Source: Penicillus capitatus (lineage: Eukaryota; Plantae; Chlorophyta). Taken from it: a stretch of 64,000 nucleotides of DNA. The stretch lies in assembly GCA_965649825.1 (NCBI GenBank), contig OZ287702.1, positions 672,786 to 736,785 on the forward strand, in the 5' to 3' direction. The translations under genes and the position numbers were made by a program. Under the pieces are notes generated by a model, which worked only from the letters and a program-made list of their open reading frames with translations, did no database searches and had not been told where the DNA came from. Positions 1 to 64,000 of the stretch are shown in pieces (the stretch's first letter is position 1; each line of letters opens with the position of its first letter).

Positions 1-1050
1 TGACGGAACTCGGCAGCAAACCCAAAGAGGAGGAAGAGGAGAAGGAAGTGATCACGTTCTTGGGGTCAGGAGAGGCGGAACCGAAAACTGAGAGGCGGAA
101 ACCACAAGATCGGGTCATTACGTGGCTGGGCGAGAAGCCAGAAGGAATCGATGAAGCATACGACGCAGCGGACACTGTGAGGAAGCTGCGAACAGAGCAG
201 GCAGAAGAGAAGACGGAACGAAAGAAACGAGCAGCGTCGTATCCTGCCCTCGAAGGACTTCCGATTGAACTGATACCGAAATCCGTACGGCTGCTGCGGC
301 CGGAAAGTGTAAATGAACCACTCGATCTGCACGAGGCCCTTCGTTGCATCATCGTCGCCTCTATGCATGTTAAAGAACAGTGAGATGGTGTCTGTTTAGG
401 AGGAGGCCTCGAAAGATTACGACAACACTGTGAGAATCGACATCTGTCTCTCCGTCGACCCGCGCAGGGGCGATCAGTTTGTCAGAGGGTTGTCTGTTCT
501 GCCGCATGGAACGGGTCGAGCGCCACGGATCGCTGTTTTTGCCGAGGGACATCATGCCCAGGCGGCCAGAGAGGCAAAGGTGGAGATCGTGGGCGGGGCA
601 GAACTGATTCAGGAGATCCTGGACAGTAAAGGCGCCAATGTCGAGAAGATCGACAAGTGTATTGCCACACCCGCCATGATGGCGGCCGGTATGTCAAAAC
701 TCGGAAAGATTCTGGGCCCACGTGGACTGATGCCCAATCCTCGTGCTGGCACACTGACGGAGAACATCGAGGAAACGATTAAGAAGCTGCGCCAGGGCCA
801 GATCGAGTTTCGCATCGATCGGCAGGGGATTCTTCGCGCAACGATCGGCAAAATCAGTTTCGGCATGGAGAAGCTCATGGAAAACTTCATCGTCTACGGT
901 AGCGATGTCATCCAGGCGCGTCCTGGCGTTTTCCAGAAGAAGCCATTGACAAAGTTCCTCAAACAAATCACGATCTCCACCAATATCGGACGCGGTTTTC
1001 CGATCTCCGTGCCATCCTATGCCGCGCTATTAACCGATAAGGCCTCGTGA
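1..1050 (+). CDS. rplA: Organellar 50S ribosomal protein uL1 (5' partial, open to window edge; one short intron near 370-400)
   Basis: ORF 430-1050 has L1 motifs VDPRRGDQFVRG..LPHGTG, IATPAMM, LGKILGPRGLMPNPRAGT, IEFRIDRQG, STNIGRG; upstream exon 48-370 is open to position 3. Confidence 0.9.
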
Positions 1051-1113
1051 CCTGTCACATCAAGACGTCGATTTGCAGATGGCGTTGTCGTAAGCCGATG
1101 TAAAAACAGTACG

Positions 1114-2667
1114 ATGTGGCACGTCGTCTTGCTCGTGGTCGTGCATTTGAGCCCCGCTCTGTCTATAGAATCGCGCTTCGATGAGTATCTATGGACGAAG
1201 GAGTCGTGGAAAGACTTCAAATTGCACAAGCCGCGTGACCGTTGGCGTGTCGAAGATGCTCCCTCAGCAGCACAGTATATCCATTCCCTAAGACAGCAGT
1301 GCGAATTCATCAGCGCGGACGGCCCCGGGGTGCCAAAACGCGACACAGCCAAAAGCGAAGAGGCATATGCGGACTGGCTGTCGGCCCTCGTCGATCGAGT
1401 CGTTGCCGGGGCAACGGTCTTTGGCAGCGTCTGCGGCTCGGCCGTCGAAGGAGGATTCGAAGCAGTGCTCGGCGATATCTACGAAGACGCTCTGCCCTCA
1501 CTCGGTCGCATTCGGATCCTTGTAGAGGACGTCTGCATTGACACCGTTGATGATATCATCAAGAAGTTCACTCTAAAGAGGGAAGTGCGTCAGGACGGAA
1601 CAGAGGAGTGGAAACTCGAACAGCGCAAGGAGGAGGACGAGGGAAGCTACGGGGAAGAGGTCGAGGCTGCCGAGTTAGCCTGTGACCGATTCATGCACCA
1701 ACGTCGTGGCGAGTTCGTTCATGCATTGCACGAGGCGGCGATCGACATCGATCGAGAGCTCAAGACGCTTGTGGAATGGCAATTGGAACAGGCGCGTGGA
1801 GTGATCGGCACTCGACGAGGGAAGGAAGGAAAGTGTGAGGATATTCATCCAAAGTGTGAGGAGTGGGCAGACAACGGCGAATGCGCACACAATCCATCTT
1901 ACATGCTCAAGATGTGTCGAATCAGCTGCGGCATCTGCGAAGGCGATCCATCCTTTGAAAAGTCATGCATCCGTTTCTGTCTGGCTTCCTCATAGAGTGA
2001 TTTTTTCAGAGTTGGGGTGTTTTCCCTGGGTGCTCATGCCATAGAGAGACTGCACCAAAAGCGTGAGGCGCTGGTCGATCGCCTGCAGCAACAGCTCTGT
2101 CCTCAGATGTCACATCAAGAGAGGCAGATCTATCCGATTCAGGAGGTCAAGTACGATCCTATTCTGAAAGGAAGAGAGATCAACGATGTTTCACGGGCAT
2201 TGACATTGGAGCTCGGAGATAAATGCTTTCTGCTGTCGAGAGGGTGGTGGTCCTACGAAATCTGTCTCTTCTCCACCATTCGACAACTCCATTACGACAC
2301 TGACGGCGAGACGGTTCTCAGTGCCAATCTCATTGGATCCTTCTCCGAGCAACGTACCTTACACATACACCCCCTCGTTCTCCAGAAGGATGACATGGAG
2401 AAGCTTGGACTGGTGGGAGAGCGACGCGCATATGTCATGCAAAGCTATGAGAATGGAGACAAGTGTGAGGAGAACGGTGTGGATCGCAGTGCCGTGATAC
2501 GACTGCTGTGTTCAGAGGGACTGAAACAACCTCCACTCGCTGCCAATTCCATCGGCATTGCTGTCGATGAACCCGACGCTTGTCATTATGCGATCCACAT
2601 CTTCCTTCCTCTCATGTGCCATTATCCAGAGTACAGTCTGTTTCCGTCCGTCAACAAGGAACGATAG
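1114..2667 (+). CDS. Secreted/ER protein with ShKT domain and C-terminal MRH (OS-9/glucosidase II beta-like) lectin domain; one intron near 1971-2007
   Basis: Hydrophobic N-terminus MWHVVLLVVVHLSPALS; six-Cys ShKT CEDIHPKCEEWADNGECAHNPSYMLKMCRISCGIC; MRH motifs GWWSYEICL, YENGDKC, DEPDACHY. Confidence 0.75.
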
Positions 2668-2679
2668 AGAGCGCGTTGT

Positions 2680-4355
2680 TTATTTGATGGGAATATCTTT
2701 GGGGCATTGATCTGGATGGACTTTGAGGAAATCCAGTAGCTCTTGTTGCTGTTCTCTCAAATGCCATGGCTTCGAAGCATAGACTGCACAGAAAAGCAGA
2801 AGATCGATCGAGTGTCTTTGTTAGGGGTATGCTGATTCTGTAAACGACTTACCGTCTGTAAAGAGTTCGCTCACCGGTGCTTTGGGAACCTTCTCGGCAG
2901 CATCCAGCGCGGAGATCACCTAGAACGGGGATCTGCAATGTTTCTCAGGAGATGCGATAAGAGTTTGTACTTCGTGGCGTATGTCATCCTTCATTCGTTT
3001 GTCCTCTTCTGATGTCCACCATCCGTTCTGCGACAGGAAATGGAACAAACGCCCGAGAGGTTGTTTGGTTTCCCAGTTGCGTATCTCCGACTCTTTACGA
3101 TACCTGACCCCACAAGACAGTGCCAGTTGACTCTGCACTTGAGGTATTGTACCGAGTGGAATCGTCGGATGTCGAATGATGCCCAGCACGATAACACATT
3201 GCCTTTATGCCAACACAATCGTGAAGAGGGCGGAACTAAGGCCACACTGACTTCAATGAGGATTGGGCATTTTTCTTTCAGTGCTCGTTGACGGGATGCC
3301 TTGATGGCAAGGTAGACAGCACGAGGATCGCCTCCATCGACTCGGATGGTCGGGATACCGTAACTCGGACCACGTATTCCCAAACAATACGCTGCATAGA
3401 GGGGAAGACGCTCGATCAGGTCTTTGATGGATCAGAGGCGTCTACGTTTGTATTGTTGACTGCTGGGAGTACTGATGGCGTATCCATTGTTGCGACAGAT
3501 GAACAGGACGGGCAATTCCAACGTCGCTGCAAAATTCAATGCTGCATGGAAATCCCCTTCACTGGCAGCACCCTCCCCAAAAAAGGTCACAGCCACATTC
3601 GGCCTGCCTTCTGCCTAGAGATGTCTTTTGGGGACGATTCAAGCAGGAATGTACCATGTACTTTGAGAGCAAAGGCAGCGCCGACGGCATGGGGCACCTG
3701 TGTCGCCAAGACAGATGAGATGGTATGTACGTGCAGTTCAGGACTGCCATAATGAATGGGCATCTGACGTCCTTTGCCACACTCCAGGGCGTTTCCAAAA
3801 CACTGATCTGCCATTTGGCGCAGAGTGAAGCCCCTCCACAGTAGAAATCCGAGTTCACGGTACTGCAAGAAAGCCTGGCACGACAGAATCGAACAAACAA
3901 ACACCAGATGGCGTCCTGACCTCATCAGACATCTCCAGAGCCGCAGCTGTGGCAACCGTCGTCGCCTCTTCGCCATAAGACGTCGCGTAGAAGCTGATAC
4001 GCCCCTGCAGTCATGGTAGGTGTCGTATGGAATGGAGAAGTTGGTTGGCACTTGTGACCTGGCGCTGGGCTTCGTAGAAAAGGACGTCGGCGAGATTCAG
4101 GCGCAGCATGACCTGGTAGATTCCGAGTGCCAGTTCTTTGGGAAAGGGCATCTCTGGGGAGACGTCTTGAAGAGAGACGCCAGTGTCGCTGAGGGTACGG
4201 AAAACCGGAATCTGTGGCGAATCGGCTAAAGAAGTGAACCGCATCTTCGTTGTGCTATCCTCTTTTTCGCTAAGTGTCGCGAAAAGCCGCAACGTTGGAC
4301 GTGTGGCGACGCATGTGGCCCAACGACAGACAGAACGTCGTAAAATTGAGAACAT
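2680..4355 (-). CDS. BCKDHA: Branched-chain 2-oxoacid dehydrogenase E1 alpha subunit, multi-exon
   Basis: Exons encode [55 protein letters not shown] and P.LIE; C-terminus [12 protein letters not shown]. Confidence 0.92.
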
Positions 4356-4418
4356 TCGGCGACAGAAATTGTCTCATATGATACTGGCCAACGTGAGATA
4401 CGATGAGGTCATGCCAGA

Positions 4419-6250
4419 TCATGATGGCAAGTAATGGTGCAGACGGTAGCTCGAAATGCGGCCCGTCAGTGATCCCACGTGCATCAAATCGCCCCGAGGA
4501 GAGAAGGCGATGCATTTGACACGTGTCTTGCTGAGACGGCGATTGGGCCAATTGGCAAAGACAGAGCAGCTGGGAAGGTGAACCAGCTTCATGGCAGATG
4601 ACATATGCATCGAAGCCATTGCCATCATCTACGCCCATTCACATCCTCACTCGTATCCTGATAGAGACTCCATTGGTACTTGGGAAGTTGGGTGGAAGGT
4701 GATCGTGTCGATCTCCGTTTTGAGATTGAAGAGGGTCTTCATGGGTACTGGTGGAGAGGATAGGACAGAAGACAGGGAGCAGTCCTGTGCTCGATAGAGA
4801 TTGACCACTCCTGCTTCGGAGCCCGTGGCTATATAAGCTTGATGGGGACAGATGGCAAAGAAGGTATTGTGCAAAGTGCCCGAATCAGTAAATTCAGCTT
4901 TGCAGCGAAAAGAACGCATATCCCAGATCTGTACATCTCCCCCAGCACCTGACACAGACAGAGAGATTCATGATAGGAGACGAGTGATGGGATAGGATAG
5001 ACTGCAGGTGTAAAGGGTGTTGTTGTCCATGAAGGTGGCAGATTCGATAGGTCGTTTCGATTGCAGCTTGGCTATCCATTGTCGACTTTTGAAGGAATAG
5101 ATCGGCACCGTCCCTCCCTTGCCGACAAAGGCAACCACATCCGATGTTGGTGCGTTTGGAGAAGAAGCTGTCGAGAAGCTATGGAAAAGTTCGCTGGAGT
5201 CTTGGGAAAAGATCCTCTCCGTTTCTCTCGATTCCAGATCCAGTAACTGAATAGACTGAAACTGAGGACTGCCGATGACCAAAATCTACACATGGGGCAT
5301 AACTGCAGGAAAGAGTGAGAAAAGGACAGGTTTACACACCTTCTCTTTCTGAGGCAAAAAGCCAGCGTGAATGATGGTAAAGCCTTTGATGCCAATGGCA
5401 TCGACAAGAGGATTCTGTTCGCCATCTATATGAAAAAGGGAGACTCTGCCATTTCGAGTGGCTGTCATGAACAGCTCCCCTCCAGCGTTGTATTCCATCG
5501 AGGCGAGTTTGGAACGGTACGGGTCATGGATGTTGGCATCCATCACAGCAGTCACATCAATACGCCCCTTTGGCAGGGCTCTGGTCGCAGCGATGAGAGG
5601 CGTCGCGTCGCTCAACAGTCTCTCCGTTTCGTCTGCTTCCTGCTCCGTCTTCCTTTTCTTCGCACTGAGAGATGCCCATTCTGTATGGGGATGCACGTTC
5701 CGATGGATCTGTCTCAGCTGCTTCTCATATTCCGAAACTGACGAACAGAGATTCGGCAACAGATCTCTCCCTTAACGGATACTTTTGAGAGAAGATGTCG
5801 CTGGCGTTTGAGCCAGAATGCGTTGGACATGTTTCCCATGTTGCGGCAACGGAGATGACACGATAGCTTCGTCTCCATCATCCTGCCAAACGGGTTGCAA
5901 TTCTTTCGCCTCTTCATTTTCCTCCTCTCCTGCGACCAAAGCATCTGAACCCTGTAGCAAGGATCAGGAAATGTGTGTGCCTACCGGCGGCCGCGGCGGC
6001 GGTGGCGATTCCTCGATCCTCGAAATAGAGACCCTCCGAAACGTCCGCTGCTTCTTCGTCTCCCTATCACGCACGATTTGCACATCTGTCATCTCTTCGG
6101 TCGACCACAGAGCTGGAGACTTGTTCAGGAAGTGTGGCTTCGGAATCCGATGAGCTCTCCGTTGCGTCGCCGTCGCCGTTCGGGCGAAACAGAAACGACT
6201 CTAGTGCAGCTTCCTGCACGACACCGCCCGAGCCATGAGCCAATTCGCCC
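4419..6250 (-). CDS. UTP18: U3 snoRNA-associated protein 18 (WD40), multi-exon; start approximate
   Basis: ALESFLF, EYEKQLRQIH..HPHTEWAS, VMDANIHDPY, IATGSEAGVVNLY, LFNLKTEIDTITFHPTSQ, VHLPSCSVFANWP, CIAFSPRGDLM..G...GR. Confidence 0.85.
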
Positions 6251-6785
6251 AGAGCACATGTCTACCTTCAGCAATGCATCCATAGTCTGCACGAGCGACG
6301 GTCACTTTGTACGACAGACATATCTGGACGCCCGACGGACCTTCCGAAACGCGAACGTACCAACACCCACCCCTCCACAGTCATATTGACCGACGGGTCC
6401 TCGCCCACGTTCGTCCGTCCCTCTGCTACCTGAATCGAAGGAGCCCTCCGCGTCTTCCGAGCGTCGCTGCATCGAAGCGCGTCAAGCGTCGCGGGAGGCA
6501 CCTTCATAGCGATGCACACATTTTCGCGCATGTCATTTATTTCGTCGCGCGGCTTCTCTAATTGACTTCTGTCGAGGTACGAAACGCCCCCAAGTGCAGT
6601 GACCGTCGATGTCAAAGGCGACAAGACAAGCATTTTGAGTGACAGAGCACAAATTGCGTCAGGAGATACCGTTATTGCGCAAGACACGGCATATCACTCT
6701 GTGCAACCACGCCGACCCGTACCACGACGAGGCCGCGTTTAAAGTCGCACTTTGCAAGCGGTTGCGCAATCTCTTCTCTTTTGCT

Positions 6786-8282
6786 ATGCCTCGTAAGTGG
6801 CTCTCCTGCATTCCGAGCCTTCGTCGAAAGAAACGTCTCTCAGCTTCGCGGACGAGCTGGTCTTATCTTCCCGCGCCGGCCATTGACAAAATCGTCTCCA
6901 TTCTGAAGAAGAGCTCCCGTTGGCGACGCGATGGACCATCCCTCCGGCAACTCAATCACTTCTGGCGTGCACAAATCGACGAACACATCCACGCCGTCTT
7001 TCCGCACAGCTGCCGGCAGTTAGTGTGGACAGACGTCACATCTCTCACAAGGTTCTCCAATCTGACCTCTCTGAACATCGAGCGCTTTGTCCCACCGCTC
7101 GAAAGTATCTCCAGCGTCTTGCGCAGTTCCAGCACCTGGAGTCGGGATGCCCAGAGGGGTCAAGATTCTTTCGTCTATCATCAGCCTTCCCTCGAAAGGA
7201 TGATCCGGACCATTGCAAATCTGCCTTGTCTATCTCATCTCACCATCTCTGCTGATCTGTTCTACCACCATCGTCAAGGACGCGATCTATGGCGCCAGCT
7301 CAAAGGGATAACATCACTAGAGATCCGTCGAGAGAAGGAAGTGGATCTGGACTGCTCATCTCTCTTCTACGCAGTGTTTGATGACTTCCCCCGAGTCAAG
7401 AGCATCGACATGACCTGTCCGCCATACCATCCTTGTCTGATGTCCAAACTCGAAGGCATGGAAACGGTGAAGCTTCGTGAGGCGGTGTGTCCCCGGCAGT
7501 TGGCATCGATCTCTGGTCTTGTCTCGCTTTCCGTCCGGGTGCTTCAGTTAGAAGAGGTGGATGTGCTGGAATGGATGCCACAGCTGACAAGTTTGGCCTT
7601 TGCTGTGGATACTCGGAAGGTCTTGAAGCAATTGTCTAATGCCCATGTGCTTCGGCGTCTGAACGATCTCAGCATCAGCAGCATGGCACGGCTGCGAGAG
7701 ATCAAGGGAACATTCTTTCAGGAATGCCTTAATTTGCAGTCGCTGTCACTGGAGCATTTTCGTTTCCTCGGCACCGAGCTGTCACGTCATCTCACTAATC
7801 TCACAAAACTGAAACTGCAGAAGTGCACCCTCGCGGGAGGCGTCTCTTTTCTCGCTCAACTCACCAAACTGGAAGAGCTGTCTTTCGTGATGGGATTTGC
7901 ACAGGAGGATGGAATGACAGGAATTGCCTCAGCCGAGATCACTCTGCCGAAACTCAGAGTCCTTCATCTCAAACCTGTCGCCAATGACATGACCTTTAAG
8001 GCGATCACCAAGTTTAAGAAGCTGGAGACCGTTCATGTGCATTGTGGTGCGGTGTCCAGTCAAGTGTTCAAAGAACTGGAATATCTTCCTGAACTGCGTA
8101 TCCTCTCCGTTCAGTTTGCCAGCAAAGCATTGGATCGATCCACCTCTCTTCTGTCTCTCTCTTTCCTCACATCTCTCGAAAGACTATCGATCGGTAGCAA
8201 AGTGGCCACATCCCATATCCGGAAACATCAGATCGAAAACCTGCAGCGAAAAGCACCCCAATTAACAATCGACCTTTCTTGA
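6786..8282 (+). CDS. Intronless F-box-like/leucine-rich repeat protein (ORF track starts at GTG 6639; first ATG 6786)
   Basis: 547-aa ORF with F-box-like WSYLPAPAIDKIVSIL followed by repeated LxxLxxLxL units. Confidence 0.7.
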   Translation: MPRKWLSCIPSLRRKKRLSASRTSWSYLPAPAIDKIVSILKKSSRWRRDGPSLRQLNHFWRAQIDEHIHAVFPHSCRQLVWTDVTSLTRFSNLTSLNIERFVPPLESISSVLRSSSTWSRDAQRGQDSFVYHQPSLERMIRTIANLPCLSHLTISADLFYHHRQGRDLWRQLKGITSLEIRREKEVDLDCSSLFYAVFDDFPRVKSIDMTCPPYHPCLMSKLEGMETVKLREAVCPRQLASISGLVSLSVRVLQLEEVDVLEWMPQLTSLAFAVDTRKVLKQLSNAHVLRRLNDLSISSMARLREIKGTFFQECLNLQSLSLEHFRFLGTELSRHLTNLTKLKLQKCTLAGGVSFLAQLTKLEELSFVMGFAQEDGMTGIASAEITLPKLRVLHLKPVANDMTFKAITKFKKLETVHVHCGAVSSQVFKELEYLPELRILSVQFASKALDRSTSLLSLSFLTSLERLSIGSKVATSHIRKHQIENLQRKAPQLTIDLS

Positions 8283-8752
8283 ACAAGTCCAGTGATATTT
8301 GTGAGCATAGATATCATCCTTGTCAGCAACGCATCTTTCATTTTACGTGTCTTTTGATACCATTCCATCATTCTTATGGGGGCTTATGGATTTTTGGCTA
8401 TCACTTGACCCATTCACAGTACACACATCTAAATGGTCGGGGATACTCATGCCTTACAGCCATGTTGCAGTTATGAGTTTTCATAGAAAAAAGCAGCAAT
8501 GGGGCATTGTGCATGCGTGGATTCTTCCATGAAAACGAGCACTCTATCTTAACACCGTGCAAAAGCAAAACAATCGGTCACAGACGGGTTACACGAAGCA
8601 AGGTGCACGATAAGAATGTTCGACAGTTATGACGACTGCATTCATACAGAGTATATGAAGACACCACACAACTCTTCCTCACTGACAGTCCCATGCGACG
8701 AGCCAAAAAAGATGTCGCCTACCAGGTGGATAAAATCTGCGCAAGCACATGA

Positions 8753-9250
8753 TTATACGTCGTCTGTCGTTGAGTGTGACACCACCCCCCGTTCCTCCAA
8801 AAATAGTGTTCGATTTGGAATGTCTGGCGAACCCGTCAGTTGATCAATATCCACCTCCCGCATAGGATAGGCATCATTCGTCAATGTGGCCACTGGGGTA
8901 CTCGATTCTCCATGTAGATCCAGTGGATCAGAATTTGATGGCTTCAGCGTTTGACCAAGTTTTACACTTCCTGAACGCATCGCTTTCATTTCTCACACTT
9001 TTGAGAGGGACCCAACCTCCAGGATTGACAAAAATAACAGGAATGGGTGCGTTACGTTGCGGTGTGTTTCCGGCAGTAGATGTTCGCCTTATAGGCTCTC
9101 GTTGTTCTTCATCTCTAGCCAGCAACTTGTAGATACAGAGACAAATGTTCAGCAGAAAAAGGAGACAGACAGCGATCAGCACGCTCAGTCCAACGAGGTC
9201 GCTTGTCCGGTCTTGCTCGTTTGGATTGTCATAATCTACGCAACACACTC
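8753..9250 (-). CDS. Small single-pass membrane protein, paralog A (5' end unresolved; intron near 8973-9016)
   Basis: TM segment LVGLSVLIAVCLLFLLNICLCI, then after splicing PIPVIFVNPG/GSVKLGQTLKPS, matching paralog B. Confidence 0.55.
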
Positions 9251-9715
9251 CGCTTCAGATTCCCTGCATCCTGCACCGTAGCGGCAGACCGCTTTGCAAA
9301 AGCGAACGCGACGTTGTGCCGATGAATGTTGACATCGTATTCTCTTTTTATGGAATGTACACCTATGCGGAAGCACAGGTTCCGTCTTGTGGCGTCGTCC
9401 AGAGAGACGCTCTCAGACACCGATTGAGCAACAGACCTTTGTGTTTTGTAGCGGCGAGAACGAAACGATGGGATGAAGAAGGCAACACGCGCGATGCGTA
9501 TGATGGATGATAGTGTCGAGATGGCTTCGGGTCGTGGATACGACGATAGCGTCATTGTTTGCAAATGTGACGTCAGGCATACGTACGAATGAAAGATCTC
9601 TTATGGTATCTGACGTCCTCTTGGCGACAATAAGGTCGCCATGTTCTGACGTCTCTCATTCAGCCTTTTGTTGCATTTTTTGTTTCTAAATAACAAATCG
9701 AATGTGGCCGATTAA

Positions 9716-10280
9716 TCAAGGAAGTCGTTCGAGTGCGGATTCATGAAGAAGAGGTGTATTTTCCGTGGTGAAGGATGACACAGAGGAGACAGATACCCTT
9801 CGTGGCACCGACTCTTCCAAATCCGCCTCGCCGAAGAGATAGAGATTCTCCGAAGTCTGGCTTCCCTCTCGATAAGACGATGGCTTCAAGTTTTTGCCGA
9901 TTCGGAGACTTCCTGCCACAAGCATGACGATGTTACCTTAAGAAGAGTGAGATTGGATGTGACCTGCAGGATTGACAAAAAGGACAGGTAAAGGAGGCGG
10001 CGGGATGCGCCTGGCTCGGAGACGAGACTGTACAGCTTCCAACTCAGCCCGTTGAGCCTCTCGCTCTGCCCTCGACACGCGAACCATGCAGAGACAGATT
10101 TTGAATACGAACAAAATAGCCACAGAAACAATAACAATCAAAGCCACGACATTTCCCGGAGTGTCTTGTGGAGGCGTCTCATGTCCATCACTCCCTATGG
10201 CCTCAGCCACATATAGAGCACAGTCATTGGGAGAAGAGGATAAACTGGATGGAGTTTGGAGCAGCTCTCGTCGATTCACC
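9716..10280 (-). CDS. Small single-pass membrane protein, paralog B (5' end unresolved; intron near 9914-9961)
   Basis: TM segment VVALIVIVSVAILFVFKICLCM, then after splicing PLPVLFVNPA/GSLRIGKNLKPS; intron at the same position as in paralog A. Confidence 0.55.
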
Positions 10281-10753
10281 GCTACAGGACGACGTGAAGA
10301 GATGTCGGAAAACGAAAAGATCAGGCAGTACCATCATGACAGAGAATCGATGTCGACGATTGGGTGTCCGGCAAAACTTCCTAATGAGAACAGGTTGCGT
10401 GCTAGAGAGCAAAGGGATGTGTACGTGGGCTGAAATGACAACGAAGCGCATAAACAACAGAGCTAAGCGCCAGGTATAGTCCGGCCGCAAAAATAGTCCA
10501 AGGTTGAATGCCCGGTCTCCAATTCGAAGACCGAATTTGATGGGCATATTGAAATGTGATGTGAGTTACGGCGAGTTTCGAACTTCGAAAGCAAAAACGG
10601 ATATCAACGTTGCGGGCGCCACATGCATCGCTCTAGCAAAATGCAGGCGATGGTACATTTATCCGACATGACAACGTCCAGTCAGCCATTCGTTAACTAA
10701 CAGACCCGCCACAGTAGACGTCGATGAAACAAAACACATTGCATCTCGTAGTA

Positions 10754-10781
<28 letters not shown>
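10754..10781. repeat. (TGGC)7 microsatellite with degenerate TGAC tail
   Basis: Seven perfect TGGC units read directly. Confidence 0.95.
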
Positions 10782-10787
<6 letters not shown>

Positions 10788-13346
10788 ACTGACTGATAGC
10801 GGCTGTACATGTTTTTAGGTACTGAGTCAAAGTACTAACGCATGTGTCTTCGCGCAGGCAATCCATCCATCCGTTCAACAACACATCAGTAGACCTGACC
10901 AAACAAGGAAAACAGCAGAGATAGATAAACTAGAACCAGAGCAACGCATTGAATTTGAAAGAGAGGCGTTCAACGCGAGTATTAAATCTATTCTTGCCTC
11001 TGTAAATAAAAAAAGTGAGTACTCGAGGCTTAAAGATCAGCAGTGCTTCTGGGCATCGAGGCCCTACGTGGTGTCAATGACACTTCCTGGTTGTTGTTTT
11101 CGATACAGAAGAGGTGAAGGAGCAGTTTGTGTCCTCTTGAAATCGCACCGAGTATATGTGTTAAACGTCCGCAAACAGAAAACGTGTTCGTCGTGTTCGT
11201 CTTATAGAAGATGTTATCGCCAGAAGTAAGTGCTACAACAGTCGTGTACGTATCACCATTTAAACTCATGATGTGACCCCGTCCGTCCCCTTCGGTCGAT
11301 ATCCGCCTTCTACAATATGACAGTCTAGCTTTTACTCTAAACATTCTCTAGACAGTTCACAATTTTTGGGACTTCATCTCCATGCTCTTTGAAATCAATG
11401 TGTCACAGCCCAGGAAAGCAAACAAAGCTTCGGACTGGCGTCAATCCTGGGCATGGATACCTATCAGGGCTCACTATTACTTGTTGGTTGGATCCTCAAG
11501 CAACTTGAATAACGGTGGAGCCGCGTTTGTTATTATTGAATCGGACAACCTGAGGACCGAGAAAGTGTTGAGGGCATGACTGCTACAGTCCAACCGATAA
11601 CTCTCAAACAAAAGTCAATGTCGACATTTGGCAAGTCATGCGTTCACGCCGACACGCAGTCAAGGATGCTGGGGAGGTCGATTTCCTTGTGTCGAGAGGC
11701 GATTCCACGAATTGAAGAAAGGCATCAGAGAAGACGATAACCTACAATACCAAGCGGATATCGTGATCGGGTTTCTCCAGGCAATCGACAATGTGAAGAT
11801 AAAAAAACAAAGGATTCATCACGAAACGGTGCAGATTGACAAAACCTTAAGCTGTCTAATAAGCGCCATGGACGCTCTCTGACGTAAGGCAAAAAACACT
11901 TCAAACTTAATAAGTTGTTTTGTGTGTCTTTATTGACAACGCTTTTTTACTTGCGAAATCACGTCGCTGCGCCCTCAGCAATCATCGAATTCCGCCAGTT
12001 TCTGAGATTTCTGGCGAGTGTCTAAGTGCTCACGGATGACAGTGACGTTTTTCCGAACACTTCAAGGATGCACGTCATCCAGACTCGAACTCTGGATACT
12101 TGCCAATTCACAACTTTCACGTCTTATTACAAACTCGTCTTTCACCCCACTTCGGTCATTTTGCGACCCTCTCGAGCGCGCTTTCTTAACCGTCTCTGAG
12201 TGCTTCTTCACGTTCAAGCGACCAGTTCTGACGGCCTCCAAACCGTCGCCAAAGACTTCTTCGCTTGATCACCCAGCGGACCAACAGTCACACTATCCAT
12301 TGACACCTTATTAGGACAGAAGATGAGTTAATGATGTTGTCACGCGGGAAATGCCGCGCTAAACGAACGTACACAGCGGAAGGCTTCTTCGGTTTACAGA
12401 GCAAGGTCGTTTTTCTACGGAATGCTCCCCATTTTATATGTAGGATGTGACAAGACCTCACAGATCAGTTGAATCATCCAACGTTCAGAGTGATAGGAAA
12501 GTGCACCTGGCAAGACGCTGAGTGCGCCTTCAAGAACAGAACCCCTCAGAATCGAGGAAGATGATGTGATTTCTACGCGAGAGCGTAACAGATGTTCATT
12601 TGCTCTGACAAACATATCTCTGGCTGTTAGAGCATTTCGTCTGTTCGTTCGTGGGTCCGGTCTGTCGGTCTGTCGGTCTAGGCACTTAGAGCGCGACATG
12701 GCAGATGTAACAAGAACGATGATAATCGTTCAATTGAGATTCATAAGTGACACTGATAGCTTCCGCTATCACGTCGCAAGGATAGCTGTCCCTTTCTGAG
12801 TTTTGTCAACGTCAATATACTCAAACGCTCAATTTCTCACTACTCTACTTGCTTGTAATCCCGTGTGTCGCAACACCTTACCTTGACGGAGATCTAAAGT
12901 ATCCATGCAGACTCCACTTCGCGCAACAAGGACAACGGAGTTGAAAATGGAACGCATTGGCGAGGTCTACAAAATCGATCCTTTAGTCTTTCTTTGGGCT
13001 GAGTGAGGGCTATGTAACAGAGTTAAACAGGCATCACTACACTCGCTGCGTTGTGCATGGTCGTCCATCTGTTTCGAGAAAAAAATTCTATTCAAATCTT
13101 CAAGCAGTCAAACTAAATTATGTGTATTGTTCTCTGAACTGCAGAAAATCCTCAACGCTGCGAAGATCATGCAATTCCGTACAGGCTGGAACTAACAACA
13201 CACACAACGGACAGAATGCCATTCTGATGCGAATAAAAATGTAAAATTGTTGGTGTAATTCTTTCTGCTAACCGAAATGCAGCGTCTGAGCTCAGAGATC
13301 ATGTTTTAGCAATGGTTCTCGGACTCTTGCATTTCCCGTCTGAGAT

Positions 13347-15552
13347 TCAGATCTGGAATAAGTCGTTACTTGAGGTCCAGTGCGAAGCGCCCGTCCCTTC
13401 AGGTACGCAGTTCACAGTTCTCCCACGATGTTTGACACGATGCACCTGGGCGAGGGCGAGAAGGATTTCGATGGTCTTCGGATCGTTGTATTCACTCTTG
13501 ACCAAACGCGTCAAGGAACTGATTTGCACCTTCTCTTCTGTAAAGGTGTCAATCCAGTCAGCCATGTCAACTGTCGTAATCTCCACATTACCGGACGACT
13601 GTGACACAGAGATGCGACGGCGAGATACAAGACATGACGATCTTACGGCTTCTGATTGTTCTTCGAGTCCGCCGTTGCCATCTGTCAACCGTCTGTGGCG
13701 TAGAAAGAAGTCGGCCAGGCATGCCACCTCATCCAGACTCAAAATCTGACTATTCTCCCTTTCGCCTTGAAAAATGGCAGCCAAGTGCTTGTAGATCTCT
13801 TGGCGATCCAGAGTTCCCGATCCGTCATCATCTAATCTCCTGAATGCCATTCCAGCAACGAGAGAATGAACTGCAAATCGGGCATAGTCCTTTCTCCAGT
13901 TGACGGGTTCTTCCATGTGTTCGGCGTAGAGCGTAGACGCTACGCCCAACCCATAAATTGCAACATAAGAGATGGCAATCTGTGCAAAACCCAGCAATAC
14001 AGCGCCGGTTATCACTGCATTAACAAGACAGAAGAATTCGAAGCGTCCCATATTCCCTAGGAAACATTTCGTATAATCCTGGCGATGGTAAGCAGTCTGA
14101 CCTGTAATCTTGAATCTGAGCTCAATGCCATTTCTCTGGTAGTCTACTTGGATCCCTTCCAAAAGAGGTTCTGTTGCATTCTCCGGGCGACGCTCACGTT
14201 CTGGATTGATGAAAAACGGATCATCTGTATAGTTAATCGACTGCTGAATGTCTGACGCTTGAGATGACCATGTGTACTGAGGAGTCACTTCAACAATGCA
14301 GATCGTGTCTCCTGCCTTCTCTCCCGACCTCCATTTGTAGCGACGAGGAGCCAGTGCACGGGTGTAGTACTTAAACGTCATGATCAGAGTGACTCCAGAG
14401 AGACGAGCATAGGGATAGGGGACTGTTTCATCGTCCCTAGCCAACAAATCCAGTCCCTGACCGTTAGGCTGTTCATCCAGTCGCTTGTCCAAATCCACTC
14501 CACTGATATTCAATAGTTGCTTTATGGTAAGGCGTATAGGATCGCCATCTCGTTCCCAGCGCTCTCCTCCATCGTAGTTTTCCGCTCTGATAACTGTCTG
14601 CGGAACGGAGCCACTCTTGTCCACGACAGATGTATAGTAGGAGTGCATGAATGTCTAGGTGCACAGACAAGAAGATTGAGTGCCAGTGCCGCCACAGAGT
14701 CAGGCCCCTTACAAATGGAATCACTTCGGGATCGATCATGAAGTACTGATCCACTGTGTTAAAGATGCAGATGCCAAAGAAACTGTGCTCTTTGACTTTA
14801 CTGGCTCTGCCGCAGACATCTGGAACATCTTTCACAGCTGGACAATCTCTTCCTGTCGGCACATCGACGTAGTAGAGCTTATCGACGAGCAAATAGGTGG
14901 GGACGAAGAACTTCTTCTCTTCCTTCTGAGTGTTAGACAAGATGTCCATCACCAAACACCTAAACCCATCCGACCACTCTTTGCACTTTTTACTGTTATT
15001 GCTTACTGGAACTCTTTATATTCCATGCCTCCAAACGCGTATTCGTATTCCTTTGCACTGTCTCCACAGTAGCGCAGGCTACTGTTCTCATATTGCTGTA
15101 CCAGACATCACAGAAGGTTTTTTTGATGCCATGAAAAGCAAGACTGGCGTTCTTACATACTGTTGATCTGAGAGTACTTGTCTTCTTTCACTCAGTGTTA
15201 GCTGCACGATTGGATCGACAGCGCCCTTTGGCACCTGATATCTCAACGGTCAGTTAATGATCTTGACAGACGGTTGTGGGTAGGTACCTCTTGGCGCATG
15301 TAAGCACCTTTCTTTATAATGTCAACAAAGATGTAGGATAAGATGATCGCTTGAAGCAACCTCAAAGATAAACCCTGAGACACATCCTCAGCGAAAAGAC
15401 GGCGTGCAGCCCGTATTACATACAAGGCGCCAATCTTTGATGACTACTGATTTTCCCGTGGAAAACTCAAACAGAGGCTGAATAAAGAAGTCGTAAAGTG
15501 GACTACCGTATCTCCTTGAGCATTCTGTGAAAGCACGACAGCCATTCGCCAT
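13347..15552 (-). CDS. P2X-family ATP-gated cation channel with C-terminal EF-hand, multi-exon
   Basis: ATG 15552: LFEFSTGKSVVIKDWRL/GLSLRLLQAIILSYIF (N-terminal motif and TM1), KKGAY, ectodomain RLSGVTL and QRNGIELRFKIT/GNMGRFEF, TM2 LVNAVITGAVLLGFAQIAISYV, then EF-hand loop DDDGSGTLDRQE. Confidence 0.85.
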
Positions 15553-17699
15553 TCCGTCCAGATCGCTACGCTAACAAGTGATTATATATAACGAATTCAA
15601 GATGCACGCATGTTTGTCTCATCACGCACATATCCATTGTGCACTGCTGCAGTCAAATCGGCCAGATGTTCTGTACTATGCACTTTTTTGTTGGTGTGAG
15701 CGTTGAAAACTCAATGCACAACTCCAAAAGCTGTTATTGCGCGTCTGTTTCGCACAGTTTTATCTTCCGGATCTAGAAAGCAACCCGTTTGTATTCTTCC
15801 TCTTTCCGGCGCCGACCGACATCGATTGACGATTACGCGTTTCGCGTGAGACTTCTTGAAGCAACATTGATGTGGAAGACGTAAGTCTCGCAAGCCAATC
15901 AGTCGCCTTTGTCGAATTCGGGAAAAGGAATGTGACTGAAGCCACAAGAACACATTTGATGACTGGCAACTAATACCTGCACGTGTAGATCTTTGGTCCA
16001 GTTGTCGAGCTTCTAACAGCAGATGAGGGGTGTAAGAATGTCTTGACATAGCGCCGTAGGGCGCCACAGATGACTCTTTGCATTCCTTACGACGGCACTG
16101 CTCGGCAGCATTCGTGCGTTTTTAGAGCTAGAAAGACGCCGCAACACAATGCGGAACGGCAGATATAGGAGCAAGAGCCACGAACGTCTTTGTTTACAGG
16201 AAAGCTGCTTGAGAGACATCGTCGCCCCTCGACGGCGGTGTCCAAGAGGCTCTGAGAACCACGTCTGTTTCGGCCAGTGGCATATCTAGGTCTACCGCAT
16301 CGTCCTCCTTAGTTTCTCTTTTGCGTCACCTGCTCGGCTGAACCTCTCGGTGCAATCTCGCAAAAGGTTCCTTGAAATGGCGTGCCAGTCCTCTGGTCCT
16401 CTCGATCATCTCTTCCGTTGGCGCGTCCGTATAACCATCGGATTCTTCATGTTTTCCTCACCTGGTAAAACTGCATGGAAGCTCTGAGCAGACTATAAAC
16501 AAGGTAGCTTTAGAAGAGTGCTATATGACGGCGAACCTTCTCGCGTTACCGTCTAGTGAAGCTTATGTGTTGATTTGCTGCGACAGACACGAACCACAAA
16601 TGCGCCGTAGATCCTACTGGTGGGACCGTGCATCATTTTATGAGCGGCCACAACAAGAAGTTCATTACAACAGGAGACAAGACTTTTATTCCGGTGTGTC
16701 AAAACTCTGATGGAAGCTCTAACAAGGATTTCATCAAGAACTTATATCTGTAGTCTGAAGTCCAACGTGTGTTGAGCTTTTTGAGAACTGACCACTCGCA
16801 TGCATGTACCCCATTGGCCAACACATCGCATGACCGCGATCAGCGCCACGACGAATGCCTCTGACTGCGAACCCCTTCCGCGAGAATACCAATTCAATTC
16901 AAAAATGTTGCCGCATGTCTTTAGTGATGCGGTTCCAGCAATAGGACGCATTCTCTGTACACTCCGATGACATCACGACTGACACACATCATTGCGATCA
17001 TTTTGTTTTCATTGTTTCCCAGCGGATATGTTGCGAGTTCTTCTTACGGTCGGAGCAACAGTTGCTTGTCGCGGTTTCATCAATGTCATCGACTGTTGTT
17101 TTAGCAAAGGTAATGCGATATTACCCATGATAAGAAACTCTTCACTGACTCGTGTCTACGCAAGAAAACAAAAATGCGATGGCTCTCAATCAAAGGCGCC
17201 GATAAGACAATGAAATATGTCGAGGAGCTGTACTGAAATGTAATCAGATGAAATGCGATCAACAGGATCAAGAATTGATCATAAAAGGGCCGACTGACTA
17301 GTTTGGAAGAACCGATATCGGGGTCGATGTAACGTTTCACAGAAGTGCCGAGTCGACAACGCACGAACGACGGCGCGAATGAATGCTCAAACGATAACAC
17401 AGGAACTCGAGATTAATTACAACAGGAATGTCAACCTTAAGTACCCACGGTGGTTACAGTTTTCCTAACCTTAGTACCTAACAGTCGTGAACTTCTAGCG
17501 CAAGTTGATAACCACATGCCTATCGTTATGGGGAAGTTAGCTCGGGAGCCGACATCCGTCGCGACCGATGGTCAGCGCGCCTGGATGGTTATACTACGGC
17601 ACTCCTACTTCCGGTGGTTTACAGACGGCAGTTAAATGCTACATCTCCTACAACCGATGTCAACTCGACTCTCGGATCCAAAGCAGAATGTTGTGTATG

Positions 17700-18122
17700 G
17701 TGTGGTTTCTTTGTAAGTGTATCTTTGAGTTGTTCGAAACAATGGACGAAAAAGCTATTAATCACACTAAATACATTATTCGATGGCAGTTCTTCTCCAT
17801 TCGATAGGAGGACGAAACGCATTTCATGGATCTTGTATTTTGCCAGAAAGTAAGCAAGCACCAAGGAGAAACCGATTTTAGAGACAGAATGACTGTTGTT
17901 AAACTGGATGATAAAGCGTCGTTCTTCTTGTCGTTCAGAATAAGACTGCACAGTGTAGTGAAAGCACTATCAATGGGAGATGAAGATTCAAACAGATTAA
18001 GGACGTTCATCTTTAAGTTGAATGATGATGCCGAAACGTGCAGAAAAGAGCAAACAGCAAAAGGCAAGAAGAAGCATTCCTTGCAGACACAGTTTAGAAC
18101 TACACTGCGGTATCTGTTGTGA
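17700..18122 (+). mobile_element. Possible degenerate LTR-retrotransposon gag remnant
   Basis: One frame reads RWQFFSIR*EDETHFMDLV...FRDRMTVVKLDD, resembling the retrotransposon gag pattern F..R.Q...E...DF...L.DR; interrupted by TAG; no LTRs or pol seen. Confidence 0.3.
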
Positions 18123-18161
18123 CTGACTGGATAGGGAGGAGCGAGTCGTCCAACGGGCACG

Positions 18162-18650
18162 TCAGCGCTGGTTTCGGGGCGTTTGTAACAGTGGACGCTC
18201 TTTATGGACCCCGCGAATCTCGAGACGTTTCACGATCTCAATGCGTCTTCGTGGACGAATGGTTTTGGAGACGTTAAAGCCTATTACATCACCGGCGCTC
18301 GCACAGTCGACAACGTCTTGTAAGTCGTAGTCTTCGAAGAACTCGTCGCCGATGGTCCATATACCACGTTTTCTACTAAAAATGCGTTGGCGCCTTCGTC
18401 TTTCAAGGCGCATCCCTCTCCTGTGGAGAAAACATCAAGGTCAGGACGTGTGGTCAGCGTATACGTTTGGCGTCCGGTGACTCGAAACTCTTCCCGGCCC
18501 GGAAGAGCGACAAGAGTTAATATTACGTATTTACGCGTAGTCTTCGAAGAATGGGTACGTTTGTTCTTTCACTTCCGAGTTCTGTTGCGCTTCTGTAAGA
18601 CAGTTTAGAAGCAGAATGATGCCAATGGCAGACCGTCTGAAGCTTATCAT
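18162..18650 (-). pseudogene. Fragment of a secreted protein gene, apparently frameshifted and truncated
   Basis: Signal peptide MISFRRSAIGIILLLNCLTEAQQ; downstream CALKDEGANAFLVEN and GIWTIGDEFFEDYDLQDVVDCASAGDVIGF lie in different frames; stop soon after. Confidence 0.4.
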
Positions 18651-19716
18651 GATGATGGGCACTTGCGAACTTGTCAAAAAGAAAGACCAAGCGTTTGGAT
18701 GCCTGATGTCAGCGCAGGTTACTTGCATATATGTCAGTGGACAGCTGTCCACCTTCGTGCAGCTGACCAAAGAATTGTATAAATTCAGAAGAATATTGTT
18801 TGAACAGTCTTTGTTGAACGATACGCCTTCGTCGTATTCGTGTCGTTTATCGACAACGCGACAATATAATTAACTCCTCATTAACATGGAGTTTGAATTA
18901 ACATGTGCTGTGCCCAGTCAGACAGTCAGAGGAGCTAACAAAGCCTTGGCTAACAATATCGTAGAGTCCGTAATTGCACTTGACACAATCGATTCCACCC
19001 CAGTCGACAAGAGATCCCGACCAAGTGTTTTTGACCTCCCTCAATCCAACGACTGCATTTGACAGCGTGGCCTATCCAGTGTTGCCTCAGAAACATGTCA
19101 CTCCTTAGATAAGTCCTACATTTCATCCATGATTTCCTTATCAAGAGATGGGCCTCTATGGATCACGAGAATACAAAATTTGTCCACAAACTGACAATGG
19201 AAGTCTTACACGGCTCATCGTCGTTATCTCCGTTTTTGTTCGCGTGCCGCTAAAGACTATGTCACCCTTCAGATCATTGTCCAATTGGCATAACGATGTT
19301 TGCGGACGATCTACTACTCCGACCCCTCGCTGTCGACCTGAGAACGAACTCGCCGCACATCGGTCTCCACCGCTTCTTGGTCAGCAACTGCTCGTGGGTG
19401 GATAGCCATGATAGTGATACTTTGGAGATGAAACGGAAGAACTTTATTGTTCTTCAGTCTAACCAAGAAAAACCGAGTTCACCAACTGGCAGAAACAGGT
19501 AACATCAGATGATATTATTAAATGTTGAAAAGCGGTTAACTGTCCTTGAAGAACGTTATCAACAATTGTAAAGAAAGGGAGCCGTGTGGATAGAATTCAA
19601 ATGTTGCCATATATGCAAGTTGCGTATCTTAAGAAGACAGGACGCTAATTAAGAAAGCTTACACAAACAAATGTACCAGAACAAAATACATTAAACAAGA
19701 CAACAAACACCGTTTT

Positions 19717-22700
19717 TCATTTGTTATCGAGGCGTTTACGCATAGCTCTCTGTCTTCTCCAATACAACAACGCTTGGATGATATGTCCAGATCTAAAAAG
19801 ACAGATGGCGCAGTTCTTGATGCATTCGACGAGTTCCGGGTGGTCGGCGTCGCCGTGAAGGCGCTCGCACATATCGAGAGCCCTTCTGTAAACCGGCAGA
19901 GCCTCGTTGATTCTCCCCGTACGGTCGAGTCCGATGGCGTAGCTCTTGATGCAGTCGACGAGTTCCGGGTGGTCGGCGTCGCCGTGAAGGCGCTCGCACA
20001 TATCGAGAGCCCTTCTGTAAACCGGCAGAGCCTCGTTGATTCTCCCCGTACGGTCGAGTCCGATGGCGTAGCTCTTGATGCAGTCGACGAGTTCCGGGTG
20101 GTCGGCGTCGCCGTGAAGGCGCTCGCACATATCGAGAGCCCTCTTGAGAACCGGCAGAGCCTCGTTGATTCTCCCCGTACGGTCAAGTCCGATGGCGCAG
20201 TTCTTGATGCATTCGACGAGTTCCGGGTGGTCGGCGTCGCCGTGAAGGCGCTCGCACATATCGAGAGCCCTTCTGTAAACCGGCAGAGCCTCGTCGATTC
20301 TCCCCGTACGGTCGAGTCCGATGGCGTATCTCTTGATGCAGTCGACGAGTTCCGGGTGGTCGGCGTCGCCGTGAAGGCGCTCGCACATATCGAGAGCCCT
20401 CTTGCGAACCGGCAGAGCCTCGTTGATTCTCCCCGTACGGTCGAGTCCGATGGCGTATCTCTTGATGCAGTCGACGAGTTCCGGGTGGTCGGCGTCGCCG
20501 TGAAGGCGCTCGCACATATCGAGAGCCCTCTTGCGAACCGGCAGAGCCTCGTCGATTCTCCCCGTACGGCCGAGTCCGATGGCGCAGTTCTTGATGCATT
20601 CGACGAGTTCCGGGTGGTCGGCGTCGCCGTGAAGGCGCTCGCACATATCGAGAGCCCTTCTGTAAACCGGCAGAGCCTCGTCGATTCTCCCCGTACGGTC
20701 GAGTCCGATGGCGTATCTCTTGATGCAGTCGACGAGTTCCGGGTGGTCGGCGTCGCCGTGAAGGCGCTCGCACATATCGAGAGCCCTCTTGCGAACCGGC
20801 AGAGCCTCGTTGATTCTCCCCGTACGGTCGAGTCCGATGGCGTATCTCTTGATGCAGTCGACGAGTTCCGGGTGGTCGGCGTCGCCGTGAAGGCGCTCGC
20901 ACATTTCTAGCGCTTTTTGAGAGTATAAGAGCGATTCGCCGAACATACATATCTCTTGATAGGCTCGCGACATTTGTTTCAGTAATCCCAGTTCCACGTT
21001 AGTGTCGTTGCATTTGTCGGAGTTTCTTAGGAGTGACAACTCGTTACGAGCGAGCAAAGTCCACTGCTCTCGATTTGAACGAGAAGTTTTCCACTCGCCA
21101 ATGTATCGGCCGATCGAATGCACTACTTCTTTGATGTGTTCTTCGATTGTATCCTTGTTTGTTTCTCCGTGCTTTTGGGTTTGGCTGGATATGTTGTTGC
21201 CGAAGAGAAGGTGTCGTACTACAAGCTGTGTCTCCGCGTGGATAAAGATCTGGTTCTTCTCTCTATCCCATGAGACATAGGAGAAACGCTCAAGGAGCCT
21301 TATCGATTTTCGTATCGTCGTCTTGGACTGTTGATCTTCGGGCATGATCCACTTGTATACCCACTCGATAGGCACTCCGCTCGGGTCAAGAAGTGCTAAC
21401 TTGGCGAGAAGGTCGAGTGAACGCGATCCCAGATCGCCGGGTTCCTTCGAGATTTTTCGCATGATCGAATTGAACACGAAAACCATTCCACCGGCTACCC
21501 CACCGAATTGCTTTGCAGAGAGCATTTCCATCACCTCGGCTTCTCTCTCCGAATCGTCATAGCATCGAACTTTATCTAACCACTCAGCGGGCGTCTGCTC
21601 TTCATGCTGCACCATTGCGAAGAACTGTGCAAGAGCCAGCGGAAATCTCGGCAAGATGTTGGTCAACTCATCCAAATCATTACCATATGATGGATCGCCG
21701 AATCCAAATTTCTTCGCCAGATCTTGTGTTTCGAGTTTGTCGAATGGATCGAGTCGAACCATGTCGTGTGACCAGTCCCTCGCTCCACCGTCCCTCGTGG
21801 TGACAATAACATGTCCATTTGCCAGCGGAAAACATTCACGAATGGATTCGAGATCAGGCGCGTCGTCAAAGACGAAGAGATTGCGCGATTTTCTCAGCTC
21901 TTCGTGAACACGTCTGACCAGTTTCGGGATCTCGATGTCCGTCGGAAGCTCCAAGCATTCTGCAATCTGTAAGAAAGCAGCTGAGAGGCCCTCCGCGGAG
22001 TCTGAAGGAATCCAGAAATCGTTAACGTAATTGCCCATGCTTTTGAGACTTTCGAACACCTTCGCCGCGAGCTGAGACTTTCCTATGCCGCCAGGCCCGA
22101 CGACTGCCTTGACTACAACTCGCTCCGTGCTCGATTCGAACGCTTCGACCAATTCGGTGTATTCAGACTTTCTCCCTGCAAAGTGACGAACCACGAGAGG
22201 CGCAAACAAACAATGATGCTTCTTCAGCGGAGAATGAACTTCGGTTGATGCACGCGATAATTCGCCTTCGAGATTCTTCCACACTTGGGAGAACAGCTTG
22301 CTGCTTATTGACTCTGTCCGGACGGACGGGACTGACTGGATCCGTTCCTCGACCGTCTTCCCTCCTAACCATTCGGACAGCACTCCCTCACATAACTCGC
22401 TATGCATGTTCGACGCCAAGTTCTTCAAGGCTCCATGCGCTCTGTGCTGCTCTGGCTTGCGTCCTTGGGCGCTCAACTGTGCTAGATTGTCGAGCATCTC
22501 CAAGAAGAGGTCAGGGTCGCTCGACCAGTCACACTTATCTCTTGGTTTCACGAGGCCTGCTAGAGTCTCGGCGCTCATACATCGAACGGCGTCATCCTTC
22601 CCGTGAATTGCGAGGCTGGTCAACATCTCCACTATGCCAAACCTCAGAGCCTTGCATCCTTCTTCGTTGGATCCCGTTTCTTCGAACACAAGCGACGAGA

Positions 22701-24300
22701 GGAGATCGTCAAATTGTTCAAACGCAGAGGGATCTTCAATAGCCGCGAAGCGCACAACATCTAGGGCGTAAAGATACTTGTACCACTGCTCTTCGCGAAC
22801 GATTCGGTTCTCTCTCGCTCGGGACAGTGCACTCGCCGTGGACTCCGCATTCCCCAGATCGAAGTCCAGAAGGACGGCATTTCGCACCGCTTGACATATT
22901 CCCACCGTGCCGTACACGAGGTTGGCAATTCGTCTTGCATTGTTGGTGATGCGGACGCTTCGTTTCGACGACTGCAAGAAGGTCAAGCTCTGCTGCACCA
23001 GCATCGCCTGGTACTTTACCGGATAGTGCCCCGCAGCGTCGATCACTCTCTGACTCCAGTTCTTGAACTTGGCGTACAACCCGCCGGGTCTGTTCGGATC
23101 CCAGCTGCCCGAGCCGATGTCAAAGAGGATTCTCAGACACTGATGCACAACGTGCAGAGCACTGCACTGCACTGGGAACATCTCCTTCGAGAAGCTCATT
23201 CTCTGCGGATCGAAGGCATCTAACAGAAACTGGGCCAGCTGTAGAGACAGTTTGGATCGTCTGCGAAGACCTCGGTGTCGACACTCTGAAGCGCGTGCTC
23301 CACTGCCTCGATCAGATATCTGTTGTTGAGCGCGTCGTTGCACAGCTTGTCGCGAAGGCTGTCGAAGAAGTCCTTGAGAAGAAGCAGATGCTCGTCGCCT
23401 GAGCCGTCGAGTCTGCACATGGCAAGGTACTCTCGGACTACTGCGCCACGATTGTCTGTCACGGCTCGCACAGGCATGTCGTTGAAGGCGTAGAGGACTC
23501 TTCGCATTATTTGTTCCAGCCCAAGTCTCAGTTCGGCGTCGTCCTCTTGGTTGAAAGCATTCACCACTTCCTCGAGACTACAATATCGTCTTCCGACAAG
23601 TGTTCTTCTGATGATCGAGCTGTCCATGCGAGTCAAAGCCCTTCTTGTCACCCAGCGAGAAGTACTCTCTTCGACGGCTGTCTGGTGTCCATGAGCATCG
23701 CTGCTGGACGAGGCTTCTCCGTTTCCGCCGCCCCAAAGCCCTAGCTTTCCCACAAAGACGAATCTCTCGACGCCGCGAGATCGATCAGACAGAATGTGGA
23801 CGCGACGACGCAGAGCACTTAGTGGCAGGTACATTAGGCTTCTCATCGCTTCTTCTGGGTCGCGCAGACCCTCGCAGTACAGTGGAACAGTCGACGTCTT
23901 CGTGAACAATCCCATTCGCTCCACAATCTTCCCTGCAAACTTCCCTCCGACTTGAACGATCTTCACGAGGCCGTGTCCCTCTATGTTGACCTCGCAGATT
24001 TCAACCAGGTTACCCTGAGAAGAGATCTAAAAGCCGAAACGGGGTAAACGCAGAATACCTTCTTGAATGCGGGTGAAATAGTTAGAGAAAAAGGACTATC
24101 TGCTTGACGGAACGGTAGTGAATTCGTGTTGACCGAGTGCCAGCTTTTGGGGATGGCAGCTATCTGCACACGAGGTTTCGCAAGTACGACTCGTTTGCGG
24201 TCGTATCCTTTGGCGAAGACATCTGCAGCCTGCCCACGGCTATTACGACGTGAAATGTAGGACTGCAATGGACTGGTGACACTCAGAGGATCCCACACCT
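19717..24300 (-). CDS. NLR-like STAND protein: N-terminal helical ARM-like domain + NB-ARC + TPR array; frame switch near 23240-23270; 5' exons may extend further
   Basis: Walker A GPGGIGKSQLA, Walker B LFVFDDA, sensor VIVTTRD, RFPLALAQ, IHAETQLVVR; nine TPRs; in-frame splice PAFKK/GNLVE across an intron near 24017-24060. Confidence 0.85.
19800..20910. repeat. Tandem array of 129-bp units (43-aa TPRs), 8 full plus 1 divergent terminal unit
   Basis: gagttccgggtggtcggcgtcgccgtgaaggcgctcgcacat recurs at 19831, 19960 and onward with 129-bp spacing. Confidence 0.97.
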
Positions 24301-24961
24301 GTCGTACGCGATGTTGAAATGTGAGTCCCTTGTAAAGTATTCATCACCTTTGACGCTGGATAGGCGCTGGCTCCATTTACACTCTTCGTACAGACCTTAC
24401 GTTGCAGCGCCTAAAGGACGACGCTAAGTTCGAAGTCGCCAAACAGCGCACAGTTTTCACTAACCTTGACTTGTCGCGGCGATCTATTGAGTCTCTTGTC
24501 GTCAGCCATGTCTGTCCTCCCGAAGGTTTCTTTTCGCCGACGCGTCCAACCGTGGTCTCTGAACGGCTTTTCCACGCCCATTTCGGCGGATGCACCTTCT
24601 TCGAAAGCCACAGAACGGTCACGCTAAGAAACGCCCACAGTGTCAGCACTCGCGGATGTGTTCAATGCGTTTACCGTCTTGTTAAATCCGAGCGCGTTCC
24701 GCGTTTCTTTAAGTCTTTCAGAACGCTCCGCCCCGGAGAGAGAACCGTCTCCCATTTCTCCGCAGTCCAGCAGTTCGTCGTTGCTCCAGGAGTCGTTCTG
24801 AGAACGGCAATTTAAAGGCGAGTTTGTCGAAATAGGTTTAGGCGTTAGAACGTCGAATGCGTCGAAAGGGGTTTTACGAACGGGATGCAGTGATAAACAA
24901 CCGCAGATAACAGCTATGGCGATTTTGAAATCGGGCAGATGGAACAATTGGAAGATTCTTC

Positions 24962-26330
24962 TTAATGGATGGGAATCTGTTCAGGCCGATACCAATGAAT
25001 GTGCAAGTGCAGCGAGTCCGACACAAGTGCAGATGTCAATATACCAACGACAACTAAAGGCTCTCTAAGACATCTCTTAACCAGCAGAACAGCTCTGCAG
25101 TCTTGCACAGGTGAGAACCATCTTCGACAGTCGTCAAAACGGCGATGCATAGATGAGGCCGGATGACGTGAACTGTATGTCATCCGTCTGTTCGTTGCAT
25201 TTCACTAACTTCCTCAATGACAAAAACAACAGCAATATGGCTCTCATCAGACAGAACACACGAATCGGCAACAACCAGCACGGTATCGATATCTTTGTGA
25301 CAAAAAACTCTGAGGAGTTTTGAATGTAGATGAAACTGTGTGTCGAGGAACGACAGAACACGAAGTCGGAGGAAAAAAAGAAGAGCAAACGAGTGTATTT
25401 TTTATTGAACCAGAATCACTGTCTCCTCCGTTGAAACAGGAGTGTAGATTCCAGATTGATACGTAATCTTGAACCATGTCAGCGCCATTCCCACAGCAGT
25501 GATCATGAGATGCAGAATAGGCAATTTTACTTACGGCTTCTGACTGTTCTTCGAGTTCGCCATCTCCATCTGTCAACTGTCTGTGGCGTACAAAGAAGTC
25601 GACTAGGCATGCCACCTCATCCAGACTCAAAATCTGATCATTCTCTCTTTCGCCTTGAAAAATGGCAGCCAAGTGCTTGTAGATCTCTTGGCGATCCAGA
25701 GTTCCCGATCTGTCATCATCTAATCTCTTGAACGCCATTCCAGCAACGAGAGACTGGACTGCAAATCGGGCATAGTCCTTTCTCCAGTTGGCGGGTTCTT
25801 CCTTGTGTTCGGCGTAGATCACAGATGTCAGGCCCAGTGCATGAACGGCAATGTATGAGACGACGAGTTGGGCTATACCAACAGCACAGCACCTGCCACC
25901 AGTGCATTCACAAGAGAGGAGACATCAAAAAGCCCCATGTTTCCTGAGACACTCATTCACTCTTGCAGGCACCCGTGTTTCAATCGGTCTAACCTGCGAT
26001 CTGGAATCTGAGCTTCAATGCCATTTCTCTGGAAATCCACTTGGATTCCCTCGAGCAGATTCTTGCCATCTCTTCGACGTTTGGGTTCGGGATCAACGAA
26101 AAACGGATCGTCTCCGTCGTTCATCAGCCGATGCATGTCCGATCCTTCAAATGACCACGACAACTGCGGGGACACTTCCACAACCCAGATGGTGTCTTTC
26201 GATTTTCGGCCACTCGCCCTGTTGTAGGGATCCGGCGCCAAGGCCAGGGTGTACTACTTAAACTCTATCAGCAATGACACTCCCGAGAGACGGCCATGTG
26301 AGAAAGGAGGAAACTGCGATAGAACAGACT
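24962..26330 (-). pseudogene. Partial, inactivated second P2X/EF-hand copy
   Basis: Aligns to 13.6-14.4 kb (RLSGVSL, FQRNGIE, NWRKDYARFAVQSLVAGMAFKRLDDDRSGTLDRQEI); in-frame TAG at 26254-26256 where copy 1 has TAC; 1-bp insertion near 26014; no TM1 exon found upstream. Confidence 0.85.
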
Positions 26331-26749
26331 CAGCGGACACATATTCTTGTGTGTCCTCAAAATGATGAAAACCGAAACGATAACAGTTTTGGATGCTGGG
26401 GATCTACGTACCACAATCCGGTACGAGCTACCAGCCATCGCCCGCATCGACAGCTCCGATGGACAGGGAGACACTTTGCGCCATGAGAACTGACGTCGGA
26501 AAAGGTTCTTTATTGTCGACTCAAGCAACGTGAACAAATGCTTCGCAGATTCTCGCAACGCCTATCGTTGACCATACCCGTTCCTCAGTGAAGACGTGAT
26601 GATCATCTGCGTGCTTAAGTTAGGATCGACAACAGCATTGATAATGACTCCTTGATCCATCATTCTCATGTGTGTGCTCACGTCGTAGAAGCAGCGATCG
26701 ATTGCCGTCCGCACAACAGCGTCAGCCTTCTCCAATTGTCGTGACCGAT

Positions 26750-29700
26750 ATGCCGTTTTTCCAAAAACGTTTAGCGGTCGATCCTCCATTCAAGGCACGT
26801 AACGTCTACAACCCACAAGACATAGCAGCAGTACAGTGTTCGAACAGATCAAGATTCCCTCCTTTGTTCCGTCCGGCGTCGTACTCGCCACGAACACTGG
26901 GGCATTCCGAAAAGATTCTCTGCACACGCGTCACAAAACATCACGACCCATTACGAAGAGACGCGATCTCGATAAACGCCGAGAAGTCAATAAAACAGAA
27001 CGGACAGTCAAGGAAAACCGAGAAGATGCTTGTGCGCAAATTGAAACGGGCTATACCAATCCTGACATCTTTCCTCCTCGCCGAGCACATCCATTCGTAT
27101 TTTACAAGCTGCGTCTGAGCATCCCGCCGAAGAGCGATATTCTGCACCCCCTTGAGCTCCTACCGGACGATGCGCCATCGACACAGGGATGGATATCCAT
27201 AGAATACGACGAAAACGATTGCTTGAGCAAGGAAGAAGAGAATAATCCTCCTCTCGATGCATTCGACGAGATCGTTCCCGAAAGCGATGAATGTGCGCAG
27301 CAAGCGGTACAGCAACTGACGGAAGCATCGAAGATGACAGATTCGTCGACGCTCAATCGGGCAGAGATAAGAGCGTATTCCCGACGATACGACCTCAAGC
27401 CGCGTTTTCGTTGGGAACACTGCCGCCTTGTCCAATACGATAGGTACTGACACTCGTTTTTGACGCCTTGAGATCATGATCGCGCAGTTCGACAAAATTG
27501 TTCAAGATCGAATGGCTGGATAACGGAAGGGAGAAATGGGTGAAGCGATTGAACTTGCTGCTCGAGGACGAAGACAAGATCGAATTCCAACAGCGCATCA
27601 TTGATGCGAGGAGACTAAGGAAACAGGTCGGAAGCCGAGTATGCACAGTAAGGGTGCTCATCTATAATGACAGTTTCTGACAGAGAGGGAGTACGATCGG
27701 TTCGTCTCCGCCTATCGAACAGACGATGCCGAGGCGTCGGCAATTCTGGACGAGGGTATGTGTTCGCGCATCAACATTCGAATCGGAATCGGCACCGATC
27801 GGCTGCATTTTACACAAGGTTCGCCCGCACGAGCTGGGGTATCTCGACGAGAGGCCGGAATCGTGTCTTCGTGTGGCAGAGCTTCTGGATGCGGTCGAGG
27901 ATATGCGCCGCCAGTGTCTTCAAGAGATCGGTGTCCGATGGATGCTGTGTCGATCTGACGAGGAGGAAGCGACGAAGGCTGTGCGATCGATCGTCAATCG
28001 TAATCAGCGACCGATTCCGAAACAGGTACTTAGCTGGCAACATAAGAAATAAACGACCTGATCATGTCTTCCTCTATCGACACGTCGTTCTACTTCAGGG
28101 CTGTGTCGATCTTCGACCACTGCCCGCTGGTGTTGAAGTGGATCGTCATCAGTATCAAAGCATACTAGAGTTAAGGAATTTCGCCGATCTACAGAATCTG
28201 ATCGAAGGACGATCATTGATAGCGAATGCACATTACTTGGAACAAATCCAGATGGTGTTTGGAGAGTTGGATGTCTCCGATGTTTGCTTAGTCCCAAGAC
28301 TTGACGAATGGACATTGCCGTTTCAACTGACGGAACTGTTGGAAATTCTCGACGTGCATCTCTCGGATGCAGCTGAGGCAATTCGCTGCGATTGGGTCTA
28401 TAAGGTCAGCTACCCAAAAGCAATCGCCTTATCTAAGATCAGCATCGAATGTGCAGATACTCGGAGTGATGGAGACGACCAGATCCGAAGCACAGAGAAG
28501 GAGCCATCGCAAACAGAAAACGCTCTCACTGGATCGACGACACGAGACAGATACAGAAGACCCTGTAGAGAAGCAAGTGGAGCGCTTGGCCAAGATGGTC
28601 TCACTGGTGATGAAGGATCAGCTTCACGCTGTCGTGGTCAACACACTTGGTCGCTACGAAGACATCCTGACGTCGTTTCTAGGGGCAGAGAGTACCACCA
28701 CATTTTGCTTCTCTTGAAGCGAATGTGTGTCTTGTGTTGGTGTTTGCTTAGATGCAGCAGAAGTGATCACAAATCGTCCTTTGTTTCGAATCGATGTTGT
28801 CTGGAAAGAAGGCGCGTTTTTCTACAATCCGACAAAAGACGAAGTGCGAAGTGCGTTGCAGTGTCCGTTAAACAGCATTATCCATTCGTTGTCAGAAATC
28901 ACGGATGTCTCTGAGAGAGTCGATCGACAGATTGCGACCTCTCTCGTCTATACATTTCCTTTTTAGATGCGCGACGCGGCGTCGAGTGCCGTGCTCGCCT
29001 CGATCGACAATCGTCACCCATTGATCGCCAGAGTGCGAGAAACCATTGAGCGATTTGTGGAGATCGACGAAACCCATCTCGATGATCTTCTGCTGCGTCT
29101 ATCAGACTATCAGGATCTTCCTTTGCAAAAAGACGGCGATCTCGGCGATGCACCGAACGAAGCGTCTTTCAATCGACTCTTTGATATCAAAAGAGTAAGA
29201 TGTCTCCGATCGCACAGCCATCATCTTCTGAATGGCATACAGCTAATCGAAAGGATATCGGAAGAATTACCGAACGTTGTTATGCTGAATGTTTTCGCAG
29301 TCGACCTGAAAGGCGTGAAAAGTCTCCTCGTTGAGAAGGCGTCTGCGTTATGTACAGAGATCACAGAGAATCTAAGTCAAGAATGGAGACAACGAAATGA
29401 TCGAACACGGGAACGTTTCGAGACACTCGAGCAGCGTCTGATGACATCACCCAAATCTATAGAAGAACTGGGCGAGTTGCTAGACGTCATTGCAACACTG
29501 GACACCCAACTGGAAGAAGCAGGGGAAGATATCGCGCACAACGATGAAGTAAAGCAGATCTGTTCTACAATACAATGAATATGTGCTTCTGCTGATCGCC
29601 TACATCGTAGATGCTTAATTCCTTCCATCGATGTCGAGCGCAAGTGGCCGATCAAGTCATCGAAGCTGCATGGGCAGCGAAGCTTTGGCCGGATCGACTT

Positions 29701-31287
29701 CGGGAACTCTCAAATGAAGTGTCCGTGTCGCTGGAGGAAACGAAGAAGCACTTCGTAACGGAGCTGTTGTCCGACGCTGAATGTCTCCAAGACGATCTGA
29801 AGGCGATCAAGGTATACACCATTCGAACGCGCAATATCTGGCGAGATCGAATGTTGCTAGAACGAGGTCGATGCTTATACGAAGTTCGGAGACCTCGATC
29901 GCTACATCGATCGCTGTCAAATCGGGCAGGAATTGACGGACGAAATCGAGAAACGGATCAGCAGGGCCACGATTCTCACGCGCCGACAGAAGATTCTAAA
30001 CATAGATGCAAACGTATGTGCTGATCTTGGCGCCGTCAAAGATACTTTGGACAATCACTTTGCTGCATGGTCCTTCTGTCACGAAGTTCTTCAAGGAATC
30101 GAAACGATAATGGATCTCTCGTTATCGATCGTTGTCGCTAACGACGTCGATCAGCGTCTGCATGACTGGTCTATCTATCGATCATCGCCTCTGTGATGCA
30201 ACACGTAAAAATGTCGTGTAGGAACGATCGATTGACCAGCATTGCGGCAACTGTCAATGATTCCACGGCGCATGCACTCGAAGAGTTGAAAAAGAAGATG
30301 GATGCGTTTGGCGACAATCTGCCATTGCTTGAACTCTTGACAGGTTGCGAGCTTTCGGAGCGACACTGGACACAGATCGGCGATGCGATCAGCACCGAAG
30401 AGAAATTGGATTCGGAAAACACGTAAGAATGTTAGCGATCGCGCCCGATGATGATGTTCGCGACGTCACATTTACATGGCGGCCGCTCGAAGTTGCGATC
30501 GATCACACGATGTGACGTGTTTAGATTTCGTGATGTCCTCGACAGCGGGTGTGCCAAGGCGATCGACTCGATTCGGCGTATTCATGAAGAAGCGCGGCAA
30601 GAGACTTCTCTTCGGCGAATCGTGCTTGCGATCGAAGACGAGTGGCGCTCGATGCTGACACTCAACTTTACCACGCACGAAGAGACAGGTCCATGACGAA
30701 GCACTCACATCCGTCATCGGTAATCGTCGTCGACGCCGATCGGGACTTCGTGTAGGCATGCCTCTTATGATCGATCACGAGACGCTTTCTCAGAAAGCAA
30801 CAGCACATAAAGAACATTTGCATACACTAGACGCTTCTACTTGTGAAGAACTCGAACAAGGCATTCGATCTTTGACAGCGAACTTGATCTTGCTATGTGA
30901 CACCCTCGATACCTGTCATACCTGTCAAGAACGTAAGTGAAGCCTTCTTTACTCTCTATAACTGCGATCATGGTACGGACATAAACATCCGGTATCTTCT
31001 GCAGTGTGGTCAACGATCGAGATATCGTTTCGATCAGAAGATGCAAGGCAACGGGCACCGAATGAATTCCGCAAATTTCAGGCCGTCGATCAAACAATGA
31101 GGTAATCGTGAAACCGTCGCCACTGAATCCAACTGATGATAACAAGTCTTTTCTCTTTAGACATATCCTGGAGGAACTAAGGATCGATCGAATCGCGATG
31201 CCGGCTCTTTCCAAAGACGGACTGTTGGCAACGCTGCAAGAATGCTACTCGCTTCTGCTCGAGATTCAAACAGCCGAGACCGTCTGA
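26750..31287 (+). CDS. Divergent axonemal inner-arm-type dynein heavy chain, tail and linker only (no AAA motor domains), multi-exon
   Basis: EKWVKRLNLLLEDEDKIEFQQRIIDARRLR (DNAH1-like N-terminus), LPLLELL..LSERHWTQI, EEARQETSLRRIVLAIEDEW, WSTIEISFRSEDARQRAPNEFRKFQAVD, LLATLQECYSLLLEIQ then TAETV*. Confidence 0.75.
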
Positions 31288-31863
31288 TCATATGATGCCG
31301 ATCGCTTGTCTGCGATTTCGATTCTCTTTGTCTTTATCGAGATCAATCGCAAACAGTGCTGTATACGCCACGTCACATCAAGAACGCGCCTTCTCTTTGC
31401 ATCTCGATGCTTGACGCCGATTGTACGATTTGCAAACGTCTCATCAAACTTGTTTCCGTTTGGCGGCGCGCAAAGTCGTTTCTCACTGAAGGTTCTCCGA
31501 TCGAACCATGCCGGCTACCAAAACTGCGACCGTCAAGCGCAAACTTGCGAAAAAGATGCGCCAGAACAGACCGATTCCTTACTGGATTCGCCTTCGCACA
31601 AACAACAAGATCAAATACAACGCAAAGCGACGCCATTGGAGAAGAACCAAACTGAAGCTCTAAGCAAAGAGCCCATCCATCCCTTGAGCAAAGCACGTTG
31701 TATTGTCGAAGTCCTTTGCAGAGCTCTTGATGGAACATCAATTTAACAACGGAGTCCCTATTCTCTGCGTGTTAGCAACAACAACAAATCCAACCGCAAA
31801 ATTCACGACGCGCCATATGCATCTAGCCCTCTTCTCCACAACAATGAAATGTGCCGATCGGCA

Positions 31864-33088
31864 CTATTCTGGAAACGAAAGAAGTGTGCCGAACAAGAAG
31901 TGTTGCATGATTGGAAACTTGGTCAGCACTTCGCCTTGATACATCCGAATCAGTCCACTATGGACCTAAACAACACGACCCCCTTTATCTCTCCATACCG
32001 CACCCCGATACTCACTTTTGTCCATGTCGGGACCTTGGAGGTATCGAACAGGTAAGGTGACGTCTCTGCCAATGGCCCCTTCTTCATCTTCACCACACAC
32101 AGACTCAGGGAAGACAGACCAGCGATATCTGTCACTCACTTTCTGTACGAAGCTGACGCATCCAAAGAACATATAGTGCGATTCGTGACAGCGCACGACG
32201 TCTTCTTGTAGAATTGAGGAAGGTGGTAACACGGGATGGTTGATCAGTTGTGCAGCTCCCAGAACAAAGGGGAGAAACTGATAGTCGTCTAATCCCCAGA
32301 CGCCAGCCGATCCGGCCGGTTCCAGTCCATATGTCATCTGGAGCTTTCGCATCAGATCCAGATACGAGGTCACCACACGAGTGACCACTGCCACACGATC
32401 ACCATCCGTAATCAATCCAAGCTTGGCCAGACAGAAAAGAAAAGCAAAGAAGTTTGTCTCGTGCCCCGTCCCGTAATCAATCCTCGACTTGTTCCCAAAA
32501 CTGTCATAGACATATGGAGTCAATTCCACCACAGCACCTTTAAGCTCATCGCCCACGATCTCTGGAAAGAGTGAATGGATACGGAGCGTGGTAAAAGGGA
32601 GTGTGACCTTCGACGAGATGGTTGGAAAACTCCAGTCGATCGTGCCACTTGCGAAAGGCCACATTGCCATAGCGCATTGTCTGCTCATGCGGAGGGATTT
32701 CGTCGATCCATGTCGAAAGACGTGCAAGGAAATCGAGGATGCGCTGAATGGCAGGTGCCACTTGCACATCGTCTGTCAGCTTAACGCCACGGACCGACTC
32801 GCCGAGGGCGAGGATGAATCCCAGGAACTCGCGAGCGGAGGAAGATTCAAGAAATCGTCGTAAATCGTCAATGGAGTGGACGCGTTTCTTGGCGGGCTTT
32901 AGACGTGGTGAGCCGACGAAGCTGTTGACGATGGACGGCATCACGGGTTCTGCCGATATCTGGGCCTCCTGTTGCAGAGCGCGGGCACTCGCGAAATCAA
33001 GTTGTCGTTGCGACACGGGACTGCGACTGCGCATCGGTGAACGACGCGGAGAGGTCGTCGGTATATCGGGAAGGCGTTCATTCTTCAT
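31864..33088 (-). CDS. PTPA: PP2A phosphatase activator PTPA (RRD1/2-like), multi-exon
   Basis: RYGNVAFRKWHDRL, SFGNKSRIDYGTGHETNF, LEPAGSAGVWGLDDYQFLPF, VHSGLIRMYQGEVLTKFPIMQHFLFG. Confidence 0.93.
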
Positions 33089-33233
33089 TCCGCGGTTTTC
33101 GCATACAATCACGTAAAGACGCTTTCAAAATGGAATGTGTTGTACACGACGTCTGGAATCTCATACTGACGAAGCCAAGAGCTGGTAGGTTTTGGGTCAT
33201 GGCTCTTGCAAATCCACCACACCCACTTCTCTC

Positions 33234-34419
33234 TCATGCCGACTTAGCTTCGCCGAAAGGACGTCCGAGTTCTCGAAGCGTGTTCTGGCGCATCTCTTCA
33301 TAGTTCTTTGCATCGGTGAATGGGGAGAGGAGCTTCTTCCATCTGGCATCGATCGCTTCGGACATCTCTTGTGTGAGGTGAAGCTTCCATTCGCCAATTT
33401 TGCCGTTTCGGACCTTCGGCGCGGAAGTCGTGCCTGCAGTCGGATCCAATCCCACAGCATGGTTCCTTAATCGCTTAAAGGGGAATTCACAGTATTTCGA
33501 CGCATGCTTCTTCATGAAATCGAAACTGGCCTGGCGAGCAGTAAAGTGAGTGAGTGATCCTTGTAAGGCTGACGTGTAATTGACGACCTGGTGCTCGACG
33601 AGATTGAGGAGATCGGAATCCCCGACACCGATGTTCACAAAGTCCGATATGAGCTCGATGCATTTCCTGAGATCTTGTTTCAGATCTTCATAGTGCAGCC
33701 ACAGGACATTCGGATCTTTGCGGTGCGGATACCAAGACGCTACAGCTTAAGACTTATTCAAAGGTGTGATTCAACCGAGTTGATCCTACCTTGATGTCTT
33801 AACTGCATTCCTGCAATGAATCTGTACTTTTCAGGTACTTCACTGGCTGCAAAGTAATCCACGAACTCATTAAGGTCCATTTCGTCCGAGGTGAAGATCC
33901 AGTCACATATGTGCCAATAAGCAGAAACGGCAGAATCTTTGGGGTCTCTGAACAAACGTCTATCTGTACAGTACAGTGTGACATAGGCAGACGTGTACGA
34001 ACCGGGTAACGACGATGTATTTGGAAAATCCCTTAGGGCATTCTTCGTATGTGAGGTGTGTCTTGTACATGTTTGGCTGAAAAGGCTGTGGCGTGTCAAT
34101 TTCTGGACCGTAAGGACTGTATTCAAGGTTGACAACAACATCGTCGATCTCTTCGAAATTCATGTCTCCGCGCGAACGCAACCCATGGAGAATCTGCTAT
34201 GGATGCAATTAACACCCGACTCAGATTTATAACTAACGTACGTACCTGCTGAACCCACGTGGTTCCAGACTTGAATCCGGAGGCGAGGCAGATCTCTCCA
34301 GGATTCGGCTTGTAGTTTAGAACTGCCATGATGCGGTCTAGGCGAGACAGGTTTTTGATTCTTGTGGAGATAAGTTCAACGATTTCTGGAACTTCTGAAT
34401 AACTTCGAACCGAAGCCAT
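33234..34419 (-). CDS. Cytosolic-type sulfotransferase (Sulfotransfer_1), paralog 1
   Basis: PAPS loop KSGTTW, KTHL, R.PKDSAVS, WLHYEDLK, RNGKIGEWK; introns at positions shared with paralogs 2-4. Confidence 0.9.
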
Positions 34420-34482
34420 TTTTCGTTTTTTCCAAAAGCAACAATTGCTGTGGCGTCGTATCTGTTGTAAATAGACAGCTCG

Positions 34483-35469
34483 CTAAGATCTTTTGGAATG
34501 GTTTACAGCACGGCGGCGGATAGAAGCAAGATGACAACGATTAGTTGAAAGGATTGTTACGCGGAATGCGACAAGAATACAGATATCGTGCAGCATCGCG
34601 CAGGTAGGCCTCCTTATATGCTTCGTTGTACAAATCGAAACACGTTCGATAACAGCTATAGCGTTTACAAGTCCATGAACCAGGATGGCGGCGACGAGGT
34701 TGCCGTTCGATTCCACGTAAGCCACTCCGGAAACAACCCCGCAGACAAAATGCTGCGGAAAAGCCATCAACGAGAAATGTTCGATGGCAAACATCGATGC
34801 ATTGACAAGGAGAGAAATGTTAAGAGGGTAGAAGGTGAGAAGGCAAGGTAGTAGAAGACCACGGTAAAGGTACTCTTCCAGAACTGGACCAACACACACC
34901 GCCATCACAGCCACGACGGCCGCCGCAACCGGATCGTCTCTTTGACCGACAAGGATCTCAGAAAGCGACGGTTCGGAAGGAGGCAACCAGTGCGACAACT
35001 GCGTGTCGATGAGATCGACGACTGCTGCTGCGATGACACTAATCATCAACGTTCTCCTGTCCAGACGAAATCTGACGGACAGTGCCAATCCATCGTCATT
35101 CTCAGCAAAGCGATCGGCTATCGTCTTGATACCGGCAATCTGGATAACACTTTGTGATAGACCCATCCATGCGAGTTGGGATGTCGTGAGATCGCCGATG
35201 GACGTGTTCATCATTGCCGCGAATAGGGGAACGGATCCGCTGCTCATGGTCAAATGAAAACAGAGCAGCGTGACGGAGAGATTGAATGCGTCCCATGAAT
35301 TCTCGCCTAAATCGCTTTCGTCTTCTGAATCGTTTTCGGTATCCTCGACGTGGCGGCGACATGAAGATATCTTTCGTTCGATCTGTCTCCGCTTTGCAAC
35401 GCGCTGTTGTCTGACCACGCGTTGTGGCCGCGCAGAAGTGGAAACGAAAACGATCGACCGCCGAAGCAT
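34483..35469 (-). CDS. CPBP (CAAX protease/Abi family) intramembrane metalloprotease
   Basis: GPVLEEYLYRG (EExxxR), FAIEH, AILVHGLVN (HxxxN) within hydrophobic helices. Confidence 0.85.
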   Translation of the reverse strand: MLRRSIVFVSTSARPQRVVRQQRVAKRRQIERKISSCRRHVEDTENDSEDESDLGENSWDAFNLSVTLLCFHLTMSSGSVPLFAAMMNTSIGDLTTSQLAWMGLSQSVIQIAGIKTIADRFAENDDGLALSVRFRLDRRTLMISVIAAAVVDLIDTQLSHWLPPSEPSLSEILVGQRDDPVAAAVVAVMAVCVGPVLEEYLYRGLLLPCLLTFYPLNISLLVNASMFAIEHFSLMAFPQHFVCGVVSGVAYVESNGNLVAAILVHGLVNAIAVIERVSICTTKHIRRPTCAMLHDICILVAFRVTILSTNRCHLASIRRRAVNHSKRS

Positions 35470-36205
35470 TGGTTAAGGAGATACAGTCACTGTCAGACGC
35501 CGAGATTGGACTGCCGCATGCAAGTATGTTTGCCTTTCGTTCCATATCACACGAGACTCGACCGACGTGTGCATACCGACACTTGGCCTATCGAAAGAAG
35601 AAACGCATCATCATGTATTCCTCAATCCGCTTGGCGAGTTGCTGTTCTTGTCGACCTCTGTTCACATCTCGCTCACTCCTCCCTATCGTCACATGGATGA
35701 TCACAAAGCAATTCCGAGTGGACGTCTCTTGTATAATTACCGACCGACCTTGGAACTGTCGACCATCCTTTTTGAACACGAGACTCTTTTCAGCATTCGT
35801 CGATGAGCACTTCCTATGGCAAGGATCCGCATCAGCTCCTCGCAGCATCGTCATCGATCAAACGAACCAATAACATCTTAGGTTATGTCAGTATACGATA
35901 AAGCTACAATGTATGCTGTCCTCTGTCGACCATGCTTCTCGTTACATCGAGAAATTAGTATAACTGCTGCTCCAAATAAGAAACACGCATCCAGGTGACC
36001 TCTTCGGCTTTTCGACAGGTAATAGGTTTGATACGTGGAACAGACTCCAAACGATTTTGCTTCTCGTGCATTGGAGACGCCATCGAGTAGAGAGAGGGTT
36101 CTTGATCACCATTGGGTCATTTATGAGAGATGTGTGCTCTCGTACGAAGCTTTAAATGCCCATGGGTTCGCAAATGATGTTATCATTGCAGCGCCTCCTT
36201 GTTTG

Positions 36206-37027
36206 ATGCATCGGCTTTTTTTGGGCGTTGCCGCGCGACCTGTCGTCACCTGTGGTCGACAGCTCTGCGCGTTTCGTAATTCCACGTCGGCATCACAAGG
36301 GGTGTGGCAACACGAACACAAAACGAGAATAGAGTTGGCTCACCTCGAACCATGGCAACAGAATGCGCTCGAAAAGAGGTTTCTGTGTAACCGCAAAGAG
36401 CTCGGGGTTACCGTCTATCCTCGTTTGAGCTTCACTATTGTCATTGCCCTCAGGTTATTCAGCTGTCTCGAGAACTCGGCCTCCCAAGACGGGTTATCCT
36501 TCTCTGGCTCAGAGAAATGCGAAATATGCGATCAGAGTAAACGCTCTCTTTCAACCCGCCGTGACAAGCCTTGATCGTAGCGTCCGCGAATCGATTCTAT
36601 CGGCGCATAAGCAGAGCCAAGAGGCCGATCAAAAACTCAAAAATCATGTGGATGAGGTGCGCCGAAAGAAGAAGCAAAGACAGAAAGCGCGCGCCCCGCC
36701 AGATATCCTCGGATCAGATTCAGGCACCACTTCAGCGTCATAACCTTTGGCAAGATTTTGATGAATGACAGAAGTGGAGTCGCCGCCTCCGCCACCGCCC
36801 TTAACTCGGATGCAGACCGAAGGGCTCGAAAAACTCTGGCTCTCGACGACGCGGCCTTCGACAGAAGAAATACGGTGCGACTGCCAATCTATACCGTCCT
36901 TGCTGAGTTGTTGGTGTCCAGGAGTCTGCAGCAGATATATAACGTGCCAAAAAGACGTGCCATCGAGTGGTTTGTCGAAAAAAGAGAACGAAATAGCCGA
37001 AAAAAGAAACACCGAAATAAACCATAA
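36206..37027 (+). CDS. OCP3-like protein with C-terminal homeodomain, multi-exon (middle junctions uncertain)
   Basis: Spliced LTRMQTEGLEKLWLSTTRPSTEEIR/SLQQIYNVPKRRAIEWFVEKR resembles the plant OCP3 homeodomain; upstream LEPWQQNALEK and LSRELGLPRRVILLWL resemble its N-terminal helical region; transit-peptide-like start. Confidence 0.6.
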
Positions 37028-37499
37028 GGATATCGGCGCAAGTGCAAATCCGACGTTGTATGGTTCTTGCAGCGGCATTCAGATGACCGTTGTTGGCCAA
37101 TGTGTTTTCGACATTGTGCCGAAAATTATCATATCTCTGGAGATCCGAGGAAAACTTGCAATGACATCCACGACGAAATGTAAGAGATCGATTTTTTGGT
37201 GCAGCAACGACTGTCGAGAAGTGGAAGACATCCGAATTCGACGACGAGTTTGGGTGCCGTTGAACGCACATCGTATGTCGCAGCAATACCATTAACAGGA
37301 GAAGCTTGAGACGAAGCGATAAACACGATGCGCGATAGATATCGATCAGATCTCGAAAGAGGCGGCCTGATGGACAGCAAGAATAGAATCGCCTTCGTCG
37401 AATGCGTCCATTTCATCACTTCGCCGAGCTCTGATCTGACGGATGTGACAAAGAAAGCGAAAAGCAGAGAGAATCGCAATGGATGCACGATCTTCACGA

Positions 37500-37855
37500 T
37501 CTTCGACGAGATGGTCAAAACTCCTGTCGATGTCGCATGCGAAAGGCAAGACTACCATAGCGCATTGACTGTTCGCGTTGAGGGATTTTGCTGATCCATG
37601 TGGATGAACCATGCAGAGAAAGGCGCATGGCAAATCGAGGATGTACTGAGTGGGAAGCGTCACTCGGACGTCGTCGTCATTTGAGTTGACGCCGCGCACC
37701 GCATTGCTGACGGTGAGGATGAATCTCAGGAATTCGTGAGCCGAAGATGCTATTCGCTAGCGTTCGGCGTCACATGCATTCACAACAACGACTTCCCGCA
37801 CCGACAACGTAAAGACGTCGTCGGCACGTCAGTAAGGCAGGCGCTCATTCTACAT
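37500..37855 (-). pseudogene. Decayed duplicate of the PTPA 5' region
   Basis: ATG TAG AAT GAG CGC versus PTPA ATG AAG AAT GAA CGC; SSAHEFLRFILTVSNAVRGV vs SSAREFLGFILALGESVRGV; WISKIPQREQSMRYG vs WIDEIPPHEQTMRYG; frameshift and deletion. Confidence 0.8.
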
Positions 37856-37926
37856 TCCGCGCGTTTGCATAAATGACATTAAAGAGAGGATCAGTGTTGA
37901 GCGTGAGGTCGAAATCTCACAGCGAC

Positions 37927-39097
37927 TCAGGGTTCGCCGAAAGGACGTCCGAGTTCTCGAAGCGTGTTCTGGCGCATCTCGTCGTAGTTCTTTGCATCGG
38001 TGAACGGGGAGAGAAGATTATGCCATCTGGCATCGATTGCATCGGACATCTCTTGTGTGAGGTGAATCTTTCCTTCACCGACATTCCCGTTTCTGATCTT
38101 TGGCGTTGTACTCGTGGCATTTTCAGGATCCAATCCAGCAGCAGCATTTCTCATTCGTTTCAACGGCAGATCGTGGAACTTCGATGCATGCTTCTTCATG
38201 AAATCGAAACTGGCCTGTCGAACAGTAAAGTGAGTGAGTAATTCTGTAAGGTCGAAAGATAATTGACGACCTGGTGCTCGACGAGATCGAGGAGATCGGA
38301 ATCACCGACACCGATGTTCACAAAGTCCGATATGAGATCGATGCATTTCCTGAGATCTTGTTTCAGATCTTCGAAATGCAGCCACAGGACATTCGGATCT
38401 TTACGGTGCGGATACCAAGACGCTACAGCTCAAGACTTATTCAAAGGCGTGATTCGACTGAGTTGATCTTACCTTGGTGTCTTAACTGCATTCCTGCAAA
38501 GAATCTGTACTTTTCAGGTACTTCACTGGCTGCAAAGTAATCCACGAACTCATTAAGGTCCATTTCGTCCGAGTTGAAGAACCAGTCACGGAGGTGCCAG
38601 TAACCAGAAATGGCAGCATCTTTGGGGTTTCTAAACAAACCTCTATATTTTTATAGTGTGATCTGGGCAGATGTGTACGAACCGGGTAACGACGATGTAT
38701 TTGGAAAATCCCTTGGGGCAGTCTTCGTATGTGAGATGCGTCTTGTACATGTTTGGCTGGAAGGGTTGCGGTGCGTCGATGTGTGCTCCATGGGGACTGA
38801 ATTCAAGGTTTGCGATGACTTCGTCGATCTCCTCGAAACTCATGTCACCGCCTGAGCGCAGTCCATGGAGAATCTGCCGTGGCATTTCAATTCGTGCTCT
38901 GTCTAGAAATTGGATCTGCGTACCTGTTGGACCCACGTGGTTCCACACTTATAACCGGAGGCGATGCAGACCTCCCCTGGATTCGGTCGATAGTTCAACG
39001 CGGCAAGGCCGCGTTCGGGATGGCTCAGTTTTGCAATGCCCATGAGGACACGGTCAAATACATCTCCAACTTCTGAGTGTGTTCGAACGGTTGTCAT
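37927..39097 (-). CDS. Cytosolic-type sulfotransferase, paralog 2
   Basis: KCGTTW, KTHL, RNPKDAAIS, WLHFEDLK, RNGNVGEGK; same exon layout as paralog 1. Confidence 0.9.
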
Positions 39098-42044
39098 GCT
39101 TGTCGTTTCTTCTCAGGGCTGTGCTTCGTGGTGTCGTCGACTGGACCACGGATGAACGGACGTTGCAAGTTTTGAGTCAAGCAACGTCGTATATTCGAAG
39201 CAAAAAACGAAACGTTAAAGCAGCTGTAACAGGGGGCGTGAAATCTCAACTCTTCCAAGAACGTACACGTCTGTGCCGCGCATTAGCGTGATTTGGTGCT
39301 GTCATCATAGCGATTTCTACTGCTATCTTTAGCGTCGGCCACGTAGGTTAAATATGATTCAGTCTGCGAAACCGTTCTCCCTTCATCTGATCAGTTTGAG
39401 TATGGATTTTTTACAAAGCGAGTTCATCGAACCGCGGAACCTGCCTTTGGTCTGAATGAATGTTGGTAGGGATCATGATATGTCTCAACGTCTTCTCTTG
39501 ATCGAAGAGAATTCGATCTCCGTTAGACAGTTCATTTCCTATTGCATTTGGTGTACTTTCGTTTTGACCTTCTTGTCTTTCGTCTTTCAGATCAGGCATG
39601 GCGTGTGTCTTGAAGGTTGCATCCCGCCCATGGAAGCATCTACGGGCCAAGAATCTCGCTAATGTTTTCGTGTTTGCATCCTACATTAGGTTTTCCATTA
39701 TAAACTGCACATAGAAGTTGAGAAACCGCGTCTCGAAGCACAGACGAAACGCTACTCTCGCAAATATTGAAAAAACGTTGATCTAGTTCGATGATCAATA
39801 AAACAACTCTTAATTGTTTAAGTAAAAAAGAACACGGATACCGCAGATGAATTCATATACAATAACCATTCGGTAACAGCTCGCACACGTGGCATGTTGG
39901 CTAGGATATTGACTGGCAGACCACTGTGCGTGCAAGGGGCGAATTCCGTAGGCTAGTTCCAACTACAAATCAAAAAGGGAAAGGTTCAGATAACAAATTA
40001 CGATAAAAGTCAAACACAATGACGGAATAGGCCGACTATTGCAATTGCCGATCGACTGGCCGCGACAATATAGTCCTTTCTAGAATGATCTGGAGGACAC
40101 TCAGCCCGCTTGGAAGTCGTATTAAAATCCAGGAATGTGAACTTCTATTATATTGTGTATTGTGCGCCTTGTCTCTGCGATCGTTTGTATTTATCACCAG
40201 TGCTGTCACAACAAGACTGTCAGAAGCCGTTCTGATGTGATCGAAGTAGGATTTCGTAGTTCGGTTCAATTTTTCAAGCGCATTTGACATCACATTCTCG
40301 AAGGAAAGTAAGCCAAGGACGCTAAAAGTGAAGCCCGTCGTCATGAGCCATTCGCGCAGAGCTTTCTCCGAGAAAGAGCGAAAAAAGAAATGCCCTGTCG
40401 TTCACTGCATGTTCATGAGCCACAAACGTTTAAACACAAATGTTGAATAAGAAGACTACCAAACGACTTCGTGATTGCATCAAAGTATCGATTAACTTTA
40501 AGCAGTTCATTCAAGAACTTGGACACAACATTCCAACCAGACTTGAAAGGGCAAATAGGTCACGACCAACTCACAAAATCGAAAACCCCTCATCCCTTGT
40601 CAAAAAATATCTTTCCCGCCTAAAGCAAATGCATGATAACGAAATCTATGCATCTTCTCCTCCGAAGTAAGTCATTTGAATAGAGAGACTTGATTCTCAT
40701 TACTGTACTGATACGCGTAAAACGTACGGGCGTTGCAAGAGACTGCAGTATAGACTTTTCGCAGATCGTAACGAACTTTGCTTTTAACAATAAATCGACT
40801 GTCTGTTCGTACCCCTCATTTTATACGTGAGATTGAGCATGACGTTATATGCTTTCGTCATGTTTCTCAGCATGTCTTCATCTTCGGTCTGGCTTCTCCT
40901 CCTCTGTCCTTCGGAGGGCATGACAGTACTCAATACCAAAGATGAATCAATATCAGGCAAACGTAATAATTGAAGAATTCGAAAGAAGACCTAGATGGTG
41001 CGTTAGTTACTCGTATTTGCCAAGAATACAAACGTCATGTCAGTCCACCGAACAAGAAAATAATTTCGTTTAGGAAATTTTCGCCAGTCCATGGATGTTT
41101 GTTAATTAATTTGTCATGCATGAACTTCTCGACGGCGATTTTACCTTACGTGCGTTCTGGACCTACGGGCACATGAAGTGAAGAAAGCACTTTCAATAGC
41201 CAGTTTCAGCTTAAGCAACAATCTGACCATACGCTAGACATGACGACACGCTTCGCAGTGTTTTGAAAGGGGCGATCTAAGCTGTCATGTGTCCCTAATT
41301 CATTCGAGAACGACATAAGCGATGCAAGGACCGTCATCTATTAAAAAAGTGCACGCCGGCGTCCGCAAAATCTTAGGTAACTATTTCACGGAATTGGGAT
41401 TCTTTCTGGCTGCTCACCCCGCTGTGCTATTAAGAGAAAAACTCGAGTTTACGTTGCAGCCGATCCTTCTCAGTAGAGGCTCGTTGGAATGCAAGAAAAT
41501 TCGAGAGTAGCTGGTAATTGGTTCTATGCCGTTCGTTCGTTGCTTTTAATGTTTAGGTTGCGCGCTTGTGCAATGGCTGCTGGTGGCGCGACGAAACCTT
41601 TTTATCGTCGAAGCGAGATCGATTCATTCATATTTTTAGCAAACTTTCCTCCGCTGAATTGCGATCAGATTACGCAAATGGATGTACAACAGGACACTGG
41701 ACATATGCGGTTGCAAAAGAAATCTGGTGAACCATTATCGACTACCATTGAGAAGCGAACTAATATCCCGCTAACGTGCGCGCCGCTTTTTAATTTAGCG
41801 AGCACCAGTTTCATACAGTACTTGGTCGTTTAATTTACACATCCGCTAAAAAATCAACAAATGCGCCATTACGCACGTCCAAATGTCTGCGTAAAGTTTG
41901 CTGCTTATTGTATTACGGTTTATTTGACAATTAACACGCTTTGTTTGCGTTCTGAATTTACGACGAAGCTAACCACGTTCCGTGTTGGCGGTCGTCACCT
42001 ATCCGACAAAGAAACAAAACGAAACGTCGTTGCATTCAGCGAAA

Positions 42045-43225
42045 ATGGCATCCTCCCGGAAGTATACGAAAGTTCCAGACGTCGTCGCTCGTACCTTCAA
42101 AGTCTTCGGAAACATTAGCACTCCAGAACGTCTCAGAGCAGTCTTCAACTATCGGCCAAACCCCGGAGAAATCTGCATCGCAACCGGTGTCAAGTCTGGA
42201 ACCACTTGGGTCCAACAGGCACATGCGTTAATTATACCTCTTAGCAGCATTAATTGATCCACGGCAGATTCTCCATGGACTGCGCTCAGGCGGCGATATG
42301 TCTTTCGAGGAGATCGACGATGTTGTTCTCACTCTCGAATACAGTCCGTACGGACCAAAAATTGACACGCCGCAGCCTTATCAGCCAAACATGTACAAGA
42401 CGCACCTCACATACGAAGATTGTCCCAAAGGATTTGACAAATACATCGTCGTCACCCGGTAAGCATATACAACAGCTCTTTCCGCATCTTAACAAATTTC
42501 CGGCTCTAGTGACCCCAAGGACTCTACGGTTTCCAACTATAAATACCTCTGTAACTGGTTATTCACCTCGGAGGAAATGGGTCTCAACAAGTTCGTGGAT
42601 TACTTTGTGGCTAGTGAGATACCTGAAAAGTACAATGAGTTTGCAGCACTGCAACTGAGACACCAAGGCGAGAAAGATCTAATCCGATCACACTTTCTTA
42701 TCAGAATTGAGCTGTAGCGTCTTGGTATCCGCACCGCAATGATCCGAATGTCTTGTGGTTGCATTTCGAAGATCTGAAACAAGATCTCAGGAAATGCATC
42801 GAGCTCATATCGGACTTCGTGAACATCGGTGTCAATGATTCCAATCTCCTCGATCTCGTCGAGCACCAGGTCGTCGTCAATTACACGTTAGCCTTACAGA
42901 ATCACTCACTCGCTTTATTGTTCGCCAGGCCAGTTTCGATTTCATGAAGAAGCACACGTCGAAGTTCAGCGATCAAACGCTGAAGCGATTAAGAAACCAT
43001 GCTGTGGGATTGGATCCGAATGCAGGCACGACTTCCGCGCCGAAGGTCCGAAACGGCAACGTCGGCGAATGGAAGCTTCATCTCACACAAGAGATGGCGG
43101 ATGCGGTCGATGCCAGATGGCAGAAGCTCTTCGCTCCACTCACCGATGCAAAGAGCTACGAAGAGATGCGCCAGAACATTCTTCGGGAGCTCGACCGTCC
43201 GTTCCTCGGCTCTTCATCTTTATGA
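42045..43225 (+). CDS. Cytosolic-type sulfotransferase, paralog 3
   Basis: KSGTTW, KTHL, PKDSTVS, WLHFEDLK, RNGNVGEWK. Confidence 0.9.
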
Positions 43226-44028
43226 AATTGGATGACGCATGCGCCGCTCTTCATGTGACTTCTATTTGTATGTGATCCAGAGCCACGCTGCGGCCTTCAT
43301 TAGTGAACACAATAAAGACTAAGGATCGGTATCGGTGTCCTTCTGCGATCGAGATCAGTCGACTGCAGAAACGCGCGGACCGAAACGTGTTTCCTTTCCG
43401 TTTTCCACTGGCAATTTTGCCAAATTTGTAAGATAATCTGGCGGCAACGGAAATGCGTTTCTCGCCTCAGACCAACGGCGAGCTTAATTGGAGGATGTAT
43501 GTAATACAGAAAACTGCAGTTCGATTCTAGCATTCTCATCCATAAATGGACTGTTCACAATGCGTTCGACAGCGATACACTCGAGGATGCCCAACGAAAA
43601 GGTTCTGCTGATTGGCGAACGACAAGGTTCAGAGAATTCGTCGAGATTACGCAGGTGTTCGTGCAACAGGACGCTGGACATGTGCGATCGGAAGAGAAAC
43701 TTGGTGAACCATTATCCACTACCGTTATTCAAGCGAAACAACATTCCGGAAAAGTGTGCACAGGCTTTTAGTCTAAGAAGCACAAACTTTACAAAGCAGT
43801 GCATTGGTGTTTAATTTACAAATCCACTGAAAAATCATAACAAATGCGCCATTACGAACGTCCCAATGTCTGCGTGAAGTTTGTTGCTTGTTGTATTGCG
43901 TACGGTTTTCGACTTTGCATGCGCTGCCGCGTGTGCGCATTCACGACGAAACACATCACTAACCGTGTTGTCGTCTGTCATCTATTCGACAACGCAGCCA
44001 AAACACATCTTCGTAACATACAGTGAGA

Positions 44029-45205
44029 ATGGCATCTGTCCGGAGATATACAGATGTTCCAGAAGTCGTCGATCGTGCTATAACTGCCTTCGGAAACCTC
44101 AGTACCCCAGAACGCTACAAAGCAGCTCTCAACTATAAACCAAACCCTGGAGAGATCTGCATCGCATCCGGCATCAAATCTGGAACCACATGGGTCCAAC
44201 AGGTACGCACCTTAAATCTCTGAGCTGAGCATTAAATAACAGTGAACCGGCAGATTGTCCATGGACTGCGCTCAGGCGGCGACATGAGTTTCGAAGAGAT
44301 CGACGATGTTGTTATTAACCTCGAAAAAAGTCCATACGGCGTAGACATTGGCGCACCACAACCCTTTCAGCCAAACGTCTTCAAGTCGCATCTTCCCTAT
44401 GAAGTCTGTCCTAAAGGATTTGACAAGTACATCGTCGTCACTCGGTTAGCATAAGCCCTTTCTGCATCTTTTTGAAGTTCTGTTTCTAGCGAACCCAAAG
44501 ACTCTGCGGTTTCCACTTACAAATACCTCTGTAACTGGTTCTTCACCTCAGAGGAAATTGACCTGAACGAGTTCGTCGAATACTTTGTTGCTAGTGAGAT
44601 TCCTGAAAAGTACAATGAGTTTGCAGCAATACAACTAAGACATCAAGGCGAGATAGATTTAATCGGGTCATGCTACTTTCTTATCAGAATTGAGCTGTAG
44701 CGTCTTGGTATCCGCACCGCAAAGATCCAAATGTCTTGTGGCTGCACTATGAAGATCTGAAAGAAGATCTCAGGAGATGCGTCGAGCTCATATCGGACTT
44801 TGTGAACATCGGCGCCGGGGATGCCAATCTCCTCGATCTCGTCGAGCACCAGGTCGTCAATTACACGTTAGCCTTACAGAATCACTCACTCACTTTACTG
44901 CTCGCCAGGCCAGTTTCGATTTTATGAAGAAGCATGAATCGAAATTTCGTGGAAAAACGTTGAAACAAATGAGAAACGCTGCTGCTGGATTGGATCCTAA
45001 CGCTGTCACGAGCACGACGGCAAAGGTCCGAAACGGCAACATTGGTGAATGGAAGCTTCATCTCGCACAAGAGATGGCGGATGCGGTCGATGCTCGATGG
45101 CAGAAGCTCTTCGCTCCACTCACTGATGCAAAGAGCTACGAAGAGATGCGTCAGAACACCCTTCGGGAGCTCGGACGTTCTTTTGGCAAATCTGAGTCAG
45201 CATGA
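44029..45205 (+). CDS. Cytosolic-type sulfotransferase, paralog 4
   Basis: KSGTTW, KSHL, PKDSAVS, WLHYEDLK, RNGNIGEWK. Confidence 0.9.
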
Positions 45206-45640
45206 AACTCGGATGCTATAGGCGCTATTTCCCCACATGAAATGTTTTCCATGCGATTCAGCCCCACGCCGGTGGCTTTCATTCAGAAACAGATTTGGAG
45301 ATGAACGATCTGTGTTATCGTATTTTGGTTATTGAGATCAGTCGACTACAGAAACGCGTGGAGTGAAGAATGAAAGTGTTACTGGATTGCTGACGACCTC
45401 TCTGCGTCACTCCTCGATTGGCAGCCGACGTATCATATCCCACGGTCCTCTCTATGTCCGTCACTCTTTTGCCATGCGGCAGGTAAAGCAGATCCTGGCG
45501 GATCCTGTAATGCCGACGACTATCGTGAACAGGCGTGTCCGTGTCTTCTCAGAGTCTCCGACATGACGGATGCGACATATCGAAAAGAAAAGCTCGACCG
45601 ACAGCTGTGGCAACTCTTCTGCATTTCAGTCCAGGCAAAA

Positions 45641-46105
45641 ATGAACCAAAGACGTCAGTACGTTCCGCTGAGCATCGACGATCCTAGCGAACTCGTAAGC
45701 CTCATTTCTGCTGCACAGTCGTCAGATACGGTGTCAGCAGACGCCGTTTCAGCGAGCCTTCAATGAAGAAAGCGCTGCCATCTGCAAATCTGTCTGCCTC
45801 GCCCTGTCACTCTTGCTGCTGGGAGTGACGTTCTTCGTTTTCAGTCTGCTCCACGCCGTAGGACACTTCGTCGACGCAACCGGCGCGGTGAGAGTACACC
45901 ACACGCATCTCTTTGTCGATATCAGACTTCCAGGGATGGGGTTTCTTTGTCCTTGGTCTCCTGACGTTTACTCCAGGTCGAGAGAACCTCTACATAGAGT
46001 AAGAATGACGCGTTTCTGTCTACAGGCTTCTATCACTCGAGAATTGCGTACTACGCATGGAGAGGTTACAGAGGATATTCACTGAGGTCACTGCCGACCT
46101 TCTGA
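45641..46105 (+). CDS. TMEM230: TMEM230/TMEM134-family small membrane protein, multi-exon
   Basis: Spliced product GWGFFVLGLLTFTPG/FYHSRIAYYAWRGYRGYSLRSLPTF* after a first TM helix. Confidence 0.85.
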
Positions 46106-46130
46106 GGAGAGTGACTGTATACACCAAACA

Positions 46131-47201
46131 TCAGTTAGATGTCTCTTTGTATCGTTTTCGGACACTTTTGCGCGATTTCTTATCAAATATGGAAGACTTC
46201 AGAATCTCCTTCCTCACCGTGCGATGCGATTTTTGAGCAATGCGTCCAAAGGGAATCTTTTTCGAAGCAGTAATGTCTTCGGCGTTTTCAGGCAAGAGAC
46301 GGACGTGTTCAGGTAATCCCAGAGCTTTGCGCCTGAACCCAAGTACCACTTCGTTATCACAGGAGAGTAATCTCAGCGCACTTCTGTTTTCGAGCTTTCT
46401 CATCTCTTCGCTCAGGACGGAGCTTGTCTCGCATGAATCGATTCAGCTTCGCATCATTTTTGGCAAAGAAATCACAGTCCTCTTTCAATGCTGCCAATCT
46501 CTGATGCTCTGCATGGGCTTTCCGTTTGTTCAGTTCTTTTCTTTCAAAAGACGACAGTACATCCAAAGATTCCCCGTCGTGCTTTCCCAGATCGATCACC
46601 TGAGCATCCTCTGCGGAATAGTTCTCCACCTGCAACCGCCTATCTTTGCACTCTTATCAGATTGAACTCAGAAATGGTCACTTTGCGCCGGATGCCTTCA
46701 ACAATGCGATATTCTGTTTTGCGTGGATCTGTGTGGATCTCGATTTTGCATCCACAGTGATGACGCATCACAAAGGACCAAATCTTGGTCGAGTGATACA
46801 TACCCACATGTCTCTTCTCTGCGTTAAATCTCACACCTGTCACGTCAGCATCACACTTCATAATTGACAGTTCAATGAATGTCAAAGTGAAAAGACCTTT
46901 GCCAATCATGTCACCACATTGTGTGCACCAGACATTAAATGGCATCTCAAATCTGCTCACACATCCATTCCGTCACTCCTCCGTCGCCTTGTGCCGTACC
47001 GTATGATAAGAACGCCTTCCGTTTTGAGCCTCTTGGCCCGAACGCCCAACGCATGGGTGCCATGAAACTGAGCCGAAACTCGAGTCGGGCAGGTGACAAT
47101 TCTCCCTTGACTGTATGTACCTTATCGAGGTTGCCTTTCGATGGGTCCCATTCCGGAGGATAGTAAAAGTTATCTGCCTTCGCGGCTGCAAGCGAACTCA
47201 T
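46131..47201 (-). CDS. YJU2B: Splicing factor YJU2B/CCDC130 (CWC16 family), multi-exon
   Basis: MSSLAAAKADNFYYPPEWDP, RFEMPFNVWCTQCGDMIGKG/VRFNAEK, KIEIHTDPRKTEY. Confidence 0.92.
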
Positions 47202-47287
47202 CGTTCGAACGACTAATCGCTATTCGAACGCACTTAACGCGATTACACTTTAATGGTTTCATCTGTCAAAACGTCTGTCACCGCAAA

Positions 47288-49809
47288 TTACTTTACCAGG
47301 AAGTAGGACATGTCTAGGTTAGGATCGCCGTGGGCCACGGCATTCTCGGCCTTGGCCTTGAAAAGCTTGCTTCGACTGGCAACGGGATCAATTAGTGTCT
47401 CCGTCACATCGGAGTTATCGCCTGTACAAGGACACATTCACCCCTCTCCATGGAACAACATGTGTGATTAAAAGAGACCTACCTTCAATGATCACGGCTC
47501 CATGGGCTTTGAGCCATTCAACGCAATTTTGAACGGCCACCTTTCGATCCGTCTGCTAAAGGGATGCGATAACGATGCTTAGATGAGGTGAAATGACCTG
47601 TAGGTTGGCTCCGCCACAATGGACAGATTCTGTGCAGCCGGGGAGAATCTCCTCTCCCTGTTCATCAATCGCTTCTTCGCAATAAAAACCCAATGGCTTC
47701 ACCAAAGCATCTACAGGTTCCTGTAACCTACATCACACCATCCACTCAGTCTTGAAGACGGATACCTCTGTTGTTTTACCGGATAGATTTTATAAACAAG
47801 CGTGCTGCCTTGTACCGCACCTCATCGAGAACATGATCGACCAGAGCGCGTCCCAAATTCGGTGCTTGGGCGTAGAGGGCAAAGACCTGAGCGAGGTCGT
47901 TCTGAATGAAGGCAGCTGTCAACTTCAATGCATGCTGCACCTCTGTTGCCTGGCGATCCTGAACAGACACCTCGTTTTACAGGATACACATATTCAGCCC
48001 CGGATGCTTGCTTGAGGATCCAGCGTCCGGATGGTTTTGTTCATGCTAATGGCCTCTCCTTTATTGATGTGCATTACTTGGTAGAGGATACGATAGGCAA
48101 CGAACTCAGAGCGGCATCCATGGATACCAATTTTGTACAATGCTTCGAGGTTGGACTGGCACTGATTGTACTCCCAGATGTCACCATACTCCAAATGTGC
48201 ACGTGCCGATGCCTCGTAGATGCGAACACATGTCTCTGACTGAAGTTGCTGAACAGTACAGTCCTGTCGCATGCCCTGAAGCGACATCCATTCTCAACAT
48301 CAGAATCCCTCCAGAGATGCATGATACCTTGAACTGATCGACGGCGTAAAAGTAATCCACTTCCTTTTGACTGAGAAGGGCAACTAAACGTTTCAGTGCC
48401 TTCTCTAGAACAGACTCCGGTCGGACGACTGAAGGATCTGGCCGGCAAGACAATCGAAAATAGCTCTTCTCCAAATCTTGACTGGTTCCCTGTGGAGGAG
48501 CATCATCCAACTTCGCTGCCTTGTCATGGAAAGGATGCGCTTACAATGAGCTTGGACTTGTGCTTCGGTTCCTCAGGAGTGTACGATGGAGCTGTGACTG
48601 TCAATCGACTGAATCTGGCACTTCTCTCTTGTTTCTTCAGTTCTTCTTCGATGGTGGATATGTGTAATGGTTTGCTCATTGGAGGTGGATTCTTCTCAAA
48701 CCTGTACGAGTTTAACATTTCATCACCTGGTTATGCCTCGCCGAAGGTTACTTCCTCCGTTTTCGCTGGACTGGAGGATCGATGGGTGGCTTGTTTACTG
48801 TCTTCTGTGCCTCTTCCGTCTCCTGTTTCGGCTTCAGCAAGACTTCAGTAGATGGTTGAGGGGGAGGGATGGAGATGTAAGCAGGAGGGGCAGCGGGCTT
48901 TGTCTTCTCGGGAATTCCTGGTTTGATCAAAAATGGAGCGCTCGCCGTTGCAACCGTCTGCGGGTTCTTGAAATTGAATCCAGCAGAGAGCACAGGGGGT
49001 GCACGCGCTTCCAATCCTGGCACCTAATTCCATATCTTCGCATCATTATACAAAGAAAGGCAAGAGAGGGATCAGCGACCTGCTGGTTTTTCTGAGCACC
49101 CACGACTGTGTTGTATTGCTGATAGGCAATGAACTGCTCTGGCTGCAATTGCTGAAGATACAATTCCTGTCGACTGGCATCTGTAGCAGCGTTACCAGAA
49201 GAGGCTGCCTTCGTCGTATCCGTCGTTTTAGCAGAATTCCCTTGTCTTTGCATAAACTGTTGTACATGGACGCTATCGCTGGACGAGTTCTCCGCACTCC
49301 CAGATGGACTGTGCCCCTCTTGATGATTCTGTGCCTCGGGCGTTGAGGGTCCAAGCCCTGGGATTTCGATATCTTCGTTTCCCGGAGGCAGAGGATCATC
49401 GACCTGAGAAAGGCAATGTCCAAGATATACAGTGCACGAACGAACATAGTATGCTTACAGTCGTTGCAGGAAGGGCTGTGGAAGCTGTCATGGTTGTGGG
49501 CTGGACGTAGCCCGACGGCTGGAGTGACGAGAAGGCGTAGTTCGCTGTTATCTGCGCAGAGGATGCGCCATGGTAGTCCTGTGTCGTGGCATATGGGTTG
49601 TAGAAGCCCTGCGCTTGGTACTGCGCCACAAGAGCGGTGTTCTGCTGTAAGTTACGATAGTAAGTTGCCCACGCTTGGTTCGCCGCAGCGTCTTCCTGTA
49701 GATGCCTCCATCACCGAGAGACGATGGAAGGGGAGAGACGCACGGATGGTGTTCGTGATGAAGGCGCTGCCGAAACGGCGGGGAAGAAGGGATTTGTGTT
49801 TTGGTCCAT
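47288..49809 (-). CDS. SAC3/GANP/THP3-family protein (LENG8/SAC3A-like), multi-exon
   Basis: LEKSYFRLSCRPDPSVVRPESVLEKAL, DQFK/GMRQDCTVQ, YEASARAHLEYGDIWEYNQCQSNL, EFVAYRILY, C-terminal ENAVAHGDPNL. Confidence 0.88.
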
Positions 49810-50543
49810 AAGGCGACCTTCAGACCGGCCTCTCCTGACGTCTGATGCTTGGCGTGTTGCCTTCGCTGAACTGTTTGTTTGTGCATTGTACGAAGAAATG
49901 CGCCAAACTTGCTTTCGACAGACGGAGACTTTGATAGCTGCGTTTCTAGCTGCGTCGACCATCCGATTGAAGAACAGGCGAGAGAAACGCCCTCAGAGCC
50001 AGGAGCAGGAAGATTCGTTGAACGTCTAGCTGGATCCGAACACGGTAGCACGCTAGACTGTAAAAAATATGAGTAAAACATTCCATTTGGAGAGGGAGAA
50101 GTCTCTTTATTTTACATGATTCACCGACAGCAGCTCATCCGACATCATTTGGGGGTCATGAAATGCGGTTTAGTGAAACTCGTCGAAGAGAGTGTGTTGG
50201 AATAGACGATTCTTTAATGCCTTCCGGGAATTCCTATCGCTCATTATCACACGTTCGATTAAGATCACATAAACAAGACAGATGAGATGGAACAAGAGAT
50301 AAGGGAGAGAACAAACAAAAGGTCAAGATGTCTTTTTTATCGCTTCATCCCGTTAAATAGAGGCATCTGGCAACCGTTCCCTTCATTGAATATCTCCCAA
50401 GAGTTCAGTTTCTGAGTTCGGATGCTCAGGAATCTGTTCTAGTCCTTGAAGACCGAGAGACATTGTAAAGCTGCAAAGATCTCTTTCTCGACGCAACGAT
50501 GTAATCATGTAAGAGGGTGTTTTTGATTGTAGTAGATGCGGGC

Positions 50544-50578
50544 ACAGGCGGATCATCATACTCTAATGATCCGCCTGT
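50544..50578. repeat. Perfect 13-bp inverted repeat with 9-nt loop
   Basis: acaggcggatcat-catactcta-atgatccgcctgt. Confidence 0.85.
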
Positions 50579-51129
50579 CGGGAATCGTGTAACAACGTTA
50601 ATAAACTGAGAGTCGAAAGACACGCTAACGGCGGCGAAAAAGACGCTCTCATACTTAGCACACGAACTCGAGATTGATTAGAGAGAAATGTCGCCGTTAA
50701 ATACTCAGGATGGTTGGGGATTGCCTAACCTTAAGTCTGACGGCTGCAAACTTCAGTCTTTGTACCGCGTCCACCATCCGATGGTTATTAAACAGTCAGG
50801 CCAGAGAGTAACACCCGTCGCGACGATGGTCAGTGCGCCAGGGCGGTTCTGCGCCGACTCAACCGTCTCCGATGGCTACGTCGGGTGATAAGACATCTGC
50901 ATCTGTGACACCGCCTCTAGCTTTAATTTTAGTGGTAGAGAAGAAGTCAAGCGCCTTGTAGATGTGACATCTGTACGCACACACGTTTGATGGTCGATGT
51001 GTACATCCGTAGGGCCAGCCGTCGGATCTCGGGCCAGCCGTACTTGGATCAGACGCATCTTCTACAACAGAAAATTTAATTCCGATTTGGCAGCAAGGGC
51101 CAGAAGGCCCAAGCATAAGACCCCTCTCG

Positions 51130-52977
51130 AAGATCAGAAAGCCGAATAAGCTTTGGTACCCAGGAGAAAAACCACTCCTAACCACCAAGATGATTCGACA
51201 ACTGAAGAATGATGCATCACTACTGGCCAAAGAACATGTCAAGAAACAATACAAAACTGATCGATCTCTGGTACATCTCATCCACAAGGAATGAACAATA
51301 GTACCTTTCTCTGAGTAAGAGATCCAGAATAGTACCTTTCTCTAAGTAAGAGATCCAGATACTGCAGCACGGCCTCAAATGGATACCGCATCCTGATGAG
51401 ACTGACGCCCGAAAAGGCCTCGCCATGGGCATCGATGACTACATAGCCCGTGCTCATCTGCAAACCAAAGACATCAAAGAGAGTGAGTCAGAGGTGTGGA
51501 AAGAAGCATATATATGCCCACAAGAAAACCAATGACACACCAATGATATCGATGTCTACCAATGAACTCCAAAATGATCCTGTGATCGGGCCATATGCAG
51601 AGCACATAAAACACGTGCTCCAGCCTCAACAGCAGAATCAACTCAAGGGTAGACTAACGGAGAAGCAGAAACGTGTGCGAAAGGTGATCAGGAATATCAG
51701 AAACTCTGAGCAGTGGGTAGTCAAACCCGCCGATAAGAATCAGGGCATCTGCCTGATCCAGCTGCCAATATATATCGCCATGCTGATGACGATTGTACAA
51801 GATGCAAACACATATCATCAGCTCACAGAGCCAAGGCGAAAGCCCAGATCAAAAGTGTGACCTCGAACTGGAACCAGCTCACCAACAAACATCATACGAC
51901 GATCGAACAGAACTCAATGATGCGTCAAATCATTGAATTCGCAGGCGCACCTGTGAAAAGAGTGATGCTAGATGAAGAGAACTGGCAACTCTTCACGTCG
52001 AAACTCTACGCTATCCTAAAGATCCATAAGGGCAAACGGGATGGAATGTACACCTGTCGGCCCCTTGTTCAGGGATTCAGTGCTATCCAGTCAAGGATGA
52101 ACCGAATCTTGGCCAGAATCCTGTACCCGTTGCTGGCGGCAACGAAAACTGCGATCCTGGAGACAACACACGCAAGAGACGCAATACAGAAGTTGTCCAT
52201 CGCCGAGGATAGGGGAATAGTGTACACAGCCGACGTAGAGGCCTTGTATCCGAATGTGCCTGTGGACCAAGTACATCAAGCTTTCAAGACGCTCGTGATC
52301 TTCCTCAGACAATGCCCATGGGCAGAAGATCTAAAAAAGTACACTCATGGGCATGGAATGACCACCTGTGTGATCTCCTATGCGATCTGATATCGTGGTC
52401 CCTGGACATCGTTATCATCACAACGATCCTCCCCTCCACCAAGGTGTACTACAGACAAGCATCTGGCCTGCCCATGGGCTACAGCCTTAGCCCATGGGCA
52501 GCCTGCGTCACACTGTGGGCACAGTGTGAACTACCAGCTCAACAAGCGATCAGAGCCCAGACATGGATGTACGGGAGATATATCGATAACATCTTCCTCC
52601 TCACCCGTCCAGACTCAACGCTTAGATCAACGGAGGACGTCTCACACTGGCTCAAGACTATCTATACAGATCGCATGCAGTCGATCAGATTGACAGTCAG
52701 TAGTGGGGCAGGGACCAGGAGTGTACCATTTCTGAATCTCAACATCGAGACAGATGAGGATGGATCAATCGTGGGCAAGATGTGCACTGTGTGTTACTCT
52801 AAGTCGACGAGTACGTTCCAATACCTGGAACAGACAAGCCTGCACCCACAACAGATCTTCAAGGCAACCGTCCAGCAGGAGGCGGCGAGGATGATGGACA
52901 CTACGTCCCGGATGGACAGACTCCAACAGATGCTCGAGGATGTCTCGATACGATATTCATATCCTTTTATGCCGTAA
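51130..52977 (+). mobile_element. Decayed Penelope-like retroelement reverse transcriptase; no endonuclease seen
   Basis: EIQILQHGLKWIP, VVKPADKNQG, LYAILKIHK..RPLV, TADVEALYPNVP, YRQASGLPMGYSLSP, RYIDNIF, VPFLNLNI, LEQTSLHP; frameshifts near 51530, 51857 and 52380. Confidence 0.85.
51297..51358. repeat. 31-bp tandem duplication inside the Penelope-like element
   Basis: aatagtacctttctct(g/a)agtaagagatccag twice, one mismatch. Confidence 0.95.
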
Positions 52978-54039
52978 TCCGTCGACCAGATGAAGGCCGA
53001 GAGGACTCGTCATCTTGTGGTTGTTAGATTGTACAAAGACATACATATCCTTATGTGTGATTTTAACTGAGTAATGATCCTGCTCAAAAACAAGAGTTGA
53101 TGTGCTAAGGCAGTATTCTAAATCAAGAAGGCAATGCTATCGTTTCTACTGTGATACAATGGGTGCGCAGTTCTTCCTTTAAGGCATCATGTTTTGCCTG
53201 TTTCGTGACCTCTTTTCATTCTAGGCATCACACGCAGGACGTTGCACAAACGCAAAGCAACGGGAGGCCGTAAGAAAGCGCAGAGAAAGAAAAAAGAAGT
53301 TATGCTGATTCGGTATCTTTCCTTCGAACTGCCGGATGGTTGGCTTAAGATATGATATGTGACAACCCTCTACCAGAACAAACCTCGCCTTAAATGTCGA
53401 GGTGCGTCGCGTTCGAGCACCCGGACACTGATCAAATACAGAGCCCTTCTCCTCAATTCCGGCTGCGTTATTTGGCCCTCAGAGGCCACACATCTTATAT
53501 TCTTCTATCTCCCATCGATCCACCCGTCCATCTAGGCATGCACCAAGCAGGCACGCATTATGGCTGTTGGCTACAATCCCAACAGTAACGAACTGGTGAC
53601 AATAAGCAGATCAACAAGAACGAAACCGTAAACGATAGGTACGGAAGAAATCTCTAACAAAATCTGCGATGGAAGAAGTGGATACGCTTACCACTAGCTA
53701 AGACGCGTCGTCAGCTTCGGGCTGTCACACGTCGATACAGAAGATATTATGGGTGCATATGTCTTTTTCGTGTTCGAACTGACGTGACATGATCTTTTTT
53801 GAATTTCTTTTCCGCGTAAGCCTTGGAAACGATTCTACGTTTGATTTTACCGCACGTCTGCCACACTAAGCCAACTACTGTACTGCCTGCCACTTTCCTG
53901 TGAGAGATAACCGCATCCAACCTCTTTTCGCGCGTGTCTAAAAAAGCGAATTGTTTCGACGCTGCGTCGTTATCACATCCCTTTCGCCGTCGACCTAGAC
54001 ATCCATACAGCTGTGTGTTAACTGATAGACGTCAAGAAA

Positions 54040-55589
54040 ATGGCGGAGAATATTACATGTGCACAGACCCTTTCTCGGCAGTACGTTTGTTGTAGTTATT
54101 CAGGTGCATTGCTTTAGGTCGAAGCTCTACAAGCAATGACGTGAATTATTCCTACACCCTTCAGACGGAACGCCGATCCGGAAGCTACGAAGTGTGTTCG
54201 TATAAATCAACGAGCTTTCTCCGTGATGCTCTCGAGCAGTGCCGCATTCACAGATACTTTTTCGACGCGAGTGTTGAGGATTTCCTATCCGACGCATTCA
54301 CGGTTGCCTAACGCAACTGGTGCGCACTTCCTCTTTGAACACTCGTAGGATTTTTCTTGACACTCAGTCTGCAGGAGGCTGAAAATAGAAGACAAAAACG
54401 GACGGATTTCCGTATTCTTGATCTTACACGGTGTGCTTCCTTCGGATACGGTCTACAGATTCACCCTCGTCAACCATTTGGATTCAAAGAAAAGCATAAC
54501 CAAAGGTATCTCTGAAGTGCTATGATCTCACAGTTAGGGACTGGTCGAGCAGGATGGCGGGACACGATCAAACCAGGATTGGCTAAAGGGTTTTCTGATA
54601 TCTCTCTGTCTTCAAGCGTCAAGGACGCAACTGCTGGTTATCTTTTGGGAGACAGCTTTGTCTTCGTTGTGCAGCTTGGACAGGTGACGCCGGACAACCA
54701 TAGATTCAGCAAAAAAATCATAGGGCCGACATGTACAAGCACAGTAAGGTCAAAAAAGCGCTGGATACGAAAGAGGGAGTGCTGCTAGTGGGAATTGCGT
54801 TGTTTAGAGGAGATCCGCTTTTCGGATGCGATTTCGGACGACATCCATATCGGCAGCACAATCTGGTGATAGCATTCGTCCATGCTCGGGGACAGTTTAA
54901 TGGTTGGAATCGTCGTATGCGCGTATAGGAATTTGAAACTGGAGCGTCGCGAAACGGCTTTGAATGGAGAGGACTGCCGCGTTCTTCTCTTTTGCAAGAC
55001 CCATCTTCCCCTGGAGGCCAACTTCAAGGTCACTCTTGCCAACAAAAGATCCAACGATCTAAGCGTCGTCAGAGGTGCGCATTGCCATTGTCTGAGAGCA
55101 ATCTCAAACAAGCGGATGCCGAAGAGCACATGCACACGTTCCCTTCTGGCCATTCTGGCTGGGGCTGGAGTGATTTCTTTAATATGAGAGAACTAATCGA
55201 CAATCCAATGCAAGGATTCCTTGACGATGGCTGGTTCACTATCATCGTCAAGATATCGTTCAGCATCGCGGAGTCCTCGCACCTTGAAGTGAGTGAACTC
55301 GGATATCACTAGATACTAACTCTCGTCGCTCACTCAACAGGTAGCTGCAGAGAGTGTAACAAAGCCGATGTGTCTCGTCTGTCAGATTAAAGAACAGACA
55401 TCCGGGTTCCTTCATGGAAAGACGTAAGACAATCTTCGCATTATCTAGACTTCTTTTACAGATGACATTGTACCTCGCAGTTCTCACAAGTGTTTTTGCG
55501 CGGAGTGTTGTGAGATGTACTACAGAAATAGCACAAAATGCCCCGTGTGTGATGTCAGAGCAGACTACAAGATCAGCGACTATGCCTAG
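54040..55589 (+). CDS. MATH-MATH-RING putative E3 ligase; in-frame TAA at 54309-54311 may make it a pseudogene
   Basis: MATH1 SDAFTVA*RNW/RLKIEDKNGRISVFL..YRFTLVN; MATH2 IHIGSTIW/NLKL..FKVTLAN..GWGWSDF..GFLDDG; RING CLVCQIKEQTSGFLHGKT/SHKCFCAEC..CPVC. Confidence 0.75.
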
Positions 55590-56173
55590 AAACCGAAACT
55601 GCTTTGGATTGCACCTCATTGTACAGTGGTTTTGATCTTGGTTGCGACAACGGATATTAAGCCAAATATGCGATGACGTTGGCGAGACGATTTGTAATGG
55701 GGTAACTGATTCCTCTTATGTAAATTGCTTGCGCACACTGCCCGAATGTTGGAAGGCGTTTAGACGACAGACACTCTCTGTGCATTCAGCTATTCGTGCA
55801 GCTTCCTTCGTCGCTCCACACTGAAACATTCGAAACTCGACATTCATCCCAAGAACAGCCGAGAATCGAGAGGCGGCGAATATACCAACGGACAACAGAA
55901 ACTCCGCGGCGTTTTCTGTAGAAACAGTTGTCGATTGCACTGAGCTCCAGCTAACGAACTAGCTGCCACACGATATCGAGTGGCAGCCGTGTGACATCAA
56001 ATCATCCATCCATCTTCAGCACGACACTCTTGCCGCTTCGACTCTGTTGCCTTCGCGTTTTCACCCGCCTTGCTTTTAATGACTTATCACGCAGCGCTGT
56101 TTATAGATTGTTAGCGAATCGACAGATTCACTGAGCGTCGTCTCCACTTTTCGACTTCACTTGCGTCTCCGAT

Positions 56174-57750
56174 ATGTCTTCCAGAAAACTCAGCGGCTTC
56201 GGTCGACTGTCCCTCTCGTCTTCTGCCTTACTCTGCTTGTCCAATTCCGCAGAATACAACTGTTTCTACTTTAAACACTCCACGAAATGCGACTTAAAAC
56301 TGCCCATCTCAGAATATATACTAAAGGAACATGGGCCCGAACGCCTCTCCGATGCTCGCGAATATTTGGATGCCCTGAACCAAAAACGAATGAAGGTGCT
56401 TGCTGTTGTCGATGCTGAGCCAAATGGCGATGCAGATAAGGAAGTCTTTGCAACGTAATGCCGTTTCACTCCTGTTCGATACAAGAATACTCTGCAGGTA
56501 CTACCGTTCCCTCTGTGCGCTGGAGAGACTGCCCACAGCTGACTCGGATGAACCCAAAATTATCCTTTCCTTCTCCTGGACCAATTCCACATCGGCGAGA
56601 AGGGTATACACAAAAGGGGATATCCATCTCGAAAAGGCGGCTATCCTTTTTAACCTTGCAGCTCTGCTTTCGCAGCAGGCCATACAGACGAGCAACGAAT
56701 CCCATTCGGATAAGCAAGGAGTCGCCGTTGCCAGACTGTTCCAAGTAATCTCTACTCCAACACAGAAAACTCTGAACGGAACAACGAGCCGCAGGAATCC
56801 GCCTCTGTCTTTTCAGAACTGCGAAGAGTAGCAGCAAAGGTGATGTTCCGTTCAGGTGATGCGATCTCATTGTTTGGATGCAGATTGGGAATCCAAAGCC
56901 TTCCGATCTCTCACCCGAGTCTCTGGAGATTGCGGAGACACTGATGTTAACTCAGGCTCAGGAATGTGTCGTTTGGACAGCGATAAAAGATAAGAAACAG
57001 GCATCCGTCGTGGCTCAATGCGCCAAACGTGGTTCCCTGATGTATGCCGATGTACTGCGGCAGCTTAATGGTCTTCCCACGGGAACAGTGGCGGACCGTT
57101 CGTGGAAGGTCGGTTTCGATCCATTGTCCGTCTCCCTCACGGAAGACTGATTTGTAGCCTACGATGGAGCGAAAGAGTTGGCTGCTTGATGCAATCTGCC
57201 AACACTATTCGGCTATTCATGCCCGTCAGAGCAATGAGATCGGTATGGAGATTCCACGTTTGGAGCAGACAGCATCGATTCTGGAGAAGCTTCGCAATAA
57301 AGGATTTGCGAGCGAACACCTCAACCAATTCGTTCATCGCCTCGACAGCATCACCACTGAACGCATACAGAACGCAAAAGCGGTGTGCATACAACTGACA
57401 ACCGGATTCTCTTAAGGCGCTTCTCTAGGATAACGATTCCGTCTATCTTCAGAAAATATTACCGTTTGCGGCGTTGCCAGTTGTCAAGGGCTTTCAGGCC
57501 GTCAAAACCAGCGCCTGTCCTTATCTCGATGCCACGGACGAGACTCTCTTGTCAGATTTCGCGGCGTAGTGCTTACTGAGTTCTCTATGGTGGATGGAGC
57601 ATTCCATTCAATCGTCCACGTGTCCATGATTGGCAGCCCGATTTCTTTTCAGATCGCCAACGATTCATCCATGGCATTTGCCAATGGAAATCTTTCGTCG
57701 TCCTGTGTCTAGCAGAGCAGTTGCCGCACTTCACGAGGCTCTTGACTAAC
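56174..57750 (+). CDS. BRO1-domain protein (ALIX/BROX-like), multi-exon; 3' end approximate
   Basis: YYRSL, SFSWTNS, EKAAILFNLAALLSQ, SDLSPESL..LMLTQAQECV, DNDSVYLQKI. Confidence 0.8.
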
Positions 57751-58093
57751 TGCTTCTCGACGTGCACGATCAGACGGATTATTTTTGTATTGGTATCTTT
57801 GATTCGAACCACAGCGGTTTTGCACAGAGGAAAATAGTAGACACTGGAGCTTCTTCTTTGCCATCTTCGGTCTGAAGTATGACTGAGAAGGTTTATGACT
57901 CTATCGGGGCTGTGCTGAACGATTCCTGTTGAGAGGGCCGATATGTCTTATTCGTTCTTGGTTATAGGTCCCATCCGCTCCGATCGAACTGCCACGATGC
58001 GTTTCCGAATAATGGCCCTCACGACGGAGATCACATGTACATTACGTTGCTGGTCTCCAAGCGTCGCGTACGTTTCGGATCGACGTCGACGCA

Positions 58094-61000
58094 TTGATCG
58101 TCAAAGAACACCGACAGAAGGTCGGCTGTCTCCCTCCACGTTGCCCTTGCCCACAAAAGAACGCATGCTCAGCTGCCAAGCGAAGTGTCAAGACGATCGG
58201 CGTCGCTGAAGGAATGCTGCGGTCTGCGAAGGCGGCGTGTCGAAAAGATCTCCACATGTCCTCGTCTCTTCGCCCAGACGTCGCTGTCGGAGAGAGGGAC
58301 GTCGGGGCTCTCTACGTCGACTATGACTCGACGCTCACCCTCTCATCTTCCATACCTCGACAGTTTGCAGCCATTTCAGAGTCCTTTGCACCAGTGAATC
58401 GATCGTTTGCTATCTTGGATATCTGTCTCATTAAACCGAGTGCCCCCTGATCAGAGTGACGCGAAAGAACGATCGGAAACGATGGCAAAGGTGTCAGCAG
58501 ACTATCAAAAAGAATACGATGCCTTTATCGAAGAATGCATCGATTCCACGGTGAGGCCATTCAGTGGAAGGCGCGACTGTCGACGATGGATTCTCTAGTC
58601 GACGGATGTGTTCGATTGGAATATGATTCGAGATTTCATTTCGAAGATGGCCGCCTTCGAAAGGAAGTGGGTCGGGATACTCGAAGAGAGTCGCGTCCTG
58701 CAAGGTCAGCGATCTGCACTGTGATGATCGATCGTGCATTCGACGGCGGAATAGGAGTGCACGAGGAAGTCTTTTTGCAGGCCGCCCGAAAAACAGAACT
58801 GCATCCTGGATGCGTGCAGGTGCTCGAGAAGTGTGCCAAGCAAGGAATACCAATCGAGGTTCTAAGCATCAACTGGTCGGCAGAATGGATCCGGCGTTCT
58901 CTGACTGACCAATCCAACAACCTCAAGCTTGCACATCTCACACCACCAGTTCTTCTTACAACAGAGCATCACTGTTGTGCAGAGTGATTCTGGAAAAGGA
59001 CAGCGAAAGAATTCGCATCCATGCGAACGAACTGGAGTACGATAATGGCCTCTCAACAGGAAGGCTGGTGAAGTATCCATCCATATTTATGGCTTCACAC
59101 TATGGCAAAGGGTCGCCGCTGTGCATAGAGAGATCGAGTGCGGCGAGGAGAAGGGGAAGCGGATGAAGACGTTATTGGTGAAGAGGTCTGGATCGAAAGG
59201 TCAAACGATCTACATCGGCGATTCTCTCCTGGACTTGGAACCCCTTCTTCTCGTATGGCCTTATCAAGCATCGCTGAAACTGTTTCTCGTTCTGCACAGG
59301 CGGATGTTGGAATCGTTCTCGGTGCTGACCAGACGCTTCTGTCGTTTCTGAAACGCGCTCGTGTGGAAGTGCTATCTATCTCGACAGGCAGTTTGAGAAA
59401 TACGAGCTCGAAGCTCATCCGAGAGAGTTCAAATGGTCGATCCACCTCGTCCACTCGATCCACCTCTTATTTGTTTTGCCAGACGCAGAGAACCCTCGGG
59501 TGTTTCAGGCAATGAACTGGAAAGAAGTGCAGCGGTTTCTCTTCGATGAGGCTGGCCGTGTGCCCCGTGTCCTCGTCATCGCGGGTTCCGACTCCGGTGG
59601 CGGAGCAGGGATCCAAGCAGATCTCAAGGTCACACACTAGTTAAATCGCTACGTCGTCGTGACTGATGGAGATGGATTTGGTAGACATGCCTGGCAGTCG
59701 GATCGTTTGCGACGACGGCGATCACGGCTGTCACGGCGCAGAACACCTTCGGTGTCCAGTCCATCCACTCCATTCCCGCAGGAGAGATAGAACGCCAAAT
59801 GGACGCTGTCCTTTCTGGTAACGTCTGTCAGAGGTTGACCGAATCGCAAATGGCCGCTGTGCAGACATCGGGACAGATGCCGTCAAGATCGGCATGTTGC
59901 CTTCTACCGAAGCCCTGAGGTCTGTTGTGAAGAAACTGGGAGAACATGAAGCGCCAAGTGTTGTGGTGGATCCGGTGCTGGTCGCAACAAGCGGAGACAA
60001 ACTTACTGGAGATCAGGTTGCAGAAATGATAATCAAGGAGCTTCTTCCACTGGCGACAGTGGTGACGCCCAATATCCACGAAGCTGAGATCCTGAGTGGA
60101 CAGAGAATCACTTCGCTTGACGATATGGAATCAGCCGCCCGTTGCATCCATCGAGCAGGTCCACAAATGGTTGTCGTGAAGGGAGGCCACATGCCGGAAT
60201 CGAAGAGGGTCCACGACGTGATCTTCGATGGAAGGGATGTGCACATTCTGGAACACGCGTTCATCGAAACGCAGCGATTGCACGGAACCGGATGCACATT
60301 GTCATCGGCGATCGCATCCTATCTGGCTCAAGGCATGGTACCATTGGTTGCCATTCGACATGCCATCTTCTATCTACAAGACGCATTGGGCGGCAGTCTA
60401 GAAATGGACATCGGTCAAGGCACACAGCTGCCATTCCATCATGGCTATCGGTTACATCGTTGGCCAAAAAGACGGTCTTTTCGGACAGCGTTCAGTCTAT
60501 GTCTCTATGGAATCACGGATCAGAGGTACAACGAGAAGCACAAGCGGAGCTTTAGAGAAGCTGTGAGAGGGGCTATTGATGGAGGCGTGACTATTCTGCA
60601 GATCAGAGACAAGGATAGTGATGCGTCTCACTTCTTAGATTGCGTTAAAGTCGCGATGGAAGAGGCGGAACAACATGGAGTGCCAGTGATCGTCAACGAC
60701 AGGGTCGATGTGGCCATCGCCGCTGATGCTGACGGTATCCATGTCGGACAGGTACACAAATACTTCCGGTTCCTGAGCCAGATCCGACAATGTTATTTTG
60801 ATCTCCCATAGGAGGATCTGCCAGCAGCCGAAACGCGACGACTGATCGGTCCCGATAAGATTCTAGGAGTTTCTGCAAAAACAGTGCAGGAAGCGCTGGC
60901 GGCAGAGAGCGCTGGTGCCGATTATCTAGGCGTCGGCTCTATGTACGCAACACCGTCGAAAGACTCCTCAATCGTCGGTGTCGATCGGCTGCGATCGATT

Positions 61001-61201
61001 CGAGAAGCAGTTTCGATTCCGATCGTTGCGATCGGAGGTATCACCGAGGAGAATATCGACGAGATCATCGATGCCGGATCGGATGGTGTCGCTGTGATCT
61101 CAGCGATCTTCGACTCGGAGAACGTCTCAGAGAAGACATCGAGGTTGCGATCCAGAATCGACATCGCTCGTCCATCAGTCACCTCATCGCGCCTTTCTTG
61201 A
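58094..61201 (+). CDS. TH1: Thiamine biosynthesis fusion: HAD phosphatase (TH2-like) + HMP(-P) kinase ThiD + thiamine-phosphate synthase ThiE; start approximate
   Basis: HAD motifs [29 protein letters not shown]; Thi[47 protein letters not shown]; Thi[25 protein letters not shown]; in-frame linkage via an intron near 59435-59482. Confidence 0.85.
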
Positions 61202-61239
61202 TCGACGATTCGTCGTACGACACGATTGCATTACGCGCG

Positions 61240-62559
61240 ATGTTATCGCCGAGTTGCTCGATTCCTGGATCGATCCGTTACCCGAAACAAGCACGCGTCG
61301 AGAATGAGAATAGCGAACGAACACTGACGGATAGAGAGGAAACGCCTAACGTCGTCGACGACGATGACCTATCGGACTTTGACGATCATCCCGATATCGT
61401 TAAACTCTTGGAGCAGCGTTTCGCTCGCGGAGTCTACTGCGGAAAAGTGTTCGGCACGAAGGTCTGCATCAGCAATCTTGGATCGACCTTCGATGACGCT
61501 CAACTTGCGAACGAACTGACGCAACACCTCAGTGGCGTCGATGCCGTGCGTTTCGCCAAAGTCCCAATCGAATCCCTTACGCTGCGAACTGGCCACGGCT
61601 GCATCGAGTTCGATTCGTTCGAGAGCGCCATCAAAGGAATGCTCCAGCTGGAGACGCTCTACCTAGACTGTCCGGGATCGCCCCTTCCCCGTCCAATTCT
61701 CAGCCACTTTCCTCAGAGATTAGAGCCTCTTTGGGGAAAGAATGACCTCCCAGGATACATTCTAGATCACGGTGTGCCGCCACACTTCTGCCAGCCAAAC
61801 ACGTTTGAGTACGATGTGGCCTTGGAATGGAGACAGATGCAGAAGTGGCTGGCACTGTCGAAGAAGAGGCTGTGTGATGTCTATGTCAAAAGCATCTGCA
61901 AAGAGCTGATCGAGTACAAGTCCCACGTGGACATCGCAGCACTCGAAGCTGTCTTCCAAACTCCAGTACAGCTGCCCAAATCGCGAACCGTCGTGTTCAA
62001 AGGCGTATCAACCGAGCTCAAGAACGAGCAGATCCGAAATGCTGTCGAGGTGGCTGACTACTGTGGCAACATCCGTCGACTGGAGTGTCCAGTGACAGGA
62101 CAGGAGTCGAGTACCGCTTTCGTAGAAATCAGTTCTGCCGAAAGGGCCGCCTCCTTCGCAGAGGACATGAAGAACTTTCTCTTCATCATGGGACGCTCTC
62201 CCCGTCCGGCCGAAGCAGACATCTTTCGATTTGGACCCCCGCGCGGATTCGAAGGCATCTTCGATCGTGCCATCGAATCTGTCTTCTGTCTGAAAATGCG
62301 TGAAATGGATCCTGCACTCTACTCCAAGACGCACGTCATCGATCTGTCCTCCTGTACTGAAGAGAAGAAGAAGCGTTGTGCGAAGATTCGGAGAATTCTG
62401 GACGGTATGATGGCGATGCGTGGTGACTGGAAACTCGAGTCCTACGCCTTTCAGCAAGATCTACATGTCCGTCAGAAAGACTGGATCGATAGAGAGATGA
62501 AGAAGCTGGAGAAACTGGAACGCGTCGTCCCACAGTTTTTCGATGAAAAGGAACGATAG
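61240..62559 (+). CDS. Intronless ASI1/IBM2-like protein with two RRM-like domains and no BAH domain
   Basis: ISNLGSTF..GHGCIEFDS..PRPIL and HFCQPNTFEYDVALEWR resemble the ASI1 RRM and its downstream SQPNxxExDMAMEW motif; second RRM-like unit VVFKGVS..TAFVEISS. Confidence 0.65.
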   Translation: MLSPSCSIPGSIRYPKQARVENENSERTLTDREETPNVVDDDDLSDFDDHPDIVKLLEQRFARGVYCGKVFGTKVCISNLGSTFDDAQLANELTQHLSGVDAVRFAKVPIESLTLRTGHGCIEFDSFESAIKGMLQLETLYLDCPGSPLPRPILSHFPQRLEPLWGKNDLPGYILDHGVPPHFCQPNTFEYDVALEWRQMQKWLALSKKRLCDVYVKSICKELIEYKSHVDIAALEAVFQTPVQLPKSRTVVFKGVSTELKNEQIRNAVEVADYCGNIRRLECPVTGQESSTAFVEISSAERAASFAEDMKNFLFIMGRSPRPAEADIFRFGPPRGFEGIFDRAIESVFCLKMREMDPALYSKTHVIDLSSCTEEKKKRCAKIRRILDGMMAMRGDWKLESYAFQQDLHVRQKDWIDREMKKLEKLERVVPQFFDEKER

Positions 62560-62951
62560 AGCCGACATCATCCGATGACAGCGACTTCTGTATCACTCTT
62601 AAAGTGTGATGACGATCATTCGTCCTTTAAAGCTCTAAGTTCTATCCTGCGTCTCTCCCGATACCCCAACAGTTGTGCTCTCTAGCGTAAGGCGCGATCA
62701 AGTAGAGAGAACGGGTTTATAGTGCGTTTTACACGATTCTGTACAACTGTGCTACAAACGGCAGAGACGAAAGACATCTTCTATTCCGGACGTCTATCTC
62801 CCTGGAAGGTATCAGGTCTCTTATTTCAGGCACAAATTTTTTTGCTACTGATAATCATGTGGTCAAGTCATTTCTCTGTGTAATGATCTTGACTTGCGGC
62901 ATCCGTCGACGTTGCTGTCCACGGCTCGGTGTGCTCTTTCCAAACATCGCT

Positions 62952-64000
62952 TCACAATAGATCGAGGTCACTACTGCGACGCACTTGGTCAGAATTCACA
63001 GTGCGCAAGACCTGATGACCATTTTCCAGTTCCTTATCCGCTGCCGTTTGTTTTGAGGATGGATGGGGCCGCTGAAGAACAGATCGGGAAATGGAAATGA
63101 CGACAGGTGTGATCAGAAGCGACAGGCCTGTCACGCCGACTAGCAAGAGGTACATCTCCACCTCCAGCAATCCAAAGTCGACGCCGATGGACAACAAGAC
63201 AAAGGCGAATTCACTGATCTGTGCCAAACTTAAGCCCACCTAAAGCAAAACGCCAGTCCTCTTCGTTCTTGCTTGCTGGGTTTACAAGCAATGACGTGCG
63301 GCTGTCGAAACGGAAGGCACGGACAACAAAGGTAATGACGGATGCTTTGCAGACAAGCACAGCGATGACGCTGCAAGTCAGGATAGCGATGTGTTCCCAG
63401 ACGAAGGTGGGCGACACCATGAGGCCAATGGAGGCCATGAACAGCGTCATGAAAATGTTTCGGGCGCCTTCGATGGCCTTGATCGCTGTTGGCGCTTGGG
63501 GAGTGGAGGACAGTAGACACCCAGCCAAGAAGGCGCCCAATTCGTGAGACAGTCCGATCCACCCCGTGAGAAGTGCACAGAGAAAGCAATAAGAGAGCAG
63601 CATGATCTGAAAGAGATCCTGACTAAAGAGCCTAATAGAGAAGCCGGATAGAAGTCAGTAAAGAGGGACAAGCAGATGATCTCACGAATTGGCTCTCTTG
63701 ATAAGGGGAGGCAGAATAGTTCTCGAAGTGAATGCGCCAACGCCGACGAGGGCAATGAGCTTGGCGGCGAGACTGAGCAGCAGGGGAAAAATGGACGACT
63801 CTGCGCATCACAGAACTCGAGTGCTTTCGGAAGGGCTCTGACAACCTTCATCGGCATTTGCAGGTTGATCCTGTTGTCCTCGGATAAGAGGCATCGTCGC
63901 AAACATGAGACCCACTGTACAATCTTGCAGGATGAGTGTGCCGATCGTGATCTGTCCGTAAGGAGAGCTCGTGGATTTGCTGGATTCCAGACAATTGGCC
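62952..64000 (-). CDS. K+ efflux antiporter KEA4/5/6-type (CPA2), 3' part; 5' end lies beyond the window
   Basis: GLSHELGAFLAG, RNIFMTLFMASIG, GLSLAQISEFAFVLLS, GVTGLSLLITP. Confidence 0.88.

Follow-up and report, generated by a model that had tools for sequence, protein, structure and literature searches.

The window (the whole 64-kb stretch of DNA analysed here) is predicted to contain one nuclear gene, chlorophyte in type, whose product would join a HAD subfamily-IB phosphatase domain to TH1, the HMP(-P) kinase / thiamine-phosphate synthase; judging from the gene model and its alignments, we put the probability of this reading at about 85%. The HAD-ThiD join is confirmed as genuine in the predicted protein, one polypeptide whose domain boundary falls inside exon 8. 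On these sequence comparisons the gene is a new example of a widespread chlorophyte architecture and no new kind, distinguished only by the absence of TenA and by its divergence, its predicted protein being at most 45% identical to anything retrieved.

The coding region, 58256..61201 on the + strand, was modelled by hand from three-frame translation. It comprises 11 exons and ten GT..AG introns of 47-71 nt each, has about 52% GC, and encodes 800 aa in a single reading frame of 2403 nt. The earlier note had given the gene a span of 58094-61201; its end stands, at the TGA stop codon 61199-61201, and its start does not, there being no start codon at 58094 and in-frame ATGs at 58256 (the model start) and 58214 (an alternative). 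The N-terminus of the gene and a possible targeting peptide are uncertain. The exons listed here are those of the gene model, followed by the domains and the two introns of interest.

58256-58393, + strand, exon 1
58455-58550, + strand, exon 2
58599-58704, + strand, exon 3
58755-58895, + strand, exon 4
58967-59072, + strand, exon 5
59129-59252, + strand, exon 6
59300-59435, + strand, exon 7
59483-59628, + strand, exon 8
59685-59817, + strand, exon 9
59865-60751, + strand, exon 10 (887 nt)
60812-61201, + strand, exon 11
58256..59544, + strand, predicted HAD subfamily-IB phosphatase domain, aa 1-303, exons 1-8 (Pfam, invariant motif columns)
59563..60451, + strand, predicted ThiD domain, about aa 310-571 (Pfam, NCBIfam, structure matches of homolog model)
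60497..61168, + strand, predicted ThiE domain, about aa 587-790 (Pfam, NCBIfam, structure matches of homolog model)
59436..59482, + strand, intron 7, the HAD/ThiD junction intron (47 nt, GT..AG, phase 1)
58896..58998, + strand, intron 4 stretch, boundaries uncertain (enumerated frame-preserving splices)

For intron 4, enumeration of frame-preserving splices leaves two options, 58896-58966 (GAG acceptor) and 58949-58998 (AAG acceptor); the intron falls where the HAD domain has a variable loop, and homologs in the alignment differ in the length of this region. ThiE follows ThiD towards the C-terminus of the one polypeptide, exon 59865-60751 carrying ThiD sequence and most of ThiE, and the ThiE domain is split by intron 10 (60752-60811). 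The whole 800-aa model was aligned end to end with 12 algal homologs and later found colinear with 26, and every catalytic motif of HAD, ThiD and ThiE is intact in the sequence alignment. An intron position shared with contig L008 was considered and rejected, the L008 intron lying between IQ and ADLK, four codons from intron 8 of the window gene; a 14-nt direct repeat brackets the L008 intron. It is improbable in the extreme that a pseudogene in decay, or an artefact of assembly, mimics a fusion here. The source is a long-read metagenome-style assembly contig (ctg340592_344x_l), and the ends of two introns are weak or ambiguous, but 800 codons are open across ten consistent short introns, all invariant catalytic residues of the three domains are present, and the contig is 6.9 Mb long at a nominal coverage of 344x.

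The junction intron begins GTCGAT and ends TTTTGCCAG, and is pyrimidine-rich at its 3' end. Cutting out 59436-59482 joins ...KLIRESSN to the exon 8 peptide; an intron had been proposed before near 59435-59482, and removal of these 47 nt yields exactly the peptide then quoted. Alternative in-frame splices exist at the junction (59427-59482 and 59436-59488), so the exact splice site is not fixable from DNA alone; the same fusion results from every splice option that retains both conserved blocks. Exon 8 encodes, in one open frame, the last conserved strand and helix of HAD, a 6-residue linker (DEAGRV) and the N-terminus of ThiD, and the fusion is therefore not dependent on intron 7 alone. The earlier note's picture of one HAD-ThiD-ThiE polypeptide, the last HAD helix running directly into ThiD, agrees with this, both elements being inside the stop-free exon 8. 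The window protein thus has HAD directly N-terminal to ThiD, the conserved SWxEI helix being followed by a short linker. Trp295 of this helix (59518-59520) is invariant in our alignments A1, A2 and A3, and is constant in 27 sequences. The AlphaFold model of the homolog P0020 has a strand at 289-293, a helix at 296-305, a linker at 306-317 and ThiD from 318. The algal form of the motif at the junction helix, SWAEIxAF, resembles SSWAEIHSF, which the earlier note gives for plant TH2.

The junction could also be read as two products: a HAD protein that reads through intron 7, and a TH1-like ThiD-ThiE protein whose start is the overlapping ATG of MNWKEV (59509-59511). With intron 7 retained the frame is open to 59515, ending at the TGA 59513-59515 with that ATG there, and such a call would be expected of a prokaryote-style gene caller. 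We regard it as very unlikely, since the residues following the MNWKEV ATG are the conserved final helix of HAD with its invariant Trp, and stand-alone HADs stop after this helix, not before it (P0123 and P0124 terminate just past its equivalent). Moreover, the Met of MNWKEV is not conserved among homologs, the read-through tail has no counterpart in any of them, relatives with intron-poor genomes have a continuous single ORF, and intron 7 resembles the other nine introns in size and ends.

The HAD domain of the predicted fusion is divergent (22-31% identity to homologs) and retains its motifs. Motif I is DYDST (D22-Y-D24-S-T26, 58319-58333), with D22, D24 and T26 invariant in A1 and A3; motif II is Ser151 (58865-58867) and motif III Lys204 (59151-59153), both in invariant columns; motif IV is GDSLLD, with G226, Asp227 (59220-59222) and Asp231 (59232-59234) in invariant columns. 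Pfam HAD PF12710 matches aa 22-233 with 34.8 bits against a cut-off of 27, and NCBIfam TIGR01488 (HAD-SF-IB) gives 41.5 bits, under its cut-off of 45. A single-sequence database search using the HAD part returned no match at E <= 0.001. BLASTP with the HAD part alone (aa 1-305) gave nearly full-length matches at E values of 1e-43 to 1e-12 to the segment that immediately precedes ThiD in over 60 algal proteins, a result beyond chance. The HAD profile search yielded 6 matches only, owing to a word pre-filter. No land-plant TH2 was among the matches of the HAD searches (single-sequence, profile and exhaustive representative search), the profile of the last having kept the ThiD-ThiE columns (832 positions) and its matches being dominated by kinases and synthases; the connection with TH2, the one TMP phosphatase of this kind that has been characterised, is therefore indirect. 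Against structures, an algal HAD-domain profile matched the phosphoserine phosphatase SerB at E = 1e-12.

For ThiD, Pfam Phos_pyr_kin matches aa 319-561 (280 bits) and NCBIfam TIGR00097 gives 293 bits, its cut-off being 205; the ThiD motifs D411-P-V, K383/G385/M386/L387 (KxGML) and G516-T-G-C519 (GTGC, 60284-60295) are invariant. For ThiE, Pfam TMP-TENI matches aa 589-770 (204 bits), and TIGR00693, with a cut-off of 145, gives 206 bits. In a neighbour-joining tree the ThiD-ThiE part nests among chlorophyte sequences. The P0020 model, standing in for the window protein, matches ThiD structures with TM-scores of at least 0.9; it also matches, through ThiD, the THI20 structure 3rm5, and its ThiE part matches 1xi3 and 2tps; these matches are uninformative on HAD because ThiD and ThiE dominate them, and the domain arrangement is not defined because the pTM of the model is 0.53.

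As to function, ThiD would phosphorylate HMP and HMP-P to HMP-PP, ThiE would combine HMP-PP with thiazole phosphate to give thiamine monophosphate (TMP), and the HAD domain would remove the phosphate to release free thiamine, a step corresponding to that of the HAD half of land-plant TH2/PALE1. Eukaryotes need free thiamine as the substrate of thiamine pyrophosphokinase. We infer from this arrangement that the HAD domain may be a TMP phosphatase; the single polypeptide might, as the earlier note proposed, also channel the intermediate and relieve product inhibition. The gene might instead be fused as described and its HAD domain act on another phosphate ester (HMP-P, thiazole phosphate, ThDP or an unrelated metabolite) or be regulatory, which we consider unlikely, though with a real share of the probability. 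By sequence, phosphoserine phosphatases are the closest proteins of solved structure, so substrate specificity is not readable from homology; in HAD proteins the cap determines specificity, and its conservation here is poor (24-33% identity), and biochemistry of the algal members is absent from the literature searched. Against such a substrate or role, the domain is permanently joined to a TMP-making enzyme in many lineages, and eukaryotic thiamine pyrophosphokinase depends on the free vitamin. Furthermore, where TenA stands upstream the order is that of rice PALE1, whose mutant accumulates TMP and has lowered thiamine (PMC7868968).

Extended to the whole group, the TMP phosphatase reading would make chlorophyte TH1 a thiamine synthase, not a TMP synthase, its fused HAD dephosphorylating the TMP made by ThiE of the same polypeptide, possibly with a degree of channelling, and with TenA lost several times, the window lineage included; we advance this tentatively, at somewhat less than even odds. 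Chlorophyte TH1 is called bifunctional in the literature searched. If it is a thiamine synthase, the missing phosphatase step of algal thiamine synthesis sits inside TH1, which that literature does not state. Should the HAD domain be a TMP phosphatase, a single protein of green algae would carry three or four successive steps in thiamine synthesis and salvage, which land plants divide between two proteins in separate compartments; this would bear on the site of algal thiamine synthesis. Genome surveys of thiamine auxotrophy that seek a separate phosphatase, or that score TH1 as bifunctional, would then overlook the step. For the window itself the main result is a correct gene annotation.

An upstream TenA exon was sought and rejected: tblastn and a TenA HMM run against all six-frame fragments found no TenA within the 64-kb window. 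No TPP riboswitch, other Rfam family or tRNA was found in the window. By its sequence the gene is a TenA-less variant, as is that of Chloropicon roscoffensis. The Cys of Bacillus subtilis TenA is kept in algal TenA; the TenA of plant TH2 is of the Cys-less type.

The architecture search retrieved more than 60 green-algal proteins with a homologous HAD directly N-terminal to ThiD-ThiE, usually with TenA in front, from Ulvophyceae, Trebouxiophyceae, Chlorophyceae, Chlorodendrophyceae, Pedinophyceae and Chloropicophyceae. The full order TenA-HAD-ThiD-ThiE was found in Bryopsis, Tetraselmis, Gonium, Chlamydomonas schloesseri, Raphidocelis and Scenedesmus (by domain search, with HAD placed by alignment and BLASTP), and a profile match running from the HAD region through ThiD-ThiE was obtained for at least 15 more clusters at 50% identity. 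P0020 is an uninterrupted 803-aa ORF on three metagenome contigs, and its cluster includes the Chloropicon roscoffensis proteins WZN65881.1 and A0A7S2T7J5; one 2863-nt contig contains this ORF in full, and two mRNA-shaped Logan contigs bear complete fused ORFs. The novelty implied for the fusion in the earlier note is not supported: public gene models and mRNA-shaped contigs show it as the norm among chlorophytes. The literature searched yielded no account of a HAD-TH1 or TH2-TH1 fusion in algae, and WZN65881.1 is annotated 'thiamine-phosphate synthase ThiE'.

Among these proteins the one from Chloropicon roscoffensis (WZN65881.1 / A0A7S2T7J5) has the architecture of the window protein, HAD-ThiD-ThiE without TenA, at 802/803 versus 800 aa, and shares with it the DYDST of motif I and the Trp of the junction helix. 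Identity is about 39% over the whole protein but about 24% within HAD, and the Chloropicon gene is one uninterrupted ORF in a compact, GC-rich (63%) genome, unlike the intron-bearing window gene with its lower GC. The best full-length match to the window protein is Bryopsis sp. BSKO_08025 (P0002), at 43%. This and the other chlorophyte TenA-HAD-ThiD-ThiE proteins (Chlamydomonas incerta KAG2445538.1, which is P0127, and those of Gonium, Volvox and Tetraselmis) are colinear and homologous with the window protein over HAD, ThiD and ThiE and have the junction motif VLYEAxSWxEIxAFLF in common with it, but carry an N-terminal TenA of about 200-250 aa that the window gene lacks.

Land-plant TH1 has the same domain order in its ThiD-ThiE half, which is 44-47% identical to the window protein; the matches, about 500-590 aa long, are without HAD and cover about 60% of the query. 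TH2 is separate in land plants, as had been claimed: rice TH2/PALE1 is a distinct protein with TenA followed by HAD (PMC7868968), the order also seen in the algal relatives. Unlike the window protein, land-plant TH2/PALE1 is encoded by a separate gene with no join to ThiD-ThiE. Whether TH1 and TH2 came apart in the plant lineage or were joined in chlorophytes, their history would make a tidy case of gene fission or fusion.

Yeast THI20 (ThiD-TenA) and THI6 (ThiE-ThiM) are also eukaryotic fusions of thiamine enzymes, with other partners in another order and without HAD. In bacteria, HAD phosphatases whose genes cluster with those for thiamine synthesis, or are fused to them, reportedly prefer TMP; there, as in the window gene, HAD is physically linked to thiamine genes, but these systems are prokaryotic and draw on several HAD subfamilies.

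The three domains lie in one spliced reading frame, as the earlier note had proposed, with the HAD/ThiD boundary inside a single exon. The window (GC ~50%) is eukaryotic, since numerous short introns interrupt its reading frames. The gene and its product (2403 nt, 800 aa, stop TGA at 61199-61201) comprise:

58256-61201, + strand: HAD-ThiD-ThiE coding region, modelled as 11 exons with ten GT..AG introns of 47-71 nt
59436-59482, + strand: HAD/ThiD junction intron (intron 7), 47 nt, GTCGAT...TTTTGCCAG, phase 1
aa 22-233: HAD (Pfam, 34.8 bits, cut-off 27)
aa 319-561: Phos_pyr_kin, i.e. ThiD (Pfam, 280 bits)
aa 589-770: TMP-TENI, i.e. ThiE (Pfam, 204 bits)

Among NCBIfam models, TIGR00097 (HMP-P kinase, 293 bits) and TIGR00693 (thiE, 206 bits) exceed their cut-offs; HAD-SF-IB is slightly under (41.5 bits versus 45). 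No ORF of at least 150 aa lies on the opposite strand beneath the gene. Splicing is predicted, and introns 4 and 7 each have alternative boundaries. A second in-frame ATG (58214, + strand), 5′ of that at 58256, would extend the product by 14 residues; the start codon, like any targeting peptide, is uncertain. A short upstream ORF begins at 58165 (+ strand), ahead of both ATGs.

Excising 59436-59482 yields exactly the junction peptide first read from the sequence. HAD and ThiD frames overlap by ~180 nt, permitting other in-frame splices, including 59427-59482 and 59436-59488, so the precise predicted junction is ambiguous. The fusion is independent of this choice: exon 8 (59483-59628) carries, in one open frame, a 16-residue HAD block, a six-residue linker and the ThiD N-terminus. 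Alignments with 12, then 26 algal proteins give the block the consensus VLYEAxSWxEIxAFLF, with Trp invariant. In P0123 and P0124, two stand-alone HADs belonging to this family, the chain stops a few residues beyond the helix, and the AlphaFold model of P0020, a TenA-less homolog (mean pLDDT 87), has a strand at 289-293, a helix at 296-305, a linker at 306-317 and ThiD from 318. These three comparisons place the ATG of MNWKEV, a possible separate ThiD start, within HAD. A HAD protein translated without splicing, ending at the stop at 59513-59515, would miss this conserved piece of the fold.

The earlier note took the fusion to be unusual; it is instead the ordinary chlorophyte arrangement. In a protein database search the 800-aa model matched many green-algal proteins over 92-98% of its length, from Ulvophyceae (Bryopsis, Ostreobium), Trebouxiophyceae (Apatococcus, Myrmecia, Elliptochloris, Chlorella, Micractinium, Picochlorum, Trebouxia), Chlorophyceae (Gonium, Volvox, Chlamydomonas schloesseri, Raphidocelis, Scenedesmus, Pleodorina, Sanguina), Tetraselmis and one pedinophyte. 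By BLASTP, the HAD part alone matched the stretch directly preceding ThiD in >60 retrieved algal proteins (E 1e-43 to 1e-12, 22-31% identity). An exhaustive representative search added at least 15 clusters (50% identity) matching from the HAD region through ThiE, Chlamydomonas incerta KAG2445538.1 among them. Pfam scans of eight representatives gave the order TenA, ThiD, ThiE. The HAD block often falls under the Pfam threshold, but alignments locate it between TenA and ThiD.

Two 3.8 kb Logan contigs look like assembled mRNAs, each holding a full TenA-HAD-ThiD-ThiE ORF and little flanking sequence. The P0020 product (803 aa) is one uninterrupted ORF on three metagenome contigs (63% GC), and a 2863-nt contig holds the ORF whole; its cluster includes Chloropicon roscoffensis WZN65881.1, annotated just 'ThiE', and A0A7S2T7J5. 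A marine metagenome contig (L008) has the same gene in intron-split pieces (TenA; HAD and ThiD start; ThiD-ThiE; ThiE). Its intron within IQ|ADLK (1895-2020) is built of CCCTGAC-like repeats with a 14-nt direct repeat (CAGGCCGACCTCAA) on both sides, a pattern that insertion of an introner-like element with target-site duplication would leave.

In a neighbour-joining tree, a rough method, the ThiD-ThiE part groups within chlorophytes, away from land plants, and we would call it 'green-algal type' with no finer placement. Identity of the thiamine gene product to any protein in a 5.8-billion-protein collection is at most 45%, so the host has no close sequenced relative there.

Other ORFs in the window include:

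1114-1995, + strand: ORF with terminal ShK domain
6639-8282, + strand: leucine-rich-repeat ORF
19717-23418, - strand: one 1233-aa ORF, NB-ARC at aa 432-615, then about nine near-identical 42-aa TPR_12/TPR_10 repeats (ALDMCERLHGDADHPELV...)
31966-32769, - strand: PTPA (phosphotyrosyl phosphatase activator) exon, 197 bits
34483-35469, - strand: Rce1-like CAAX protease
61240-62559, + strand: long ORF, >440 aa, weak NOPS-domain match

The 1233-aa ORF encodes a predicted NLR-like protein whose repeats expanded very recently. The last ORF has its first ATG merely 38 nt past the thiamine gene stop on the same strand, so either the 3′ UTR of the thiamine gene overlaps its start or both are on a shared transcript.

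All catalytic motifs are kept. Those of HAD (D22xD24xT26, S151, K204, G226-D227-xxx-D231) are complete and in invariant columns, and the window protein also retains DPV, KxGML and GTGC in ThiD and QxRxK, NDR, HVGQxD, TxxK and IGG in ThiE. An algal HAD-domain profile matches phosphoserine phosphatase SerB structures (E = 1e-12), indicating a subfamily-IB fold. Land-plant TH2 was not returned by any HAD search (single-sequence, profile or exhaustive representative). The architecture in the earlier note is right and its proposed function plausible: the HAD domain probably hydrolyses thiamine monophosphate (TMP; probability roughly 0.65-0.75), judging from fusion, domain order and pathway need. 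It is constantly joined to the TMP-making enzyme; the TenA-then-HAD order of algal relatives is that of rice PALE1/TH2, in whose mutant TMP builds up and thiamine and ThDP are lower (PMC7868968); and in eukaryotes thiamine pyrophosphokinase acts only after TMP is dephosphorylated. Channelling and relief of product inhibition in the fused protein are speculation; the P0020 model (pTM 0.53) leaves domain arrangement undefined.

Algal TH1 has been treated as a plant-like bifunctional enzyme in the Chloropicon primus genome paper (PMC6731263), McRose et al. 2014 (PMC4260697), Gutowska et al. 2017 (PMC5635689) and a diatom study (PMC9544697), all four leaving a HAD domain unmentioned. The HAD-TH1 architecture is plain in public protein records, yet undescribed and uncharacterised as far as the literature was searched. 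Mimura et al. 2016, reportedly the paper defining TH2, lay outside that search and could mention the fusion.

No TenA was found in the 64-kb window, by tblastn with TenA-bearing homologs or with a TenA profile against every six-frame fragment. Chlorellales-type homologs (P0010, P0016, P0018, P0021, P0034) have their start Met within the last TenA helix (M-x-LEV-x-FFS-x-QPY), HAD following directly, which looks like a remnant of lost TenA or a shared shortened start. In the homolog alignment the window gene has no M-x-LEV-x-FF remnant; with one present in the Chlorellales type, TenA seems to have been lost repeatedly.

Where TenA is fused (N-terminal 230 aa of Bryopsis P0002 and others), alignment to 1tyh shows that the 'LPC' motif of Bacillus subtilis TenA has kept its Cys in the algal proteins. 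This TenA looks like a Cys-type thiaminase II; that of land-plant TH2 is reportedly Cys-less. Chloropicon roscoffensis shares the TenA-less form with the window, whose copy is divergent. Land-plant TH1 (~500-590 aa) covers only ~60% of the 800-aa model.
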